From the NCBI GenBank assembly GCA_027459825.1, contig DAIDGT010000003.1:1277-65276 (forward strand): a DNA stretch of 64,000 nt, read 5' to 3'. Shown here in pieces: positions 1 through 64,000 of the stretch. Source of the stretch: a bacterium (GTDB lineage: Bacteria > Patescibacteriota > Dojkabacteria > JAKAPS01 > JAJZLI01). Under the pieces are notes generated by a model that did not search any database, was not told where the DNA came from, and worked only from the letters and a program-made list of their open reading frames with translations. The position numbers and the translations under genes were made by a program. The first letter of the stretch is position 1. Each line of letters opens with the position of its first letter.

Positions 1-1738
<1,738 letters not shown>

Positions 1739-1744
1739 ATTTTT

Positions 1745-2002
1745 ATGAATAAAAATTTTCATTTAAGAATTCTATCTTTAAAGGAACTTGTATTTGAAGG
1801 AGATGTATTATCATTTTCTGGGACAAATTCTGTTGGGGATTTTGACATATTGAAAGACCACATAAACTTCATATCACTTTTATCTCCAGGAAGTACGATT
1901 CAATATGTTGAGTCTTCTGGGAAAAAATCTGTAGATGTTTCTATATCAACAGGTGTATTAATATTTAGTAAAAATGTGGCTAAAGTTTTTATAGATTTTT
2001 AA
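1745..2002 (+). CDS. atpC: F1 ATP synthase epsilon subunit, short form (beta-sandwich domain only)
   Basis: Lies immediately after atpD. N-terminus HLRILSLKELVFEGDVLSFSGTNSVGDFDILKDHINFISLL matches the epsilon N-terminal domain pattern. At 85 aa it has no room for the C-terminal helical hairpin. Confidence 0.65.
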   Translation: MNKNFHLRILSLKELVFEGDVLSFSGTNSVGDFDILKDHINFISLLSPGSTIQYVESSGKKSVDVSISTGVLIFSKNVAKVFIDF

Positions 2003-2754
2003 AAATATACTATTATTATATAACTGATAATTATAGCAAGTATAATAAGTAGTGCTGAAAACCCTGTCTGTTTTAAAAACTTTTTTAAAATTTTATCTTT
2101 AGATAATGGTGTTCTTCCGGTAAGCTCTATTGCATTTATAGATGATCTTACAAAACTAATTCCTGCAAATACAAATGTTCCTAGAGTTATTAGGGTTATA
2201 ATAATAAATTGAACAACAGTTATAGGCCTTCCTATTAATGGAGCTCCTATTGAATATAGTATTCCGTCTAAACTGGCGGTTCCTGCATTATTTGCTTGAT
2301 AGTGTATGTTTATTGCAACAATGATTTTTCCTACATAAAAACCATCTTCTTTTATTGCTCCCTTGGAATTTCCTGAGAAAGATGATAATGCTTCTCCTAT
2401 GGATATATTTTGTGTATTGTCCAATCTTCCTACCCCAGGGATTTGTGAGGGAGAAATTTCGTCTCCTTTTGAAATATTTCCATTTTGGTTAGAGACATAA
2501 ACTTCATGTATGCCTGTATTGGAAACAGTTATGCCTCCATTTGTATCTGTGACGACTCCAAGTGTATTATAGCTATTTGAAATATCTGTTTTGGAAATAC
2601 TATCATTTATTGAGGTAGAAACTATATCTCCAACAATAATACCTGATTTATTATTAGAGTATGTAATCGATAACGCAAATGCATGAATTGTTTGAATGGT
2701 TATTATATATATAATAGGGATTGCTATCAGTATTACAATGATAAATTTCCTCAT
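1999..2754 (-). CDS. hypothetical secreted/membrane protein (N-terminal signal-like helix, two C-terminal TM helices)
   Basis: 251-aa ORF. Hydrophobic N-terminus MRKFIIVILIAIPIIYIITIQTIHA and C-terminal hydrophobic segments. No family recognised. Confidence 0.4.
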   Translation of the reverse strand: MRKFIIVILIAIPIIYIITIQTIHAFALSITYSNNKSGIIVGDIVSTSINDSISKTDISNSYNTLGVVTDTNGGITVSNTGIHEVYVSNQNGNISKGDEISPSQIPGVGRLDNTQNISIGEALSSFSGNSKGAIKEDGFYVGKIIVAINIHYQANNAGTASLDGILYSIGAPLIGRPITVVQFIIITLITLGTFVFAGISFVRSSINAIELTGRTPLSKDKILKKFLKQTGFSALLIILAIIISYIIIVYF

Positions 2755-2866
2755 ACTTAAAATATTATATTTTATATCAGTATATTACAATCCTTGTAAG
2801 ATAGTAGGGGATGTAGTACATTGTAATATGTCATATCTTTATTAATCAGTGATGTTATTGTAGCTT

Positions 2867-4087
2867 ATGTCTATTTTTTCTAAAAAGACAAATGTGGATG
2901 ACCAGTATTTCTTATCATTGGATATAGGTACTGAGTTTGTTAAAGTTCTAGTATGTCATATCGTTGATGATGTTGTTGAAATTTTGGGTTTTGGTAAGAC
3001 AAGACAATCTATGACTGCTATGAAGGGAGGTGTTGTTACTAATATCAAGAGTGTTGTCGATTGCTGTTTTAAATCAATAGAAATGGCAATGAATAAGTTG
3101 GATATAGATACGCCACAAAAAGTAGTTGTTGGAATTGCTGGGGAACTTGTAAAAGGTGTTAGTGTTAAATTAAATTATGAAAGGGATGATGCTAATACAA
3201 AAATTGATTCTAATGAGATAAAAAAAATATTAGAAAAGGTAAGTGTTAGCGCAGATGCTGAAGCAAAAAAGAGGTTTGCAGAGGCTACTGGTACAACAAG
3301 TACGCAAATAAAGTTAATTAATGCAACAATTACCGATACATATATAGATGATTACAGAGTATTAAATCCTGTTGGGCTTAAGGGAAGCAAGGTTACTTTT
3401 AATATATATTTTGTATATGCTCCACTAGTTTTTGCTGGTGCGGTAGAGGATATTCTAAAAGAATTGAATTTAGACCCTATCGTTATTGCAGTTCAACCAT
3501 TTGCTATTGCGAGGTCTATTAAGGGGTCCAAAAATGAAAATTTTGACGGGATAATTATTGATGTTGGTGGAGGAACTACTGATGTTGCTTTGGTTTTACA
3601 TGGAACATTTCAGGATACTAAGATGTTTGCAATGGGGGGTAGAATTTTTACTAAGAGGGTGGCTGCAGATATGTCCCTCTCTTATGAGGAGGCTGAAAAA
3701 ACTAAAATTGATTATGCCGAAATGAAGCTTGAAAAAGGTACTGCATTACAGGTTAGGGATTCTATAAAGAAGGATTTAGATTTATGGATCTCTGGTGTAG
3801 AAATTGCATTGGAGGAAATGGATAATGTTAAAGTTTTCCCAGATCAAATTCTTATTTGTGGAGGTGGTTCTAAATTATCAGAAATAAGATCAAAGCTTGT
3901 TGAATATCCGTGGTCAGTTATACTTCCATTTAATAGAAATCCTAAAATAAATTTTTTATCTCCTGAAAAGATTGATAGTATAGTAGATAAAACTTTGCAG
4001 TTGACCAATCCTGAAGATGTTACTCCTGTTTCTCTTGCTAGGATTGTTCTTGATATAGTTAAAGATGATATAGTTATTGCTGTATGA
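2867..4087 (+). CDS. ftsA: actin-like ATPase of the FtsA/PilM family (probable cell division protein FtsA)
   Basis: Phosphate-1 motif LSLDIGTEFVKVLV, phosphate-2/adenosine motifs IIIDVGGGTTDVAL and ILICGGGSKL. The segment MGGRIFTKRVAADMSLSYEEAEKTK parallels FtsA vgG..it.Dia..l....AE.iK. Confidence 0.6.
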   Translation: MSIFSKKTNVDDQYFLSLDIGTEFVKVLVCHIVDDVVEILGFGKTRQSMTAMKGGVVTNIKSVVDCCFKSIEMAMNKLDIDTPQKVVVGIAGELVKGVSVKLNYERDDANTKIDSNEIKKILEKVSVSADAEAKKRFAEATGTTSTQIKLINATITDTYIDDYRVLNPVGLKGSKVTFNIYFVYAPLVFAGAVEDILKELNLDPIVIAVQPFAIARSIKGSKNENFDGIIIDVGGGTTDVALVLHGTFQDTKMFAMGGRIFTKRVAADMSLSYEEAEKTKIDYAEMKLEKGTALQVRDSIKKDLDLWISGVEIALEEMDNVKVFPDQILICGGGSKLSEIRSKLVEYPWSVILPFNRNPKINFLSPEKIDSIVDKTLQLTNPEDVTPVSLARIVLDIVKDDIVIAV

Positions 4088-6075
4088 AAGATACTAAAGT
4101 TTTCGTTGACTTAGATGACGAGATAACATTTGTTTCTGATAAGGTACTAAAAGCTCCAACCAACAGGGTTATACTGGTTATTCCTGAAAAATCTTCAGTC
4201 ATTGCTTCTCTTGTTGGTTTAAAAATGCTTAGGCGTATCTTTGATAAAAATAATAAAGATGTTGTTTTGGTAACTACTGATGAGATCGGTAAGAGAGTTG
4301 CTTTAAATGCTGGATTTGTATCTACACAAAGGATAGGAGATGTTAATGACGATTTATGGAGAGAGTCTATTGCTTTGAAAAAACGCTTTGCTGAAGCTTC
4401 AAAATTATCAAATAAAATTCCATTTTCTGAAGATATATATGCTGTAGTTGATAATAAACCTGATTCCAATAATAGTATCTCTTCAGATAATGTGGATCTA
4501 AATACTAATAATAACAGTAGTAATGATATTAACGATTCTTTTGTTACAACTGATACTTCTTTACCTGATAATAATGTATATAAATCCGAATCTGTAAAAC
4601 GTATATCTTTTGAATCAACTGATGTTGATGATGATACCCTAAAAGAAGAAGTAGTTAAAAATCAAAAAATTGAAGATAATATAGATAACCTTTCAAAAAA
4701 AGTGTCTTTGGATGGGTTTGATCTTCTTGTAGGTGGGGATATTGCGTCTTCTGATGATACAGTACATACTAATGAGTCTAATTCTAATAAATATTCTGAA
4801 AATAGGGAGTGGGATTATGCTAAACAGGATCATGCTAATTCAAAATTTGATGATAATAATAGTTCATACTCACCTCCTCATGTAAATGGAGTATCTTTTG
4901 TAAATTCTATATTAGGCAGAATTCCCAAAATGAAGAATGCAAAGACCAATAGGATATTTATCATATTAGGTGTTTTTATACTACTTTGTCTTTTCATTAT
5001 ATATTATTTATTTTTAACATCTGCTGATGTTGCTATTCAAGTAAAAGGTGAGCCAATATCTTCTACTGCTACTATTTTAATCAGCCCTAATATTTCTTCT
5101 ATTAATACTTCAAAATTAGAAATTCCTGCAAAGGTTTTTGTAGTATCAGAATCAGGTTCAGATAGCGCTCCTACCACAGGTAGTAAAACTGTAACTACGG
5201 GTAGTTTTGCATCTGGAAGTATTACTTTAACTAATTCAACCTCCAATTCTATTACTCTTTCTTCAGGAACTGTATTTACTGGGTCTAGTAACTATACATG
5301 TACTAATTCTTCTTCTGTTACTGTACCTGCTGCTACAGAGAATAAAAGTGGAGGGGTAGTTACTGGAGTTACTTATGGTACAGTGTCATTTACTTGTACT
5401 GCCAGTGTGAATACTGCAGACGTTGCAGGTGATACATTTTCTGTACAGGGTTATAGTAGTAGTGAGCTGACAGGAACCAATCCTAATGCCTTTACAGCAG
5501 GTAATGAATCCTCTCAGACAGAGCAAGTAGTTTCTTCTTCTGATCAGCAAAATTTAGAACAAAGTTTATCTTCTCAGTTATATCAAAGAGGACAGACAGA
5601 TTTACAGTCTAAAGTTGGCAATTACTCATTAATTTCTCAAAGTGTTCAAAATATAACGGTTAATGCAACGTTTGATAATCAGGTTGGTACTCAGGCTCAA
5701 GTATTGAATTTGTCAGAACAGACTAAAACTCAGGGGGAAGCTTATAACCAAAATGATTTTACCTCTGTTATTAAATCAAACCTTGAAGGTAATTCTAATC
5801 TTGTTAGAAATATGACTGTGTCTATTAAGAAAATTGAAGTTATCTCTGGGCAGGTTGAAGCATTAGTATCATATCAGGCTGTTTTGTACAAAAATACGAA
5901 TAAAACAAATATAGCTAATGCAATAAAAGGAAAGAGTTTTAGCGCTGCTAAATCATATATATATGGTATTAATAACGTAAAGAGTGTTACTATAACAGAC
6001 CATCCTCGTATATTCTCTTTGATTGGATACCTTCCTTCCAGTCTTTCTAAGATAAACGTATCGATTTCAGATTAG
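4084..6075 (+). CDS. hypothetical bitopic membrane protein: ~120-aa N-terminal domain, N/S/D-rich linker, one TM, ~350-aa S/T-rich extracytoplasmic region
   Basis: ATGA start/stop overlap with the FtsA-like gene (4084..4087). Single TM IFIILGVFILLCLFIIYYLFL at about 4954..5016. Low-complexity stretch at about 4456..4900. No family recognised. Confidence 0.5.
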   Translation: MKDTKVFVDLDDEITFVSDKVLKAPTNRVILVIPEKSSVIASLVGLKMLRRIFDKNNKDVVLVTTDEIGKRVALNAGFVSTQRIGDVNDDLWRESIALKKRFAEASKLSNKIPFSEDIYAVVDNKPDSNNSISSDNVDLNTNNNSSNDINDSFVTTDTSLPDNNVYKSESVKRISFESTDVDDDTLKEEVVKNQKIEDNIDNLSKKVSLDGFDLLVGGDIASSDDTVHTNESNSNKYSENREWDYAKQDHANSKFDDNNSSYSPPHVNGVSFVNSILGRIPKMKNAKTNRIFIILGVFILLCLFIIYYLFLTSADVAIQVKGEPISSTATILISPNISSINTSKLEIPAKVFVVSESGSDSAPTTGSKTVTTGSFASGSITLTNSTSNSITLSSGTVFTGSSNYTCTNSSSVTVPAATENKSGGVVTGVTYGTVSFTCTASVNTADVAGDTFSVQGYSSSELTGTNPNAFTAGNESSQTEQVVSSSDQQNLEQSLSSQLYQRGQTDLQSKVGNYSLISQSVQNITVNATFDNQVGTQAQVLNLSEQTKTQGEAYNQNDFTSVIKSNLEGNSNLVRNMTVSIKKIEVISGQVEALVSYQAVLYKNTNKTNIANAIKGKSFSAAKSYIYGINNVKSVTITDHPRIFSLIGYLPSSLSKINVSISD

Positions 6076-6788
6076 TCTGCGTTTATTGTAATGGAATTTA
6101 TTTTTATATCCTGTAAAGGTTTATCGTTATTTTTTGTGTCTACAGATGTATTTTGTATTTCAGATAGAACATTGTATCCTGAAGTTACTTTGCCAAACAC
6201 TGTATACATTCCATTAAGTTGAGACTCTTTTGCCATTGCAATGAAGAATTGACTTCCATTTGTGTTTGGACCAGAATTTGCCATTGCAATAGAATATTGA
6301 GATACAGGGTATGATTTTATATTATAATCGTAGTTATATCCCTCTTTTGTATACGCATTTACAAGTTGAGATGGTATTCCTAAGCTTTTAGGGTTGATTT
6401 GATCTTGAAATTTATATCCTGGTCCTCCCGTTAAACTACCATTTGGTGATCCTGCTTGTACAACAAATCCTTTCACAACTCTGTCAACTATTGTATTGTT
6501 ATAGAACCCACTTTTTGCAAGGAAATAGAAATTATTTACTGCTAGTGGAGCAGATTTTGGGTATAGTGTGAAGTTTATGTCTCCAAGTGATGTGGAAATT
6601 GTACCTGTGTAACTTTTATTTGTATTAATACACATCCTTGGATATGATGAATATTTTTTTATATTTGGTTGAAAAGGTATGTAGCACAAGCTTGGTTTTA
6701 TTTGAATTGTATATATAATACCAGATAGTGTGAGTATTACTAATACTGCATAAATTATTATTACTGTATTTGAAACATTTTTCTTCAT
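6072..6788 (-). CDS. cyclophilin-type peptidyl-prolyl cis-trans isomerase, membrane-anchored
   Basis: Motifs FYNNTIVDRVVKGFVVQAGSP and ANSGPNTNGSQFFIAM...LNGMYTVFGKV are classic cyclophilin. An N-terminal TM helix precedes the domain. Confidence 0.85.
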   Translation of the reverse strand: MKKNVSNTVIIIYAVLVILTLSGIIYTIQIKPSLCYIPFQPNIKKYSSYPRMCINTNKSYTGTISTSLGDINFTLYPKSAPLAVNNFYFLAKSGFYNNTIVDRVVKGFVVQAGSPNGSLTGGPGYKFQDQINPKSLGIPSQLVNAYTKEGYNYDYNIKSYPVSQYSIAMANSGPNTNGSQFFIAMAKESQLNGMYTVFGKVTSGYNVLSEIQNTSVDTKNNDKPLQDIKINSITINAD

Positions 6789-6877
6789 ACTTGTATGTGA
6801 TTTATATCATTATTTTGGAATTTACTCAATGTCTGTTTGTTATATTTGTTTTATTGATGTTATAATCACCTCACATT

Positions 6878-7303
6878 ATGGATTCCGAAATATTAAGACC
6901 GTATGTAGATACTGGAGATTTACATCCTTTAGGGGAAACAGTGAAATCTTTATATGAAACTGTTTTCAGTATATTTTCTAATTCTAAAAATAATGCGATT
7001 ATTTTAGATCACGGTCGAGGTTTTAGAATACTATTTAGGAATAACTCAAATGTAGTGTTGATATCAATGGTCTCTCAAATTGGTGGTCGAGAAAGCACAT
7101 TATATATTGATTTTCGTGAAGATGGAATGTCAAATTTTTTTATACTCTCTCCTGATGGGAAATGTAAAATGTATTATTTTGATTCTGATGAAGATTATAA
7201 AAGCGGTGTTAGCAAACAGGACATGTTAGGTATTAGTTCTTCTGTAAGTAATGAAGACCTATTATCTCTTATGGGTAAGTTAACATCAATTTTTCCTGAA
7301 TAA
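6878..7303 (+). CDS. hypothetical protein
   Basis: 141-aa ORF in an otherwise empty interval; soluble-looking composition; no family recognised. Confidence 0.35.
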   Translation: MDSEILRPYVDTGDLHPLGETVKSLYETVFSIFSNSKNNAIILDHGRGFRILFRNNSNVVLISMVSQIGGRESTLYIDFREDGMSNFFILSPDGKCKMYYFDSDEDYKSGVSKQDMLGISSSVSNEDLLSLMGKLTSIFPE

Positions 7304-7380
7304 ATAATAATTGCGAATTATTTATTAAATATTGTTATTTCCTATCTTTTGGTATATAAATTAAGGTAGTACAATGTTTT

Positions 7381-9558
7381 ATGGGCAGAAAACGTCTCTC
7401 TAGGTTTACAAAATTTAAAAGGAAAGCAGGATTAGCTTTTAAGGGGAAGGATACATATACTGTTATTGGTATAGTTCTCCTTGTAATCTCTCTTTTGAGT
7501 TTTATCGGTATTTTTGTGCATATCAAGGGTATTAGCTTTTTATATATAATATTTGGATGGGGTTTGCCTATATTTGCAGTTTTTTCCTTTTTACTCTCTT
7601 TGCGTTTTTTAGGTACAAAAAATAGGTTTAACACATTTTCCACTCTTTTTGGTATGACCATTTTCACAATATCCATACTTGGTTTTATTAATGCTGTTTC
7701 TAATCCATCCATAAGTTTATATTTATCAGAGCATGGAAAATTGGGAGGTGCTGTTGGTTACCTAACATTTCATCTTTTAGATAAATATTTGGCAAAAGCC
7801 GGAACTATTATAATTTTGATACCTGTTATTGTTATTTCTTTTCTTATGTCGTTATCTTTTTCTTTTGCAGAATCTTTGAGATCTATAAAATGGGCATTAA
7901 ATACGATCTTTGTATTTATAGGAAGCTTCTTCGAAAAGGATGATGCAATGATTCGTAATAATGTTGGGGATGGAAAAATTAAAAATTTAGAATTTGAAGT
8001 TACTGGGGTAGATGATAAAGAAGATGTTTCTCCTCAGATGATTGGAGGAGATTTAATACTGCAAAAGAAACCTGATGTAAAACAGGCTATTCCTGCTGCA
8101 GAATCGGAAGCAATGAAACCTCATTTTGATAATTGGCAACTTCCACCTATTGAATTTCTTAATGAGATAAAAAGAGTTAATAATATTAATCCCTCAGATA
8201 TAAAGAAAAATTCAGAAATTATAGAAAGAACACTTGCGAGTTTTGGAATTACATCAAAAGTTGTTGATGTATCTTCTGGTCCTGTAGTAACAAGATATGC
8301 ACTACAGATTACAATGGGAACTAAGGTTTCTAAAATTAATAATCTGGATAGAGATATTGCACTTGCTCTTGCTGCTCCATCTGGATCTGTTCGAATTGAG
8401 GCACCAATTCCAGGTACATCCCTTGTAGGTATTGAAATGCCTAATACTAGATCTCAAGCCGTTGCATTAAAAAATATTATAGATACTCCAGAATTTCAAA
8501 ATATGTCTTTAACTTTACCAATTGCGATGGGAGAAGATGTATCCGGAAAAATTATAATTAGAGATCTTGCATCAATGCCTCATTTGCTTATTGCAGGATC
8601 TACTGGATCTGGTAAGAGTATGCTTATAAACTCTGTCATTATGGGTCTTTTATATAGGCACTCTCCTGATACTTTAAAGTTTATTCTTGTTGATCCTAAG
8701 CATGTAGAACTTTCCGTTTATAATGGAATTCCTCATCTACTTACTCCCGTTATAACAGATATGGAAAATGTAAATAATGCTCTCAAATGGGCGGTAAAGG
8801 AAATGGATACTAGATATCAGTTATTAAAGGAGGATGGAGCTCGTAACATTGCTGGATATAATGCAAATAAAGAAAGAGAAGGGAAATTAAGTAACATTGT
8901 TGTCATTATTGATGAAATGGCAGACTTGATGCTTACAAAGGGAATTGAGGTAGAAAATTCAATTGTAAGGCTTGCCCAAATGGCAAGGGCAGTAGGAATT
9001 CATCTTGTTCTTGCAACCCAAAGACCTTCAGTAAATGTTATTACTGGTATTATTAAAGCAAATATTCCTGCTAGAATTGCTCTTTCTGTGGCTTCAGTAA
9101 TTGACTCCCGTGTTATTCTAGATCAACTTGGCGCAGAAACTCTTTTAGGTAGAGGAGATATGTTGTTTAAGAGTCCCGATATGGGAAAAACTATTAGAGT
9201 CCAGGGAGCACTTGTTACTGAAGAGGAAATCTCTCGCGTTATCAAATTTATATCTGAGCAGGGAACTGCTGAATATAATGAATCTGTCCTAACTCCTCAG
9301 AGAGATAGTAATTCTTTTGTATCGGAAAATGGAGCTGTATTATCTGAAGATAATCTTTTTCCTGATGCTGTAAGAATTGTTGTTGCGGCAAAGAGGGGGT
9401 CTGCTTCAATTTTGCAGTCAAAATTAAAAATAGGTTATGCAAGAGCTGCAAGGCTTATATTAGAACTTGAAGAGAAGGGTGTTGTAGGTCCTCAAGATGG
9501 TTCTAAGCCTCGGGATGTGCTTATTCAGGATGCTGAAAGTTTTCTCTCTAATACATAG
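7381..9558 (+). CDS. ftsK: DNA translocase FtsK/SpoIIIE
   Basis: Four or more N-terminal TM helices. Motor domain has Walker A AGSTGSGKS and Walker B VVIIDEMADL, plus ATQRPSV. The C-terminal winged-helix gamma domain reads ASILQSKLKIGYARAARLILELEEKGVVGP. Confidence 0.92.
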   Translation: MGRKRLSRFTKFKRKAGLAFKGKDTYTVIGIVLLVISLLSFIGIFVHIKGISFLYIIFGWGLPIFAVFSFLLSLRFLGTKNRFNTFSTLFGMTIFTISILGFINAVSNPSISLYLSEHGKLGGAVGYLTFHLLDKYLAKAGTIIILIPVIVISFLMSLSFSFAESLRSIKWALNTIFVFIGSFFEKDDAMIRNNVGDGKIKNLEFEVTGVDDKEDVSPQMIGGDLILQKKPDVKQAIPAAESEAMKPHFDNWQLPPIEFLNEIKRVNNINPSDIKKNSEIIERTLASFGITSKVVDVSSGPVVTRYALQITMGTKVSKINNLDRDIALALAAPSGSVRIEAPIPGTSLVGIEMPNTRSQAVALKNIIDTPEFQNMSLTLPIAMGEDVSGKIIIRDLASMPHLLIAGSTGSGKSMLINSVIMGLLYRHSPDTLKFILVDPKHVELSVYNGIPHLLTPVITDMENVNNALKWAVKEMDTRYQLLKEDGARNIAGYNANKEREGKLSNIVVIIDEMADLMLTKGIEVENSIVRLAQMARAVGIHLVLATQRPSVNVITGIIKANIPARIALSVASVIDSRVILDQLGAETLLGRGDMLFKSPDMGKTIRVQGALVTEEEISRVIKFISEQGTAEYNESVLTPQRDSNSFVSENGAVLSEDNLFPDAVRIVVAAKRGSASILQSKLKIGYARAARLILELEEKGVVGPQDGSKPRDVLIQDAESFLSNT

Positions 9559-9602
9559 TAGTATTGTGCAAATCTTTATTTCATGATATATACTGTCAAA
9601 AT

Positions 9603-9782
9603 ATGGAAAATGAAAGAAGTTTAGATTCACAAGGGGGTAATGTTGTTGATATGTTAGAGTTTAAAACTGAACGAAATGAAAGAGAGAATTTAGCTGGATA
9701 TATCAATGATCTTGATTATAGGGATTTTTTCTCTGGAATTGGTATAGATACTAGTAATTTGTCAGATGAACAAGTTTTGTAA
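9603..9782 (+). CDS. small acidic hypothetical protein
   Basis: 59 codons from ATG 9603 (the track starts earlier, at 9564). No family recognised; the coding call is weak. Confidence 0.2.
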   Translation: MENERSLDSQGGNVVDMLEFKTERNERENLAGYINDLDYRDFFSGIGIDTSNLSDEQVL

Positions 9783-9834
9783 TTATTTGGAGAATGATGC
9801 GCCAAAATATGATATCGTTATTATCTATATAAAA

Positions 9835-10137
9835 TTACTTCTTTTTTGGTGATCTATTGAATATTGTTGCTATGGATTTTGCTAAATTGACGATATCCAC
9901 TGTTTGAGTCATTACCTTGCGTGCTTTTGATGATACAGACTTTGTGTCTTTTATAATTTCATTCACACCTTCTGTTCCTTTTCTTACACTATCTGTTATT
10001 CTGGATACATTGGATAACACTTTCCTACCTTCTTTTAAATCTTCATCAAGGTCACGAAGAGATATAATGAGTTGTAGTAAAAATATTACTGTGAGGATTG
10101 CTATGATTACGAAGATAACATCAAAGAATACATTCAT
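9835..10137 (-). CDS. small membrane-anchored coiled-coil protein (DUF948-like)
   Basis: N-terminal TM VIFVIIAILTVIFLLQLII followed by a charged helical region, an architecture like DUF948. Preferred over the overlapping plus-strand ORF 9917..10147. Confidence 0.45.
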   Translation of the reverse strand: MNVFFDVIFVIIAILTVIFLLQLIISLRDLDEDLKEGRKVLSNVSRITDSVRKGTEGVNEIIKDTKSVSSKARKVMTQTVDIVNLAKSIATIFNRSPKKK

Positions 10138-10160
10138 ATATTTTTAGTCTAACATATTTA

Positions 10161-11087
10161 TTAACTTTTAGATATTGTTATTCCTCCATTCTTATACTTT
10201 ACAAGTATAAGACCCAGACCATTCCCATTCATTATATATGATTTTGAATGATAATATATTTCTATGTTTTGAATTTCTCCTGTGTTTATAATAATTGAAC
10301 TTACCCCTGTTACTTTTATGCTGGAGTTTGCATTTATGATTCCTTTATATAGTGTGTTATTTTGACTTTGCGCTTCCACAAATGTTGGTGAGTATATTGC
10401 CTTTATTGTAATTGAAAATGTATCTTCTTGTTTTTGAAGCACTGCTTGTTTATTTAAATAATCTACATCAACTATTCTTTGATTTACAATCCCTAATTGA
10501 TTTTTTGCTATTATTACTATTTTGTTCATACCATATTGAAGTCCTACATTTACAGAAAAATCCCCGTTAGTATCTAGGTTGGAGATTCCAGCTCCATTTA
10601 TTGTTATATTATTACCTATTTGTGTTTTCCCCTTTATTGTTATACTTGAGTTATATGTTGAAATACTATCTTTTGATGGGGATAGTATTGTTAATATTGG
10701 TGGCGTTTTATATATGGAATATTCATGTAGCGCATATATAATAATAACCCCAAGAATAATTATAATGGTTAGTATTGTGAAAAATGTTTTGCTGTGTAGT
10801 ATAAATGGTATTCGAACCTTGTTTTTCTTATTCTTCATTTGATGTCCTTCAACAACCTTACATTCTCTTCTAAACATCGCAATTATATTCTCGGTATTGA
10901 TTCCTAAATACTTTGCATAGATTTTTATAAATCCTTTTGTGGTAGATTGTGAAGGTAATTTATCATACTCTCCCTTCTCAAGAGCTATGATAAATGTTTG
11001 CTTTATTTTTAAAATTTTAGATACCTCTTCTATTGAGATATTTTTACTCTCCCTTGTCTCTTGTAATATTTCTGAAACGTTTTTCAT
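10161..11087 (-). CDS. RodZ-like helix-turn-helix membrane protein
   Basis: N-terminal HTH ISIEEVSKILKIKQTFIIALEKGEYDKLPSQSTTKGFIKIYAKYLGIN, a central TM helix and a beta-rich C-terminal domain. This is the RodZ architecture. Confidence 0.6.
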   Translation of the reverse strand: MKNVSEILQETRESKNISIEEVSKILKIKQTFIIALEKGEYDKLPSQSTTKGFIKIYAKYLGINTENIIAMFRRECKVVEGHQMKNKKNKVRIPFILHSKTFFTILTIIIILGVIIIYALHEYSIYKTPPILTILSPSKDSISTYNSSITIKGKTQIGNNITINGAGISNLDTNGDFSVNVGLQYGMNKIVIIAKNQLGIVNQRIVDVDYLNKQAVLQKQEDTFSITIKAIYSPTFVEAQSQNNTLYKGIINANSSIKVTGVSSIIINTGEIQNIEIYYHSKSYIMNGNGLGLILVKYKNGGITISKS

Positions 11088-11827
11088 AATCTAAATAATA
11101 ATTTTGCGTTATTTTCTGTTATCTCTTCTGTATTGTGTATTCCTTTTACTGTATTTATATTATCTATGACATATTTAATGTTTGCACTTTCATTTTGTTT
11201 AGTTTTAGATCCTTTAGGATTTAAAAATGGAGCATCCGTTTCTACTAAAATCTTATGAATACTTACCTCCCTGATGATATTCCTGATGTTGTCTGCGCTT
11301 TTGTATGTCGATATTCCATTAAATGATAAGTAAAATCCTATATCTATTAATTTATTTAATATGTTGATATCTCCGTCTGCGCTATGTACTACTCCAATGT
11401 TATTATTACCTTTATGATAATATGAAGAAAGTATATCATAAGTTTCCCTAAGTGCGTTTCGTGTATGAATTATTATCGGAAGTTTTTTTTCAATTGCTAT
11501 CTCTATTTGTATTCTAAATAATTTTTCTTGTACTTTTTTGTCTTGTTCCCTTGATAAATCTATCCCACACTCTCCTATTGCAATAGTCTCATCTGTAATT
11601 AAATCAAAAATTTGTTTTTTATCAATATTGTAAGATGATTCATCTGGGTGTATCCCAACTGCATATCTTAATAGTGGATCTTTATACTGATTTATAGAAT
11701 TTGAGTCTGATAAATTAGTTCCAGGAACAATGATTTGATGTACTCCATTTTGTATAGATCTGGATAATATTTGGGGGATGTCAGTATAGAATTCATTTGT
11801 TATGTGAGCATGCGTATCTATAGACAT
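11084..11827 (-). CDS. tatD: TatD-family metal-dependent hydrolase/DNase
   Basis: IDTHAHI start, GECGIDL, PIIIHTR, ETDAPFL motifs. The position downstream of metG is conserved in many bacteria. Confidence 0.85.
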   Translation of the reverse strand: MSIDTHAHITNEFYTDIPQILSRSIQNGVHQIIVPGTNLSDSNSINQYKDPLLRYAVGIHPDESSYNIDKKQIFDLITDETIAIGECGIDLSREQDKKVQEKLFRIQIEIAIEKKLPIIIHTRNALRETYDILSSYYHKGNNNIGVVHSADGDINILNKLIDIGFYLSFNGISTYKSADNIRNIIREVSIHKILVETDAPFLNPKGSKTKQNESANIKYVIDNINTVKGIHNTEEITENNAKLLFRL

Positions 11828-13428
11828 TATTTTACTTTTCCTGTTTGTTCTTGAATCCTGGAATCTTCAATTTTGGGAAAAAGAATTTGAGGTTCTTCTA
11901 TGTGACCTGTATAAGGAATATACTTATATTCGATAACTTTTACATTTAATGTTTTTTCAAGTTTTTCTATTGCTTTTGGAATAATAGGTTTTAGTAGAAT
12001 GCACAACGCGTATACATACTGCATTAGTGTATACATACTGTCTTTATCTTTACTTTCCCAAATTTTAAATGTATTAAACCGTTGATTTGCTTTGTCTGAT
12101 AGTTTTAATATTTCCTTTATTGTATTTTGGTATTCAAAATGATCTAAATACTTCTCTACATTTTTAAATGTTTGATTGATGTACTCCTTATCCTCTTTGT
12201 CTATTTTTCCTTCTCTAATCTCTCCATTAAAATTGTTTTGTAAGAAAGTTAGTGTTCTGTGTATATAGTTTCCTATGTTGGATGATAATCCACTGTTGTA
12301 TGTTTGCTCAAATTCTTTCCATGTAAAATTAAAGTCCTTATTTTCAGGCATACTATATGTAATATAAAATCTTGAGGCATCTGATCCAAAATTATCTATT
12401 AGGTACTCTGCCTCAAGTAAGTGATTATCACTTTTAGACATTTTCCTTCCCTCTAAAAGTACATATTCATTCCCTATGATGTTTGTAGGAAGGTTAAGTT
12501 CCTTATTGTAGGCAATCAGGATTGCCGGAAGGATTATTGTGTGGAATATAATATTATCTTTTCCCAAAAACATGCAAATATTGGAATTATTGCTCCAGTA
12601 TTTAGTCCAGTCTTTAGTTAACTTTTCTGAAGCAGAAATATATCCTATCAATGCTTCAAACCATACATATATAACTTTATGCTCATATCCTTTTACTGGG
12701 ACAGGAATTCCATATTCTATATCTCTGGTAATTGATCGTCTTTTTAGACCTTCTTTAATAAATCCCATTGAAAGGTCATATACATCTTTTCTAAAAGAAT
12801 TTTTTCTTGTTTCAAGGTAGTCTTTTATTTCTTTTTCTAATTTAGGTAATTCTAAAAAGAAATTTTCAGTTTCTTTGAGTATAGGGGTACTTTTACATAT
12901 TTTACACTTAGGATCTATTACATCTTCAAAAGAATTAAGTTTATTACATTCTTCGCAGCTTTCACCTACCTTTACATTTTCTTTTCCACATCTAGAACAT
13001 TTTCCTGTAACATATCTGTCGGGTATAAATCGTTTTTCATTTTCACAATATGGTTGGGATTCCTTACCGAGTGAAATATATTCCTTTGATAGCAAAGTTA
13101 GAAATATATCTTGCGTCATCTTTTTGTGATTTTCTTCTTCTGTTGTTGAATATAAATCAAAATTTATTTCAAATTTTGAAAGTACTTTTCTCCATATACT
13201 GTCAAAATAATATGCAATCTCAATTGGTTTTTTCCCCATAATTTCTGCAGTTGTTATGGTTGGTACGCCATGCATGTCTGACCCAGATACATATATAGAA
13301 TCTCTACCTTTTAAGTTACAGTATCTTTTATATATATCTGCTGGAAGATACGCACCGGCAATATGTCCAATGTGAGGTGTTCCATTCACATATGGCCATG
13401 CTGACGTAATTAGATATTTTTTTTTCAT
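11827..13428 (-). CDS. metG: methionyl-tRNA synthetase
   Basis: HIGH motif PYVNGTPHIGH, KMSKS motif GRKMSKSDNH, and a zinc knuckle CSRCG...CEEC. Confidence 0.95.
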   Translation of the reverse strand: MKKKYLITSAWPYVNGTPHIGHIAGAYLPADIYKRYCNLKGRDSIYVSGSDMHGVPTITTAEIMGKKPIEIAYYFDSIWRKVLSKFEINFDLYSTTEEENHKKMTQDIFLTLLSKEYISLGKESQPYCENEKRFIPDRYVTGKCSRCGKENVKVGESCEECNKLNSFEDVIDPKCKICKSTPILKETENFFLELPKLEKEIKDYLETRKNSFRKDVYDLSMGFIKEGLKRRSITRDIEYGIPVPVKGYEHKVIYVWFEALIGYISASEKLTKDWTKYWSNNSNICMFLGKDNIIFHTIILPAILIAYNKELNLPTNIIGNEYVLLEGRKMSKSDNHLLEAEYLIDNFGSDASRFYITYSMPENKDFNFTWKEFEQTYNSGLSSNIGNYIHRTLTFLQNNFNGEIREGKIDKEDKEYINQTFKNVEKYLDHFEYQNTIKEILKLSDKANQRFNTFKIWESKDKDSMYTLMQYVYALCILLKPIIPKAIEKLEKTLNVKVIEYKYIPYTGHIEEPQILFPKIEDSRIQEQTGKVK

Positions 13429-13447
13429 TAAAAAGGATTATATCAGA

Positions 13448-14029
13448 TTATCTTCTGTATGTTGTAAGTGATCTTCTAGAATATTGACTGTATGGGTGGT
13501 TACAACTAACAGCCACTCTTGTTTGGCCGTCTTGGTCTGCATATACGTATACTTCTGTTCCATCTTTTCTTCTTCCAAAAAAACCATCAGTCATAAATTG
13601 TGGAATGCATACTTCTGGGGTATAGGTTATTACTGTTAATAGTTCTTTAACCTCATCTGGATGTAGTCTTGATATGCTTTGTATTCTCGTTCCTCTTCTT
13701 CCTTTCATCCAATACCCTCTAATTTGGTATGCCTTATCTATTGCATCCTGAGGGGTTCCTGCAACTGTAAAATAGTATGATTCTCTTAAAGATCCTTGAG
13801 TTCTTGGCTTATCAGTAAATCCATATGGTAATCTTAGGGCAAATACCTGTAGTTTTTGGGAGATCTCTTCTATTGCTCTTTCTGTATACTTCTCTCTCGA
13901 GTAATTATCTTCTAGTATATTAGGATTACCCGGGAGAGTTCCCTCTCCATTTCCAAAATTTGGAGTATATATAATATATTCTGCTTCCATATAACCGTGG
14001 ATTATATATTGCAATTGTAAATATTGCAA
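13448..14029 (-). CDS. hypothetical soluble protein, compositionally atypical (R/G/Q/Y-rich, K-poor)
   Basis: 193-aa ORF. Hand counts on four lines give 33-45% GC (three at 43-45%), against about 25-33% in flanking genes. No family recognised. The start may instead be the internal Met in MEAEYIIY. Confidence 0.4.
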   Translation of the reverse strand: MQYLQLQYIIHGYMEAEYIIYTPNFGNGEGTLPGNPNILEDNYSREKYTERAIEEISQKLQVFALRLPYGFTDKPRTQGSLRESYYFTVAGTPQDAIDKAYQIRGYWMKGRRGTRIQSISRLHPDEVKELLTVITYTPEVCIPQFMTDGFFGRRKDGTEVYVYADQDGQTRVAVSCNHPYSQYSRRSLTTYRR

Positions 14030-14036
14030 TGCTTTC

Positions 14037-14381
14037 TTATATAATTGTTATTATTATAAATAAAATTATTGTTGCTGCGGGTATTGCTATTTCCATTAAT
14101 ATATTCAATCCCCCAAGAGCTTTGAGCATAATTATTACCGATAATGTAACTGCTGGCAGAAAAGCAAAACGTATAGTATTTATAAAAGTATTTTTTATGT
14201 AATTTATAATGATTTTTCCTATAAGGAATAGTATTATAAAAATCTGAGATACTATAATATATACATTTCTTGAAATTACTATACCTTGTTGATTTTTTGT
14301 AGGTAGTATAAATTGTGTTGTGACAATAAATATTAGTATAAATATGAATATTGTTATAAATAGGGGCTTATTGGCTTTCAT
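14037..14381 (-). CDS. small polytopic membrane protein
   Basis: 114 aa with 3-4 hydrophobic helices. A 4-nt overlap with the upstream RimK-like gene supports translation. Confidence 0.45.
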   Translation of the reverse strand: MKANKPLFITIFIFILIFIVTTQFILPTKNQQGIVISRNVYIIVSQIFIILFLIGKIIINYIKNTFINTIRFAFLPAVTLSVIIMLKALGGLNILMEIAIPAATIILFIIITII

Positions 14382-15205
14382 ATTCCTAAGCAGTAATTTA
14401 CAATTTCTTTTGCAATATTAACACCAGTTGCTTTTGATATTCCTCCTAGTCCTGGAGATCTATTTACTTCTAGTATGTAATACTTGTCTTTTGATACTAA
14501 AATATCAACTCCTGCAATAATTGACTTTGTAGCTTTGCCTGCTTTCAAAGATAGTGTTTTTATATCTTCATTTATGTCAAATTTTGCTACGGTTGCTCCC
14601 ATATGATAATTTGCTCTAAATTCTCCATTTTTGGGAATTCTTTCCATGGCAAATAGCTTATTATCTCCTATTTTAAATATTCTCAAGTCATGATCGTACT
14701 TAATATACTCTTGTATAATATATTTTTTTGACTCTTCTTTAGAGAAAAATTTATGCATTTCATTTTGATTTTTTATTAAAAATACTCCCTTTCCTTGTGT
14801 AGAATTTATTCTTTTTATAATGATAGGATACTCTATTTTTGAATCATATGGATTTTGGTATGTTTTAGGAAAGGGTAGTTTTGCTGCCTTAATTTTATAT
14901 GAGTCATATATCTTGTTTATGGCATATCTTACTTCAAGTAGATTATTATCAAAATATCTTACATTATTATCTTTTAGGTATTGAGATATTGTAACTGCCT
15001 TTTTTACATCTGCTGCAATTGATGCAAATAATATATAGTCAAATGACGCTATGTCTTTATTTTTGAAAATAAAAATTCCATCGTGTAGATATGTCTCCTG
15101 AAGGTATATTATTGATGGATTGTGTTTTAGATCCCTAAACTCTCTTAAAAACATTTGGTTCGTTCCTTCATTTTCTGTGAAATTTGATAGTATCCCTATT
15201 TTCAT
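14378..15205 (-). CDS. RimK-family ATP-grasp ligase (alpha-L-glutamate ligase-like)
   Basis: DLRIFKIGDNKLFAMERIPKNGEFRANYHMGATV...GVDILVSKDKYYILEVNRSPGLGGISKATGVNIAKEIV matches the RimK C-terminal ATP-grasp pattern. Confidence 0.8.
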   Translation of the reverse strand: MKIGILSNFTENEGTNQMFLREFRDLKHNPSIIYLQETYLHDGIFIFKNKDIASFDYILFASIAADVKKAVTISQYLKDNNVRYFDNNLLEVRYAINKIYDSYKIKAAKLPFPKTYQNPYDSKIEYPIIIKRINSTQGKGVFLIKNQNEMHKFFSKEESKKYIIQEYIKYDHDLRIFKIGDNKLFAMERIPKNGEFRANYHMGATVAKFDINEDIKTLSLKAGKATKSIIAGVDILVSKDKYYILEVNRSPGLGGISKATGVNIAKEIVNYCLGI

Positions 15206-16575
15206 TTTGTTATGTCTACTAAAAAATATTTTAAATCTCTCCTTCCTATTATTATTGGATATTTTAGATTTGATCTTTCTGATATTGTTGCATTAGATAC
15301 TATATCTACACCTTCCAATTTAAATTCAATATTAACAATTGGTCTGATTGATGTCCCGTTCGATGAAGATACTACAACTGTATCTATTCTTGATTTATCT
15401 TGAATTGATTTGTGTATTTCGTGAATATTAGTAATGTTTAAATTATCCGGAATATTTAAATTTTTAAAATGATCTATAACCTCCTGATATCCTAGTTCTA
15501 CAGCTAAATCTTGAGATATTGATGTTCTATATGCCCCTGTATCAATTTTACACTCATACTCTTTATCATCCACAGACACAATAGATGTTCTTCCTATTAT
15601 TTTTTTCCCGGATATCTCTTGTATTTCTTCTTCTACTTCTCCTCCAAAAATTTCTTTTGCAACTCTAATTGCAGATTCTGTATTTTTTATATGTAATTTT
15701 GATACAGCTTCTAATCTTTCTTTAATACCAGAATTGTTTGCACTTTGTATTGCAAGTCCAGGTCTTGAATTTAGTTCTATTACAACAGGCCCCCTTTCTC
15801 TGTCAATGGCAATGTCAACACCAAGAAAGTTTATTTTTGATGCAGTCTCAGATGATATTGCCATGTCAAGAATTTTATTCCATTCTGGTATTTTAAATCC
15901 AGAGAGTAATGTTTTTGAATCTGGGTGATATTCTATATATACATTTTGCATTATGGCTTTTGTTGTTATCCCACTGGCAATATCTATACCCACTCCTATT
16001 CCTCCCATATGCAAGTTAGCTTTACCTTTTGACTCAATAGTAGGGAGTCTTAATTCTGCCATGATAGGTATTTTTTTGTAGACTATTATCCTTATATCAG
16101 GCATGCCCTGTTTAGAAAATACTTTAAATACAGGATGTATCTTAATCCTTTCTTCAAATATTGCAATATCTGGTGTATTTTCTATGGAAAAGTTACCATC
16201 TAATATGTCTATTATGTGAGTTTTTAATCTTGATAATGTTAAGTATTCTTTGTTAGGCATTACCCAAATATCTTCATCTTCTAGTTTCTTTTTCTTTTTT
16301 TTGCCATATATAATTAATATCCCGTTTCCTCCTGTTCCTTTATTAGGTTTTAGTACAAAGCTATCAGGTATTTTTGTAAAATCGAAACTTTCTGCTTCTA
16401 TTTTATTTTTTATTACAAATATAGTATTTGGTGTTGGAAGCATGTTTTCCTTTAGGATTTTTTTGCTTTTTAATTTTGAATTTGTTACTCTTGGACCCTT
16501 TCTATCTATGTACAAGAGATTTCTTGCATTCATACCAAGTATTGTATCTGATGCATTGATGTATTTATCTAACAT
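15202..16575 (-). CDS. fusion protein: alpha-L-glutamate-ligase-related ATP-grasp domain + C-terminal retropepsin-like (DUF785 / 'Zn_protease') domain
   Basis: N-terminus ILGMNARNLLYIDRKGPRVTNSKLKSKKIL and core LKPNKGTGGNGI...ANLHMGGIGVGID...GVDIAIDRERGPVVIELNSRPGL indicate an ATP-grasp domain. The C-terminus ECKIDTGAYRTSIS (D-T-G at 15535..15543) ...SSSNGTSIRPIV...YPIIIGRRDLKYFLVD is retropepsin-like. Confidence 0.75.
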   Translation of the reverse strand: MLDKYINASDTILGMNARNLLYIDRKGPRVTNSKLKSKKILKENMLPTPNTIFVIKNKIEAESFDFTKIPDSFVLKPNKGTGGNGILIIYGKKKKKKLEDEDIWVMPNKEYLTLSRLKTHIIDILDGNFSIENTPDIAIFEERIKIHPVFKVFSKQGMPDIRIIVYKKIPIMAELRLPTIESKGKANLHMGGIGVGIDIASGITTKAIMQNVYIEYHPDSKTLLSGFKIPEWNKILDMAISSETASKINFLGVDIAIDRERGPVVIELNSRPGLAIQSANNSGIKERLEAVSKLHIKNTESAIRVAKEIFGGEVEEEIQEISGKKIIGRTSIVSVDDKEYECKIDTGAYRTSISQDLAVELGYQEVIDHFKNLNIPDNLNITNIHEIHKSIQDKSRIDTVVVSSSNGTSIRPIVNIEFKLEGVDIVSNATISERSNLKYPIIIGRRDLKYFLVDITK

Positions 16576-16577
16576 TG

Positions 16578-17225
16578 TTATGATGCCTTCTCTTTTATGA
16601 TGTTTCGAAATCTGTAGTATTCAATAATGCGTAGTGTTGTTATTCTACCCATGAGAATATCAAGTATGATTATTACTAAAGATATGATTGGATAAGAAAG
16701 TATAAGTTCCTTTATAAATGGAATTGATATAATTCCATATGATATTAGGGATATTAAAATCGTTTGAATGTATACTGAGTTTCCATACTCACCACCTTTT
16801 TTGATTTTTGTTGATGATAGTATTTCTGCAATTATTACAAATAATACAATTGCATATATTGATATCTTTTGTGGCATTGGTACCCCGAGTCTTGTGAAAA
16901 AATATATTGAGATTAGTGTTCCTAATGATACTAGAGAAAGAGATATTGCAACTTTTGCATTATGATGCAAGTTTAAAACTTGTATAAGAAATTGAGCAAT
17001 TATATCTGCAAGAAGTATATATACAGCAATAAGTATTCCGTAAAGTAGTCCTGTTGATATAAAGGCAACGGAAGTAAGAGCTGTTGTATAAATATTAAAT
17101 GATTTTAACCCTATAATTTGTTTTGCCATAACAGCTATTGCTGCTATTATTGGAATCGCTAGTAGAATATATACTCCTTCTGTGCCTAATCCTGTATTTG
17201 ATAAAAGTGTGACAATATTAGTCAT
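16578..17225 (-). CDS. 7-TM membrane protein of the type usually fused to an inactive transglutaminase (7TM_transglut-like), here stand-alone
   Basis: About seven hydrophobic helices. The C-terminal tail GRITTLRIIEYYRFRNI resembles the family's G-R-y-t-G-l-R-l-l-E-l-l-R-F-R ending, as I recall it. It is adjacent to the ATP-grasp/retropepsin gene, as in the known three-gene system. Confidence 0.55.
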   Translation of the reverse strand: MTNIVTLLSNTGLGTEGVYILLAIPIIAAIAVMAKQIIGLKSFNIYTTALTSVAFISTGLLYGILIAVYILLADIIAQFLIQVLNLHHNAKVAISLSLVSLGTLISIYFFTRLGVPMPQKISIYAIVLFVIIAEILSSTKIKKGGEYGNSVYIQTILISLISYGIISIPFIKELILSYPIISLVIIILDILMGRITTLRIIEYYRFRNIIKEKAS

Positions 17226-17226
17226 T

Positions 17227-18336
17227 TTATAAGTAATCTCTAAGTAATTTTTCTACATCTTTGTTTTTTAACTTTCTTAAGGCTTTAGATTCTATTTGTC
17301 TTATCCTTTCTCTTGTAACTTTAAATTCTCTGCCTACTTCCTCAAGTGTTCTTGCAACTCCATCTTGGAGACCAAACCTTAATTCAATGACTTTTCTTTC
17401 TCTATCAGATAAACTTGACAATACATCCTGTATTTGACTCTTTAAAAATTCCATGTTTGCAACTTCTGTTGGCTTTGGTGTTTCTTCATCAGAGATGAAA
17501 TCTGCAATAGTATTTGAGTTATCATCACCCACAGGAGTCGATAGTGATGTAGGATATTGAGATATTTTAATAATTTCTTGGACTTGATCTATGCTTTTAT
17601 TCATTGCTTTTGCAATTTCTTCAGGTGTTGGTGTTCTTTGGAGTTTAATTGCAAGCTCACTTCTTTTCCTTTGGAGTTGGGAAATTGTCTCAATCATGTG
17701 TACAGGTATTCTTATTGTTCTTGCCTGGTCTGCAATTGCTCTTGTAATTGCTTGTCTAATCCACCATGTTGCATAAGTAGAGAATTTATAACCTCTTTTG
17801 TAGTCAAATTTATCAACTGCTCTCATAAGTCCCAAATTTCCTTCCTGTATTAAATCCAAAAGATCAAGACTTCCTTTCTTTGACCATTTTTTTGCTATGG
17901 ATACGACCAGCCTTAGATTTGCAGTTGTTAGATATGCTTTTGCCTCCTCATCATGTTTTTTAATTCTTTTTGCAAGGATTATTTCTTCATTTCCTGTAAG
18001 AAGAGGTATTCTTCCAATTTCTTGCAGATATGCTCTTATTGGGTCAGCATCAATATTTGCCTGTATACTTTTCAGTATTTTAATTTTTTGATCTAAAGTT
18101 AACTCTTCTTTCTTTTCCTTTTTCTTGTCATCTACAACGTCTTCTTCCTGAGATATAATTTCTATGTTTTCCTTATCAAGTAATATATATAATTGATCAA
18201 TAAGTTCAACATTGTCTTCTATAAATGGAATATTCTCTAAAACAGTTTCCTCCTCAAGGAAACCTTTGATTCTTGCTATTTTAAGTAACCGGTTTAGAAT
18301 TTCTTCCTTATGGTTGGAAAAACTGAAATTTTTCAT
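17227..18336 (-). CDS. rpoD: RNA polymerase primary sigma factor (sigma-70 family)
   Basis: Region 2 [53 protein letters not shown] and region 4 [26 protein letters not shown]. Confidence 0.92.
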
Positions 18337-18405
18337 ATATTTAGTGTATAAATTATATCATACATTTGCAAAATAGACCTATTTTTAAGATAATATAGGG
18401 ACTGT

Positions 18406-19287
18406 ATGAATATATTACAAGAAGCTCTGAACAGTGTTAGTGAATCAATCTCTATTACAATAAGAAGCTCTACATTAGTGTTTTTAGGGTTTGTTTCTGT
18501 ATTCTTTACTGCTATATTTGAAATTTATCAATTCTTTCCATTTATAAATGTAAATTTAAATGCATTTACTCCAAGTTCTCTTTCTAACATAGCTCATAAT
18601 ACCCTTATCTCTTTGTTATCTTCCCCTTTATGGTTTCCTGTTTTAATACTTGTTCTACTTTTAGCATACCTATTCTTTTCTATATATTTGTCCTCTGTGT
18701 CATATACTGCCCTTATGAGGACATTACTGATAAGAGAGAATTGGGGTAGAATTCCTTCACTTCATGACGCTTGGAATATGGGGAGAGAAAAGTGGGTTAG
18801 ATATGTTGCGTTCCAAACAGTTGCTGTTATATTCATAATTATTTTTTCATCTTTATGCTACATGTTTTTTATAGCCACTTCTTCTTTAGGTATCATTGCC
18901 ATTATTTTTGACTCTATTGTTGTTATATTCATATCTTTTTTCTTGGTATCGTGGAATTATTTTGCTATTAGAAAATTTATAAATGAAAATGTAGATTTAT
19001 TTAGTGCTATAAAAACAACATTTTTGAGGGTTTATCATGAATTTCCTAAATTTATATTGATATCTCTTGTTTATATAATCTACTTGGTGATTTTTGTATC
19101 TATAGCCTCCTATGTAGAGTCAATGATGAGATCAGTTGTATTCAGTTTTTATTCCGGAGCATTTATTGTTTCTATTCCTTTAATACTATTTGCTATATTC
19201 ATGTTCTTTTTTATTGTATCTTTCATTACAGTGTTTACTTCTGCTTTTTGGACACATATATATATACGTGAGGAATCTATTCTTTAG
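18406..19287 (+). CDS. polytopic membrane protein, unknown function
   Basis: 293 aa with six or more hydrophobic helices; no family recognised. Confidence 0.4.
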   Translation: MNILQEALNSVSESISITIRSSTLVFLGFVSVFFTAIFEIYQFFPFINVNLNAFTPSSLSNIAHNTLISLLSSPLWFPVLILVLLLAYLFFSIYLSSVSYTALMRTLLIRENWGRIPSLHDAWNMGREKWVRYVAFQTVAVIFIIIFSSLCYMFFIATSSLGIIAIIFDSIVVIFISFFLVSWNYFAIRKFINENVDLFSAIKTTFLRVYHEFPKFILISLVYIIYLVIFVSIASYVESMMRSVVFSFYSGAFIVSIPLILFAIFMFFFIVSFITVFTSAFWTHIYIREESIL

Positions 19288-20128
19288 AAGATCTTTCGTA
19301 TTCAAACATATAAAGTTGTGCCCATCCTGCGTAATTTTCAAACTTTTCATTTAATTTATTTAATATTTCTTTTCTTTTTATCTCTGGATACTCTCTTTTT
19401 ATGTATTTTGTAATCCATGTATCTATAGGAAAGGCTTCATTGAAATTCATCGAATATAACATGGTACACGCTGCCACCTTTTCTCCAACACCCGGTAATT
19501 GTTTCAGTTTATCCATTGCTTCGTTATACTTCATATCTTTTATTTTTTTTAAATCCCAATTGTGTTTTTTTATAATTTGTGCGCTTTTTTTAATATATTC
19601 TGATCTAAACCCTAACTTCGCATCTTTGAGATTTTTGTTTGTTGCTGAGAGAATATTTGATAGGGTTGGGAATGTGTATACTCCATTTATAATTTCATTT
19701 CCTAGACTCTGAGATAGTAGCTTTGTCGACATTTTTATTTTTTTTATAGAATTAAAGCTAGATATTATATATGAAAATAAACATTCGTGTTCATCTTGGT
19801 TTAAAATTCTCATTCCATAAAATTTTGATATAGCTTCCTCCATTAGTTTATCTTTCGATATCTTTTTAATAATATCTTTATAGTCTATATCAATGTTAAA
19901 ATATTTAATAATTATTTTCTCATTTATCTTTGGTTTGCTTTCTATTATTAATATATTCCTATCTTGTCTTATTTTTATATAATGGGTGTTTATAACTCCT
20001 TCAAATTCATTCTGATCTATTCTCTCCCATCTGAATGATTGCCCTGAGAGTAGGGTATCTTTCAAACTGAAGTCTTGTATGGGTATCTTTAACATTATAA
20101 ATATATCTATTGAAATTATAATTTCCAA
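19277..20128 (-). CDS. ogg: 8-oxoguanine DNA glycosylase (OGG1-type, HhH-GPD superfamily)
   Basis: HhH-GPD motif LKQLPGVGEKVAACTMLYSMNFNEAFPIDTWI; terminal YAGWAQLYMFEYER; N-terminal SGQSFRWE as in the OGG N-domain. Confidence 0.7.
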   Translation of the reverse strand: MEIIISIDIFIMLKIPIQDFSLKDTLLSGQSFRWERIDQNEFEGVINTHYIKIRQDRNILIIESKPKINEKIIIKYFNIDIDYKDIIKKISKDKLMEEAISKFYGMRILNQDEHECLFSYIISSFNSIKKIKMSTKLLSQSLGNEIINGVYTFPTLSNILSATNKNLKDAKLGFRSEYIKKSAQIIKKHNWDLKKIKDMKYNEAMDKLKQLPGVGEKVAACTMLYSMNFNEAFPIDTWITKYIKREYPEIKRKEILNKLNEKFENYAGWAQLYMFEYERSSKE

Positions 20129-20155
20129 TAAAGTATACTAAAAGGTAACTCTTTT

Positions 20156-20938
20156 ATGAAGAAGGCTGATTTACACATACACTCTAATATTTCTGATGGT
20201 TTATCATCTCCTGAGCAAATTGTAGACTATGTAGTTAAAAATAAGCTTGCTGATAAAATATACATAACTGATCACAATGAAATTGATGGAGCATTTACTG
20301 CTTTAGGTTATAATTCTTCTCGAGGATATAATCTTGAAGTCGGTATTGGATCAGAAATTAGTACTAAATCTTGCCATATATTGGGTCTTGATTTAAAAAA
20401 GAAAGTGAAAAAATATATGTCTGCTAAAGATACAATGTATGAAATTCTTTCTCAGGGTGGATTTCCTGTTATTGCTCATCCTTTTAACCCTTTTAATATT
20501 AAAGGAAATCATGCTGGAGGAATGGCTGTGATAGAAGAGGCTTTATCCTCTGGTTATCCTTTTGCATTGGAAGTAAATGGATCCTTGAATTATTTTACTG
20601 CCTTGTATCACAAGGGTAGAATTTTTTCCAAGGTGACATGTCTTGCTACCTATAACAAAATAGTTGTGGATGTTGTTGAGAAACTTAACCTTTCTATTGT
20701 TGGATCTTCTGATGCACACACTAAATCTGCTATATGTTCAGCTTATACTTCGTATGATCATGATCTTATTTCTGATATCAGGAAAAAGAAAACAAATTAC
20801 GGGTTACACTCAAAAAGTATTTCTACTGCCATTCCGTATCTTATGTACCATCTTCTTTTTGATATATTTCCAATGAAATATAAAAGGTTTCTAATTAGTA
20901 AATTTACAAATTTATCCAAGAATTATTTTCAAAAATAG
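20156..20938 (+). CDS. PHP-domain metal-dependent phosphoesterase
   Basis: ADLHIHSNISDG start, ITDHNEIDG, VIAHPF and GSSDAHT, which is the PHP histidine/aspartate pattern. Confidence 0.7.
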   Translation: MKKADLHIHSNISDGLSSPEQIVDYVVKNKLADKIYITDHNEIDGAFTALGYNSSRGYNLEVGIGSEISTKSCHILGLDLKKKVKKYMSAKDTMYEILSQGGFPVIAHPFNPFNIKGNHAGGMAVIEEALSSGYPFALEVNGSLNYFTALYHKGRIFSKVTCLATYNKIVVDVVEKLNLSIVGSSDAHTKSAICSAYTSYDHDLISDIRKKKTNYGLHSKSISTAIPYLMYHLLFDIFPMKYKRFLISKFTNLSKNYFQK

Positions 20939-20956
20939 TTTATAATCATAAAAATT

Positions 20957-21442
20957 ATGTTTAAAAACCCCAGTGTTAAGTATCTTTTGAGTAAGATTGG
21001 TAAATATTTTTCAGTTGGAATTTTAGGGCTTATTATTGATAATGGTGTTTTGTTGTTACTAATAAATATTTTTAATATATCACCTCGAGTATCAACATTA
21101 ATTGCCGCTGAATGTGGTAATTTAAATAATTTCTTTATAAATGATAAATGGACATTTAAAGAGCCTAAAGACAATTCAAATTTTTGGTCCAGAATATTAA
21201 AATACCATGCAGCTATTTCTCTCGGTTATATAATATCAAGAATATTGGTATTTCCTGTTATATACTCTTTGATTTCTTATCATTTTGGACATAATCTTTC
21301 TGCACTTATATCTAATAATATCTCTATAGCAACAAGTTTTGTGTTTAATTTCTTAATTAATGCTCTTTGGACATGGAGAAAAAACAAGGGAGGAGTTGTT
21401 AAAGAGGTTGAAGAAATTATAGAGGAAACAGAATTAAGATAA
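20957..21442 (+). CDS. GtrA-family membrane protein
   Basis: Four TM helices. YFSVGILGLIIDNGVLLLLINIF and NNFFINDKWTF (GtrA signature-like), with a basic/acidic tail. Confidence 0.7.
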   Translation: MFKNPSVKYLLSKIGKYFSVGILGLIIDNGVLLLLINIFNISPRVSTLIAAECGNLNNFFINDKWTFKEPKDNSNFWSRILKYHAAISLGYIISRILVFPVIYSLISYHFGHNLSALISNNISIATSFVFNFLINALWTWRKNKGGVVKEVEEIIEETELR

Positions 21443-21467
21443 TCTTTTCAAAATGTATAATATACGT

Positions 21468-21497
21468 AAAAAGGGTACATTTTCATGTACCCTTTTT
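21468..21497. terminator. bidirectional rho-independent terminator between convergent genes
   Basis: Perfect hairpin AAAAAGGGTACAT-tttc-ATGTACCCTTTTT, flanked by an A-run on one side and a T-run on the other. It lies between the gtrA-like stop (21442) and the zinc-ribbon gene stop (21515). Confidence 0.65.
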
Positions 21498-21514
21498 ATT
21501 TTTAAAGAAAGTTT

Positions 21515-21790
21515 TTATGCTTTCTTGTTCATTTCTGCATAACATTCTCTGCAATATACTTGATCACTTTTAGGTTTAAAAGGAACAGTAGATGCCTTAC
21601 CACATTTTGCGCAAATAATGTCAAAAGATTTTCCGAATCCGCTATCTTTTTGAGCTCTTCGTTTTTCTCTACACTCTTTACATCTTAATGGTTGAGAATA
21701 TCCTTTTTCTGCAAAAAATTCTTGGTCTTTAGCTGAAAAAGTAAATTCTCTTCCGCAGTCTTGACACTTAAGAACTTTGTCTTCAAACAT
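21515..21790 (-). CDS. zinc-ribbon protein with paired CxxC knuckles
   Basis: CQDCG...CKEC and CAKCG...CREC spacing, as in the small duplicated CxxC zinc-ribbon family. A strong SD, GGAGGTGA (21799..21806), lies 8 nt upstream. Confidence 0.65.
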   Translation of the reverse strand: MFEDKVLKCQDCGREFTFSAKDQEFFAEKGYSQPLRCKECREKRRAQKDSGFGKSFDIICAKCGKASTVPFKPKSDQVYCRECYAEMNKKA

Positions 21791-22074
21791 TTAAAAAGTC
21801 ACCTCCAATACTTTAACACTTGTTCTGGAAGTAGAACTTTGAGGAGAACCACATTATTACAACTACCAGTTGATAAAATTAAACAATAACATTATATATC
21901 TTTGGGTGTCATATTGTCAATTGTCTTTGTTGATATGCAAAAAATGGAATGTTTTATACTCACAATAAGTATGCCTAGTCCAGAAAAATATACTTCTGAA
22001 TATAGTTTTTCTATTAAAATTATTAGAGATTATTGTGTTAAAAGGAATTCTATTTTACCTATATTTAACCGTTG

Positions 22075-22368
22075 TTAACTTATCCTATTTTTTCTTGATA
22101 TTGTATTTAGTATTTCGAGTATTATATATCCTGCAATAGAGTATACTATGATTGCAATGATTCCATTGGTATCCAGTGTGAAATAGTGAAAATTAATTGA
22201 CTTGAATAGCCCTTCAAATGGACTAACTAGAGGATCTGATGTTTTGTATATAAATTGTGCAATAATATTATTGGGATTTGCACCAAGTACTTCAAACAAC
22301 ACTCTGAATACTAGAAAAAACTCTATTATGGAGAATATTGTGTATATTACACTCTCTACTGTTTTCAT
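22075..22368 (-). CDS. YggT-family membrane protein
   Basis: IIEFFLVFRVLFEVLGANPNNIIAQFIYKTSDPLVSPF matches the YggT pattern. I prefer the Met of MKTVES (22366..22368) to the track start. Confidence 0.6.
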   Translation of the reverse strand: MKTVESVIYTIFSIIEFFLVFRVLFEVLGANPNNIIAQFIYKTSDPLVSPFEGLFKSINFHYFTLDTNGIIAIIVYSIAGYIILEILNTISRKNRIS

Positions 22369-22397
22369 AATATATAAATTATAACACAATATATTTT

Positions 22398-23618
22398 TTA
22401 TATATGCTTATTTTTTGCAATTAGTGCATATGTCTTTGCACTATTTTTTAATATTCTTTTTCCTTTTTCTATATATGCTAATCCAAATTTTGGTTTATAT
22501 CCCCATGCCCATTCAAAATTATCTACAAGTGTCCAGTAGAAATAACCTTTAATAGGGACGCCTTCATCTATCGCCTTTTTTATAAAACTTAGGTGTTGAA
22601 TAATAAATTCTGATCTTTTAGTATCTGTTGTATCTGATATTCCATTTTCTGTTATATATATATCTTTTTTGTACCTTTTGTATAGACATGTAGTTAAGTT
22701 ATATATACCCTTTGGATAAACTTCCCAATCTAGGACATCTTGTTTTTGATTTACCTCTTCATCTTGTACAGTTTCTAGAAATGGCATTTCCTTAGATAAA
22801 AAATGCAATTTTACTTTTTTGTGGAAATAGTAATTAAGTCCAATAAAATCCATATATTTTTTTATATTGTCAAGAAATGAATAATTCCATAGGAATGTAT
22901 ATATTTTCATTGGGTATTCACTAAATGTGTCATTTGTAGTTGCATCTACATTATTCTTCGCTATAGATATCTTAGGTTTTTCCCAGTTGTACTTCTTATA
23001 TATGTTATTGATCTTTATATATGCTTCTATATGAGCTCTTTCTAATACTCGTTTTACTTTGAAATATGTAAGGTAATTTTTTTCTCCAGGAGGCCATTCT
23101 CCAGATATATAACTAAGTACTCCTAAAAGTACTGGTTCGTTAATTGTTATCCAGAATTTCACCTTGTTTCCCAGATTTTCTACTACAAATTCTACAAATC
23201 TAGTGTAATACTTAATGTTTTTTCTGTTTTTAAAGCCTCCCTTTTTTTGCATCCATTCTGGTAAAGAGAAATGAAATAACGTAACAAATGGCTCTATATT
23301 TGAATCCTGTAGTTTTGTAATTAGGTCTTTATAATAATTTAGACCATCTATGTCCCATTTTCCTTCTTGAGGTTCAACCCTTGACCATTCAATTGATAGT
23401 CTATATGAATTTAAATTTAAAGATTTAATTAATTTAATGTCCTCGGTATATTGTGTATGTGAATTTAATATATCTGTTGCTTTTTCAATCCCTTTTTTAT
23501 CTGCCCACATATTCCAGTTGCTATGATTATTTCCTCCCTCTATCTGATATGCCGATGTTGCAACTCCCCATAGAAAGTCTTTAGGAAAGTTTCTCTTTGT
23601 ATCATTATTATTATTCAT
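22398..23618 (-). CDS. glycoside hydrolase family 1 beta-glucosidase
   Basis: FLWGVATSAYQIEGG, acid/base WITINEP, nucleophile IYITENG, and a C-terminal WTLVDNFEW. Confidence 0.88.
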   Translation of the reverse strand: MNNNNDTKRNFPKDFLWGVATSAYQIEGGNNHSNWNMWADKKGIEKATDILNSHTQYTEDIKLIKSLNLNSYRLSIEWSRVEPQEGKWDIDGLNYYKDLITKLQDSNIEPFVTLFHFSLPEWMQKKGGFKNRKNIKYYTRFVEFVVENLGNKVKFWITINEPVLLGVLSYISGEWPPGEKNYLTYFKVKRVLERAHIEAYIKINNIYKKYNWEKPKISIAKNNVDATTNDTFSEYPMKIYTFLWNYSFLDNIKKYMDFIGLNYYFHKKVKLHFLSKEMPFLETVQDEEVNQKQDVLDWEVYPKGIYNLTTCLYKRYKKDIYITENGISDTTDTKRSEFIIQHLSFIKKAIDEGVPIKGYFYWTLVDNFEWAWGYKPKFGLAYIEKGKRILKNSAKTYALIAKNKHI

Positions 23619-23857
23619 TATTTAGTCTTATTTATTAGTAACGTAAAGATGTACAGGGTGATACAAGCAAAAATTATCGATACTATGCTTGATATGATAT
23701 AACTTGTACTTATAAATGAAATTGAAAATGTTCCTCCTATTGTTGTTGCTACAATTCCTACAATTATATAGATATAAAGACTCCCGTGACTATTTGATTT
23801 AAGGGAGAATAGGTATCCAAGTATTATGCCTATTATTATATATATGAATACTCCCAT
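23618..23857 (-). CDS. small membrane protein, GlsB/YeaQ/YmgE-like
   Basis: 79 aa. MGVFIYIIIGIILGYL...IIVGIVATTIGG resembles the Gly-rich helices of that family. Confidence 0.4.
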   Translation of the reverse strand: MGVFIYIIIGIILGYLFSLKSNSHGSLYIYIIVGIVATTIGGTFSISFISTSYIISSIVSIIFACITLYIFTLLINKTK

Positions 23858-23900
23858 GTGCTTTTATTATATTATGATCTGTATAAATTTAACAAGGAGA

Positions 23901-25721
23901 TTACTGTTTTGATTGTTTTTCCCTTTCATTTTTATCTAAAAATTTCTTCCTTAATCTGAGGTGGTCTGGTGTGATTTCTAAAAGTTCATCTTCATTTATA
24001 AAAGAAACCCCATACTCTATTGTAACTTCTATTTTGGGATTGAACACCATTGCATCTTCCTGTCCTTCTTTATGTATGTTTGTGAGATGTTTTTGTTTTG
24101 CGACATTTACTTCTATATCTTGATCATATTTATTTATTCCAACGATCATTCCTTTGTATATTCTTTCTTCTGGACCTATAAATAATATTCCTCTCTCCTG
24201 TGCGTTCATGATTCCGTATGCTGTTGATGTCCCATTATCTGATGCAAGTATAACTCCTTTTCTTTCCCTTTTTGCCGCAGATTTAAACTCTACTAAATCT
24301 AAGAATGAATGGTTTACTGTAGTTGTTCCTCTGGTCTGATTTAAAACTTCTGCTCTAAGACCAAATAAATTCTTTGTTAATATTTTGTAATAAAACCTTA
24401 CTCTACCTGAACCTTCATTAATCATGTTATCAAGTTCTGCTCCTCTTTTAGAACATATTGTAGTGATCTCTCCAATATATTCTTCATTTGTATCTATTAT
24501 TAATTCTTCTCTAACATCAAATTGTTTTCCATCTACTATTTTTACTATAGCCTCTGGTCTTGAGATTTGAAATTCATATCCCTCTCTTCTTAGTGTTTCT
24601 ATTAAAATGGAAAGATGGAGCTCTCCTCTACCTGATACATAAAATTGGTCTCCTGTAATCTCTAATTTCATTCCTACATTCTTCTCTAGTTCTTTTTGTA
24701 ACCTTGCGAGTAATTGTCTTGATGTTACAAACTTTCCTTCCTGTCCAGAGAAAGGTGAAGTATTTGCTTCAAATTTAATTTTGACTGCAGGTTCCTGTAT
24801 TTGTATATCAGGAAGCCTTTCGTTATGCCCAGGTTTTGTTATTGTATCTCCTATTTTTGCACTTTTTACTCCAACTATAGTTATTATTTCTCCGCTAAAA
24901 GCTTCTTCTCTTTCCTCTTTTTTTAGTCCATTATTTACAAGTATTTTGGATACTTTGAAATTTTCTGTACTATCTTCTTTGCCAAGGAGAGTAAGATTGT
25001 CTCCTGTCTTTGCTGTTCCTTGTAGTATTTTTCCTATAAATCCTGATCCAATGTAGCTGTCGTAGTCTATGGCAGATATTTGCATTAAGAATGGTGCCTC
25101 TTCTTTAACAGCAGGTGATGGAATGTGTTTAATTATTCCTTCAAAAAGTACCGTCATATCAGCGTTAGCTTCCATGTTGTCAGGCATACTTTCAAAAGCT
25201 TTACCATCTTTTGCAATAGCATAATATATTGGGAAGTCTAATTGGTCTTCTGTTTGTGCAAGTTCTAAGAAGAGGTCATATATTCTTGATAGTGTCTGAT
25301 CTATATTTGCTAATTTTTTATCTATCTTATTAATTACAACTATAATTTTCTTTTCCATTTCGAGTGCTTTTTTTAACACAAACCTTGTCTGAGGCATTGG
25401 CCCTTCTTGAGCATCAATTACAAGTAAACAACCATCTGCCATATTTAATGTTCTTTCAACCTCTCCTCCAAAGTCTGCATGTCCTGGTGTATCAATTATA
25501 TTGATTTTATATTCCTTGTATGGAATAGATATGTTTTTGGCTACAATAGTAATTCCTCTTTCTCTCTCAAGATCATTATTATCCATAATAAGGCTCTCTT
25601 GCATGATTGCCTCATTTTCCCTAAATATTCTTGATTGTTTTAGGAAACTATCTACCAAAGTTGTCTTTCCATGATCTACATGGGCAATAATGGCGATATT
25701 TCTTATCTTAGTTTTGTCCAT
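23901..25721 (-). CDS. typA: translational GTPase TypA/BipA
   Basis: IRNIAIIAHVDHGKTTLVD, DTPGHADFGGEV, NKID; 606 aa with the BipA-type C-terminus. Confidence 0.95.
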   Translation of the reverse strand: MDKTKIRNIAIIAHVDHGKTTLVDSFLKQSRIFRENEAIMQESLIMDNNDLERERGITIVAKNISIPYKEYKINIIDTPGHADFGGEVERTLNMADGCLLVIDAQEGPMPQTRFVLKKALEMEKKIIVVINKIDKKLANIDQTLSRIYDLFLELAQTEDQLDFPIYYAIAKDGKAFESMPDNMEANADMTVLFEGIIKHIPSPAVKEEAPFLMQISAIDYDSYIGSGFIGKILQGTAKTGDNLTLLGKEDSTENFKVSKILVNNGLKKEEREEAFSGEIITIVGVKSAKIGDTITKPGHNERLPDIQIQEPAVKIKFEANTSPFSGQEGKFVTSRQLLARLQKELEKNVGMKLEITGDQFYVSGRGELHLSILIETLRREGYEFQISRPEAIVKIVDGKQFDVREELIIDTNEEYIGEITTICSKRGAELDNMINEGSGRVRFYYKILTKNLFGLRAEVLNQTRGTTTVNHSFLDLVEFKSAAKRERKGVILASDNGTSTAYGIMNAQERGILFIGPEERIYKGMIVGINKYDQDIEVNVAKQKHLTNIHKEGQEDAMVFNPKIEVTIEYGVSFINEDELLEITPDHLRLRKKFLDKNEREKQSKQ

Positions 25722-25739
25722 ATTTTAATAAAAATAATT

Positions 25740-25761
25740 GCATATTATAACAAATATATGC
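25740..25761 (-). terminator. possible weak terminator hairpin after the DUF2892-like gene
   Basis: GCATAT-10 nt-ATATGC, followed on the minus strand by a T-rich run. The short AT-rich stem makes this weak. Confidence 0.25.
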
Positions 25762-25809
25762 ATTTTGTGAAAGTTATAGGTTTGCGTTATGGGATTTCAA
25801 CAAAGAATT

Positions 25810-26013
25810 TCACTCTTTGATGTATTTATACTCAAAACAAAATCCAGATAAAGCTGTTGCTATTATATATGCCCCAATTATGCTTATAACTATTTTAAAA
25901 ACTATTTCAACAAAAGATAGCCCGACTGAAATAACCAAAATTCCTAATAGTAGCCTGACTAGTCTTTCTGTATATCCTAAGTTCTTTTTTATGTCAAACT
26001 TGTTTTTCATCAC
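25810..26013 (-). CDS. small membrane protein, DUF2892 (YgaP-like TM domain)
   Basis: NLGYTERLVRLLLGILVISVGL...IIGAYIIATALSGFCFEY parallels the DUF2892 pattern N.G..DR..R...G......G.CP.Y. Preferred to the overlapping plus-strand ORF. Confidence 0.55.
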   Translation of the reverse strand: MMKNKFDIKKNLGYTERLVRLLLGILVISVGLSFVEIVFKIVISIIGAYIIATALSGFCFEYKYIKE

Positions 26014-26063
26014 TTCTCAATGTTAACATTTTTTTATCTTATGTTACAATATGTCTTTATAGT

Positions 26064-26921
26064 ATGGTTGGTATTGTATTTATTGTTTTAATATATTCGC
26101 TAGGTCTTGGAATTGTTCATGGTATTACACCTGATGAGCATACATGGCCTATTACTTTTAGTTACGCTATTGGATCTTTTAGTGCAAAAAAAGGTTTTTA
26201 TGTAGGATTTCTTTTTTCCCTTGCTTTTGCTATTCAGCGCGCAATTGCATCTGAAATAGCTTATTTTGCTCTGATAAAGTGGTCTGATATAGCTTACTTA
26301 AACTATTATTTGTATATTGTGATTGGCCTTATCATGCTTTTTACGGGAATGTATGTTTTAAGGTTTAATAGGATTTTTCACATAGAGATTTTGCCTGCAT
26401 CGTGGATTGGTAAAAAGGATAGGCATGAAATTGATACAGATCCTAGAACCCCTACGCCTAAAATGGCCCTTCTTCATGGTTTTATTGCTGGATGGGGGTT
26501 CGGTTCTTTCGCTTTAATACTTTATACTGTCCTTGTTCCTAGGATGCCTAGTTTCTACTTGGCTTTTCTTCCTGGACTTTTCTTTGGAATAGGTACTATG
26601 TTGGTTCAGGCAGCATTCGGATATATTTTTGGTAGATGGATTAGAAGTATGAAAATATCCGAAAAACAGGGATTGAGACTTGCATCTATCGTTTCTGGAG
26701 ATACATTATTTGGAGGAGGAATTGTCTTTATACTTGGAGGACTTCTTGGTCTTATATTCCCAAATATTGCAAATCTTGCAATAATAACCCCAATTAATGT
26801 TGGAAATTTAAATGAGCTTGGTCTTGCTTTTGTAATGGTTGTAGCTACAGTGCTATTTATTGGTCTTGGTTCTATGTTTTATCACGTACATAAACTTCAG
26901 GAGGAATATGGCAAAAAATAA
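26064..26921 (+). CDS. polytopic membrane protein with an N-terminal HGITPDEHTWP motif (possible metal transporter)
   Basis: 285 aa, about 6-7 TM helices. The His/Asp/Glu-rich motif in TM1 hints at cation binding. Family not recognised with certainty. Confidence 0.45.
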   Translation: MVGIVFIVLIYSLGLGIVHGITPDEHTWPITFSYAIGSFSAKKGFYVGFLFSLAFAIQRAIASEIAYFALIKWSDIAYLNYYLYIVIGLIMLFTGMYVLRFNRIFHIEILPASWIGKKDRHEIDTDPRTPTPKMALLHGFIAGWGFGSFALILYTVLVPRMPSFYLAFLPGLFFGIGTMLVQAAFGYIFGRWIRSMKISEKQGLRLASIVSGDTLFGGGIVFILGGLLGLIFPNIANLAIITPINVGNLNELGLAFVMVVATVLFIGLGSMFYHVHKLQEEYGKK

Positions 26922-27870
26922 CTTATTTTCTTTTTCGAAGAAAGACTTGGATTTTTATTCAGATAAGATTTGTTCTCTTATTGACTCTTGGAAAATGGAT
27001 GATTCAACTTTTAAGATTTCTGATATAGCCAATAATAGTTCTTCTCAAAATATTCTTGGGTTTGGTGGATCTCATGTTTATTATTCACAGGTTGATAACC
27101 TGCAGATTTTAAAAAGTCTTGATCTGTATGCATACTCTGATTATTTTAAAGATTCTATCGCAGTAGGTTTTGAAAATGGTTTCCTTGAAAAAAATATGAA
27201 ATCTTTGAATGTTATATTTTCCTTTCCATCAAAATCTACAAGAATAGATAAGGATAGTGTAGATGAAATTTATAATGGAGTTTATGTAAAAACGCTTCCT
27301 TTTGAACAGAAAGAATTTTCTGTTACAGGTAAATTAAAAAAATATTTTGATCAAAATACCAAATTTAAAATTTTTAATGATACTCCTGCTGTCAATTTTT
27401 TTAATATATTTAAGAATAAAAAAAGTGATTTATATCTAGGTGTCGTTTCCGGTACAGGGATTAATATTTCATGTACTATTGATGGAAAAATTATAAATAC
27501 AGAATTTGGGGGAAGAGACATATTTGATAAAAATGAATATGATATCCTAATTGATAAGGAAAGTATTAATCCGAACCTTGAGTGTACTGAAAAATTGGCA
27601 TCATATCCCTTCTTGCAAAAAATGCATACAAAATACAATATACCTATGGATGTTTTAGTTAAAAGATCTGCTGGGGTTATTGCATCAGGTGTGATTGGAT
27701 TTATAAAGTATACAAAAGCTAAGAGTATTAGTGTTTGTTTCCAAGGATCTTTTGTTTGTAAAGATGATAACTATTTTAAATATATTTCTGATTTTATTGA
27801 TAGTACAGAATACAAAGTTTCTATTTTAAGGGAAAATAAGGCAGACATACTAGGAGCTTCTTTAGTTTAA
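26908..27870 (+). CDS. hexokinase-family sugar kinase (divergent)
   Basis: NVIFSFPSKS and LGVVSGTGINISC...INTEFGG parallel the hexokinase LGFTFSFP and G.I.GTG.N..Y...N.E.G motifs. The start is uncertain: ATG 26908 follows AGGAGG but with short spacing, and the track starts at 26860. Confidence 0.5.
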   Translation: MAKNNLFSFSKKDLDFYSDKICSLIDSWKMDDSTFKISDIANNSSSQNILGFGGSHVYYSQVDNLQILKSLDLYAYSDYFKDSIAVGFENGFLEKNMKSLNVIFSFPSKSTRIDKDSVDEIYNGVYVKTLPFEQKEFSVTGKLKKYFDQNTKFKIFNDTPAVNFFNIFKNKKSDLYLGVVSGTGINISCTIDGKIINTEFGGRDIFDKNEYDILIDKESINPNLECTEKLASYPFLQKMHTKYNIPMDVLVKRSAGVIASGVIGFIKYTKAKSISVCFQGSFVCKDDNYFKYISDFIDSTEYKVSILRENKADILGASLV

Positions 27871-28199
27871 ACCTTTATCTCATCAATCTTTGAAGCAAGT
27901 ATAAAATCATTCATTGATAGCCCTCCTATTGCATGTGTATACAATTTGATTTTTACTTTATTCCATTCAAATAGGAGTATATCAGGATGATGTCCTTCTT
28001 CTTCTGCAATTTTTGCAATCTTATTTATAAAATCAATTGCAGATATGAAATCTTTGAACTTGTAATGTTTATATATTTTAATATAGTCTTTGCTCTTCCA
28101 TCCAGATAGAATCTGAAGATATTTCTCTGTTTCTGACTTAGATAGAGGCTCTTCTCCTCCTTCACATGGTTTACATTTCTGTAAAGATAGCTCTTTCAT
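27867..28199 (-). CDS. phhB: pterin-4a-carbinolamine dehydratase
   Basis: EEEGHHPDILLFEWNKVKIKLYTHAIGGLSMNDFILASKID is the PCD/DCoH signature. Confidence 0.85.
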   Translation of the reverse strand: MKELSLQKCKPCEGGEEPLSKSETEKYLQILSGWKSKDYIKIYKHYKFKDFISAIDFINKIAKIAEEEGHHPDILLFEWNKVKIKLYTHAIGGLSMNDFILASKIDEIKV

Positions 28200-28242
28200 A
28201 TATGTCTGTATTATAATATATGTACTTTAAGTTTTATATATT

Positions 28243-28572
28243 ATGATTATTGTTATCGATAAGAAAGCAACAAATGATCAGATAATGCAAATGCTTATGC
28301 AGTTTGGTACATATATTAAGGTTGTTATAGATATAGATCAAGAAATATTAGCGGGAGGTGAGGATCGTCACTTTGATGCAGAGCAGTTGCTTTTGGGTAG
28401 AGGTAGTCGTCAGAGTTCTTTATGGGGTGGTGGTGTAGATTGGGAGAGCAAAGTTATAGATTTTAATTCAATAATAAATTTGAGACCTAGTTATGGTAAT
28501 CCCAGTCGGGATATTTTAGATATCAATATAAGAAATAAGTTTGAATCTATTTTGAAAAGTTTCCTTTTATGA
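28243..28572 (+). CDS. hypothetical protein (DUF5674-like by recollection)
   Basis: 109 aa. ILAGGEDRHFDAEQLLLGRGSRQSSLWGGG...NLRP...GNPSRDI resembles that family as I recall it. Unverified. Confidence 0.4.
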   Translation: MIIVIDKKATNDQIMQMLMQFGTYIKVVIDIDQEILAGGEDRHFDAEQLLLGRGSRQSSLWGGGVDWESKVIDFNSIINLRPSYGNPSRDILDINIRNKFESILKSFLL

Positions 28573-28883
28573 TGAGTGAAAAAGATTTAATACTTGATAT
28601 TGCAATGAACCTTACTAGAATTGGAGATTGGGTCCTTGAGGACTACCCCATGAAAGTAAATAGCATAAAGGTTTTTTTAAAACAAACTTCTGATTACATA
28701 TCAAAAGTTGACAAGAATTCTAAAAAATTTCAAAGATTTAAAGATACATTTATTAGGTTTAGTAGGGAATACCCTCTGATGGAGTCTGCAATTTTGTTGA
28801 CGACACAAGGAAATCCTGTAATAGCTGAGCGTTTAATGACTTGGGGGAATATTCTCACTGCAGAGTCCAGTCTCATCCAGTAA
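28569..28883 (+). CDS. hypothetical protein
   Basis: 104 aa. A 4-nt ATGA overlap with the upstream gene supports a coupled pair. No family recognised. Confidence 0.35.
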   Translation: MMSEKDLILDIAMNLTRIGDWVLEDYPMKVNSIKVFLKQTSDYISKVDKNSKKFQRFKDTFIRFSREYPLMESAILLTTQGNPVIAERLMTWGNILTAESSLIQ

Positions 28884-28934
28884 TAAATATTGTTGTTTGA
28901 CCTCAAATATATTTTTTGTTAGTATAAACGTGTT

Positions 28935-29525
28935 ATGTTAAATCCAATTGTTGCAAAACCATTAAAAGAATCTTTGCTTTCAATGAAAGGTTTTTCAAAG
29001 AGGGCGGTTGAAGAGCATTATAAGCTTTATAATGGTTATGTAAAAAAATATAATGAGATTGCAGATAAGCTCAAAAATGTAGATTTATCTAGCGCAAATC
29101 AAACATATAGTGATTTAAGATCCTTAAAGACAGAATTAACATTTGCTATTGGTGGAGTAAAAAATCATGAAATCTATTTTGATATTTTGGGGGGTGCAGG
29201 TAGTACTCCTGGAGAAATGACTCGTTCTATTCAAGGATGGGGTAATTTGGATGAATTTAAGGCTGAAGTAAAGGCAACTGGTCTTGCTGCGAGAGGTTGG
29301 GTTTGGTTTGCTTATGATCACGATAGAGATTTTTACTTTATTTATCTTGGTGATGCTCAAAATACTTATCCTGTATGGAATGCTACACCTGTGTTTGCTC
29401 TTGATACTTATGAGCATGCTTATTGGATGGACTTTGGTTCTGATAGAGGTGCTTATATAGATGCCTTTTTTGAGAATGTTGACTGGAACGAAATTGAAAA
29501 TAGAGTTGCTGCAGTAAAAAAATAA
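28935..29525 (+). CDS. Fe/Mn-family superoxide dismutase
   Basis: C-terminal DTYEHAYWMDFGSDRGAYIDAFFENVDW (Asp/His ligands), GGVKNHEIYF (His ligand), and an N-terminal EEHYKLYNGYV aligning with HHxKHHxxYV. Confidence 0.85.
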   Translation: MLNPIVAKPLKESLLSMKGFSKRAVEEHYKLYNGYVKKYNEIADKLKNVDLSSANQTYSDLRSLKTELTFAIGGVKNHEIYFDILGGAGSTPGEMTRSIQGWGNLDEFKAEVKATGLAARGWVWFAYDHDRDFYFIYLGDAQNTYPVWNATPVFALDTYEHAYWMDFGSDRGAYIDAFFENVDWNEIENRVAAVKK

Positions 29526-30230
29526 TTACTGATAAATCCTTTTTATAGTTTTTAAATGTTTTAGGTAATCAAGTGCTTCTTTTATTCCCATTTTAGATTT
29601 ACCATTTATCCTGTCTGAAAAATGTATAGGAATCTCTTTTACTTTGTATCTTTTTTTGTAAAAATAGTAGAGTATTTCTACTTGGAATAGGTATCCATTT
29701 GACCTGATGTTTTTTATAAAATTTATGGGTAAACATTTGGTGTTTATAATTTTGAATCCTGCAGTGCAATCCTTATATGGTATTCTCAATATAAATTTGG
29801 TTAAAATATTTCCTATTTTTGAATTTAGTTTACGATATATTCCCCAATCTTTAGGAATGGAGCCTCCATTTATATACCTTGATCCTATAACAATATCATA
29901 TTTTTGAATTTCATTTATTAACCTTTTTATATCCTTAGGATTATGAGATAAGTCAGCATCCATTTGGATTATGTAGTCTGCTTTCATGTTCTCTTTTGCA
30001 TATAGAAATCCTCTTTTGTACGCCTCTCCCAAGCCTTTCTTTTCTCCAGTTATAAGATGAATATTTTTGTATGTCTTTTGTATCTGCTTAATTTTTTTTC
30101 CTGTACCATCAGGTGAGTTGTCATCCACGAAAAGGATAGAAATATCTTTATTATATTTAAATACTTCCTTTACAAGTCTTTCTATATTATCTATTTCATT
30201 ATATGTAGGGATTACAATAATTATATTCAT
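29526..30230 (-). CDS. family 2 glycosyltransferase (polyprenol-phosphate mannosyl/glucosyl-transferase-like)
   Basis: IVIPTYNEIDNI, FVDDNSPDGT, QMDADLSHNP, which is the GT2/Dpm1-like pattern. Confidence 0.8.
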   Translation of the reverse strand: MNIIIVIPTYNEIDNIERLVKEVFKYNKDISILFVDDNSPDGTGKKIKQIQKTYKNIHLITGEKKGLGEAYKRGFLYAKENMKADYIIQMDADLSHNPKDIKRLINEIQKYDIVIGSRYINGGSIPKDWGIYRKLNSKIGNILTKFILRIPYKDCTAGFKIINTKCLPINFIKNIRSNGYLFQVEILYYFYKKRYKVKEIPIHFSDRINGKSKMGIKEALDYLKHLKTIKRIYQ

Positions 30231-31019
30231 TTATATTGTATTTAAAATTTTTAGAAAATTATTGAAAAAATCTGATTTTTCAAATCTAAATACCATGTAA
30301 GTTGAAAATAGATTCTCAAATCCTAATTTTGTATACATGTTTGTAGTTATTTTATCTCCATAGTGTTGAAGTATTATTTCCTTTTTAGATGTATTATTGA
30401 TTGCATACTGACTGATTGCTTTGCCATAACCTTTTCCTTTGTATTTAGGTATTACTGCAACGGAATGGAGCATTCCTGTCCCGTTGTACTCAACAATACC
30501 TGATATACAAATAGCCTTACCATCTTTATATCCGATATATGCCTTGCTTATATCTTTGTAATTTTTATTTAATAGTTTTGTTTTGAGCATTTTTTCGTAA
30601 GATTTGCTTGGATCCTTCCATGTACTAGTAAAAATATTAATAAAATCATTGACTTGGTTTAAATTATTTACCTTTTCTATTTGAAGATCAGTTTCTATGT
30701 GATATCTATGTTTTTGAGTTTTCATCCAGTAGCATGGTACACTTTTTTTATACCCTCTTTTAAAGAGAATATTCTCTAAATAGGTATTTTCACCAGTAAT
30801 TTGGATAAAAGATGGGCGTCTTTCATTTTCATAAAAGTTATTCTCTATACTTTTAATAAGAGGGAGTATATCTTTTTTGGGGTATATGTTGTGAGCAGCA
30901 TTCCAATATACTCTTTTGTCTATATTTGAAAAAAACATTGTGTAATCAAGGCATTTTTCTATTTTATCTAAAAACAGGGAACGATATCCATTTTCAAAAA
31001 TCTCTATATATCTATTCAT
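30231..31019 (-). CDS. GNAT-family N-acetyltransferase
   Basis: Acetyl-CoA loop VAVIPKYKGKGYGKAISQYAI in the C-terminal half. Confidence 0.6.
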   Translation of the reverse strand: MNRYIEIFENGYRSLFLDKIEKCLDYTMFFSNIDKRVYWNAAHNIYPKKDILPLIKSIENNFYENERRPSFIQITGENTYLENILFKRGYKKSVPCYWMKTQKHRYHIETDLQIEKVNNLNQVNDFINIFTSTWKDPSKSYEKMLKTKLLNKNYKDISKAYIGYKDGKAICISGIVEYNGTGMLHSVAVIPKYKGKGYGKAISQYAINNTSKKEIILQHYGDKITTNMYTKLGFENLFSTYMVFRFEKSDFFNNFLKILNTI

Positions 31020-31053
31020 GATTTTTTATATGGCTATTCTCTCAGAATTTATT

Positions 31054-31833
31054 TTATTCTGCAATATAATAGCTTTGTACATCTTTTTTTGTTTTAGAAA
31101 CATATATTACCAATATTATGATAAAGATAGTTAGTGTTATTGCAACTGTGGCTCTACCAAAGCCCAGTCCTCCAAAATTATGTGAGACACCGAAGTAATC
31201 TGCAAAGGATGCGCCTAGAGGACGGGTTAGTGTATACGATATCCAGAAAGCTAGTATTGGATTAAGTTTAAATTTTAATGTAGCTATTCCTGGAGTAAAA
31301 AATAGTATAGTAAATATTATTCCTGATAGTAGGTACCCCCATCCAAATGTTACTGCCGTCATATCTCCTGTTGCTGTGCCTAATGCAAATGTAAAGAATA
31401 CTGTTGCCCAGTAAAATATTTCTCTCCTTATGGTATGAATACTATGGATTGATAATGTTTTCTCACTAACATACCACACTGTAAATGTAATTATTAGCAT
31501 AATCCCATAAAATATTGTAGATGCTGCATATGGGATTTGTAAGACTATATGTACTGCATCTGCAGCCATTGTTCCAAATACACTTACCATTACTACTGCA
31601 AACCAATAAACCCATGCAATATATCTTTTAGATTTAAGTTGTATGTATATTGATATTCCGAGAACTATTCCTGACACTATTACTGCAATAAAAGGGTTGA
31701 TATGATGTACAAAAAAATCTGAAGTTGCCTCTCCCATTGCTGTAGAAAGTAATTTTAATATCCAAAAATATATTGTTATTTTGGGTACTTTAGTTAATGT
31801 TCGCCATCCACGATGTTTTATATTTATAAGCAT
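31054..31833 (-). CDS. polytopic membrane protein (resembles the COG4705 uncharacterised membrane-anchored family)
   Basis: KITIYFWILKLLSTAMGEATSDF and a second TATGDMT repeat; eight TM segments. Confidence 0.45.
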   Translation of the reverse strand: MLINIKHRGWRTLTKVPKITIYFWILKLLSTAMGEATSDFFVHHINPFIAVIVSGIVLGISIYIQLKSKRYIAWVYWFAVVMVSVFGTMAADAVHIVLQIPYAASTIFYGIMLIITFTVWYVSEKTLSIHSIHTIRREIFYWATVFFTFALGTATGDMTAVTFGWGYLLSGIIFTILFFTPGIATLKFKLNPILAFWISYTLTRPLGASFADYFGVSHNFGGLGFGRATVAITLTIFIIILVIYVSKTKKDVQSYYIAE

Positions 31834-32057
31834 AATATTTCCATATTTTTTATTAAAAATTATATATCAGAACTAATTATTTTTCTTGTTGTATGCTAAA
31901 AATTACCTTGTATGAAGTAATTAGAAATTATGATAGTAAATCTGATAGGAAGGAGTAATGCAATGAACTTAGGGGTGTCTAACCATACAACAATAGAAGA
32001 CATAAAAAATCTGGGATATTAGAAATATCAAGAATGATAATTAATATTATTTAATAG

Positions 32058-32522
32058 TTAACGAAATATATTTTCTAATTTATTGAGACTTTGGTTCCAT
32101 CCTTCACTCATGCCATTTATTGCATCATTTGCCTTAGTAGTGACTTTTGTAACTTCTATATGGAAAGTCATCTTAGTGATAGTGTTAATATTTTCTAATG
32201 TAACAGTATTTGTACTTTCTATGTTTGGAGTTCCATCTTCATCATATACTGCCCCTCCTTTCCATTCAATAAATGTAGGCCTGGTTATTTTCGTAAAATG
32301 CCCCTTCATTGGCCATTCTTGTCCTGCTAAATAACCTAATTCTTTTCCTGCTAACATTACTATGTATATTTTTCCATTCTCTTTTGGGTCTATTTCACAT
32401 ATTGGGATTGTTACTCCATTTGGTCCCCACCATTGAGTTATTATTTGAGGAGTTAACCATGCCTCAAAGACTTTGTCTATTGAAGCATGGTATGTTTTTA
32501 CTATTGTTAATTCTTTTTTCAC
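32058..32522 (-). CDS. SRPBCC/AHSA1-domain protein
   Basis: IVKTYHASIDKVFEAWLTPQIITQWWGP...GWNQSLNKL is typical of the Aha1/BPI-like SRPBCC family. GTG start, directly abutting the upstream stop. Confidence 0.7.
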   Translation of the reverse strand: MKKELTIVKTYHASIDKVFEAWLTPQIITQWWGPNGVTIPICEIDPKENGKIYIVMLAGKELGYLAGQEWPMKGHFTKITRPTFIEWKGGAVYDEDGTPNIESTNTVTLENINTITKMTFHIEVTKVTTKANDAINGMSEGWNQSLNKLENIFR

Positions 32523-34073
32523 TTAGCAAGAACTGCTGGTTGTTGAAAGCACATATACTTTAACACTATTATCATCAGATGTTGAAACCTCTGATACATA
32601 ACTACCTGTTAAAGTAGCTGTTACTGTAGTTTGTGCTGAAGGAGCAAGTGTTGATGATCCTGCAGTTGCTTGAAGCATTGAAACAACACTATTGTCTGAT
32701 CCAAAAAATAACACTGTTGGGTTACAGACATTTACAGTACTACTGGAATTATTAGTAATTGTTGCAGTAACAGTGATTTCAGTACTACTGCTTGTTACAT
32801 TAACATTACTTACACTAATAGGGTTGGTTGGTGTATTAGTAGTTGCAGTTCCACTAACTGTAAATGTAAGTGTAGGAGAGTCTGTACCTGTGTATGAAAA
32901 TATAAATGGAGTAGTCTCATCAGGTTTTAAAGTTGTTAAGTAAGGAGTTACTGTTTTTGTTCCAAATGCACCAGTTACTGTAAATGATATATTTGTCATT
33001 GCAGAATCAGAATGATTTTGAATTTCTCCTTCAACTGTACCTGTACTTGTTGTACTGTTGTATGGCAACTGTACATATCCTTTTACAGATAATGAGCTTT
33101 CACTTTCTGTCCCGTAGTCTGATCCTTGAAAGCTTGCATTACCAAAAGTGTAAACACCACCATCTGAAGTTAGATCGTAGTATCCATTTCCATTTGGAGT
33201 TACTGCTATATCAGTTACTGTTTTGTCAGGTGCATTATCGTTATATACTGATCCGTAGAATTTAGCATTACCAAAAGTGTAAACACCACCATCTGTTGTT
33301 TGTACATAATAACCATTATCATCTGGTGTTTGTGTTATATCTAATGCATTTTTAACAGGAGCATTAGGTATATTATATACAGACCCCATAAATTTAGCAT
33401 TTCCAAAAGTATATATTCCTCCATCTTCTGTCTCTATATAGTAACCGCCATTACTGTTAGTTACACTTATATCTACTGGAACCTTATTTGGAGCTTGTGT
33501 CATGTTATACATTGATCCTTGAAATTTTGCATCTCCAAAAGTGTAAACCCCACCATCTGTTGTAAGTACATAATAACCATTATCATCTGGTGTTAATTTA
33601 AGAGATACTGCATTTTTAACAGGAGCATTAGATATATTGTATACAGATCCCATAAACTTAGCATTCCCAAATGTATAAACTCCTCCATCTTCTGTTAATA
33701 TGTAATATCCAAGATCATTTTGTGTAACAACCATACCTACTACATTGTCATTTGGTATATTTGATATCTGTGTTAGATCTCCATAAAATACAGCATTCCC
33801 AAATGTTAATACTTTCCCTGTGTTAGTAATGATGTAGTATCCTGTAGGTACACCGGAAGAAGTTGTAGTTGGTAAAGGAACTATTTTTCTATCCTTACTC
33901 ACAGCATATACTTGAGATGCATCAGGTGCGTCTGCAAAGACCTTTGGTGAACTAATAACGAAAAATATAGATAATACTAAAATTAATACAGGTAAAAAAT
34001 AGAAAGTGTTTGTTAATTTAATTTTTATTTCATTCATATTATCCAATATATTGGTTTTGAAAATATTTGTCAA
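32523..34073 (-). CDS. secreted repeat protein: six ~44-aa DGGVYTFGNAKF.GS units (beta-propeller-like) + S/T-rich Ig-like C-terminal half
   Basis: Signal peptide ending VFA/DAP. Repeats read directly from the translation. No named family recalled. Confidence 0.6.
   Translation of the reverse strand: MTNIFKTNILDNMNEIKIKLTNTFYFLPVLILVLSIFFVISSPKVFADAPDASQVYAVSKDRKIVPLPTTTSSGVPTGYYIITNTGKVLTFGNAVFYGDLTQISNIPNDNVVGMVVTQNDLGYYILTEDGGVYTFGNAKFMGSVYNISNAPVKNAVSLKLTPDDNGYYVLTTDGGVYTFGDAKFQGSMYNMTQAPNKVPVDISVTNSNGGYYIETEDGGIYTFGNAKFMGSVYNIPNAPVKNALDITQTPDDNGYYVQTTDGGVYTFGNAKFYGSVYNDNAPDKTVTDIAVTPNGNGYYDLTSDGGVYTFGNASFQGSDYGTESESSLSVKGYVQLPYNSTTSTGTVEGEIQNHSDSAMTNISFTVTGAFGTKTVTPYLTTLKPDETTPFIFSYTGTDSPTLTFTVSGTATTNTPTNPISVSNVNVTSSSTEITVTATITNNSSSTVNVCNPTVLFFGSDNSVVSMLQATAGSSTLAPSAQTTVTATLTGSYVSEVSTSDDNSVKVYVLSTTSSSC
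33114..33848 (-). repeat. intragenic tandem repeat, six units of ~132 nt
   Basis: Units start near residues 86, 130, 174, 218, 262 and 305. DNA-level identity is visible, e.g. ccaaaagtgtaaacaccaccatctg recurs at about 33141, about 33270 and (with one mismatch) about 33535. Confidence 0.8.
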
Positions 34074-34082
34074 CTAACTTTT

Positions 34083-34343
34083 TTATTCTGCTACTTTGTT
34101 ATATATCCAAAATATAATATATATACAAATATATGCATCAATAAATCCATAAATCAATCCTATTAAACTTCCTATTATAGAGATTGAATATCCTGGGTAT
34201 ATACTAGATACTACTTCTAGGAAAGATTTTCCATAACCGAAAAATACAGATGCAAGTGTTGTTATAAATATTAGTGCTGACCAAGTAATTCCTGCTGTTA
34301 AAGCTATCTTTTTGACTATGTCTTGTTTCATTATAATAAACAC
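34083..34343 (-). CDS. small two/three-TM membrane protein
   Basis: 86-aa ORF. The Gly-rich helix GSLIGLIYGFIDAYI is notable. No family recognised. The start may be the Met of MKQD (34331). Confidence 0.4.
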   Translation of the reverse strand: MFIIMKQDIVKKIALTAGITWSALIFITTLASVFFGYGKSFLEVVSSIYPGYSISIIGSLIGLIYGFIDAYICIYIIFWIYNKVAE

Positions 34344-34412
34344 CCCCTCAGCTTGTTACTAGTATGATGCTTACAAAAAGTTATGTCAAACTTATATACA
34401 ATATCTTATTAT

Positions 34413-34694
34413 TTATGATTTTTTCTCGGATTCTAACCTGGCAAGGATTTTTGATAATTGTAGCGTTATTACAACTGCAAGTATTGTAACTATGAGTGCA
34501 TATATAAGTAGAGATATGGCTCCGCTACCTTTTGGCAACCATTTTTTTATATATGAATTTATAACATCTTCAATAAGATTGTTCCATGCTAGTGCTGCAA
34601 CAAAACCAAAACCCGAAGTTATTAAAGTTAGAGTTTGCTTTACTGTTGCTATTGCAAGTTCATTATTTTTTTTCTTTTCTTCTATTTTTTTCAT
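34413..34694 (-). CDS. small membrane protein, DUF5654-like
   Basis: TLITSGFGFVAALAWNNLIEDVIN followed by a TM helix. This matches my recollection of DUF5654. Unverified. Confidence 0.5.
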   Translation of the reverse strand: MKKIEEKKKNNELAIATVKQTLTLITSGFGFVAALAWNNLIEDVINSYIKKWLPKGSGAISLLIYALIVTILAVVITLQLSKILARLESEKKS

Positions 34695-34784
34695 ATGAGA
34701 ATACTTGTATTATTATATAATGATTTTTTTACAAATATAAGAGAGATTTTATAAATATGGTAGTTCCTTTTTATAAAATTTCTT

Positions 34785-35801
34785 GTGTACTATAATTTTT
34801 ATATGCAAGTTTATTCTTTATCTGACAAGATTTATAAAATAATAACCTTATTACTTGGTATATTTTGGGTTATTGATGGGATCCTTCAGTTTCAGCCTAA
34901 AATGTTTACACAACTGTTTCCTTTGAAGGTACTATACCCTTTAATATCTGCTCAACCAATCTTCCTTAGGTTATTAATCCATACAGGTATAAATATATTT
35001 TCTAGTCACCTTATTATATTTAATGTACTTGCAGCTTCTCTTCAGCTTTTAGTTGGACTTATATTGATAATTCCTGATCTAAAAGATTTTAGAATCACTG
35101 CATTGTATATTTCTATCATATGGGCTCTTATAGTTTGGGTTTTTGGGCAAGGTTTAGGGATGATATTTACAGGTTCTGCCAGTTTCTACACAGGGGCTCC
35201 TGGCTCAGCTATACTTTATATTATTATTGCTATATTTCTTCTTTTTCCGAAATCTATACCAGAGTATTATATGCCTCAAGTCGCTGGACTTATTTTATTT
35301 ATTGGAGGAATACTAAATGAAACTCATATGTTTTGGACTAAAGCAGGGCAGAGTATGTTGTTGAATTTGTATTTGGGAAATAACTTTGTACTTCTTAATG
35401 TTATAGAGATTGGTATTCTTTTCACTTTCGGGATATTGCTCATTATAAAGCCTACAAAGATTTTGGGTTGGGTAATGGTATTCTTTTTGTTACTTATATG
35501 GTGTACTTCTCAGGGTTTTGGCGGGGTTATAAATTTTCCAAATGGTTTGGCTACCGATTTGTCTTCTGCTCCTCTTTTTATGCTTTTTATAGTTCCTTTA
35601 CTTTATAACAATAAATCTTATTTACTCCCTACAATTTTTGATGAAAAAAAATCTGTAGGAATTATAAATCGTGTGGTATTAAATAAGTGGTTTTTTGCCA
35701 TTATACTTATTTGTATTGGAGTTTTTATGGGCTTTATTTTTAATATAAGTGTGAATTCAACTTCTAAAAACACCGTAGGAGTATCAAATATGTCAATGTA
35801 A
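34785..35801 (+). CDS. polytopic membrane protein, unknown function
   Basis: 338-aa ORF (GTG 34785, or ATG 34803) with eight or more hydrophobic helices. Confidence 0.4.
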   Translation: MYYNFYMQVYSLSDKIYKIITLLLGIFWVIDGILQFQPKMFTQLFPLKVLYPLISAQPIFLRLLIHTGINIFSSHLIIFNVLAASLQLLVGLILIIPDLKDFRITALYISIIWALIVWVFGQGLGMIFTGSASFYTGAPGSAILYIIIAIFLLFPKSIPEYYMPQVAGLILFIGGILNETHMFWTKAGQSMLLNLYLGNNFVLLNVIEIGILFTFGILLIIKPTKILGWVMVFFLLLIWCTSQGFGGVINFPNGLATDLSSAPLFMLFIVPLLYNNKSYLLPTIFDEKKSVGIINRVVLNKWFFAIILICIGVFMGFIFNISVNSTSKNTVGVSNMSM

Positions 35802-35826
35802 TATTATGAATTTCTCTTTAGTAAAA

Positions 35827-36177
35827 TTACTTTTTTGTATTGATAAAATTTAATAGTGCTACTGCATTGTTATGTTTTGTATCTTTTGCAGCATATAGTA
35901 TTGTGACCTTTTTATTATTTTTTTCAACTGCAATAACTTTGTCTATAAGTTCTTTTTTTTCTGATAATTCACTTTTATATCTTACTTGGAATTCCTCCCA
36001 CCTTTTAAGGTCATGAGAGAACCATTCCCTTAAATACTTACTTGGGGCAATATCTCTTATCCATAAATCTATGTTTGCTTCAGTTTTAGATATTCCTCTT
36101 GGCCAGAGTCCATCAATTAAAATTCTGTAACCGTCTTCTTTGCTGTATTTGTCATAAATTCTTTTTAGTACATACAT
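35827..36177 (-). CDS. DUF488-family protein
   Basis: RILIDGLWPRGISKTEANIDLWIRDIAPSKYLREWFSHDLKRWEEFQVRY is the DUF488/YeaO pattern. Confidence 0.75.
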   Translation of the reverse strand: MYVLKRIYDKYSKEDGYRILIDGLWPRGISKTEANIDLWIRDIAPSKYLREWFSHDLKRWEEFQVRYKSELSEKKELIDKVIAVEKNNKKVTILYAAKDTKHNNAVALLNFINTKK

Positions 36178-36187
36178 AACATGTCAA

Positions 36188-36595
36188 TCATAACTCACTT
36201 TTAAACTCTTTAATATCATCTTCAAGGATAGCTTCTTCCTTGTCTATTCCTATAATGTCTTTATCATTTTTGATAGCAAAGTATTTTATAGTTTTTTTCA
36301 GTTCTTTGGCAATTTTTATTTCTGCAAGAACCCCATTGCTTATACCACCAAAAATCCATAATTCATCTGATCTTGCAAGTAATGTATTATTTGCACCCCT
36401 TACTAGGTCTCTGTCTACAAGATCTGCTACAAAATAATCAAAAGACATAAACGGATTTATAGGCACATAACCTTTCTCAAGTACAAATTGACATATAAAC
36501 ATTCTGAAATAAAATAATTTTTTAGATAGTGCAGTAAATACAATTTTTTTATTACTTTCTAATGATAGTGATTTGTGGTCAAATTTATTTGTCAT
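36188..36595 (-). CDS. hypothetical protein (possibly nucleoside 2-deoxyribosyltransferase-like fold)
   Basis: 135 aa. ...ARSDELWIFGGISNGVLAEIKIAKELKK... recalls DUF4406-type proteins. Weak. Confidence 0.3.
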   Translation of the reverse strand: MTNKFDHKSLSLESNKKIVFTALSKKLFYFRMFICQFVLEKGYVPINPFMSFDYFVADLVDRDLVRGANNTLLARSDELWIFGGISNGVLAEIKIAKELKKTIKYFAIKNDKDIIGIDKEEAILEDDIKEFKSEL

Positions 36596-36597
36596 GT

Positions 36598-37812
36598 TTA
36601 CTGCGTTTTTATATTCTTTATTATTTCTGAGATTGTAGGCCTTTGACCATACATTAGAAGATATATTCTTAGTAATTTTGCACTAAGTAGAATTCCTATA
36701 ATAATTGAAAGTATCAAAACACCTATACTTGTAGCAATTTGCCATAAAGGTACTGCAGATACTCCAAATCTTAACATGACAAGGACTGGAGAGGAAAATG
36801 GAAATATTGTAAATATTTTCCATATAATACTGTTTGGAAATAACAGTAGTAATGAGTAGAACCAATATGGTGCAATTGCAAAAATTCCAAATATTGCAGA
36901 GGCTCCCTGTGCCTCTCTTACTGTAGATGTTATGGCTGCAATAGAAGCTGATAATACAGCAAACAGCAGATATCCTAATATAAAATATATTATCCCAAAG
37001 ACCCAAAAGTGTGCAGGAATTGTAATTGTACTAAAAATTCCTCCAAATTGAGATGATGCCATATGCAAAAGTATTGGTATTATTGCTACCCACACAACTA
37101 CCTGGATTAATCCTGAAAGGCCTATTCCAAGCACTTTTCCCGTGATAAGCTGGTTTGGAGTGACTGAGGAGAGCAGTACTTCCATAAGTCTATTTTCCTT
37201 TTCCTCTCCAAGTCCTTGCAGAACATATGTTGATGAGAATATAAGTGCAAGAGCCATTAGAATACTGAATATGCTTGGCACTATTATGTTTTGTATATTA
37301 TATTGTGTTTGAGATACCGCACCTGTTGATGTTAGTGTTGTTGATGATATATTAGGAGGGGTTTCTACTCTTTCTATTATAATTGGAGGCACTTTTCCTA
37401 TAAGTAAATTTACTGATAGAAACTTTGTTATTTCCTCTTGCGATGTTGATGATACTCTAGTTCCTACATTGATTGCAAAACTTTCAATTTTTCCTGTAGT
37501 AATATAATTTTGAGGAATAACTATATACTCTTCTATATCTCCATTCACAAGAGATTTTGTGGCTTCACTTACTGTCTTGTAAGGAATAAATGTTACACTA
37601 CCTTCTTTTGTAAATTTACTGAATTCTCCAATTTGATCTACATACCCTATTTTTGTAATAGATGTAGCTTGTTGTGTAGATTTTGATGTGGAGTGAATTA
37701 TTCTCATACCTACCAATGCAATAATTGGAAGGGCAAGAGTTAATATTATAAATCCTGGTCTTCTTATGGTGGATATCAGTTCATGTTTAAATATTAGTAA
37801 AGATTTATTCAT
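36598..37812 (-). CDS. ABC-2-type transporter permease
   Basis: N-terminal TM, a large extracytoplasmic loop, then five TM helices. A 4-nt overlap with the upstream ATPase gene. Confidence 0.7.
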   Translation of the reverse strand: MNKSLLIFKHELISTIRRPGFIILTLALPIIALVGMRIIHSTSKSTQQATSITKIGYVDQIGEFSKFTKEGSVTFIPYKTVSEATKSLVNGDIEEYIVIPQNYITTGKIESFAINVGTRVSSTSQEEITKFLSVNLLIGKVPPIIIERVETPPNISSTTLTSTGAVSQTQYNIQNIIVPSIFSILMALALIFSSTYVLQGLGEEKENRLMEVLLSSVTPNQLITGKVLGIGLSGLIQVVVWVAIIPILLHMASSQFGGIFSTITIPAHFWVFGIIYFILGYLLFAVLSASIAAITSTVREAQGASAIFGIFAIAPYWFYSLLLLFPNSIIWKIFTIFPFSSPVLVMLRFGVSAVPLWQIATSIGVLILSIIIGILLSAKLLRIYLLMYGQRPTISEIIKNIKTQ

Positions 37813-38702
37813 GGCTTTTTCTTAGCTACTTTTAAAAATATCTCATTTAATGTAGGTTCTGCTATTTCGAAACTATTTATGGTTATTTTTTTATCTATTA
37901 AAGTTTTGAGTATTTGCTCTGGAACGATATTCTGTTCTAAAAATAGTTGAGCATACCCATCCTTCTCTTTTACCTCTTTTATACCAGGAACTTGTCCTAG
38001 ATCTCCTTTATATGTAAGAATAATGGAGTTGTCTCTATACTTTGTTTTAATATCCTTTAAATTTCCGTATAATACAGATTCTCCTCCATCGATCATGAGT
38101 ATTCTGTCACAAAGTTCTTCTACTTGGCTCATTTGGTGAATACTAAGTATTACTGTTTTTCCTTGATTTTTTAAATCTATTATTAGGTTTTTTAGAAGCT
38201 CTGTATTTACGGGATCAAGTCCAGAGAAAGGTTCGTCTAGTATTATAAGGTTTGGGTCATTGATAATTGTTATAACGAATTGAATTAGTTGTCCCATACC
38301 CTTACTTAGTTCTTGTATCTTCTTATTTCTTGTATCTGGCATCCCGATTTTTTTTAGTAACTCGGTTCCTCTTTTTTCTGCCATGGTATTATCTATGCCT
38401 TTTAGAGATGCTAGATAAATCATAGATTCCATAACTGTTAATCTTTTGTATAGTCCTCTTTCTTCTGGTAAATATCCTAATTTATTTTTAGTTTTTTCGC
38501 TAATCTTTTCTCCGAAAATTTTAATCTCGCCGGAGTCAGGTTTGATTATATCCATAATCATCCTTATTGTTGTTGTCTTTCCAGCACCATTTGGTCCAAT
38601 AAGTCCAAATATTTCATTCTTGTTAACGGAAAAGGATAGGTCTGATACTGCTAGTTTTGTAAAGTAACTTTTATTTATACTATTTACTTCAATTTCTCCC
38701 AT
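37809..38702 (-). CDS. ABC transporter ATP-binding protein
   Basis: Walker A GPNGAGKTT, signature LSKGMGQ, Walker B LIILDEPFSGLD, H-loop SIHQM. Confidence 0.9.
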   Translation of the reverse strand: MGEIEVNSINKSYFTKLAVSDLSFSVNKNEIFGLIGPNGAGKTTTIRMIMDIIKPDSGEIKIFGEKISEKTKNKLGYLPEERGLYKRLTVMESMIYLASLKGIDNTMAEKRGTELLKKIGMPDTRNKKIQELSKGMGQLIQFVITIINDPNLIILDEPFSGLDPVNTELLKNLIIDLKNQGKTVILSIHQMSQVEELCDRILMIDGGESVLYGNLKDIKTKYRDNSIILTYKGDLGQVPGIKEVKEKDGYAQLFLEQNIVPEQILKTLIDKKITINSFEIAEPTLNEIFLKVAKKKP

Positions 38703-38919
38703 TATTAATATAATTTTAACAAAAATGTAGATGGAATAATATCTTATTTATTGATCTATGGTGTAGGTAGTGTTGTAATAAAATTCTTTAAATTACATAT
38801 TCTGTCTTTTATATATTAAATATTAAAACATTGATTTTCGAATTGACATATTCTTGTACTTCTTAGTTGGTGTAATATGGGTTGGAGGTATTATTTATAC
38901 CTGTTATAATAATACTATA

Positions 38920-39231
38920 ATGGTAAAACAGAATGTTTCTGGAGGTACAGTACATACTATTCCTGATGATTTATATAAGGCTTTAGTTTCAGACTCAAAG
39001 GCTCTTGGAATATGGGAGAGTCTTACACCTCTTGCGCGTAATGAATGGATATGTTGGACAACCTTTGTTAAGAAGGTTGAGACAAGAAAGGATCATGTTG
39101 CAAGAGTGGTTTCTGAACTTAAAGATGGAATGCGTAGACCTTGTTGCTGGATTGGGTGTGTTCATAGAAAAGATAAGCCTATAAGTCGTTCTGTACAATA
39201 TATACTGAATAAAAAAGGTATAACGAAATAA
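38920..39231 (+). CDS. YdeI/OmpD-associated family protein
   Basis: IPDDLYKALVSDSKALGIWESLTPLARNEWICWTTFVKKVETRKDHVARVVSELKDGMRRPCCW is the YdeI C-terminal domain pattern. ATG 38920 is preferred to the TTG at 38854. Confidence 0.7.
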   Translation: MVKQNVSGGTVHTIPDDLYKALVSDSKALGIWESLTPLARNEWICWTTFVKKVETRKDHVARVVSELKDGMRRPCCWIGCVHRKDKPISRSVQYILNKKGITK

Positions 39232-39266
39232 TTAGGTTAATGTATTAAATATATTCTATAATAATA

Positions 39267-39548
39267 TTATTTTAATTTATTCAAAATGTAGTGCTTCAAT
39301 TGGGTCAAGTTTAGTGCTCTTCTTGCCGGGTAGAGACCCGCTATCATTCCAACAAGAGTTGTTCCTATGATAATACTTAGTATAAGCCAGAGAGGCATAG
39401 CAAGTATATTCCTGCTTCCTATTGGTCCTGTAATGGCAAGGAATTCTTCTTGCTGCACTTTTAAATCCACATTATCCAGTGCATTAAGAATTTCATCACC
39501 CAGTTTGTATGTTTTAGTAATTCCAGAAAGATTAATGACATTAGTCAT
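39267..39548 (-). pseudogene. in-frame deletion remnant of a MacB/LolD-type ABC transporter (ATPase N-terminus fused to the last FtsX helix)
   Basis: Residues 1-45, MTNVINLSGITKTYKLGDEILNALDNVDLKVQQEEFLAITGPIGS, stop inside Walker A. Residues 46-93, ...LVGMIAGLYPARRALNLTQL..., match the FtsX/MacB C-terminal helix and GlyPArrAa motif. Confidence 0.55.
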
Positions 39549-39680
39549 ATTTAAGATATTTCAATACTAAACATTCTTGTAATTCCTGTCAATCATTATG
39601 GTTGTAGAGTTCTAATATCATATTGATCTAGACTTATTTTATAAAAAACTTTTATTCTTAATTATGGTAGGATTGATATT

Positions 39681-40286
39681 ATGAATAAATTATTTTTTGA
39701 CATAGAAACTGTTCCTGCTGAAGAAGAAAAACACTCTATTTTGAAATCAATTCATCAGAGAAAAATTGATAATGGAAAAAAAGTTCCAGAGTTAGAAGAA
39801 TTTTTGAATCAAACTACTTTCGATGGTGCATTTGGTAGAATTATTTGTATCTCATATGCAATCAATTATGGAAGTCCTGTTTCCCTTTCTGGTTCTGAAG
39901 AGGATATTTTAAAAAAGTTTTGGGACATAGCGAAATCTGTTAGTTTATTTGTTGGATTTAATGTTATAGATTTTGATTTGAGATTTATATACCAGAGGTC
40001 TGTTGTTTTAAAAGTTAAACCTACAAGATATTTGAATTTTGCAAGATATCGTAGTGATCCTATATATGATGTAATGAAAGAGTGGAGTAAATGGAATATG
40101 TCAGAGAATATAAGTTTAGATTCCCTTTCTCTTGCTCTGGATATTCCTTCTCCTAAAAATGGAGAAGTGGAGGGTAAGAATGTAGCTCAAGCTTTCAAAG
40201 ACGGTAGGATTAATGATATCTGTGAGTATTGTGAGAAGGATGTAGAGGTTACCAGAGAGATATATAAAAGAATGAATTTTATATAA
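39681..40286 (+). CDS. predicted 3'-5' exonuclease (PolB-exonuclease-like, RNase H fold)
   Basis: LFFDIETVP (ExoI), GFNVIDFDLRFI (ExoII) and CEKDVEVTREIY (ExoIII-like, YxxxD). Confidence 0.6.
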   Translation: MNKLFFDIETVPAEEEKHSILKSIHQRKIDNGKKVPELEEFLNQTTFDGAFGRIICISYAINYGSPVSLSGSEEDILKKFWDIAKSVSLFVGFNVIDFDLRFIYQRSVVLKVKPTRYLNFARYRSDPIYDVMKEWSKWNMSENISLDSLSLALDIPSPKNGEVEGKNVAQAFKDGRINDICEYCEKDVEVTREIYKRMNFI

Positions 40287-40420
40287 TTTTTTCAATTAAA
40301 TAATATATGTTTATTTCTGTGTTCCAGGTAACTTTGTATATTTAGTATCGTAGGAATTCAGTAAGGTTGCATATTAATGATATCTACGGCTTTTTGTCTT
40401 GAACTCTTAATTTTTGATGC

Positions 40421-42535
40421 CTAAATCTTTGATGGCCACCAAAGCTGTTTTGCTATGTCAAATGATATAGCAGGCACTAATAGGGATCTGACTATAATTG
40501 TATCTAGAAGAACCCCAAATGAAACAATAAAAGCAATTTGAGCTAAGAATAATATAGGTATTATTGCTAAGGCTCCAAACGTTGCCGCAAGTACTATTCC
40601 TGCACTTGTGATTACTCCACCAGTTAGGCTCAGACCCCTTAGAGTTCCTGGGCGTGTACCTAGCTTCTTTGATTCTTCTCTTACTCTTGTCATAAGGAAT
40701 ATGTTGTAATCAATGCCCAAGGCAACAAGGAATATAAAACCAAAAAGCGGTACGGATGCATCTGCTCCAGGAAAATGGAAGATATGATTAAATACTATGG
40801 CTGAAACCCCTAGTGAAGCGGCAAAACTCAAAACTACACTTATCACTAATAGTATTGGTGCAACTATGGAGCGAAGAAGAATCATTAAGATAAATAATAT
40901 AACTAATAAAACAATTGGTATTATCTTATGTAAGTCAGTTTTAGCTGTGTTGTTGGTATCAAGGTTGATTGCTGTTGCCCCACCAACTAGTGTTTGATTG
41001 TTGATACTTTTGAGTTGTGAGCGCAGTTTTGTAACCACATTCTCTGCAGACTGAGAGTCTGGATTGTATGCTAACGTTGCGTTAATTAGTACTTTACCAT
41101 CGATAACTTCAGGCTTACTCTTATCTTGTAAGCTGTTGAAATAACTTGTTGATATAATACCGGAAGTCTGCCCTACTATTTTTATAACACGTGAAGAATT
41201 TTTAACAGGCGTAATAATTTCTACGGGAGTACCAGATCCTGCTGGAAAATATTCTGCCTCTACGGACTGACCAGCTACTGCATTTGATTTTCCAAGTATT
41301 GTTGCCGATTCAGTGACTCCGTTGGCTTTTAGTTGTATTAGTCCGTAACTACAAACTAGTAAGACAATAGTTAGTATAATCCAAATTTTACGATAGTTGA
41401 TAGAAACAAAAAGAGGAATTTTGTGCCATATGCCTGACCTATCTTCTAGTCCATTTTTGAGCTGATTATATTTAATTTCAGAGTTTAATGAGAGTAATTT
41501 AGGTTTAAATGGCCAAAAAGCATTACGGCCGAATAGTACTAAGAAAGCTGGCATAAGGCTAACTGTCGATAGAAAAGCAAATGCTATTCCTAGGGCAGCT
41601 ATTGGACCTAAGCTACGATTAGAGTTTAAGTTTGAAAAGAGTAAACACAGTAAAGATAAAATAACTGTAGCTGCAGATGCTGCAATAGGCTCAATGGAGC
41701 GTCTAAGTGCTTCACTGATGGCTTGCCACTTTTCTTTAGTATGTTCTAAGGCTTCTTTAAACCTTGAAACTAATAACAAAGAATAATCCGTAGCAGCTCC
41801 AATTACTAAAATTGATAAAATACCCTGGCTTTGACCATTGAGTTTAATAACATTTTGATGAGCAAGAATGTAGACAAATAAAATAGCTCCACATAGTGCT
41901 AGCATAGCATTTATTAACACTAAAAATGGTAGAAATATAGACCGATACACTATAATTAGGATGATAAAGACTGCAAGTAGTGCTACAATTAGCAATATCC
42001 CATCTATTCCACCAAATGCTGTTATAAGATCAGCAGATAAACCAGCAGGACCAGTGACATATGCAGTTGCACCTTGTGGAATCTCTGTACCCAGTTTTGT
42101 ACGCATAGCGTTAACAACGTTGTTAATTTTTGCATTAGAATTGATCTGGACTATGTATTCAACCGCTAATCGATCTTTTGATGGTATAGGACCAATAATT
42201 GATTCTGGTACTCTAGCTACTCCATTAATTGCAGAAAGACTGCTAGATATATTAAGGAATTTTGTCATCCTGTTTAATTGATTTGATGATGCTAGTTTTA
42301 TAATTACAATAGCAGGGATTGTGTTACTTGAATAAAACTTATTTTGCAAATTTGCTACTTTAGTTGATTCAGCACTTGCAGGTAAAAAATTTGCTTGATT
42401 ATTGCTTGAAACATTAGATAGTTTACCAAACGTTGGTCCACCGATACTCCCTATTACTAGCCAAACTAAAACCAATAATAGTGGAATAAGGATTCTAAAC
42501 CACCCTTTTCTTGTTAATACAGAAATGTTAGACAT
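40421..42535 (-). CDS. MMPL-family (RND superfamily) membrane transporter
   Basis: 704 aa. Two 6-TM bundles each preceded by a soluble loop. GAATDYSLLLVSRFKE and ALGIDYNIFLMTRVREE are MMPL signatures. Confidence 0.85.
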   Translation of the reverse strand: MSNISVLTRKGWFRILIPLLLVLVWLVIGSIGGPTFGKLSNVSSNNQANFLPASAESTKVANLQNKFYSSNTIPAIVIIKLASSNQLNRMTKFLNISSSLSAINGVARVPESIIGPIPSKDRLAVEYIVQINSNAKINNVVNAMRTKLGTEIPQGATAYVTGPAGLSADLITAFGGIDGILLIVALLAVFIILIIVYRSIFLPFLVLINAMLALCGAILFVYILAHQNVIKLNGQSQGILSILVIGAATDYSLLLVSRFKEALEHTKEKWQAISEALRRSIEPIAASAATVILSLLCLLFSNLNSNRSLGPIAALGIAFAFLSTVSLMPAFLVLFGRNAFWPFKPKLLSLNSEIKYNQLKNGLEDRSGIWHKIPLFVSINYRKIWIILTIVLLVCSYGLIQLKANGVTESATILGKSNAVAGQSVEAEYFPAGSGTPVEIITPVKNSSRVIKIVGQTSGIISTSYFNSLQDKSKPEVIDGKVLINATLAYNPDSQSAENVVTKLRSQLKSINNQTLVGGATAINLDTNNTAKTDLHKIIPIVLLVILFILMILLRSIVAPILLVISVVLSFAASLGVSAIVFNHIFHFPGADASVPLFGFIFLVALGIDYNIFLMTRVREESKKLGTRPGTLRGLSLTGGVITSAGIVLAATFGALAIIPILFLAQIAFIVSFGVLLDTIIVRSLLVPAISFDIAKQLWWPSKI

Positions 42536-43354
42536 AGGATGTAAAAATTTATAACATGTTGTTATATTTTAGTCAATGTTTTAGGTATTTTAGTACTACA
42601 GAAATCTCTAAATATCAACATTTATAATATCAAAAAATGGACACACTGACGATATAGGAACTAATACAGAAAATGCGATAAGAAATAATATTGTAAGTAT
42701 AGTTAGAAAGCGATGGGAGATAGAGGTATTTCACAAAGAGCTCAAACAAACCTGTGGTTTGAAATGCTGCCAGGACTGAACAAGTCAGGCACAAAGAAAT
42801 CATATAGTACTTATCTGTATCAAGCAAGCCGTCCAACAAAAGTGGAACAATATATCCTTTTATCAACAACAGTGGAATACTATAACTGGATCCATTGTAT
42901 TTCAGATGAAAATTGAGTTAAATGACATGTAAGTGTGAAACTTGTTGATCAATGGTATTGTGTGTTTTATGTACTGTGGTTACTTATATACGTAGTTCTT
43001 CTGTAGGTAATAGTGCAAGTCATCATGTTGCATTCAATTCAACTTCTCAGTTAACAAATAAGTCTAAGCAAGTTCATAATAGTGTGAGTGCTACTACTCC
43101 CCAAAACCAACAAGTAAGTCAGCAGCCACCAATAGAAAATAACAATATTACTCTACCTAAATCACCACAGATTAGTTCTGTACCACAACCCATAAATAAT
43201 CCTCAACCTCCAGTGCCTTCTGAGTTATTTCTATTTTTAGACTTTTTTAAGAATTTTTGTAGTAAAAGACAAGAAAGTAGTAAATTTCGAACTAACAAAA
43301 GAGGCGTTGCCATTTGTTAATTTGAAAGAATCTGTTCTGGTAAGTCCTAAACAA

Positions 43355-43426
43355 CTCCCCGACTAGGATTCGAACCTAGAACCTTCTCGTTAACAGCGAG
43401 CCGCTCTACCGTTGAGCTATCGAGGA
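43355..43426 (-). tRNA. tRNA-Asn (anticodon GTT)
   Basis: Hand-folded cloverleaf. Acceptor TCCTCGA/TCGGGGA (one G-U pair), D arm GCTC-AACGGTA-GAGC, anticodon loop CTGTTAA, T arm CTAGG-TTCGAAT-CCTAG, discriminator G. No encoded CCA. Confidence 0.9.
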
Positions 43427-43462
43427 ATATGTAGAATATTGCCAATTATATCGTCTAAACTC

Positions 43463-44725
43463 TTATATTTCAATAATGGCTTTAGTCCATTTATTTTCTC
43501 TGCTTGTAATTGTTAAATCTCCTCCCAAAAGTCGCATAAAATTTAGAGAAAGGTAAAGTCCTAGTCCTGAGCCTTTATGATTTTCATTATTTGAAAATTT
43601 GTAATACTTTTCGAATAAGTGAGCTTTGTCCTGTTCTGGTATCCCTATTCCATGATCTTTTATCTTTATAAAATATCTTCCTTGTTTTTTATACAATGAT
43701 ATAAAAATGGTGGAATTGGGTTTTGAAAATTCTATGGCATTATCAAGTAGGTTTGATATGACATTTGCTATTTTATCTGGGTCTGTTGTTACTACACTTT
43801 GTTCCTCTTTAGGTTTAAATGTAATATTAATATTTTTCTTTGTAGCTTTTAATATGCTTTTCCCAACACTCTTATAAATTTGTAAATTTAAATTTGTATC
43901 TGTTTTGCTTACAAACAGCCTGTTTAAGTCTAATCTTGAAGTGTTTAGTATATCTTCGATGAAATTTCCTAGAGTATTTGATTGATTGCGTATATCTTGT
44001 ATTGCATCAATAATTTCTCTTGGAAGTTTTAAATACCCCTCATCTAGTGTTAAAAGTTCGAGATATCCTCTTAGGGCTGTAATGGGAGATCTTAGCTCAT
44101 GTGATGTTATTGATATAAATTCATCTCTTTGTTTATTAATATTTTCAAATTTCTCTTTCTTTTCTCTTTCAATATTATATTTTTCATTCACACCTTTAAC
44201 TATGATTATTAGTTTCCTTGATTCTATTGTTATTGTTATTAGCACAAACAAATCTATCATAAACATCCCAATAGTAAATGAAGAATATGCGTGGTGTAGA
44301 AGTATAAATAGAATTTCAGATGCTATTATAATAAGATTTGCTCCAATAAGATTGAAGTTTGTTGCATTTATATTAATAATTATACTTTCAAATAATAGTA
44401 CAAAGTTAATTACAAAGAATGGACTTTGTGGTCCTCCTGTAAGGTAAGATATACTAACAGATATAAGTATTAAAAAAATTATTTCTATTATATTTTTAAT
44501 ATGACTTTTTTTTCTTATTACATAATGAGTTATTACTATCTGGATTAATAATGTGGCTAGAATTATGAATATGTACTCTTGGAATAATGTTGGATATGCT
44601 ATGCGTATATTAGTTATTATATAAGATAACCCTAATGATGCTAAAAGTATAATCGATGTATATTTTAGTATAATTGAGATACCTTCTATTCTTTCCTGTT
44701 CTACTATGTTTTGACTTATTTCCAT
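43463..44725 (-). CDS. membrane sensor histidine kinase (canonical H-box)
   Basis: Polytopic N-terminus. H-box FISITSHELRSPITAL (His codon 44099..44101), N-box LLDNAIEFS, G1 DHGIGIP, G2 GSGLGLYL. Confidence 0.85.
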   Translation of the reverse strand: MEISQNIVEQERIEGISIILKYTSIILLASLGLSYIITNIRIAYPTLFQEYIFIILATLLIQIVITHYVIRKKSHIKNIIEIIFLILISVSISYLTGGPQSPFFVINFVLLFESIIININATNFNLIGANLIIIASEILFILLHHAYSSFTIGMFMIDLFVLITITIESRKLIIIVKGVNEKYNIEREKKEKFENINKQRDEFISITSHELRSPITALRGYLELLTLDEGYLKLPREIIDAIQDIRNQSNTLGNFIEDILNTSRLDLNRLFVSKTDTNLNLQIYKSVGKSILKATKKNINITFKPKEEQSVVTTDPDKIANVISNLLDNAIEFSKPNSTIFISLYKKQGRYFIKIKDHGIGIPEQDKAHLFEKYYKFSNNENHKGSGLGLYLSLNFMRLLGGDLTITSRENKWTKAIIEI

Positions 44726-45987
44726 TTTAATATTTCTACTGTTACAGAAGTTCCAATACCTTCTGTGCTTTCAATCTTAATTGTTCCTCCCATTTTTTCA
44801 ACATATTCTTTGATTAAATAAAGTCCTTGTCCTGTTCCCTGTGATGTATTTGAAGCAACATTTGATGCTCTATAGTACTTTTGGAAAAGTTTGGATATAT
44901 CCTTTGATGGTATTCCTATACCATTATCTGAGACTACAATACTTACAGTATCTTCAGTATCTCTTTCTTCAAGTATAACCCTACCATTGTTATTCGTATA
45001 CTTTACCGCATTATCTAGTATATTTCTAAGCACCTCTTCTATTCTATTTTTATCAGCTTTTATTTCTATATTTTGGCTTTTTATGTATGATATTGAAATA
45101 TTTTTTTCTTTTGCTTTTAGTTCTATATATGATAGAGCATCATTTATAATTTCTGATAGATTCAATTTTTCAATTTTAAATTCTACATTTTCAATGTCGG
45201 TATTTGCATTCTGAAGCATATTCACAGAGAGATTTTTTAAAAGCATTGCATTAGTATTTGCCTTTGTTAAAACTTGCTGCATGTTTGTGTTTAATTTGTC
45301 ATGGTATTTTTGTAATACTTGGTTAATACTATCTTGTAATTTGGTTATAGGTTCCTGTAATTTTTCTGTTGACACTTTTAAAAATTCATTTTTTGACCTG
45401 TTTATATCTTCATTTTTTAACTTGATTGCCATCTCTTTTTCATACTGCAGAGATATTTTCTTATATATCTGTGAAAAGAAAAGTATTATGACTATAGCAA
45501 GGAGAGCTATTGTCCATAAAGAGACTTCCGTAGCTGATCTAAAATATACAGAATTATACTTAGGATCAAAATACAGATATACCATTTGGGCAAAGATGAC
45601 AAAAAAGTATAGTAGTAGCTCCCATGATGCTCTTGCCACTAAAACAAGGGTAAACCCCATAAGAGCATCTATTGGAAAAACTGGGTTATATACTCCGTTT
45701 GAGAATATCATTAATGCAAACATCCAGAAGAGGAATATAAATCCAGCAATTATTATTTTGTAGTGTATTGATTTTATTTTAACTATGTATATCCAAATTA
45801 TTGTGAATACACTAATTGATGTACAGTATATGACAGTAAATATTGTATGTTTTACATATATGCTACCGAATATTCCACTAAGAAGTACTATTAAATAAAA
45901 TAGTGATCCAATGTATACCGTTGTTCCAATAATTTTTAAAAATGATTTATCATCACTTTGATTTAAATAAGTATTTGTATCTTGCAT
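44716..45987 (-). CDS. histidine-kinase-like membrane protein lacking the phospho-acceptor His (Thr at the H position)
   Basis: DHp-like FLKVSTEKLQEPITKL, with Thr codon 45367..45369 where His is expected. Intact N-box ILDNAVKYT, G1 DNGIGIP, F LFQKYYR, G2 GTGQGLYL. 10-nt overlap with the downstream canonical kinase. Confidence 0.75.
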   Translation of the reverse strand: MQDTNTYLNQSDDKSFLKIIGTTVYIGSLFYLIVLLSGIFGSIYVKHTIFTVIYCTSISVFTIIWIYIVKIKSIHYKIIIAGFIFLFWMFALMIFSNGVYNPVFPIDALMGFTLVLVARASWELLLYFFVIFAQMVYLYFDPKYNSVYFRSATEVSLWTIALLAIVIILFFSQIYKKISLQYEKEMAIKLKNEDINRSKNEFLKVSTEKLQEPITKLQDSINQVLQKYHDKLNTNMQQVLTKANTNAMLLKNLSVNMLQNANTDIENVEFKIEKLNLSEIINDALSYIELKAKEKNISISYIKSQNIEIKADKNRIEEVLRNILDNAVKYTNNNGRVILEERDTEDTVSIVVSDNGIGIPSKDISKLFQKYYRASNVASNTSQGTGQGLYLIKEYVEKMGGTIKIESTEGIGTSVTVEILKWK

Positions 45988-46073
45988 ACATTACTATTCT
46001 ATTTACTTTTTTATATTTTATCAATTAAATTTCATACTATAATTTTTATATTATTTGTTGTATAGAGTAGATA

Positions 46074-46967
46074 ATGGATAGTAACGATATTATGAAAAAG
46101 TATCTTAAAAGAATTGAAAGATTCTTTGATACTGAGAAAATAATTAATGAAAATATATCTTTAGAGTATATAACGAATTATTATCGTTCTAGTATATTGG
46201 CGTATAAGGTTTTACATACATTTAGAGGTTATATGCACATGGGGATCTCATTTGATGGTAAATACAAAGTTTCAGATTTACTTACATCAGTTAAGATTGT
46301 AGAGGAGTACATTAATAGTAGAAAGATTTCTCGTGTTTTAGAGCTTGCTTCAGGTAACGGTGTGAATAGTTCATATATTGCCTCACGAAACCCAGGGTTA
46401 GATATCATTGGTATTGATCTTTCTACAAATCCTAAAAAAAATGTAAACGGATATAGACATATAAATGGAGATTTTCATAATCTTAGTGTATTTCCAGATA
46501 AATCGTTTGATTTAATTTTTATTATAGAGGCTTTTTGTCATAGCCAGAATAAAGAGAAAGTGTTAGAGCAATGCTTCAATAAATTAAAGAAACATGGTTT
46601 GTTTGTTATCTTCGATGGATATTCCAGGAAGAGTAAATTATCTGATAAAGATATGAAAACCTCAGCTTTAATTTCAAAGTCAATGGCAGTAGACAGATTT
46701 ATAAGTTTAAAAGAGTTTAAAACTCTTGTAAAAGAATTTAATTTTAAAATAATTGAGGAGAAGGATTTTTCTTTAAATGTTTTGCCTAATGCTGAGAGAT
46801 TTAGGAAAATATCTAATGTATATTTTTCATCATATCTTTTCCATAAGGTGTTAACTAAAATTTTTCCAATGATTGAACTACAAAATTTAATAGCTTTAAA
46901 TCTATTATCTTTGTCGGTTAAGAATAATCTCCTTTGTTATTACATGCATGTTCTTGAAAAGAATTAA
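46074..46967 (+). CDS. class I SAM-dependent methyltransferase
   Basis: Motif I VLELASGNGVNS, post-I IGIDLS, motif II/III DLIFIIEAFCH...GLFVIFD. Confidence 0.75.
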   Translation: MDSNDIMKKYLKRIERFFDTEKIINENISLEYITNYYRSSILAYKVLHTFRGYMHMGISFDGKYKVSDLLTSVKIVEEYINSRKISRVLELASGNGVNSSYIASRNPGLDIIGIDLSTNPKKNVNGYRHINGDFHNLSVFPDKSFDLIFIIEAFCHSQNKEKVLEQCFNKLKKHGLFVIFDGYSRKSKLSDKDMKTSALISKSMAVDRFISLKEFKTLVKEFNFKIIEEKDFSLNVLPNAERFRKISNVYFSSYLFHKVLTKIFPMIELQNLIALNLLSLSVKNNLLCYYMHVLEKN

Positions 46968-48202
46968 ATTGTTACTGTGGCTGTAGTTCCTTCATTCTCC
47001 TTGCTATCAATCTTTAACTCTCCTCCTATAAGATTTATGAAATTTAGTGATAAATAAAGCCCAAGTCCATCATCTGTATTTTGAGTATTATTGGATACTC
47101 TATAGAATTTTTCAAAAATGTGGGGTAGATCTTTTTCAGGGATTCCAATACCATGATCTATTACCTTTACTGTATGTATATTTCCTTCTTTTTGTACAGA
47201 TATTTTTATATTTCCTCCTTCATTTGAAAATTTGATAGCGTTATCTACTAGATTAAATAAGACTTCATATAATTTATCTGGGTCTGTATTGACCTTTGTT
47301 TCTTCTGTATTTTTTTCTACTTCTATATTTACATTTCTATCTATTTTCTGTTTATTTAATTGATTTACTACCTTGTATATTACTTGCTCTATATCTGTTG
47401 GAGTCTTATTAATAACAAGTCGTTTAAGCTCTATTCTTGATATGTTGAGAATATTCTCTATTAGTCTGTTTAATCTATCTGTTTCATTTGAGAGTATTGC
47501 AAGATCATCTTTAGTATCTTTTGGTAATGTTTCAAAATCCTTTTCTAGTGTTAATATTTGCAAGTATCCTCTAAGGGCTGTAATAGGTGATCGTAGTTCA
47601 TGTGATGCCATGGATATGAATTCATCTTTTTGGATATTTTCCTTTTCAATCTTTTGTGTTTCTGCTTTTGCAACCAAGTAATTTTTTTCTACTCTCGATG
47701 ATAAATTAAATCTTGTTTTGGAGACAAATACTATTGATATCTGTGCTACGACTTCGACAGAAAAGATAATCCAGTCTACGCTACTGTGTGGCATAAGGAG
47801 TATGTGTATAATCCCTTCTGTAATGATTATCATATTTAAAATTACTGGAATTATATAGTTTTTATCTATGATTAGTTCTTCAAATAGAAGTCCTAAGTAT
47901 AGAAGAAAGAAAGGGCTTTCAACACCTCCTGTTGTGTATATTACAGGGGTAATAATAATTGTGTCTATTACAACCTCTAATATACTTATTGATAAAGAAG
48001 TTTTTTTTATCCAGTAGTGAAATATTAATATTACAGACAGTATAAGAATAGTACTTATAGAATCTATATATATAGTAGGTTTTGTCTGTGCATACTGCAT
48101 GAAAGGTGGTATGAATGTGAGAAGTAAACCTAACGCAATTAAATAATTTAAAAATTTTATTGCACTAGCTATATTCTTGTTTTTTTCTAATTCTATTTCC
48201 AT
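46964..48202 (-). CDS. membrane sensor histidine kinase (canonical H-box)
   Basis: H-box FISMASHELRSPITAL (His codon 47600..47602), N-box LVDNAIKFS, G1 DHGIGIP, G2 DDGLGLYL. Clear paralogue of 43463..44725. Confidence 0.85.
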   Translation of the reverse strand: MEIELEKNKNIASAIKFLNYLIALGLLLTFIPPFMQYAQTKPTIYIDSISTILILSVILIFHYWIKKTSLSISILEVVIDTIIITPVIYTTGGVESPFFLLYLGLLFEELIIDKNYIIPVILNMIIITEGIIHILLMPHSSVDWIIFSVEVVAQISIVFVSKTRFNLSSRVEKNYLVAKAETQKIEKENIQKDEFISMASHELRSPITALRGYLQILTLEKDFETLPKDTKDDLAILSNETDRLNRLIENILNISRIELKRLVINKTPTDIEQVIYKVVNQLNKQKIDRNVNIEVEKNTEETKVNTDPDKLYEVLFNLVDNAIKFSNEGGNIKISVQKEGNIHTVKVIDHGIGIPEKDLPHIFEKFYRVSNNTQNTDDGLGLYLSLNFINLIGGELKIDSKENEGTTATVTI

Positions 48203-48203
48203 T

Positions 48204-49457
48204 TTATCCCTTCTGAAGTGAAAATATTACGCTTGTTCCTTTTTCGTATTCACTCTCTATGTGTATGTCTCCTCCCATTTTTTCTATATATTGTTTTACA
48301 AGATATAGTCCAAGACCATATCCCTGTTTTGTATTTGAGGCAACATTTGATGCTCTATAGAATTCTTCAAATATATGAGGAATATCCTGTTTAGGGATTC
48401 CAATACCATTATCTGATACATTGATAATAATCATTTTTTCTTTTTCATGTGTTGAAATTTGAATACTTCCTTCTGAATTGGTGTATTTTATTGCGTTATC
48501 AATTAGGTTTCTGATAACTTCTGAAATTTTACCTTTGTCTGCTCTAATAAAAACGTTATCCTCTACGTTTATTATAATGTTAATTTTTTTCTCAGATGCT
48601 TTAATGGATAACATCTCAGCAGTTTGTGTTATTAAATTTTTTAAATTTAGACTTTCTATATTAAACGGCTGGTTTTCAAGGTTAGATATATTAAGAAGAT
48701 TTTCTGAAAGTTCTTTTAATATTTGAGAGTTTCGTATAGTTTTATCTAATATATCCTTTATGTTTCCTGATATATGTTGATTATTCTTTTCTTTCGTTGC
48801 TATTATTTTATCTTGTAGTTGAGATATTGGGGATTTTAATTTCTTTGAAGCTATGTCTATAAAATTATCTTTTGCTTTTTTCAGTTCCTCATTTTTATTT
48901 TTTTCTTCTTGTTCTTTTTCAAACGTATTTGATAGAGTTTTATATGCTTTTGAATATTGGTATCCTACTGTTCCTATAAAAATTATAGATATAAAAGAAA
49001 TTGTTCCTATGTATAGGTTATAACTGCTACTGAATTTTGGGTTCAAAAGTATCAGTGTATAAAGTAGGGCAATGTACAGGGTATAGAAAATGAAATTTTG
49101 AATACTCTCAAGTCTTGAGAATGCAGCAAGGACAAGTAATACTATCATAGAAAGAAGGCCATTCTCAATTCCTGTTGTTATGTACATAAAAAGAAATGTT
49201 GCTGTAGTTATAACTAAGAAGTCTAGAGATATTTTAAATGATATTGATGTTTTCTTAAAAAAATTATGCCATATAATTTCATAGATTATTAAAAAGAGTG
49301 GTAGGTATGTATTTGCAGTTATGTTTTTTGTATATATACTTCCTGCTGCAGGAATATGAAATATTATGATGACTAGAATAAATATTGGGTAGGATATCCT
49401 CTCCATTGACTTTAGTAGCACATTATCTCTGTTTGCTTCTGCATCATATCCCTTCAC
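48204..49457 (-). CDS. histidine-kinase-like membrane protein lacking the phospho-acceptor His (Lys at the H position)
   Basis: DHp-like FIDIASKKLKSPISQL, with Lys codon 48843..48845 where His is expected. Intact N-box LIDNAIKYT, G1 DNGIGIP, F IFEEFYR, G2 GYGLGLYL. Its stop lies 1 nt from the start of the downstream canonical kinase. Confidence 0.75.
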   Translation of the reverse strand: MKGYDAEANRDNVLLKSMERISYPIFILVIIIFHIPAAGSIYTKNITANTYLPLFLIIYEIIWHNFFKKTSISFKISLDFLVITTATFLFMYITTGIENGLLSMIVLLVLAAFSRLESIQNFIFYTLYIALLYTLILLNPKFSSSYNLYIGTISFISIIFIGTVGYQYSKAYKTLSNTFEKEQEEKNKNEELKKAKDNFIDIASKKLKSPISQLQDKIIATKEKNNQHISGNIKDILDKTIRNSQILKELSENLLNISNLENQPFNIESLNLKNLITQTAEMLSIKASEKKINIIINVEDNVFIRADKGKISEVIRNLIDNAIKYTNSEGSIQISTHEKEKMIIINVSDNGIGIPKQDIPHIFEEFYRASNVASNTKQGYGLGLYLVKQYIEKMGGDIHIESEYEKGTSVIFSLQKG

Positions 49458-49487
49458 ATATTAAATATTACCAATTTTTCGCACATA

Positions 49488-50603
49488 TTAAAATTGTGCT
49501 TTGTGTATTTTATAGATTACCTTTAGTATTGTGTGAATATCCTCAGTTGTATTCTCATGTGAAAAGCTAAATCTTATAGATCTTTTTGCATCATCATCTG
49601 TCATTCCTATGGCCTTTAGGGTATGTGATGGTTCTATTGATAGTGCTGTACATGCAGAGCCCGCTGATGCTTCTATTCCCTCTCTATCTAAATTAATGAG
49701 AAGAGTTTCTGCAAGAATATCTTTAAAATATATGTTTGATATATCTGGTAATTTTTCCTCTGCTCCATTGATTCGTGATCCTGGAATTTGGGAGAGTATT
49801 TCTTTCTCGAATTCAGATTGTAAATTTTTGACGTATTTGTATCTTTCTTCTCTTTCATTTTTTAGTATTTCTACTGCTTTTGCAAAGCCTACAATTAGGG
49901 CAGTACTCTCAGTTCCTCCTCTCATTTTGTATTCTTGCTCTCCTCCTGTAATCATAGGTTTTATCTGTGTCTGTCTCTTTATGTATAGTGCTCCAATTCC
50001 CTTTGGGCCATGTATTTTATGAGATCCAAATGTAATTAAATCTGCATCTGTTTCCATGATATTTTCATATTTAAATGATTGCATAGCATCTGTGTGGACA
50101 GGAATACCTTTCTCGTGCGCTATTTGAGATATTGCTTTTATATCTTGCAGAGTTCCTATTTCTGAGTTTGCATGTATTATTGATATAAGCACTGTATCAT
50201 CTCTTATATTATTTTTTACATCTTCTGTGGAAATGTGTCCCATGCTGTCAGGATCTATATAGGTAATGTGTCTATTTTCAGATATTTCTGATATTGGTTT
50301 TAAGATAGAGTCATGTTCAATAGCTGATGTTATTACGTGACCTTTATTTTTTAATGTCATACCTTTAATTGCAAGGTTGTTACTTTCAGTACCGCCTGAT
50401 GTAAATACTATCTCTTGAATGTCACAGCCTATGTATGATGCAATACACTCCCTCGATCTATCAATAGCTCTTCTTGATCTTTGCCCCATGGAGTGTATTG
50501 AGCTTGGATTTGCAAATGTCTCCTTGAGATATGGCATCATCTCATCCAATACTCTTGGGTCTATTTTTGTTGTTGCTGCATTATCTGCATATATATATTT
50601 CAT
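49488..50603 (-). CDS. cysteine desulfurase (NifS/IscS-like class V aminotransferase)
   Basis: IYADNAATT, FTSGGTESNN, HANSEIG, and the PLP-Lys motif SHKIHGPKGIGALY. I prefer the Met of MKYIYADNAATT to the track start at 50657. Confidence 0.85.
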   Translation of the reverse strand: MKYIYADNAATTKIDPRVLDEMMPYLKETFANPSSIHSMGQRSRRAIDRSRECIASYIGCDIQEIVFTSGGTESNNLAIKGMTLKNKGHVITSAIEHDSILKPISEISENRHITYIDPDSMGHISTEDVKNNIRDDTVLISIIHANSEIGTLQDIKAISQIAHEKGIPVHTDAMQSFKYENIMETDADLITFGSHKIHGPKGIGALYIKRQTQIKPMITGGEQEYKMRGGTESTALIVGFAKAVEILKNEREERYKYVKNLQSEFEKEILSQIPGSRINGAEEKLPDISNIYFKDILAETLLINLDREGIEASAGSACTALSIEPSHTLKAIGMTDDDAKRSIRFSFSHENTTEDIHTILKVIYKIHKAQF

Positions 50604-50674
50604 TGTGTCTATCTTAAAAACTTTATTTTTACAAGATAATATTATATCATTATACATATTGATATAAGTATTTT

Positions 50675-51529
50675 ATGGATAATAACAATACTCTGACACC
50701 AAATCAGGAGTTCAAAGTTCCTGAGAAGAGTGATTCAAATACAGATGGCAGTAATGATATAGGTACTAATAACAATCCTAACTCAAGTATTCATATCTCT
50801 GATCCTTATGATTATATTCTCAATACTCATAAGGTTCATGAGGTAGAAGAGAAAAATAATGTATCTGGTAATTCATCTAACACTACTGTTAATGCTAATT
50901 TACAGGAAAGTGATCATCAACCTTTGAATACACCTCCTGTTCCCAATATAGATGAAATGTTTTCTAAGCCTCATCAGGTAAATTTAGAGAATACTACCTT
51001 TTCTGTGGATCCTGTGGTTAATCCCCCTAAAGTTGAGCCACAGGAACAAGTAATACCTACTCCTCCTGAAGATGTATACTCTTCTGTGAAGTCTTCTGGT
51101 CAAGGTAATAATACTGTTTTTAATGTTGAGAGTAGTAATAGAAGTAGTACTGCTGCTGTGTCTAATAGTTCAGGGTCAAGCGATTCTCTTATAGAGGAAG
51201 TTGATAGTATAAAATCGGAAAATGTAATAGCAGCTTCTTCATATATACTTGTATTTGATCTTGTTACTTTTGTCTTATCTTTAATAAGAAAAGATAAATT
51301 TTTGCAATTCAATTCTGTTCAAAGCATCTTTTTTAATTTAACTTTTGTTATTGTATTTATCTTATTTAGAGTTTTATCTGCGAATTTCTTGTCGTTCTTC
51401 TTTACACTATTGAATATAGCCTTGTTTATTGTATGGCTTGTTATGAGTATATTTTTAATGTATAAGGCGTATAATGGTGAAAAATTTTGTTTTTCATTTT
51501 TTGGAAGAATTGCTAATACCCTTTCTTAA
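50675..51529 (+). CDS. hypothetical membrane protein: low-complexity N-terminal half + DUF4870-like 3-TM C-terminus
   Basis: The N-terminal ~190 residues are N/S/P-rich. The C-terminus, AASSYILVFDLVTFVLSLIRKDKFLQFNSVQSIFFNL..., resembles DUF4870. Confidence 0.45.
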   Translation: MDNNNTLTPNQEFKVPEKSDSNTDGSNDIGTNNNPNSSIHISDPYDYILNTHKVHEVEEKNNVSGNSSNTTVNANLQESDHQPLNTPPVPNIDEMFSKPHQVNLENTTFSVDPVVNPPKVEPQEQVIPTPPEDVYSSVKSSGQGNNTVFNVESSNRSSTAAVSNSSGSSDSLIEEVDSIKSENVIAASSYILVFDLVTFVLSLIRKDKFLQFNSVQSIFFNLTFVIVFILFRVLSANFLSFFFTLLNIALFIVWLVMSIFLMYKAYNGEKFCFSFFGRIANTLS

Positions 51530-51588
51530 TTATTCCTATAGGATCATTTATTTTTTGATGTTTGATATAATGATAATCTAAATGATTT

Positions 51589-51661
51589 GACGACGTATCC
51601 GAGTTGGTTCAGGACGCGGTCTGCAAAACCGTATACATGGGTTCGAATCCCATCGTCGTCT
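51589..51661 (+). tRNA. tRNA-Cys (anticodon GCA)
   Basis: Hand-folded. Acceptor GACGACG/CGTCGTC, anticodon stem GCGGT/ACCGT with loop CTGCAAA, T arm ATGGG-TTCGAAT-CCCAT, discriminator T. No encoded CCA. Confidence 0.9.
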
Positions 51662-51676
51662 TTTTAGTAAATATAT

Positions 51677-53752
51677 ATGACAGGAAATGAAATCCGTAAA
51701 AAATTTATAGACTTTTTTATAAAACATAAGCATAAGTTGTTCCCATCGTCATCTCTTGTTCCTGATGACCCTACATTGCTTTTTACTACTGCCGGTATGG
51801 TTCAGATGATGCCTTATCTGTTAAGGCAGAAAGATGTATCTGAAAATCCGAGGGCATGTTCTGTACAAAAAAGCTTTAGAACAACAGATATTGATGATAT
51901 TGGAAACGATGGAAGACATCTGACTTTTTTTGAAATGTTAGGGTCTTGGTCATTTGGTGATTACTATAAGGAAGAGGCAATATCACTTGCCCTTGAACTG
52001 TTAGTTAAAGAATTTGGACTTTCTATGGATAAAATATGGGCAACTGTTTTTGCTGGTGATAGTAAAATACCTGAAGATACAGACTCGTATAATCATTGGG
52101 TTAGTGTTGGTCTTCCAAAAGAAAGGATAATAAAACTTGGTTGGAAGGATAACTTCTGGGGTCCCCCTGGTTTAGAGGGACCTTGTGGTCCTTCCACTGA
52201 AATTTATTATGATATGGGAAAAGAGGTAGGTTGTGGTAAGGAAACATGCGCACCAGGTTGTGATTGTGATAGGTTTATTGAGGTATGGAATGCTGGAGTC
52301 TTCATGGAATACTATAAAGATATGGATGGTAATTATAGTAGGCTTCCTTACACTAATGTTGATACGGGGGCTGGTCTTGAAAGATTAGTTACACTACTTC
52401 AAGGAAAGAAAAGTGTATTTGAAACTGATTTATTTGTACCTATTATCAGGAGCATTGAAAGTGTTTCTGGTAAAAGTTATGGCGATTATAAAAAACAGAT
52501 GAATATTATTGCTGATCATATAAAGGCATCCGTGTTTCTCATTATTGATGGAACATTTCCTTCAAATTTACATAGAGGATATGTTTTAAGGAGATTGATA
52601 AGGAGGGTTATGATCCAGATATATTCTATGAATCTTCCTTTAGATAATAGGGTTATGGAGACTGTTGTAGATGCTATTTCGGATATTTATGGAGTTGAGT
52701 ACAAAGAGATTAGTGAGAATAAGGATAGTGTAAAGTCTGTTTTAGGTAATGAAATTGAAAGTTTTGTAAAAGTACTGTCAAGGTCTTTTAAAGTTCTGGA
52801 TAAGGTTGTGGAGGACAATAAAATATCAGGTGATAGTATGTTTCTTTTACATGATACATATGGTCTTAATATAGAAATATTGAAAGATATACTAACTTCT
52901 CGTAATATTTCTTTCGATGATCAAGGTTTCCTAGATCTTATGAAAGTACAGAAGAGTAAATCTAAAATGTCTTCGTCTTTTACTTTGGGTAAAGAAATGG
53001 AGGTTGAGTATGGAGAACTTCCAAAAACTGAATTTGTAGGTTATTTGGATCTTACTGTTCCTGGAGGATCTGAAGTTCTCAAAGTTGTAGATATGCAAAA
53101 TTTTGTTAGTTTTGTTTTAGATAAAACTCCTTTTTATGCTGAAAGTGGTGGTCAGGTTGGAGATGTTGGTAAAGTTTTGGGGCATAACATTATTGTGAAT
53201 GTAAAAAGTGTGAAAAAAACAAAAAGTGGTGTATTTGTACATTTTGGTGAATACGAACATGAAAGTGAAAAATTAAAATCTGGAAATATAGTTGATCCTA
53301 TTGTTGACAAGAATGTTAGAGATAAAACTTCACATAACCATACTGCAGTGCATTTACTTTCATCTGCTTTGCATAAACTATTATCTGTAAAAATTGTGCA
53401 AAAAGGTTCATTTGTAGATCAAGATAGGCTTCGTTTTGATTTCTCTTTCGATAGACCTCTCACAGATGATGAGATAAAGAGTGTAGAGGTTATTGTAAAT
53501 GCAGAGATTAAGAAAGGTGATAAGATTGAAATAATAGAAACTACTCTTGATGACGCTCGTAGAATGGGTGTTAATCTTGCTTTTGAAGATAGATATGCAA
53601 ATGATGTACGAATTATTAAGATAGGTGATTTTTCTATGGAACTTTGTGGTGGAACGCATTTTGGATTTACTTCTGATCTTGGAACTTTTAAGATTGATAA
53701 ACAGGAATCTGCTGGACAAGGAATTAGAAGAATTAGGGCATCTCTTAATTAG
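51677..53752 (+). CDS. alaS: alanyl-tRNA synthetase, short form (catalytic + tRNA-recognition + editing domains; no C-Ala domain)
   Basis: N-terminus IRKKFIDFFIKHKHKLFPSSSLVPDDPTLLFTTAGMVQ, FFEMLGSWSFGDY, VWNAGVFMEY. Editing motifs HNHTAVHLL and CGGTH. The protein ends at GQGIRRIRASLN. Confidence 0.9.
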   Translation: MTGNEIRKKFIDFFIKHKHKLFPSSSLVPDDPTLLFTTAGMVQMMPYLLRQKDVSENPRACSVQKSFRTTDIDDIGNDGRHLTFFEMLGSWSFGDYYKEEAISLALELLVKEFGLSMDKIWATVFAGDSKIPEDTDSYNHWVSVGLPKERIIKLGWKDNFWGPPGLEGPCGPSTEIYYDMGKEVGCGKETCAPGCDCDRFIEVWNAGVFMEYYKDMDGNYSRLPYTNVDTGAGLERLVTLLQGKKSVFETDLFVPIIRSIESVSGKSYGDYKKQMNIIADHIKASVFLIIDGTFPSNLHRGYVLRRLIRRVMIQIYSMNLPLDNRVMETVVDAISDIYGVEYKEISENKDSVKSVLGNEIESFVKVLSRSFKVLDKVVEDNKISGDSMFLLHDTYGLNIEILKDILTSRNISFDDQGFLDLMKVQKSKSKMSSSFTLGKEMEVEYGELPKTEFVGYLDLTVPGGSEVLKVVDMQNFVSFVLDKTPFYAESGGQVGDVGKVLGHNIIVNVKSVKKTKSGVFVHFGEYEHESEKLKSGNIVDPIVDKNVRDKTSHNHTAVHLLSSALHKLLSVKIVQKGSFVDQDRLRFDFSFDRPLTDDEIKSVEVIVNAEIKKGDKIEIIETTLDDARRMGVNLAFEDRYANDVRIIKIGDFSMELCGGTHFGFTSDLGTFKIDKQESAGQGIRRIRASLN

Positions 53753-53764
53753 TAGTGATTTTTT

Positions 53765-54157
53765 ATGTATATACTAGGGATTGATTGGGGAGAAAAATAT
53801 ATAGGAATAGCACTTTCTGATAAGAATGGTAGAGTTGCTGGTCGATTTTCAGTAGAAAGGAACAATGATCAATTTTATCCATGGCTTAATAATCTTTTGG
53901 CTGAGTATGATATTTCTACTATAGTAGTTGGAATTCCTTTTGATGTATCAGGTGAAGAGAGTAGTATTGCATTAAATATACATGATTTCGTTAAGCCTTT
54001 TGAAAATAAATATAAAGTGGTATTCTGGAATGAGACACTAACTTCGAGGGAGTCTCAGTCTATAAGGGTAAAAAAAGGTGTTTCTAAGGGAAGATTAGAT
54101 GATTTATCTGCTCAACTTATCCTTCAAGAGTATCTTGATTACATGTCTTCACAATAA
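53765..54157 (+). CDS. ruvX: Holliday-junction-resolvase-like nuclease YqgF/RuvX
   Basis: ILGIDWGEKYIGIALSD start, IVVGIPFDVSGEES, DDLSAQLILQEYLD. Conserved alaS-ruvX-mltG order. Confidence 0.8.
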   Translation: MYILGIDWGEKYIGIALSDKNGRVAGRFSVERNNDQFYPWLNNLLAEYDISTIVVGIPFDVSGEESSIALNIHDFVKPFENKYKVVFWNETLTSRESQSIRVKKGVSKGRLDDLSAQLILQEYLDYMSSQ

Positions 54158-55215
54158 TGATTATAAAATATTATAAACTAATATCATTTTTGCTTTTTAT
54201 AGTATTAGTAGTTACTTCTTTTTTGATATATAAGAATGATATTTATTCGAAAAATAATATAAAATCTAGCTACGTAGATTTTAAAATCGCTGCAGGAGAT
54301 AGTGAAAGAACAGTAATATCAAAACTTTATTCTGATAAGTTAATCTCCTCTCCTTTTATGATGTCCATATATATGGATTTACATAATCCTCTATTTGTTT
54401 TCGATACTGGAATATATAGGATATATAAGGGTGAGAATGTTCCTCAAATGATAAGCACATTCAAAAAGGGATCATTCTATAAGCAACTTGATATTCCTTC
54501 AGGTTTAAGAATAGAAGAAGATGCTGCTTTGATTAGAAATGAGCTTGATGTTAATAATAAAGATTATAAATTTTCTGTATCAGAATATATTAATATTGCT
54601 CAAAATGATATTTCTTTATTTGAAAATGACTACTCTTTTATGAAATATATTCCTTCTGGTAGTTCTCTTGAAGGTTTTTTATATCCTGATACATACGATG
54701 TTCCATTAAATATAACTTCTGAGCAGATGATTAAAATGCAATTATCGTCTTTTGAAAAGAATGTTTTTGAAAAATATCGAAATGGGCTTTTGAATAATAG
54801 TGATGGCCTCTCTTTATATCAGACCATGATCATTGCTTCTGTTGTAAGGAGAGAAACTTTATATGATTCTGATAAACCTATTGTTGCGAATATTTTTATA
54901 AGGAGATTTACAAGTGGAATGGCTCTTCAATCAGATGCAACTGTTCAGTATGCATTAGGTTTTAATCAATCTGAGGGAACTTGGTGGACTCGAAATATTA
55001 CACCTTCTGATCTAGAAATTACTTCCCCATATAATACTAGGCTTTATCCGGGGTTGCCTCCAACACCTATTTGTTCTCCTGGATCTACATCAATTAATGC
55101 TACTATACACTCTGCACCTAATAGTTATTGGTATTTTGTCGCTGACTCATCAGGACATTTGCATTATGCATCAACTCTTGCTCAGCAAAATGCAAACATT
55201 TCAGAATATCTTTGA
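54157..55215 (+). CDS. mltG: endolytic murein transglycosylase MltG (YceG-like)
   Basis: N-terminal TM. SLEGFLYPDTY, IIASVVRRE, LQSDATVQY, YNTRLYPGLPPTPICSPG are the YceG signatures. Confidence 0.82.
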   Translation: MIIKYYKLISFLLFIVLVVTSFLIYKNDIYSKNNIKSSYVDFKIAAGDSERTVISKLYSDKLISSPFMMSIYMDLHNPLFVFDTGIYRIYKGENVPQMISTFKKGSFYKQLDIPSGLRIEEDAALIRNELDVNNKDYKFSVSEYINIAQNDISLFENDYSFMKYIPSGSSLEGFLYPDTYDVPLNITSEQMIKMQLSSFEKNVFEKYRNGLLNNSDGLSLYQTMIIASVVRRETLYDSDKPIVANIFIRRFTSGMALQSDATVQYALGFNQSEGTWWTRNITPSDLEITSPYNTRLYPGLPPTPICSPGSTSINATIHSAPNSYWYFVADSSGHLHYASTLAQQNANISEYL

Positions 55216-55259
55216 CCTCAATTGAAAAAAAATCTTAAGAATACTATTATGAAATAAGT

Positions 55260-56210
55260 ATGTCAAAAGATTTTGAAAAGTACTTCTCCTCGTTTAAGAA
55301 AGAGGGCATCCTTGTTATATCAGCTATTGTGCTTGTTGTATTTGTAGTAATATTTTTATTTATTCCAAATATTCAATATATTGGTGGTCTTTTTGGATTT
55401 GGACCCAAAATAGTTGCTAAGGTTAATGGAAATTCCTTAAGTTTACAGAATCTTATTAGTTATAATTGTAATAGGTATGCTATCTACAATACTTCTTGTA
55501 CTACTAACTATAAAGGGGAATTATCAAATTTTGTGGCTTATACAGTGGAATACAATTATCTTTCCTCTCATAAAGATTTACCAACAAAACAGGATGTTTA
55601 TGCTGCAGCTTATGGCCCTAATACTCCTTGGCAAGTAAGTTTTATTACGAAAGGTGCAAACCAGATTTATAACTATTATTTCCAAAAATTAGTAACCTCA
55701 AAAATAGAGAATATGTTAGTAAAAAGTTATACAGGTACAGAATTTATTACTAATTATGGTTGGAGATATCTAGGAGGAGATAATCCTTCCTTTAACGATA
55801 AAAAAAGTCAGGCGTATAGTACAATAGATAATTGGTACAAAATTATTGATATAAAAACTATAGCTCCTATTACAGAATCTTCTGCATTTAAATCTCTTTT
55901 TACAGATGCATCTTCGTATTCGCAGAATAATGTTAATAAAGCATTTGTAATTAATTACTCTGGTCTTACTGAAGACAATTATGCTCTAAAAATTTTTGCT
56001 CCTAATACTCAGGTGTTAGATACCATTGAATCTATTTCTTCTGGGTCTAAATCTTCTGTAGAAAATTATTATCTAAGTCAGCCAAAAGTTCCAGGTGGCT
56101 ATACAGGATATTATTATTTTATTGTCCAGAAAAGTGTATCTGGTAAATATAATAGCGTAAGTAGTATGATCTCCAAACTTGAATCTAATTCTAGTATAAT
56201 AACTTACTAA
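55260..56210 (+). CDS. membrane-anchored extracytoplasmic protein (N-terminus resembles the SurA/PpiD N-domain start)
   Basis: TM ILVISAIVLVVFVVIFLFI followed by KIVAKVNGNSLSLQNLISY. The remainder is unrecognised. Confidence 0.35.
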   Translation: MSKDFEKYFSSFKKEGILVISAIVLVVFVVIFLFIPNIQYIGGLFGFGPKIVAKVNGNSLSLQNLISYNCNRYAIYNTSCTTNYKGELSNFVAYTVEYNYLSSHKDLPTKQDVYAAAYGPNTPWQVSFITKGANQIYNYYFQKLVTSKIENMLVKSYTGTEFITNYGWRYLGGDNPSFNDKKSQAYSTIDNWYKIIDIKTIAPITESSAFKSLFTDASSYSQNNVNKAFVINYSGLTEDNYALKIFAPNTQVLDTIESISSGSKSSVENYYLSQPKVPGGYTGYYYFIVQKSVSGKYNSVSSMISKLESNSSIITY

Positions 56211-57862
56211 TGTTAATAAATTTAAATTTAACAAGAAAATTGATATTATCGCTGCCTATTTTATTGATAATGTTTGTTTTGTTTGTTATTCATGTTCATG
56301 CTGCTACTACTTATTATCCTGGTAGTAATTGTAATTTTACAAATGGCACTTCTGACTGTTATGAAACTACTAGTGGTCAGGGTGCTCCTACCACAATTAC
56401 TAGTAACTTTGCAGGTTTTTATCTAAATTTTGCTAAAGAAAGTTATATCAATGGGGTATCTATTGGATCTGTCCCAGTTTCCAGTGCAAACTTCTCATTG
56501 CAAGGTTCTGAGTATACAGGACAATCTTCATTTGGAAGCTCAACAGAAACATGGGGTCCTACATATAACTTATGGAATAACAATGGAGGGACTTATTTGT
56601 GGGAGTATGGGAGTAATGGAGTTGTTAATTCAAGTGTCGGATATGGTCCATCATACCCCACTCCTCCTGGTGAAGCTTCTTGTCAATATTATGAAATAGA
56701 TAGTTCATGTACTGCAGGTGGCTATCCTTATCCTGTGACAGATACAAGTGGTAATTATACTCTATCTGTTGCTCAAAGCCAGCTTGACTGTGCATTTAAT
56801 TATTTTCAATTACAAATAACAGTACCTTCAGGGACAGTTCCTTCTGGTTATACTGTATCAGGAGTCAAAGCTGGAGAATTTTTTGGTACTAATGGAAGCA
56901 CTGTTCCTCTATCGGCTACTATTTCTGGAAATGTTATAACTGTATCTGGGATTGTGTTAAATAACAATGTTATTAATTCAATAAGTGTTACTCTTGATAT
57001 TTCTACTAATAATACATGTCAATTACAATTGTCATCTAATAACTATAATCCTAAGACAGGGCAGTCCATAACACTTACTGCTACACTCTCAGGTAGCAAT
57101 GTTGGAAATCAATATATTGTAGTAGATGATACTATGGGGTCTTATGTAACTCCAGGTTATACTTATGCTTTAACTAATAGTTCTGGCGTGGCCACATTTA
57201 CTGAAACAGATAGCCATGCTGAAAGCGTGAATTTTATTGCATTGGCTAGTCAATGTAATTCTCCAACTGTGACCGTTTCATGGGGTACAAGTACTACTTC
57301 TTGTCAGATTACATTAAATACTTCAACAAAGAGTCCTCAGCTTGGTACAGATTTGGTAATTAATGTTTACTATACGCCTGTAAATGCTCCTCTCCTTGGT
57401 GTACAGCTATCTGCTTCTTCATCACCTTCAGGAAATAGTTCGTATTTTGTTCTTGGTTCTAATACAACTACAGTTGCATATAGTTCAACCGAAAGTCAGG
57501 CTTCCTTTACTGTGTATGATCCAGTGCAGGAGAATGTTACATATACAGTATCTTCTGCTCAAAGTCCAAATTGTAGTTCTAGTATAACTATAAATTGGTC
57601 TTATGGTGCAGCATCTTGTATTAATAGTAATTGTGCTCCAAACCAACCTGTATGTGTTAGAAGTCAGCATCAACAGTTATATGTTAATGGAAGCGTAATT
57701 GCATATGGAAAAATACAGGATGGTAGAGATTTAGGAGGATGTGATCCTTGGTATCCTGCAACTCAGGTTGTATTTAATCCTGCATATGTGTCTATTTATA
57801 ATATAACCTTTTTGAAATTTATTGATCGTAATTTACAGAAGTGGGAAGAGGTAGGTATCTAA
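56210..57862 (+). CDS. secreted Cys-containing, S/T-rich protein
   Basis: Signal peptide ending VHA/ATT. 550 aa, beta-rich composition. 1-nt start/stop overlap with the upstream gene. Confidence 0.45.
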   Translation: MLINLNLTRKLILSLPILLIMFVLFVIHVHAATTYYPGSNCNFTNGTSDCYETTSGQGAPTTITSNFAGFYLNFAKESYINGVSIGSVPVSSANFSLQGSEYTGQSSFGSSTETWGPTYNLWNNNGGTYLWEYGSNGVVNSSVGYGPSYPTPPGEASCQYYEIDSSCTAGGYPYPVTDTSGNYTLSVAQSQLDCAFNYFQLQITVPSGTVPSGYTVSGVKAGEFFGTNGSTVPLSATISGNVITVSGIVLNNNVINSISVTLDISTNNTCQLQLSSNNYNPKTGQSITLTATLSGSNVGNQYIVVDDTMGSYVTPGYTYALTNSSGVATFTETDSHAESVNFIALASQCNSPTVTVSWGTSTTSCQITLNTSTKSPQLGTDLVINVYYTPVNAPLLGVQLSASSSPSGNSSYFVLGSNTTTVAYSSTESQASFTVYDPVQENVTYTVSSAQSPNCSSSITINWSYGAASCINSNCAPNQPVCVRSQHQQLYVNGSVIAYGKIQDGRDLGGCDPWYPATQVVFNPAYVSIYNITFLKFIDRNLQKWEEVGI

Positions 57863-57866
57863 TTTA

Positions 57867-57895
57867 TTGACAAGTTTTTTTATTAAAGATATATT
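57867..57895 (+). promoter_or_regulatory. candidate sigma-70 promoter for the LPXTG-protein gene
   Basis: TTGACA (57867..57872), 17-nt spacer, TATATT (57890..57895). This would give a very short leader before ATG 57909. The AT-rich background lowers confidence. Confidence 0.3.
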
Positions 57896-57908
57896 AAATA
57901 TGTAAAGT

Positions 57909-59015
57909 ATGAATCCACTTAATAATAGTAATACAAGTCAGACGAATTCTTCTAAACCTCCAGAAAATGTTGGTAGTGCTGATACTGCAAATCTGGAAAA
58001 AAATGTTGAGAAAAAGAAAAATGTTACTTTACAAATTTTGACTATTGTAGGCGTTCTTCTTGCTTTAGGGATTATTGCATTAATTATAATAAGTGCAAAT
58101 AATTCATCAAATCTTTTTGGGAATATAAGTAAATTATTTTCTGGTAAAAATTCGTCATCTACTAGTAGTAATACTACTACATCATCAAATAAAACCATTG
58201 TTGCACCACTTGCCTCACTTAGTATGACATGTGGTTCAGCTGGACAAATTAACATTGCCTGGAAGGCTGCACCTAATACATCATCTTCTTATTCTGTTGA
58301 TGGGTATATTACAGATACTGTATCAAAAAGTAGGGTGTACACCTTCTCTCCAGAGTATGTGAATTCTTCTGGTGGTACGTTTGTCTGGACAGGTGCAAAT
58401 TATAAAGATAACTACTCTGCTACTGCTTGGGTACAATCATCTACAGGGGTTGAATCATCTCCTATAACTAGTGCTATATTAAATTCTTCTACTTGTAGTT
58501 CTAAAACTGTCGCAGTAACTGTTGGTACACTTTCTTGTAATAATTTTGCTGTAACCCAAAATGGAGCTTCTGGTACAACATTTACTGCAGGTTCTTCTGC
58601 TCCTGTTGAAATTGTTTCTGGTATAAAAGATTCTATATCAACTGCTAAACTAGATTATTCAAAAGCTTCATGGAGTGTGTCTCCTACATCAGGTACACTG
58701 ACACCTTCTAGTTCAGGAAACAGTGCTTCATGGGAAGTTCCTTCTACCATATCTGGTACTTCTGAGAAATTTACCATATCGCTTTCAGGTGTTACTGATA
58801 ATACTGGTGCAAAGTTATCTACTCCTTGTACTGTAATATTAACTGTAGATGCAGCATCTACAACAGTTTTACCAAATACGGGGTTTGATGTACCTACATA
58901 CATGTTAATTGCTGTTGGGTTTATACTCCTTATAATTGGGTTGATATATTCTTACTTTACAGATATGATTTCTCTTAATATCCATAAGAAAAAAATTGTG
59001 AAGAGATTTAGATAG
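57909..59015 (+). CDS. LPXTG-type cell-wall-anchored surface protein
   Basis: C-terminal sorting signal LPNTG (58869..58883), then a hydrophobic helix and a basic tail HKKKIVKRFR. N-terminal TM/signal anchor. S/T-rich Ig-like body. Confidence 0.65.
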   Translation: MNPLNNSNTSQTNSSKPPENVGSADTANLEKNVEKKKNVTLQILTIVGVLLALGIIALIIISANNSSNLFGNISKLFSGKNSSSTSSNTTTSSNKTIVAPLASLSMTCGSAGQINIAWKAAPNTSSSYSVDGYITDTVSKSRVYTFSPEYVNSSGGTFVWTGANYKDNYSATAWVQSSTGVESSPITSAILNSSTCSSKTVAVTVGTLSCNNFAVTQNGASGTTFTAGSSAPVEIVSGIKDSISTAKLDYSKASWSVSPTSGTLTPSSSGNSASWEVPSTISGTSEKFTISLSGVTDNTGAKLSTPCTVILTVDAASTTVLPNTGFDVPTYMLIAVGFILLIIGLIYSYFTDMISLNIHKKKIVKRFR

Positions 59016-59877
59016 AGGTTATAAGCATAGGAAGACTGATATCTATATCGATTTCTCCCCTATTAGTTGCTGTATTTAGGTTTATAATTTTGTGAAAAAT
59101 TGTTTTTAACTTTTCCTGAGAGTATGTGCCTGTAACATTTTTTATTTTTGATATTGTAAAATCAGATATTTTTGAACCTGTAGCTTTAAAAATATTGTTT
59201 TTGATTTGATTTGAATTATACCCTTTCTCTATTTGTATTTTTATAAGGAGCATCATTTTTACTTGCCATGCTATGATAGATGATATTCCTCTAGAATCTT
59301 CTCCTGTTTCTTTCAGTTTTAAATATTCTATCATCGCCTTTTTCTTTTCCCTTTTGACTATTGCATCTGTTAAATTCCATATTAGAGACTGTGTCTCGTA
59401 AGATAAAATTTCTTTAATCTCTCGTATATCTGAGATTTCTTTTTTTGGAGCTATAAAATTAATGCACTTGTTTATTTCCTGTTTGAGCATCATCCTATTT
59501 TCTCCTACTATCTCTATAATTTGCCTTATGGTATTTGCTGTAATTTTTATTCCTTTCTTGCTAAAAATTGTGTTTATATACTTCTCTATGTTTTCTTGTT
59601 TTAACTGAGTGGCTTTTAATTTACTTTTTGGAGGTAGGTATACATAGATTAGATCATCTGTTTTTATATCTTTTAACTTACTAAGTATAGTCTTGGGATT
59701 TTTTAGAATAAATACTCTTATGTCTTCAAATATATTTAGATTTTCCAGTTCTTCTAATATTTTATTTATACCTATTTCTTCTTCATCTAATACATTAATT
59801 TTTAAATTTTCACCTTGTTTCTCTTGTATGTAGTTTTTTATATCATCTATGTATTCTGCTTTTATATATTCTATCAT
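59008..59877 (-). CDS. holA: probable DNA polymerase III delta subunit
   Basis: The size, the helical composition and the pattern ...LFEDIRVFILKNP... / ...LIWNLTDAIVKREKKKA... are consistent with HolA. The sequence is divergent. Confidence 0.45.
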   Translation of the reverse strand: MIEYIKAEYIDDIKNYIQEKQGENLKINVLDEEEIGINKILEELENLNIFEDIRVFILKNPKTILSKLKDIKTDDLIYVYLPPKSKLKATQLKQENIEKYINTIFSKKGIKITANTIRQIIEIVGENRMMLKQEINKCINFIAPKKEISDIREIKEILSYETQSLIWNLTDAIVKREKKKAMIEYLKLKETGEDSRGISSIIAWQVKMMLLIKIQIEKGYNSNQIKNNIFKATGSKISDFTISKIKNVTGTYSQEKLKTIFHKIINLNTATNRGEIDIDISLPMLITSI

Positions 59878-60284
59878 GCTACTTTTGCATCCAGTATTAT
59901 ATTTACCATTTTGTCTGCAATACTATTTTTTTCTCTTTCTACATATGTTAATGTTGCGCTTTTGTATCTTTTCATTAAATCTCTTATTTTATCAACCTTT
60001 ATCTTAAGGGATGCATCTTTTATTTGAAATAAACCGTTTACTTGATTTACCATTAAATTACTATCTGAATAGCAATCTATTTCTGTAATTTTATTTTTTA
60101 GTCCAAGTTCAAGACCAGCTATAAGGCCTGAAAATTCTGCTTGATTGTTTGTAAGTACTCCTATGTACTTACCATGGAAATCTATCAGTTTATTATTTTT
60201 ATCATAGATGAAAACACCGTAAGCTGCATTACCTGGGTTCCCTCTTGATCCTGCGTCTGTAAAAAGTCTAAATCTTTCTGCCAT
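59874..60284 (-). CDS. rnhA: ribonuclease HI-family protein
   Basis: LFTDAGSRGNPGNAAYGV (catalytic D), NNQAEFSGLIAGLE (catalytic E), YSDSNLMVNQ (D), NSIADKM (D). Confidence 0.75.
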   Translation of the reverse strand: MAERFRLFTDAGSRGNPGNAAYGVFIYDKNNKLIDFHGKYIGVLTNNQAEFSGLIAGLELGLKNKITEIDCYSDSNLMVNQVNGLFQIKDASLKIKVDKIRDLMKRYKSATLTYVEREKNSIADKMVNIILDAKVA

Positions 60285-60378
60285 AATATGACCAATATAT
60301 TACCCTTTATATCAATATATTTCAATAATTTTTTTGTATATTGCAAACATTTTATATAATGATTAATATAAATAAGGT

Positions 60379-63300
60379 ATGTTATTTATTCGCAGATACT
60401 TTATATATATCATGTTATTTGTTTCTCTGAGTGGAGGTATACTTTTTATACATAAAATTCTAGGATCTAATAATACTAATTTGTATTCTAAGGTATCAAG
60501 CAGTGATATAAATCTTAAGGGAGCTAATGGGACAAATACATACAATGGGATAGTGACAGTAAATGGTACGTTAAAGACGAATAATACTAATACCAACATC
60601 ATACAGTTTACCCCGATTAATGCGCCGACAAATCCAAAAGTAGGGGAGGAGTATTTTGATAAGAGCAATGATACATTGTATATATACAGAGGAGGAACGA
60701 TAGGATGGTCATCTCAGATAGGTACTAATGGAACAAATGGTAAGACTGGAGCTACAGGGGCACAAGGTACACAAGGGATACAAGGGGTACAAGGGGTAAC
60801 AGGAGCTCAAGGTGTACAAGGATTGCAAGGTGCGCAAGGTGCAACAGGTCCACAGGGACCTCAAGGTCCATCAGGAGCGTCTTTGTCTGGTAATTTTGTA
60901 GAATTATCACCTTCTTCATCACAGACAGGTAATATATCAATAACAGGAAATGTGACAGCGTCTGGAGTTAGTAATATAGGTGGGTCTATAAATTTAGGAT
61001 CAGATGTGAATCTTGCAGACAGTAGTGAGTCAGTAAACATAGTAGGAGCAACAACAAATTTAATAAATAATCCATCATTTGAAAAAGATGGTAATGGAGC
61101 AACAACAGTAACAGGATATACTAAGGTGGGTACACCTACGACATACATAACAGATAATACAAAAGCATTGTATGGGACATATTCCATGGATATTGTTACA
61201 AATAATTCTAATCAAGGAATAGAGCAGACGGTAACAGGATTATCATATAATACAAAATACAGTGCCTCAGCATATGTGTACATAGTATCAGGAGGAGCGT
61301 ATCTTACAAGTGTCACAACAAACATAAAAAGCAGTACAGATACAACAGTAGGTTCATGGGAGAGAGTAACCCTATCATTTACGACAGGTTCATCCCAGAC
61401 ACAAGAGACACTCGAGATAATAGGATCAACTGGAAGTGATAGTTTCTATACAGATGGGTGGCAACTAGAGGTTGGTGCAGTTGCAACTCCATATACAGAT
61501 GGATCCTTAGGAGCGGGATATGCGTGGGGAACATCCTCAATGGCAGCAATGGGAACAATAACATTGGCATCCACATCTCCAACAGGAGGAACACTGAATG
61601 GAGGAACATACTATTATGAAGTGACAGCAGTAACCTCCGGAGGAGAAAGTACACCGTCTAATGAGATAACAGTGACAACTCCGACACTATCATCTCCAAG
61701 TGGAGTAAGCGCAGTAGCATCATCTACAGGAGGAAATATTGGATCTGGGGTTACTAATTATTACCAGGTAAGCGCATATGATGGTAATGGGGAGACAACA
61801 GTGTCCTCTGAGGTAAGTGCCACTACAGGATCAGGAAGTACGAATAGTGTAACGATATCTTGGAATGCAGTATCAGGAGCGACAGGATATTATGTATACA
61901 AGGGTACTACATCGGGAGGAGAGAATGAGAGGATATCTACTACATCTACTTCGTATACTGATGTAGGGGTTCTTACTGGTGTTCAGACATGGAGTACTAC
62001 AACAGCACTTCCTCAATCTACAGCTTATTACGGATCTTATGCATATGCAACTTCGGTTGAATACAACGGATATGTATATGAAATTGGTGGAGATAATGGA
62101 TCCTCATCTTTGTCGACAGTCTACTATGCACTAATTAATAGTAATGGGACGGTTGGTTCCTGGAACACTACAACTTCTCTACCATCAGGAATATATAATG
62201 CATCATCAGTTGAATATAATGGATATATTTATGAGATTGGTGGGGATAATAGTGGTTGGTTATCAACAGTTTATTATACATTAATTAATAGTAATGGAAC
62301 TGTTGGTTCCTGGAGTACTACAACTTCATTACCTCAATCGATAGCATATGCAACCAGTGTAGAATATAATGGGTACATTTATGAGATTGGTGGATATAAT
62401 GGTAGTCCTTTATCAACAGTATACTATGCTCCCATAAATAGTAATGGAACTGTTGGTTCCTGGAGTACCACAACTTCTTTACCTATAGGAGATGAAGGTG
62501 CAGGAATAGCTGAGTATGGTGGATATATCTATGTAATAGGTGGTGATACAGGGTCATGGTCAGTAACAGTCTATTATACATTAATTAATAGTAATGGGAC
62601 TGTTGGCACTTGGAATACTACAACTAATTTGCCTCAAAATAGAACCTTTGCATCTTCTTTATCATATAATGGATATGTTTATGTCATTGGAGGATTTTCT
62701 AGTGGTAATTCTGTAACAACAGTGTACTATGCACAACTAGGAGGTAATCCATTCTCATCATCAACAGAACCTTCAAACAATAGCGCAACAACTAATACAA
62801 ATACAGCAACTCTCTCATGGAATACATACTCTGGTGCTACTTCATATAAGGTATATCGTGGTACATACTCAGGTGGGGAGAATACTTACTATTCAACAAA
62901 CTCTACCTCTTTTACTGACACAGGTTCTACAGGTACATCAGGTACTCCCCCTACATCAGCAATTATTACAACTAACCCTAATGGAGCAAACTCCACAAGA
63001 TCTGCGGGAGTTGAATTTGGAAATAGTAATAGCACTTCAATTGGTCTTACCATTGCCGCATCTGGAGCAATCACTTCTTCATCCTCTGCCACCTTTACTG
63101 GTAATATTACAGCCGCAAACGGAACATTTTCTGGTCCTCTCATTGGTGGTAGTGGAAACAGTACTAATACTGCCTCTTCAATATGTGTAGTATCATGTGC
63201 CTTTGGTTTATCATCAGATAATAATAATTTGTATCTTATGAATAATACCTCAGGTAATTTCATAATAAGGTCAGAACAAGGTACTAGTACATGGAAGGAT

Positions 63301-64000
63301 ATTGCATCTGTAGATGATAATGGTAATGCAATATTTGCAGGAACTGTAACAGCATCAGGAACACCAGCAGATGTTGCTGAAGATATACCAGACAATAGTG
63401 GTATTGTAGCTGGCAATATCGTGTCAGAATCAAATCCTAATACATCGTTAAACAGCGTAGACAACTTTACTACAGTACTAACAGATACCCCTTATGATAC
63501 AAATATGCTAGGAGTGATCTCTTCAAATCCTGGAATAATATTGCATCAAGAGTCTAATATGATACCACTTGCACTTGCAGGAAGAGTACTTGTCAATGTA
63601 ACAAATGTCAATGGTCAAATTAATACAGGGGATATGATAACCGGGTCTAGTATAGCAGGATACGGAGAGTTAGCAACAGAACCAGGAGAAGTTGTAGGAG
63701 TTGCTCTCAATTCTCTAACTAGCAGTACACCAGGAGTATCTACATTTACAGAAAATGGAAATACTTACCTTAAAGGAGAGATACTGATGATGGTAGAAAG
63801 AGAATACTACAATCCTGTAACAGATTTTTCCAATATACTATCAGATGTAGTGCTATCAGATAGTGTATTGAATATATCAAGTAACGTATCAATAGCAGGT
63901 AATCTTTCAGTTGAAGGCATAATATCGACAAATTATGCGGGAAATGTAGAGGTACCAGAAGGAGTCAGTAGTTATACAATAACATTTGCAAAAGCATTAT
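60379..64000 (+). CDS. giant membrane-anchored surface protein, 3' end beyond the window (collagen-like + jelly-roll/CBM-like + FN3-like + 5 Kelch-like repeats + tail-fibre-like region)
   Basis: This ORF is not in the supplied track. I read all 1,207 frame-1 codons from ATG 60379 (preceded by in-frame TAA 60373..60375) to base 64000 and found no stop. The N-terminus is a signal anchor, MLFIRRYFIYIMLFVSLSGGILFI. Domain-like segments are visible in the translation. Confidence 0.85.
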   Translation, partial: MLFIRRYFIYIMLFVSLSGGILFIHKILGSNNTNLYSKVSSSDINLKGANGTNTYNGIVTVNGTLKTNNTNTNIIQFTPINAPTNPKVGEEYFDKSNDTLYIYRGGTIGWSSQIGTNGTNGKTGATGAQGTQGIQGVQGVTGAQGVQGLQGAQGATGPQGPQGPSGASLSGNFVELSPSSSQTGNISITGNVTASGVSNIGGSINLGSDVNLADSSESVNIVGATTNLINNPSFEKDGNGATTVTGYTKVGTPTTYITDNTKALYGTYSMDIVTNNSNQGIEQTVTGLSYNTKYSASAYVYIVSGGAYLTSVTTNIKSSTDTTVGSWERVTLSFTTGSSQTQETLEIIGSTGSDSFYTDGWQLEVGAVATPYTDGSLGAGYAWGTSSMAAMGTITLASTSPTGGTLNGGTYYYEVTAVTSGGESTPSNEITVTTPTLSSPSGVSAVASSTGGNIGSGVTNYYQVSAYDGNGETTVSSEVSATTGSGSTNSVTISWNAVSGATGYYVYKGTTSGGENERISTTSTSYTDVGVLTGVQTWSTTTALPQSTAYYGSYAYATSVEYNGYVYEIGGDNGSSSLSTVYYALINSNGTVGSWNTTTSLPSGIYNASSVEYNGYIYEIGGDNSGWLSTVYYTLINSNGTVGSWSTTTSLPQSIAYATSVEYNGYIYEIGGYNGSPLSTVYYAPINSNGTVGSWSTTTSLPIGDEGAGIAEYGGYIYVIGGDTGSWSVTVYYTLINSNGTVGTWNTTTNLPQNRTFASSLSYNGYVYVIGGFSSGNSVTTVYYAQLGGNPFSSSTEPSNNSATTNTNTATLSWNTYSGATSYKVYRGTYSGGENTYYSTNSTSFTDTGSTGTSGTPPTSAIITTNPNGANSTRSAGVEFGNSNSTSIGLTIAASGAITSSSSATFTGNITAANGTFSGPLIGGSGNSTNTASSICVVSCAFGLSSDNNNLYLMNNTSGNFIIRSEQGTSTWKDIASVDDNGNAIFAGTVTASGTPADVAEDIPDNSGIVAGNIVSESNPNTSLNSVDNFTTVLTDTPYDTNMLGVISSNPGIILHQESNMIPLALAGRVLVNVTNVNGQINTGDMITGSSIAGYGELATEPGEVVGVALNSLTSSTPGVSTFTENGNTYLKGEILMMVEREYYNPVTDFSNILSDVVLSDSVLNISSNVSIAGNLSVEGIISTNYAGNVEVPEGVSSYTITFAKAL
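60721..60882 (+). repeat. collagen-like Gly-X-Y run, 18 triplets
   Basis: GTN GTN GKT GAT GAQ GTQ GIQ GVQ GVT GAQ GVQ GLQ GAQ GAT GPQ GPQ GPS GAS, read directly from frame 1. Confidence 0.9.
61990..62745 (+). repeat. five tandem ~49-aa Kelch-like repeats
   Basis: The unit W(S/N)TTT.LP......(V/A)EYNGY(I/V)YEIGG.......TVYY.LINSNGTVG occurs five times. The DNA string ttaattaatagtaatgg.actgttgg recurs near 62131, 62281 and 62581. Confidence 0.8.

Follow-up and report, generated by a model that had tools for sequence, protein, structure and literature searches.

The window analyzed here, a 64-kb stretch of DNA from a Patescibacteria MAG, contains four membrane histidine-kinase paralogues of 412 to 423 aa, all encoded on the minus strand and arranged as two tight pairs, A and B. 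In each pair, a gene for a protein without the phospho-acceptor His (upA or upB) is followed by a gene for a canonical partner (dnA or dnB). An earlier, sequence-only reading of this DNA had described the four ORFs, and its strands and lengths agree with the ORF list. The features are the following.

49488..50657, minus strand: NifS-like class-V aminotransferase gene (Pfam), immediately 5' of upB and in the same direction
48204..49457, minus strand: upB, 417-aa His-less paralogue (GTG start); N-terminus polytopic, DHp degenerate, CA intact
48843..48845, minus strand: acceptor-column codon of upB, AAG, Lys205 (MAFFT and phmmer alignments)
48213..48539, minus strand: HATPase_c of upB (Pfam, 108 bits; no HisKA)
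48202..48204, minus strand: junction B, consisting of the upB stop TAA, an A, and the dnB ATG, with a 1-nt spacer
46964..48202, minus strand: dnB, 412-aa canonical partner (ORF and Pfam)
47429..47632, minus strand: HisKA of dnB
47600..47602, minus strand: His201 of dnB
46967..47287, minus strand: HATPase_c of dnB
46074..46967, plus strand: SAM-dependent methyltransferase gene between pairs A and B (ORF and Pfam)
44716..45987, minus strand: upA, 423-aa His-less paralogue with an intact CA
45364..45366, minus strand: acceptor-column codon of upA, GAA, Glu208 (alignment)
44731..45054, minus strand: HATPase_c of upA
44716..44725, minus strand: junction A, upA stop and dnA start, a 10-nt overlap (ATGGAAATAA)
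43463..44725, minus strand: dnA, 420-aa canonical partner (ORF and Pfam)
43928..44131, minus strand: HisKA of dnA
44099..44101, minus strand: His209 of dnA
43469..43783, minus strand: HATPase_c of dnA

The two junctions likewise match the earlier description of a 10-nt overlap in pair A and a 1-nt gap in pair B. The overlap is kept in a relative of 88 to 90% identity, and a purine-rich GAAGGGA lies within the 3' end of upB, shortly before junction B. The methyltransferase gene, which occurs only in loci having pair A, converges on dnB with an overlap of 4 nt and is separated by 86 nt from upA, from which it diverges. At present, both the upstream and the downstream proteins are annotated as plain histidine kinases.

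Pfam recognizes HATPase_c in all four proteins (82 to 108 bits) and HisKA in the downstream two only. Consistent with this, and with the earlier claim that the upstream proteins lack the phospho-acceptor His, the acceptor column, anchored on an invariant Phe (acceptor -6) and an invariant Pro (acceptor +5), is occupied by other residues in both upA and upB, in MAFFT alignments and, independently, in phmmer alignments to the solved VicK and HK853. Hence, the H-box acceptor His of functional class I HisKA proteins is missing solely from the upstream genes and is present in dnA (H209) and dnB (H201). Of the residues named before at this site, Lys205 of upB stands. Thr207 of upA (45367..45369) does not, as the aligned residue is Glu208; the H-box string that had been given for upA, STEKLQEPITKL, is 1 residue longer than SHELRSPITAL. 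In upB, the residue after Lys205 is also Lys, where the catalytic Glu is normal. About 0.9% of HisKA domains are without the His (PMC12632262), as is 1 of 116 in our background set, against two of four in the window, at the same position within the pair each time, which excludes chance.

Conceivably, the upstream proteins could accept phosphate on another residue, either a nearby His or a Thr/Ser beside the acceptor column, but we regard this as very improbable. The upstream protein of locus L040 does carry a His at acceptor +1, and upB and its close orthologue keep one about 26 residues downstream. The earlier remark that both His-less proteins have another His further on is correct as to existence but not as to conservation: QKYHDKL of upA reads QKYPDKL in an orthologue of 88 to 90% identity, and no column within the His-less family (five lineages) has an invariant His. 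Furthermore, the acceptor column itself reads E, K, Q, T, S or K across the family, which argues that no alternative acceptor chemistry has been selected, and upA, upB, and the proteins of the GltX group have lost the acid at H+1 as well.

With dN/dS values of 0.08 to 0.09 at a dS of about 0.7, the His-less genes are evidently functional and not decaying. For all four kinase genes, dN/dS lies between 0.079 and 0.103 (upB, 0.093; dnB, 0.103; upA, 0.08; dnA, 0.079), compared with 0.107 for AlaRS and 0.124 for the NifS-like gene; in the DHp of dnA it is 0.02 to 0.03. That the His-less genes are paralogues with a degenerate H-box, in which Pfam no longer detects HisKA, could be taken to mean that they are functionless duplicates on their way to being lost. 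We can hardly credit this explanation. It is contradicted by the dN/dS, which is like that of housekeeping genes, and by the conservation of the CA domain, where identity is 49% across lineages whose overall identity is only 30 to 36%; moreover, the reading frames of the His-less genes are intact in all lineages. With the His absent, the low dN/dS, and conservation of the gene in at least five lineages of less than 50% identity, the upstream proteins belong with the pseudo-histidine kinases, in the sense in which PMC12632262, citing Collins and Childers, uses the term for proteins of kinase architecture in which one or more core activities are missing.

The AlphaFold2 model of upA has the DHp hairpin followed by an alpha/beta CA domain that is expected of a class I HisKA protein, with helices at residues 147-209/211-227 and 234-261 and the alpha/beta domain modeled at a pLDDT of 80 to 90. 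Six helices make up the N-terminal part, and the sixth is continuous with DHp helix 1. The best Foldseek matches of this canonical fold are HK853 and WalK, and DivL is among both the sequence and the fold matches. In the membrane region, a PilS-like GGxxSPF signature is kept in the downstream proteins and degenerate in the upstream ones; the 6TM_PilS profile (PF25323) scores 21.7 bits in dnB and 17.2 bits in the downstream protein of L044, both below the cut-off of 27.

A conserved two-gene signaling module of a Patescibacteria (CPR) lineage is present twice in the window. A survey of relatives for the same pairing finds a His-less gene followed by a canonical one, with frames that overlap or come close to it, in no fewer than four additional lineages of less than 50% identity. 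With both pairs of the window counted, the junctions are -11, -10, -8, +1, and +3 nt. The canonical partner adjoins the His-less gene in every lineage found, and in none of these is the upstream gene absent or pseudogenized. The pairs of the window (both A and B), L042/43, L034-36, L038/39, and L040/41 share a site with MltG-RuvX-AlaRS-DUF4870 on one side and NifS on the other, while in L037 the same gene order is found after GltX. The NifS-like gene is conserved next to the module, and in three other lineages it shares 8 to 17 nt with the His-less gene.

In a neighbor-joining tree, the upstream and the downstream proteins each form a clade with 100% support, and the two clades are sisters (98%). 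Both upA and dnA are placed with pairs from other genomes and not with pair B (85% and 92%), implying that the partners co-diverge, and the congruent branching of the separate clades implies that pairs are inherited as units. Within this group, the tree thus favors transmission of whole pairs over convergent loss, and the duplication that gave rise to pairs A and B is old, not recent. In a more distant group, two-His and His-less states both occur, L044 being a two-His pair, and the NifS-linked and GltX-linked groups do not cluster.

The ATP-binding (CA) domains tell the other half of the story. All four window proteins have a class I CA domain with N, G1, F, and G2 boxes. That the upstream proteins keep these boxes had been noted before and is borne out in full, as every residue in upA and upB is consensus when judged against 115 ordinary background kinases. 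The same is true at every N/G1/F/G2 position of the upstream proteins in seven of seven lineages, whereas the downstream proteins show one to four deviations each. At the position of the first G2-box Gly, 90% of the background kinases have Gly, but five of six downstream proteins have D, K, R, K or S (Asp in dnB). In dnA the G2 box is intact and the N-box Lys is Glu, a change seen in two downstream proteins; the F-box Arg is lost in three, and the downstream protein of L034 additionally has Ala for the G1 Gly and Val for the second G2 Gly. Likewise, HATPase_c scores are higher for the upstream member in six of six pairs (91 to 113 versus 65 to 96 bits). The DHp shows the opposite trend: over five lineages, helix 1 is 33% identical in the upstream and 73% in the downstream proteins, with CA identities of 49% and 47%, respectively, and the downstream proteins keep a near-invariant H-box helix and the E-x-x-S/T kinase/phosphatase motif. 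Motif erosion in these five or six lineages of shared ancestry is thus reciprocal, the upstream protein losing the His and the downstream protein drifting in its ATP-lid motifs. Since their CA domains are still clearly recognizable and under purifying selection and retain both the G1 Asp and the Asn that binds Mg, the downstream proteins alone may autophosphorylate as homodimers.

Such self-sufficiency would suit a scheme in which the upstream protein acts as a regulatory pseudokinase of the DivL/RetS type that modulates a downstream homodimer without phosphoryl transfer, through DHp-DHp contact, membrane-domain contact, or a scaffold role, with ATP serving only as a conformational switch. Regulatory pseudokinases are documented in DivL (PMC4211667), in RetS, which disrupts GacS dimers (PMC8498467), and in PsmA (PMC12963549), and the presence of DivL among the sequence and fold matches fits as well. 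We consider this scheme possible, if somewhat unlikely. The ATP-binding and catalytic motifs of the upstream proteins, consensus throughout and better than those of the partner, are more than a conformational role usually demands. It is the downstream ATP lid that erodes, most of all in L034, and DHp helix 1, the surface with which a DivL-like protein would read a regulator, shows the lowest conservation of any cytoplasmic region in the upstream proteins.

That same helix also bears on whether the upstream protein might serve purely as a phosphatase, or as an ATPase in its own right, with no functional tie to the paralogue beside which tandem duplication simply left it. HisKA phosphatase activity is possible without the His (PMC12632262), and the two genes are indeed paralogues that arose by duplication. 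We nonetheless judge this improbable, given that the regulator-docking helix is unconserved, that upA (K..I) and upB (K..S) have lost the E/D-x-x-T/N phosphatase motif, and that adjacency in overlapping frames is kept down to approximately 30 to 35% identity in no fewer than five lineages, whose trees are congruent.

We lean, with some reserve, toward an obligate heterodimer of the upstream and downstream proteins in which the His-less subunit provides kinase activity in trans. This idea, already put forward in the earlier reading, draws indirect support from the reciprocal motif erosion, and heterodimerization also from the constant adjacency and the congruent trees. The two proteins would be produced together from overlapping or abutting frames and would associate via their DHp hairpins as an asymmetric heterodimer, in which the upstream CA domain would phosphorylate the single His of the downstream partner, probably the signal-sensing subunit. 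In the upstream protein, the H-box helix varies freely and the CA domain keeps to consensus. The phosphoryl group would then be handed to a response regulator encoded elsewhere. The earlier statement that the window has no receiver-domain gene is upheld by a receiver HMM, which finds nothing real in the 64 kb and no receiver ORF in the 13 family loci, although it retrieved 115 receivers from approximately 112 unrelated kinase loci. Within 4 to 8 kb of the pairs, none is found in any lineage, so the cognate response regulator that usually adjoins a class I HisKA kinase is lacking at the family loci; the nearest canonical outgroup (P0164) has an overlapping receiver gene.

The module suggests a heterodimeric type of sensor that has so far been demonstrated by experiment only in Streptococcus. 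FasB and FasC of group A Streptococcus (fasBCAX) are tandemly encoded, kinase-like 6-TM proteins that bind each other but not themselves (PMC12675982, 2025). The kinase domain comes from the upstream protein, and the essential His and the membrane domain that does the sensing come from the downstream one; FasB DHp plus HATPase and FasC TM plus DHp (His246) suffice, and the FasC kinase domain is dispensable (PMC12675982). This example and the class of pseudo-histidine kinases (PMC12632262) make outdated the earlier remark that no duplicated, translationally coupled pair of this kind was known. As in Fas, the genes described here are tandem and co-directional and encode paralogous 6-TM, DHp, and HATPase proteins, and the polarity read from their sequences is the same, with an intact CA upstream and a conserved His next to an eroded, though not clearly dead, CA downstream. 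Fas, however, is AgrC/ComD-like, its ComE/LytTR regulator FasA is encoded adjacently, and the FasB DHp retains His residues (H241 and H284) (PMC12675982). In contrast, our pairs are of the HisKA class (PF00512 in the downstream proteins; best matches HK853, VicK, and WalK) and have no adjacent receiver gene, which makes them a functional analogue of FasB/FasC and not members of that family. Apart from the acceptor +1 His of L040, the upstream proteins also have no conserved His at or near the acceptor site, and they come from a Patescibacteria MAG rather than a Firmicute.

In Rv0600c/Rv0601c of Mycobacterium tuberculosis, ATP binding and catalysis and the phosphorylatable His reside on separate polypeptides that are encoded nearby. 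This system, with TcrA, is a split histidine kinase (HK1/HK2) (PMC3544749), as is Rhodobacter CheA3/CheA4 (PMC3591291). Like CheA3/CheA4, the pairs would have catalysis on one polypeptide and the acceptor His on another encoded close by. The CheA proteins, however, are a different kinase class, and each half of a split kinase lacks the domain of the other, whereas our proteins are full length with both domains and have lost function by point substitution. Complementation of a dimer partner by a subunit that cannot be substrate or cannot catalyze is also seen in E. coli CheA-short/CheA-long heterodimers and in eukaryotic pseudokinase-kinase pairs such as HER3-HER2, but these belong to different protein families, and in CheA the short form stems from a start codon inside the one gene. 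DivL of Caulobacter (PMC4211667; PDB 4q20) is likewise a His-less kinase fold, and its partner is a true kinase. Its acceptor site carries Tyr and its sensor domains are PAS, in contrast to E, K, Q, T or S and no PAS (Pfam) in the upstream proteins, and DivL is neither linked to nor a close paralogue of CckA, whereas the upstream gene adjoins its paralogue. Moreover, DivL uses its DHp to sense a phosphorylated regulator, and this is the surface that is poorly conserved in the upstream proteins. RetS-GacS of Pseudomonas (PMC8498467) also involves DHp contact between two different sensor kinases, as we propose here, but RetS inhibits GacS, both can homodimerize, their genes are unlinked, and they are hybrid or unorthodox kinases.

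In conclusion, histidine kinases are treated as homodimers, and subunit symmetry and the choice between cis and trans phosphorylation are usually studied with engineered heterodimers. A conserved natural pair, with one subunit unable to accept phosphate and the other showing signs of an eroding ATP lid, would serve as a ready-made system for studies of asymmetric kinase dimers and heterodimer specificity and would offer an evolutionary series from two-His to one-His states. As a second example, independent of streptococcal FasBC, it would suggest that "three-component" sensors with divided labor are commoner than annotation implies. We tentatively propose, as a possibility some way short of probable, that the standard sensor of this lineage is an obligate asymmetric heterodimer that arose by reciprocal loss after tandem duplication, of the His in one paralogue and of ATP-lid integrity in the other, and that apparently evolved at least twice, with the two-His intermediate preserved in L044. 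If so, it would be a natural case of duplication-degeneration-complementation within a homodimeric enzyme, legible from sequence, and a natural system with obligatory trans-autophosphorylation. Genome-reduced CPR bacteria have very few signaling proteins, and the pairs bear on how sensors are constructed in these organisms.

The four minus-strand kinase ORFs of the sequence-only reading were recovered with the same coordinates and lengths, and they are the only kinase-core ORFs in the window. Here, up and dn denote the upstream and downstream kinase of each tandem pair.

45987..44716, minus strand: upA, 423 aa, His-less kinase of pair A
44725..43463, minus strand: dnA, 420 aa, its partner, with HisKA and HATPase_c
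49457..48204, minus strand: upB, 417 aa, GTG start, His-less kinase of pair B
48202..46964, minus strand: dnB, 412 aa, its partner, with HisKA and HATPase_c

Pfam detects HATPase_c in all four proteins and HisKA in dnA and dnB only. In a four-way alignment, upA and upB are 37% identical and dnA and dnB 41%, versus approximately 25% between up and dn proteins. The junctions are as previously read, a 10-nt overlap in pair A (ATGGAAATAA) and a single-base spacer in pair B, where a purine-rich stretch lies just 5' of the dnB start. Promoter and terminator scans gave sites no more numerous than in shuffled sequence and were therefore given no weight.

The acceptor column was anchored on an invariant Phe (acceptor -6) and an invariant Pro (acceptor +5), which placed the following residues in it.

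44099..44101, minus strand: acceptor His H209 of dnA
47600..47602, minus strand: acceptor His H201 of dnB
45364..45366, minus strand: Glu208 of upA
48843..48845, minus strand: Lys205 of upB

The absence of an acceptor His from both upstream proteins, as originally claimed, is thereby borne out. The Lys assigned to upB was also recovered independently by phmmer alignments, which set Lys205 opposite the acceptor His of the solved kinases VicK and HK853. For upA, the residue previously named, Thr207, must give way to Glu208; the motif string noted at the time was one residue overlong. The residue at acceptor +1, usually the catalytic Glu, is Lys in both upA and upB. The "spare" downstream His that had been raised as a caveat is indeed present but is not conserved, QKYHDKL of upA being QKYPDKL in an orthologue of 88 to 90% identity, and no invariant His column was found in the alignment of upstream proteins from five lineages.

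Background frequencies of His, motifs, and receivers were taken from some 110 unrelated kinase loci, including reused metagenome-scan loci. Among these, one kinase had a non-His acceptor, a rate that agrees with the published 0.9% of HisKA domains without His (PMC12632262), and tandem kinase pairs were rare. An unrelated kinase of the metagenome background set (L091 2063-4699) carries Asn at the acceptor column (LEAISNDLSNPIT) and is therefore another candidate pseudo-histidine kinase. At two other loci (L101 3-3434 and L112 854-4906), an ORF lies 4 nt downstream of a receiver-bearing hybrid kinase and itself matches the kinase core, with no alignment across the H-box.

Full-length relatives of the upstream proteins number only a handful when 1.84 billion representative proteins are searched exhaustively with a profile. 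Word-indexed protein searches with upA or the family profile gave nearly all generic kinases and overlooked the true relatives. A peptide-pattern scan of genome contigs, with poorly chosen patterns, recovered one true relative (locus L001), and the 80 loci from a scan of metagenome contigs were all generic kinases, none of them belonging to the family. All upstream relatives lack the His, having Lys (P0121), Thr (P0124), Gln (P0125 and P0339), or Ser with a His at +1 (P0126) at the acceptor column; a more distant group of 430 aa (P0215, P0271, and P0272) has Lys. The high-scoring P0123 (2017 aa), a multi-kinase hybrid whose His residues are normal, was discarded as unrelated.

With the gene neighbourhood recovered for every upstream relative, the same pairing, for which a survey of relatives had been suggested, recurs as a His-less/canonical tandem at loci L034-36, L038/39, L040/41, L042/43, and L037. 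The first four sets share the order MltG-RuvX-AlaRS-DUF4870 membrane protein, NifS-like gene, His-less kinase, and HisKA+HATPase_c kinase, with His-less/canonical junctions of +3, -11, -8, and +1 nt, respectively, and window pair B shares this synteny. In three of these four lineages, the His-less gene begins 8 to 17 nt before the NifS-like gene ends. Like the window, L042/43 also has the methyltransferase and pair A. At L037, from the distant group, GltX precedes a His-less and a canonical kinase whose genes overlap by 11 nt. At L044/45, GltX precedes two kinases separated by a 3-nt gap, each of which retains the His (L044 6001-8544: ISHELKLPVT and IAHELRGPIT); this is a plausible ancestral state and may predate the His loss of the L037 module. 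In L036 (7258-8520, MAG JAJYWX01), the canonical dn gene lacks one nucleotide (nt 879) compared with L034 and is thereby split into 296 and 52 aa, perhaps through an assembly error, perhaps through a genuine frameshift; the His-less gene of the same MAG is intact. Synteny with the 88% identical relative stops right after dnA (window 43354..43427; L042 13996-15820). Beyond this point come tRNA-Asn and then an MMPL transporter in the window, and a 542-aa gene and toxin-antitoxin genes in the relative.

The GC content is approximately 30%, and the taxonomic placement is taken from the best named matches of the window's TypA (63 to 64% identity), which are labelled Patescibacteria group. One open frame of >1208 codons, rich in Asn/Ser/Gly/Thr, reaches the window end (60376..64000, plus strand) and is probably the gene for a large surface protein; Rfam has no match within it. 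A possible remnant of a deletion is a 93-aa ORF (39267..39548, minus strand) in which an ABC-ATPase N terminus (Walker A region) is fused directly to an apparent final helix of the FtsX/MacB-type permease kind. The sole match of a 336-aa protein (26860..27870, plus strand) is a C-terminal Hexokinase_2, unusual in a CPR genome.

The His-less genes are not decaying. Between the window and its JAJZLI01 relative (loci L001 and L042; protein identity of approximately 88%, dS of approximately 0.6 to 0.75), dN/dS is 0.08 for upA, 0.08 for dnA, 0.09 for upB, and 0.10 for dnB, with 0.11 for AlaRS and 0.12 for the NifS-like gene as comparisons, and approximately 0.05 for the upA DHp alone.

In neighbor-joining trees (Kimura distances, 300 bootstraps), the NifS-linked upstream proteins form a single clade (100%), as do the downstream proteins (100%), and the two clades are sisters (98%). 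This reflects one duplication and, most simply, a single His loss, the replacing residue drifting afterwards. Since upA (85%) and dnA (92%) cluster with the pairs of other genomes and not with upB and dnB (upA+upB or dnA+dnB groupings, at most 9%), pairs A and B are old, and each has stayed together through inheritance, duplication, or transfer. As to pair duplication versus convergent loss, the question posed by the sequence-only reading, the tree favours pairs inherited as units within the NifS-linked group. The GltX-linked His-less proteins, which join the NifS-linked ones in 0 to 3% in this distance tree with long branches, tentatively suggest a second, independent loss. Pair B holds the ancestral site after the NifS-like gene, yet pair A groups with the syntenic pairs of L034, L038, and L040; this mismatch could stem from an old duplication followed by differential loss, from a transfer, or from pair B having evolved faster.

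The AlphaFold2 model of upA (mean pLDDT of 69; 80 to 90 over the cytoplasmic part) has six N-terminal helices, and the sixth is continuous with DHp helix 1. The other DHp helix and an alpha/beta domain come next. In Foldseek, the model matches HK853 and WalK/YycG best, with DivL also among the matches. The protein has neither a PAS nor a HAMP domain, and no extracytoplasmic domain of any size.

The two partners have eroded in different places. Mean identity across five lineages is 33% (up) versus 73% (dn) in DHp helix 1, and 49% versus 47% in the CA domain. The HATPase_c score of up exceeds that of dn in each of the six pairs listed.

HATPase_c bit scores of up and dn proteins
Window pair A: up 96.7, dn 81.7
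Window pair B: up 108.1, dn 94.1
L034: up 91.3, dn 65.0
L038: up 113.1, dn 69.1
L040: up 99.3, dn 74.6
L044: up 107.7, dn 96.0

Scored against 115 ordinary kinases, none of the upstream proteins, from seven lineages, departs from the consensus at any N, G1, F, or G2 position, in line with the earlier claim that the ATP-binding boxes are kept. The dn proteins do depart from it. Five of six have D, K, R, K, or S in place of the first G2 Gly, a residue found in 90% of the background. Two further substitutions occur in L034 dn, Ala for the G1 Gly and Val for the second G2 Gly. Glu replaces the N-box Lys in dnA and L038 dn, three dn proteins have lost the F-box Arg, and dn has a shorter ATP lid. 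The dn proteins retain the His together with Glu (+1) and Ser/Thr (+4), and the GGxxSPF membrane signature, as in PilS-like kinases, is kept in dn but degenerate in up. This reciprocal erosion is a new observation of the analysis. The main rival to a heterodimer is that up is a regulatory pseudokinase similar to DivL or RetS (PMC4211667, PMC8498467). We rank this possibility lower because the CA motifs of up are better preserved than those of its partner and because conservation within up is lowest in the helix with which a DivL-like protein would read its regulator.

The window contains no receiver-domain gene, as had been noted from the sequence, and neither do the 13 family loci, according to a receiver HMM that found 115 receivers in the background kinase loci. 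A weak CheY-like match at 27867..28199 turned out to be a pterin-4a-carbinolamine dehydratase. The module hence resembles an orphan pair of kinases, and we infer that its regulator is encoded elsewhere. The nearest canonical single-kinase outgroup with the same membrane architecture (P0164, L127 4001-5693) is followed, with an 8-nt overlap, by a gene for a 123-aa stand-alone receiver.

Group A Streptococcus offers the closest experimental precedent for up and dn, namely FasB/FasC, a tandem pair of 6-TM kinase-like proteins in which each interacts with the other and neither with itself; FasB DHp+HATPase and FasC TM+DHp suffice, FasC His246 being needed and the FasC kinase domain dispensable (PMC12675982). 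Split kinases such as CheA3/CheA4 (PMC3591291) follow a like logic, but their domains are physically apart. The original observation holds with its one-residue correction. The claim of novelty attached to it is weakened, FasBC having been described and pseudo-histidine kinases forming a recognised class. The heterodimer proposed at the outset is strengthened by the comparative evidence, and a plausible view is that up and dn form a heterodimer with divided labour. In this view, up would provide a catalytically competent CA domain while being unable to be phosphorylated itself, and dn would provide the conserved His, the regulator-docking helix, and probably also signal sensing.
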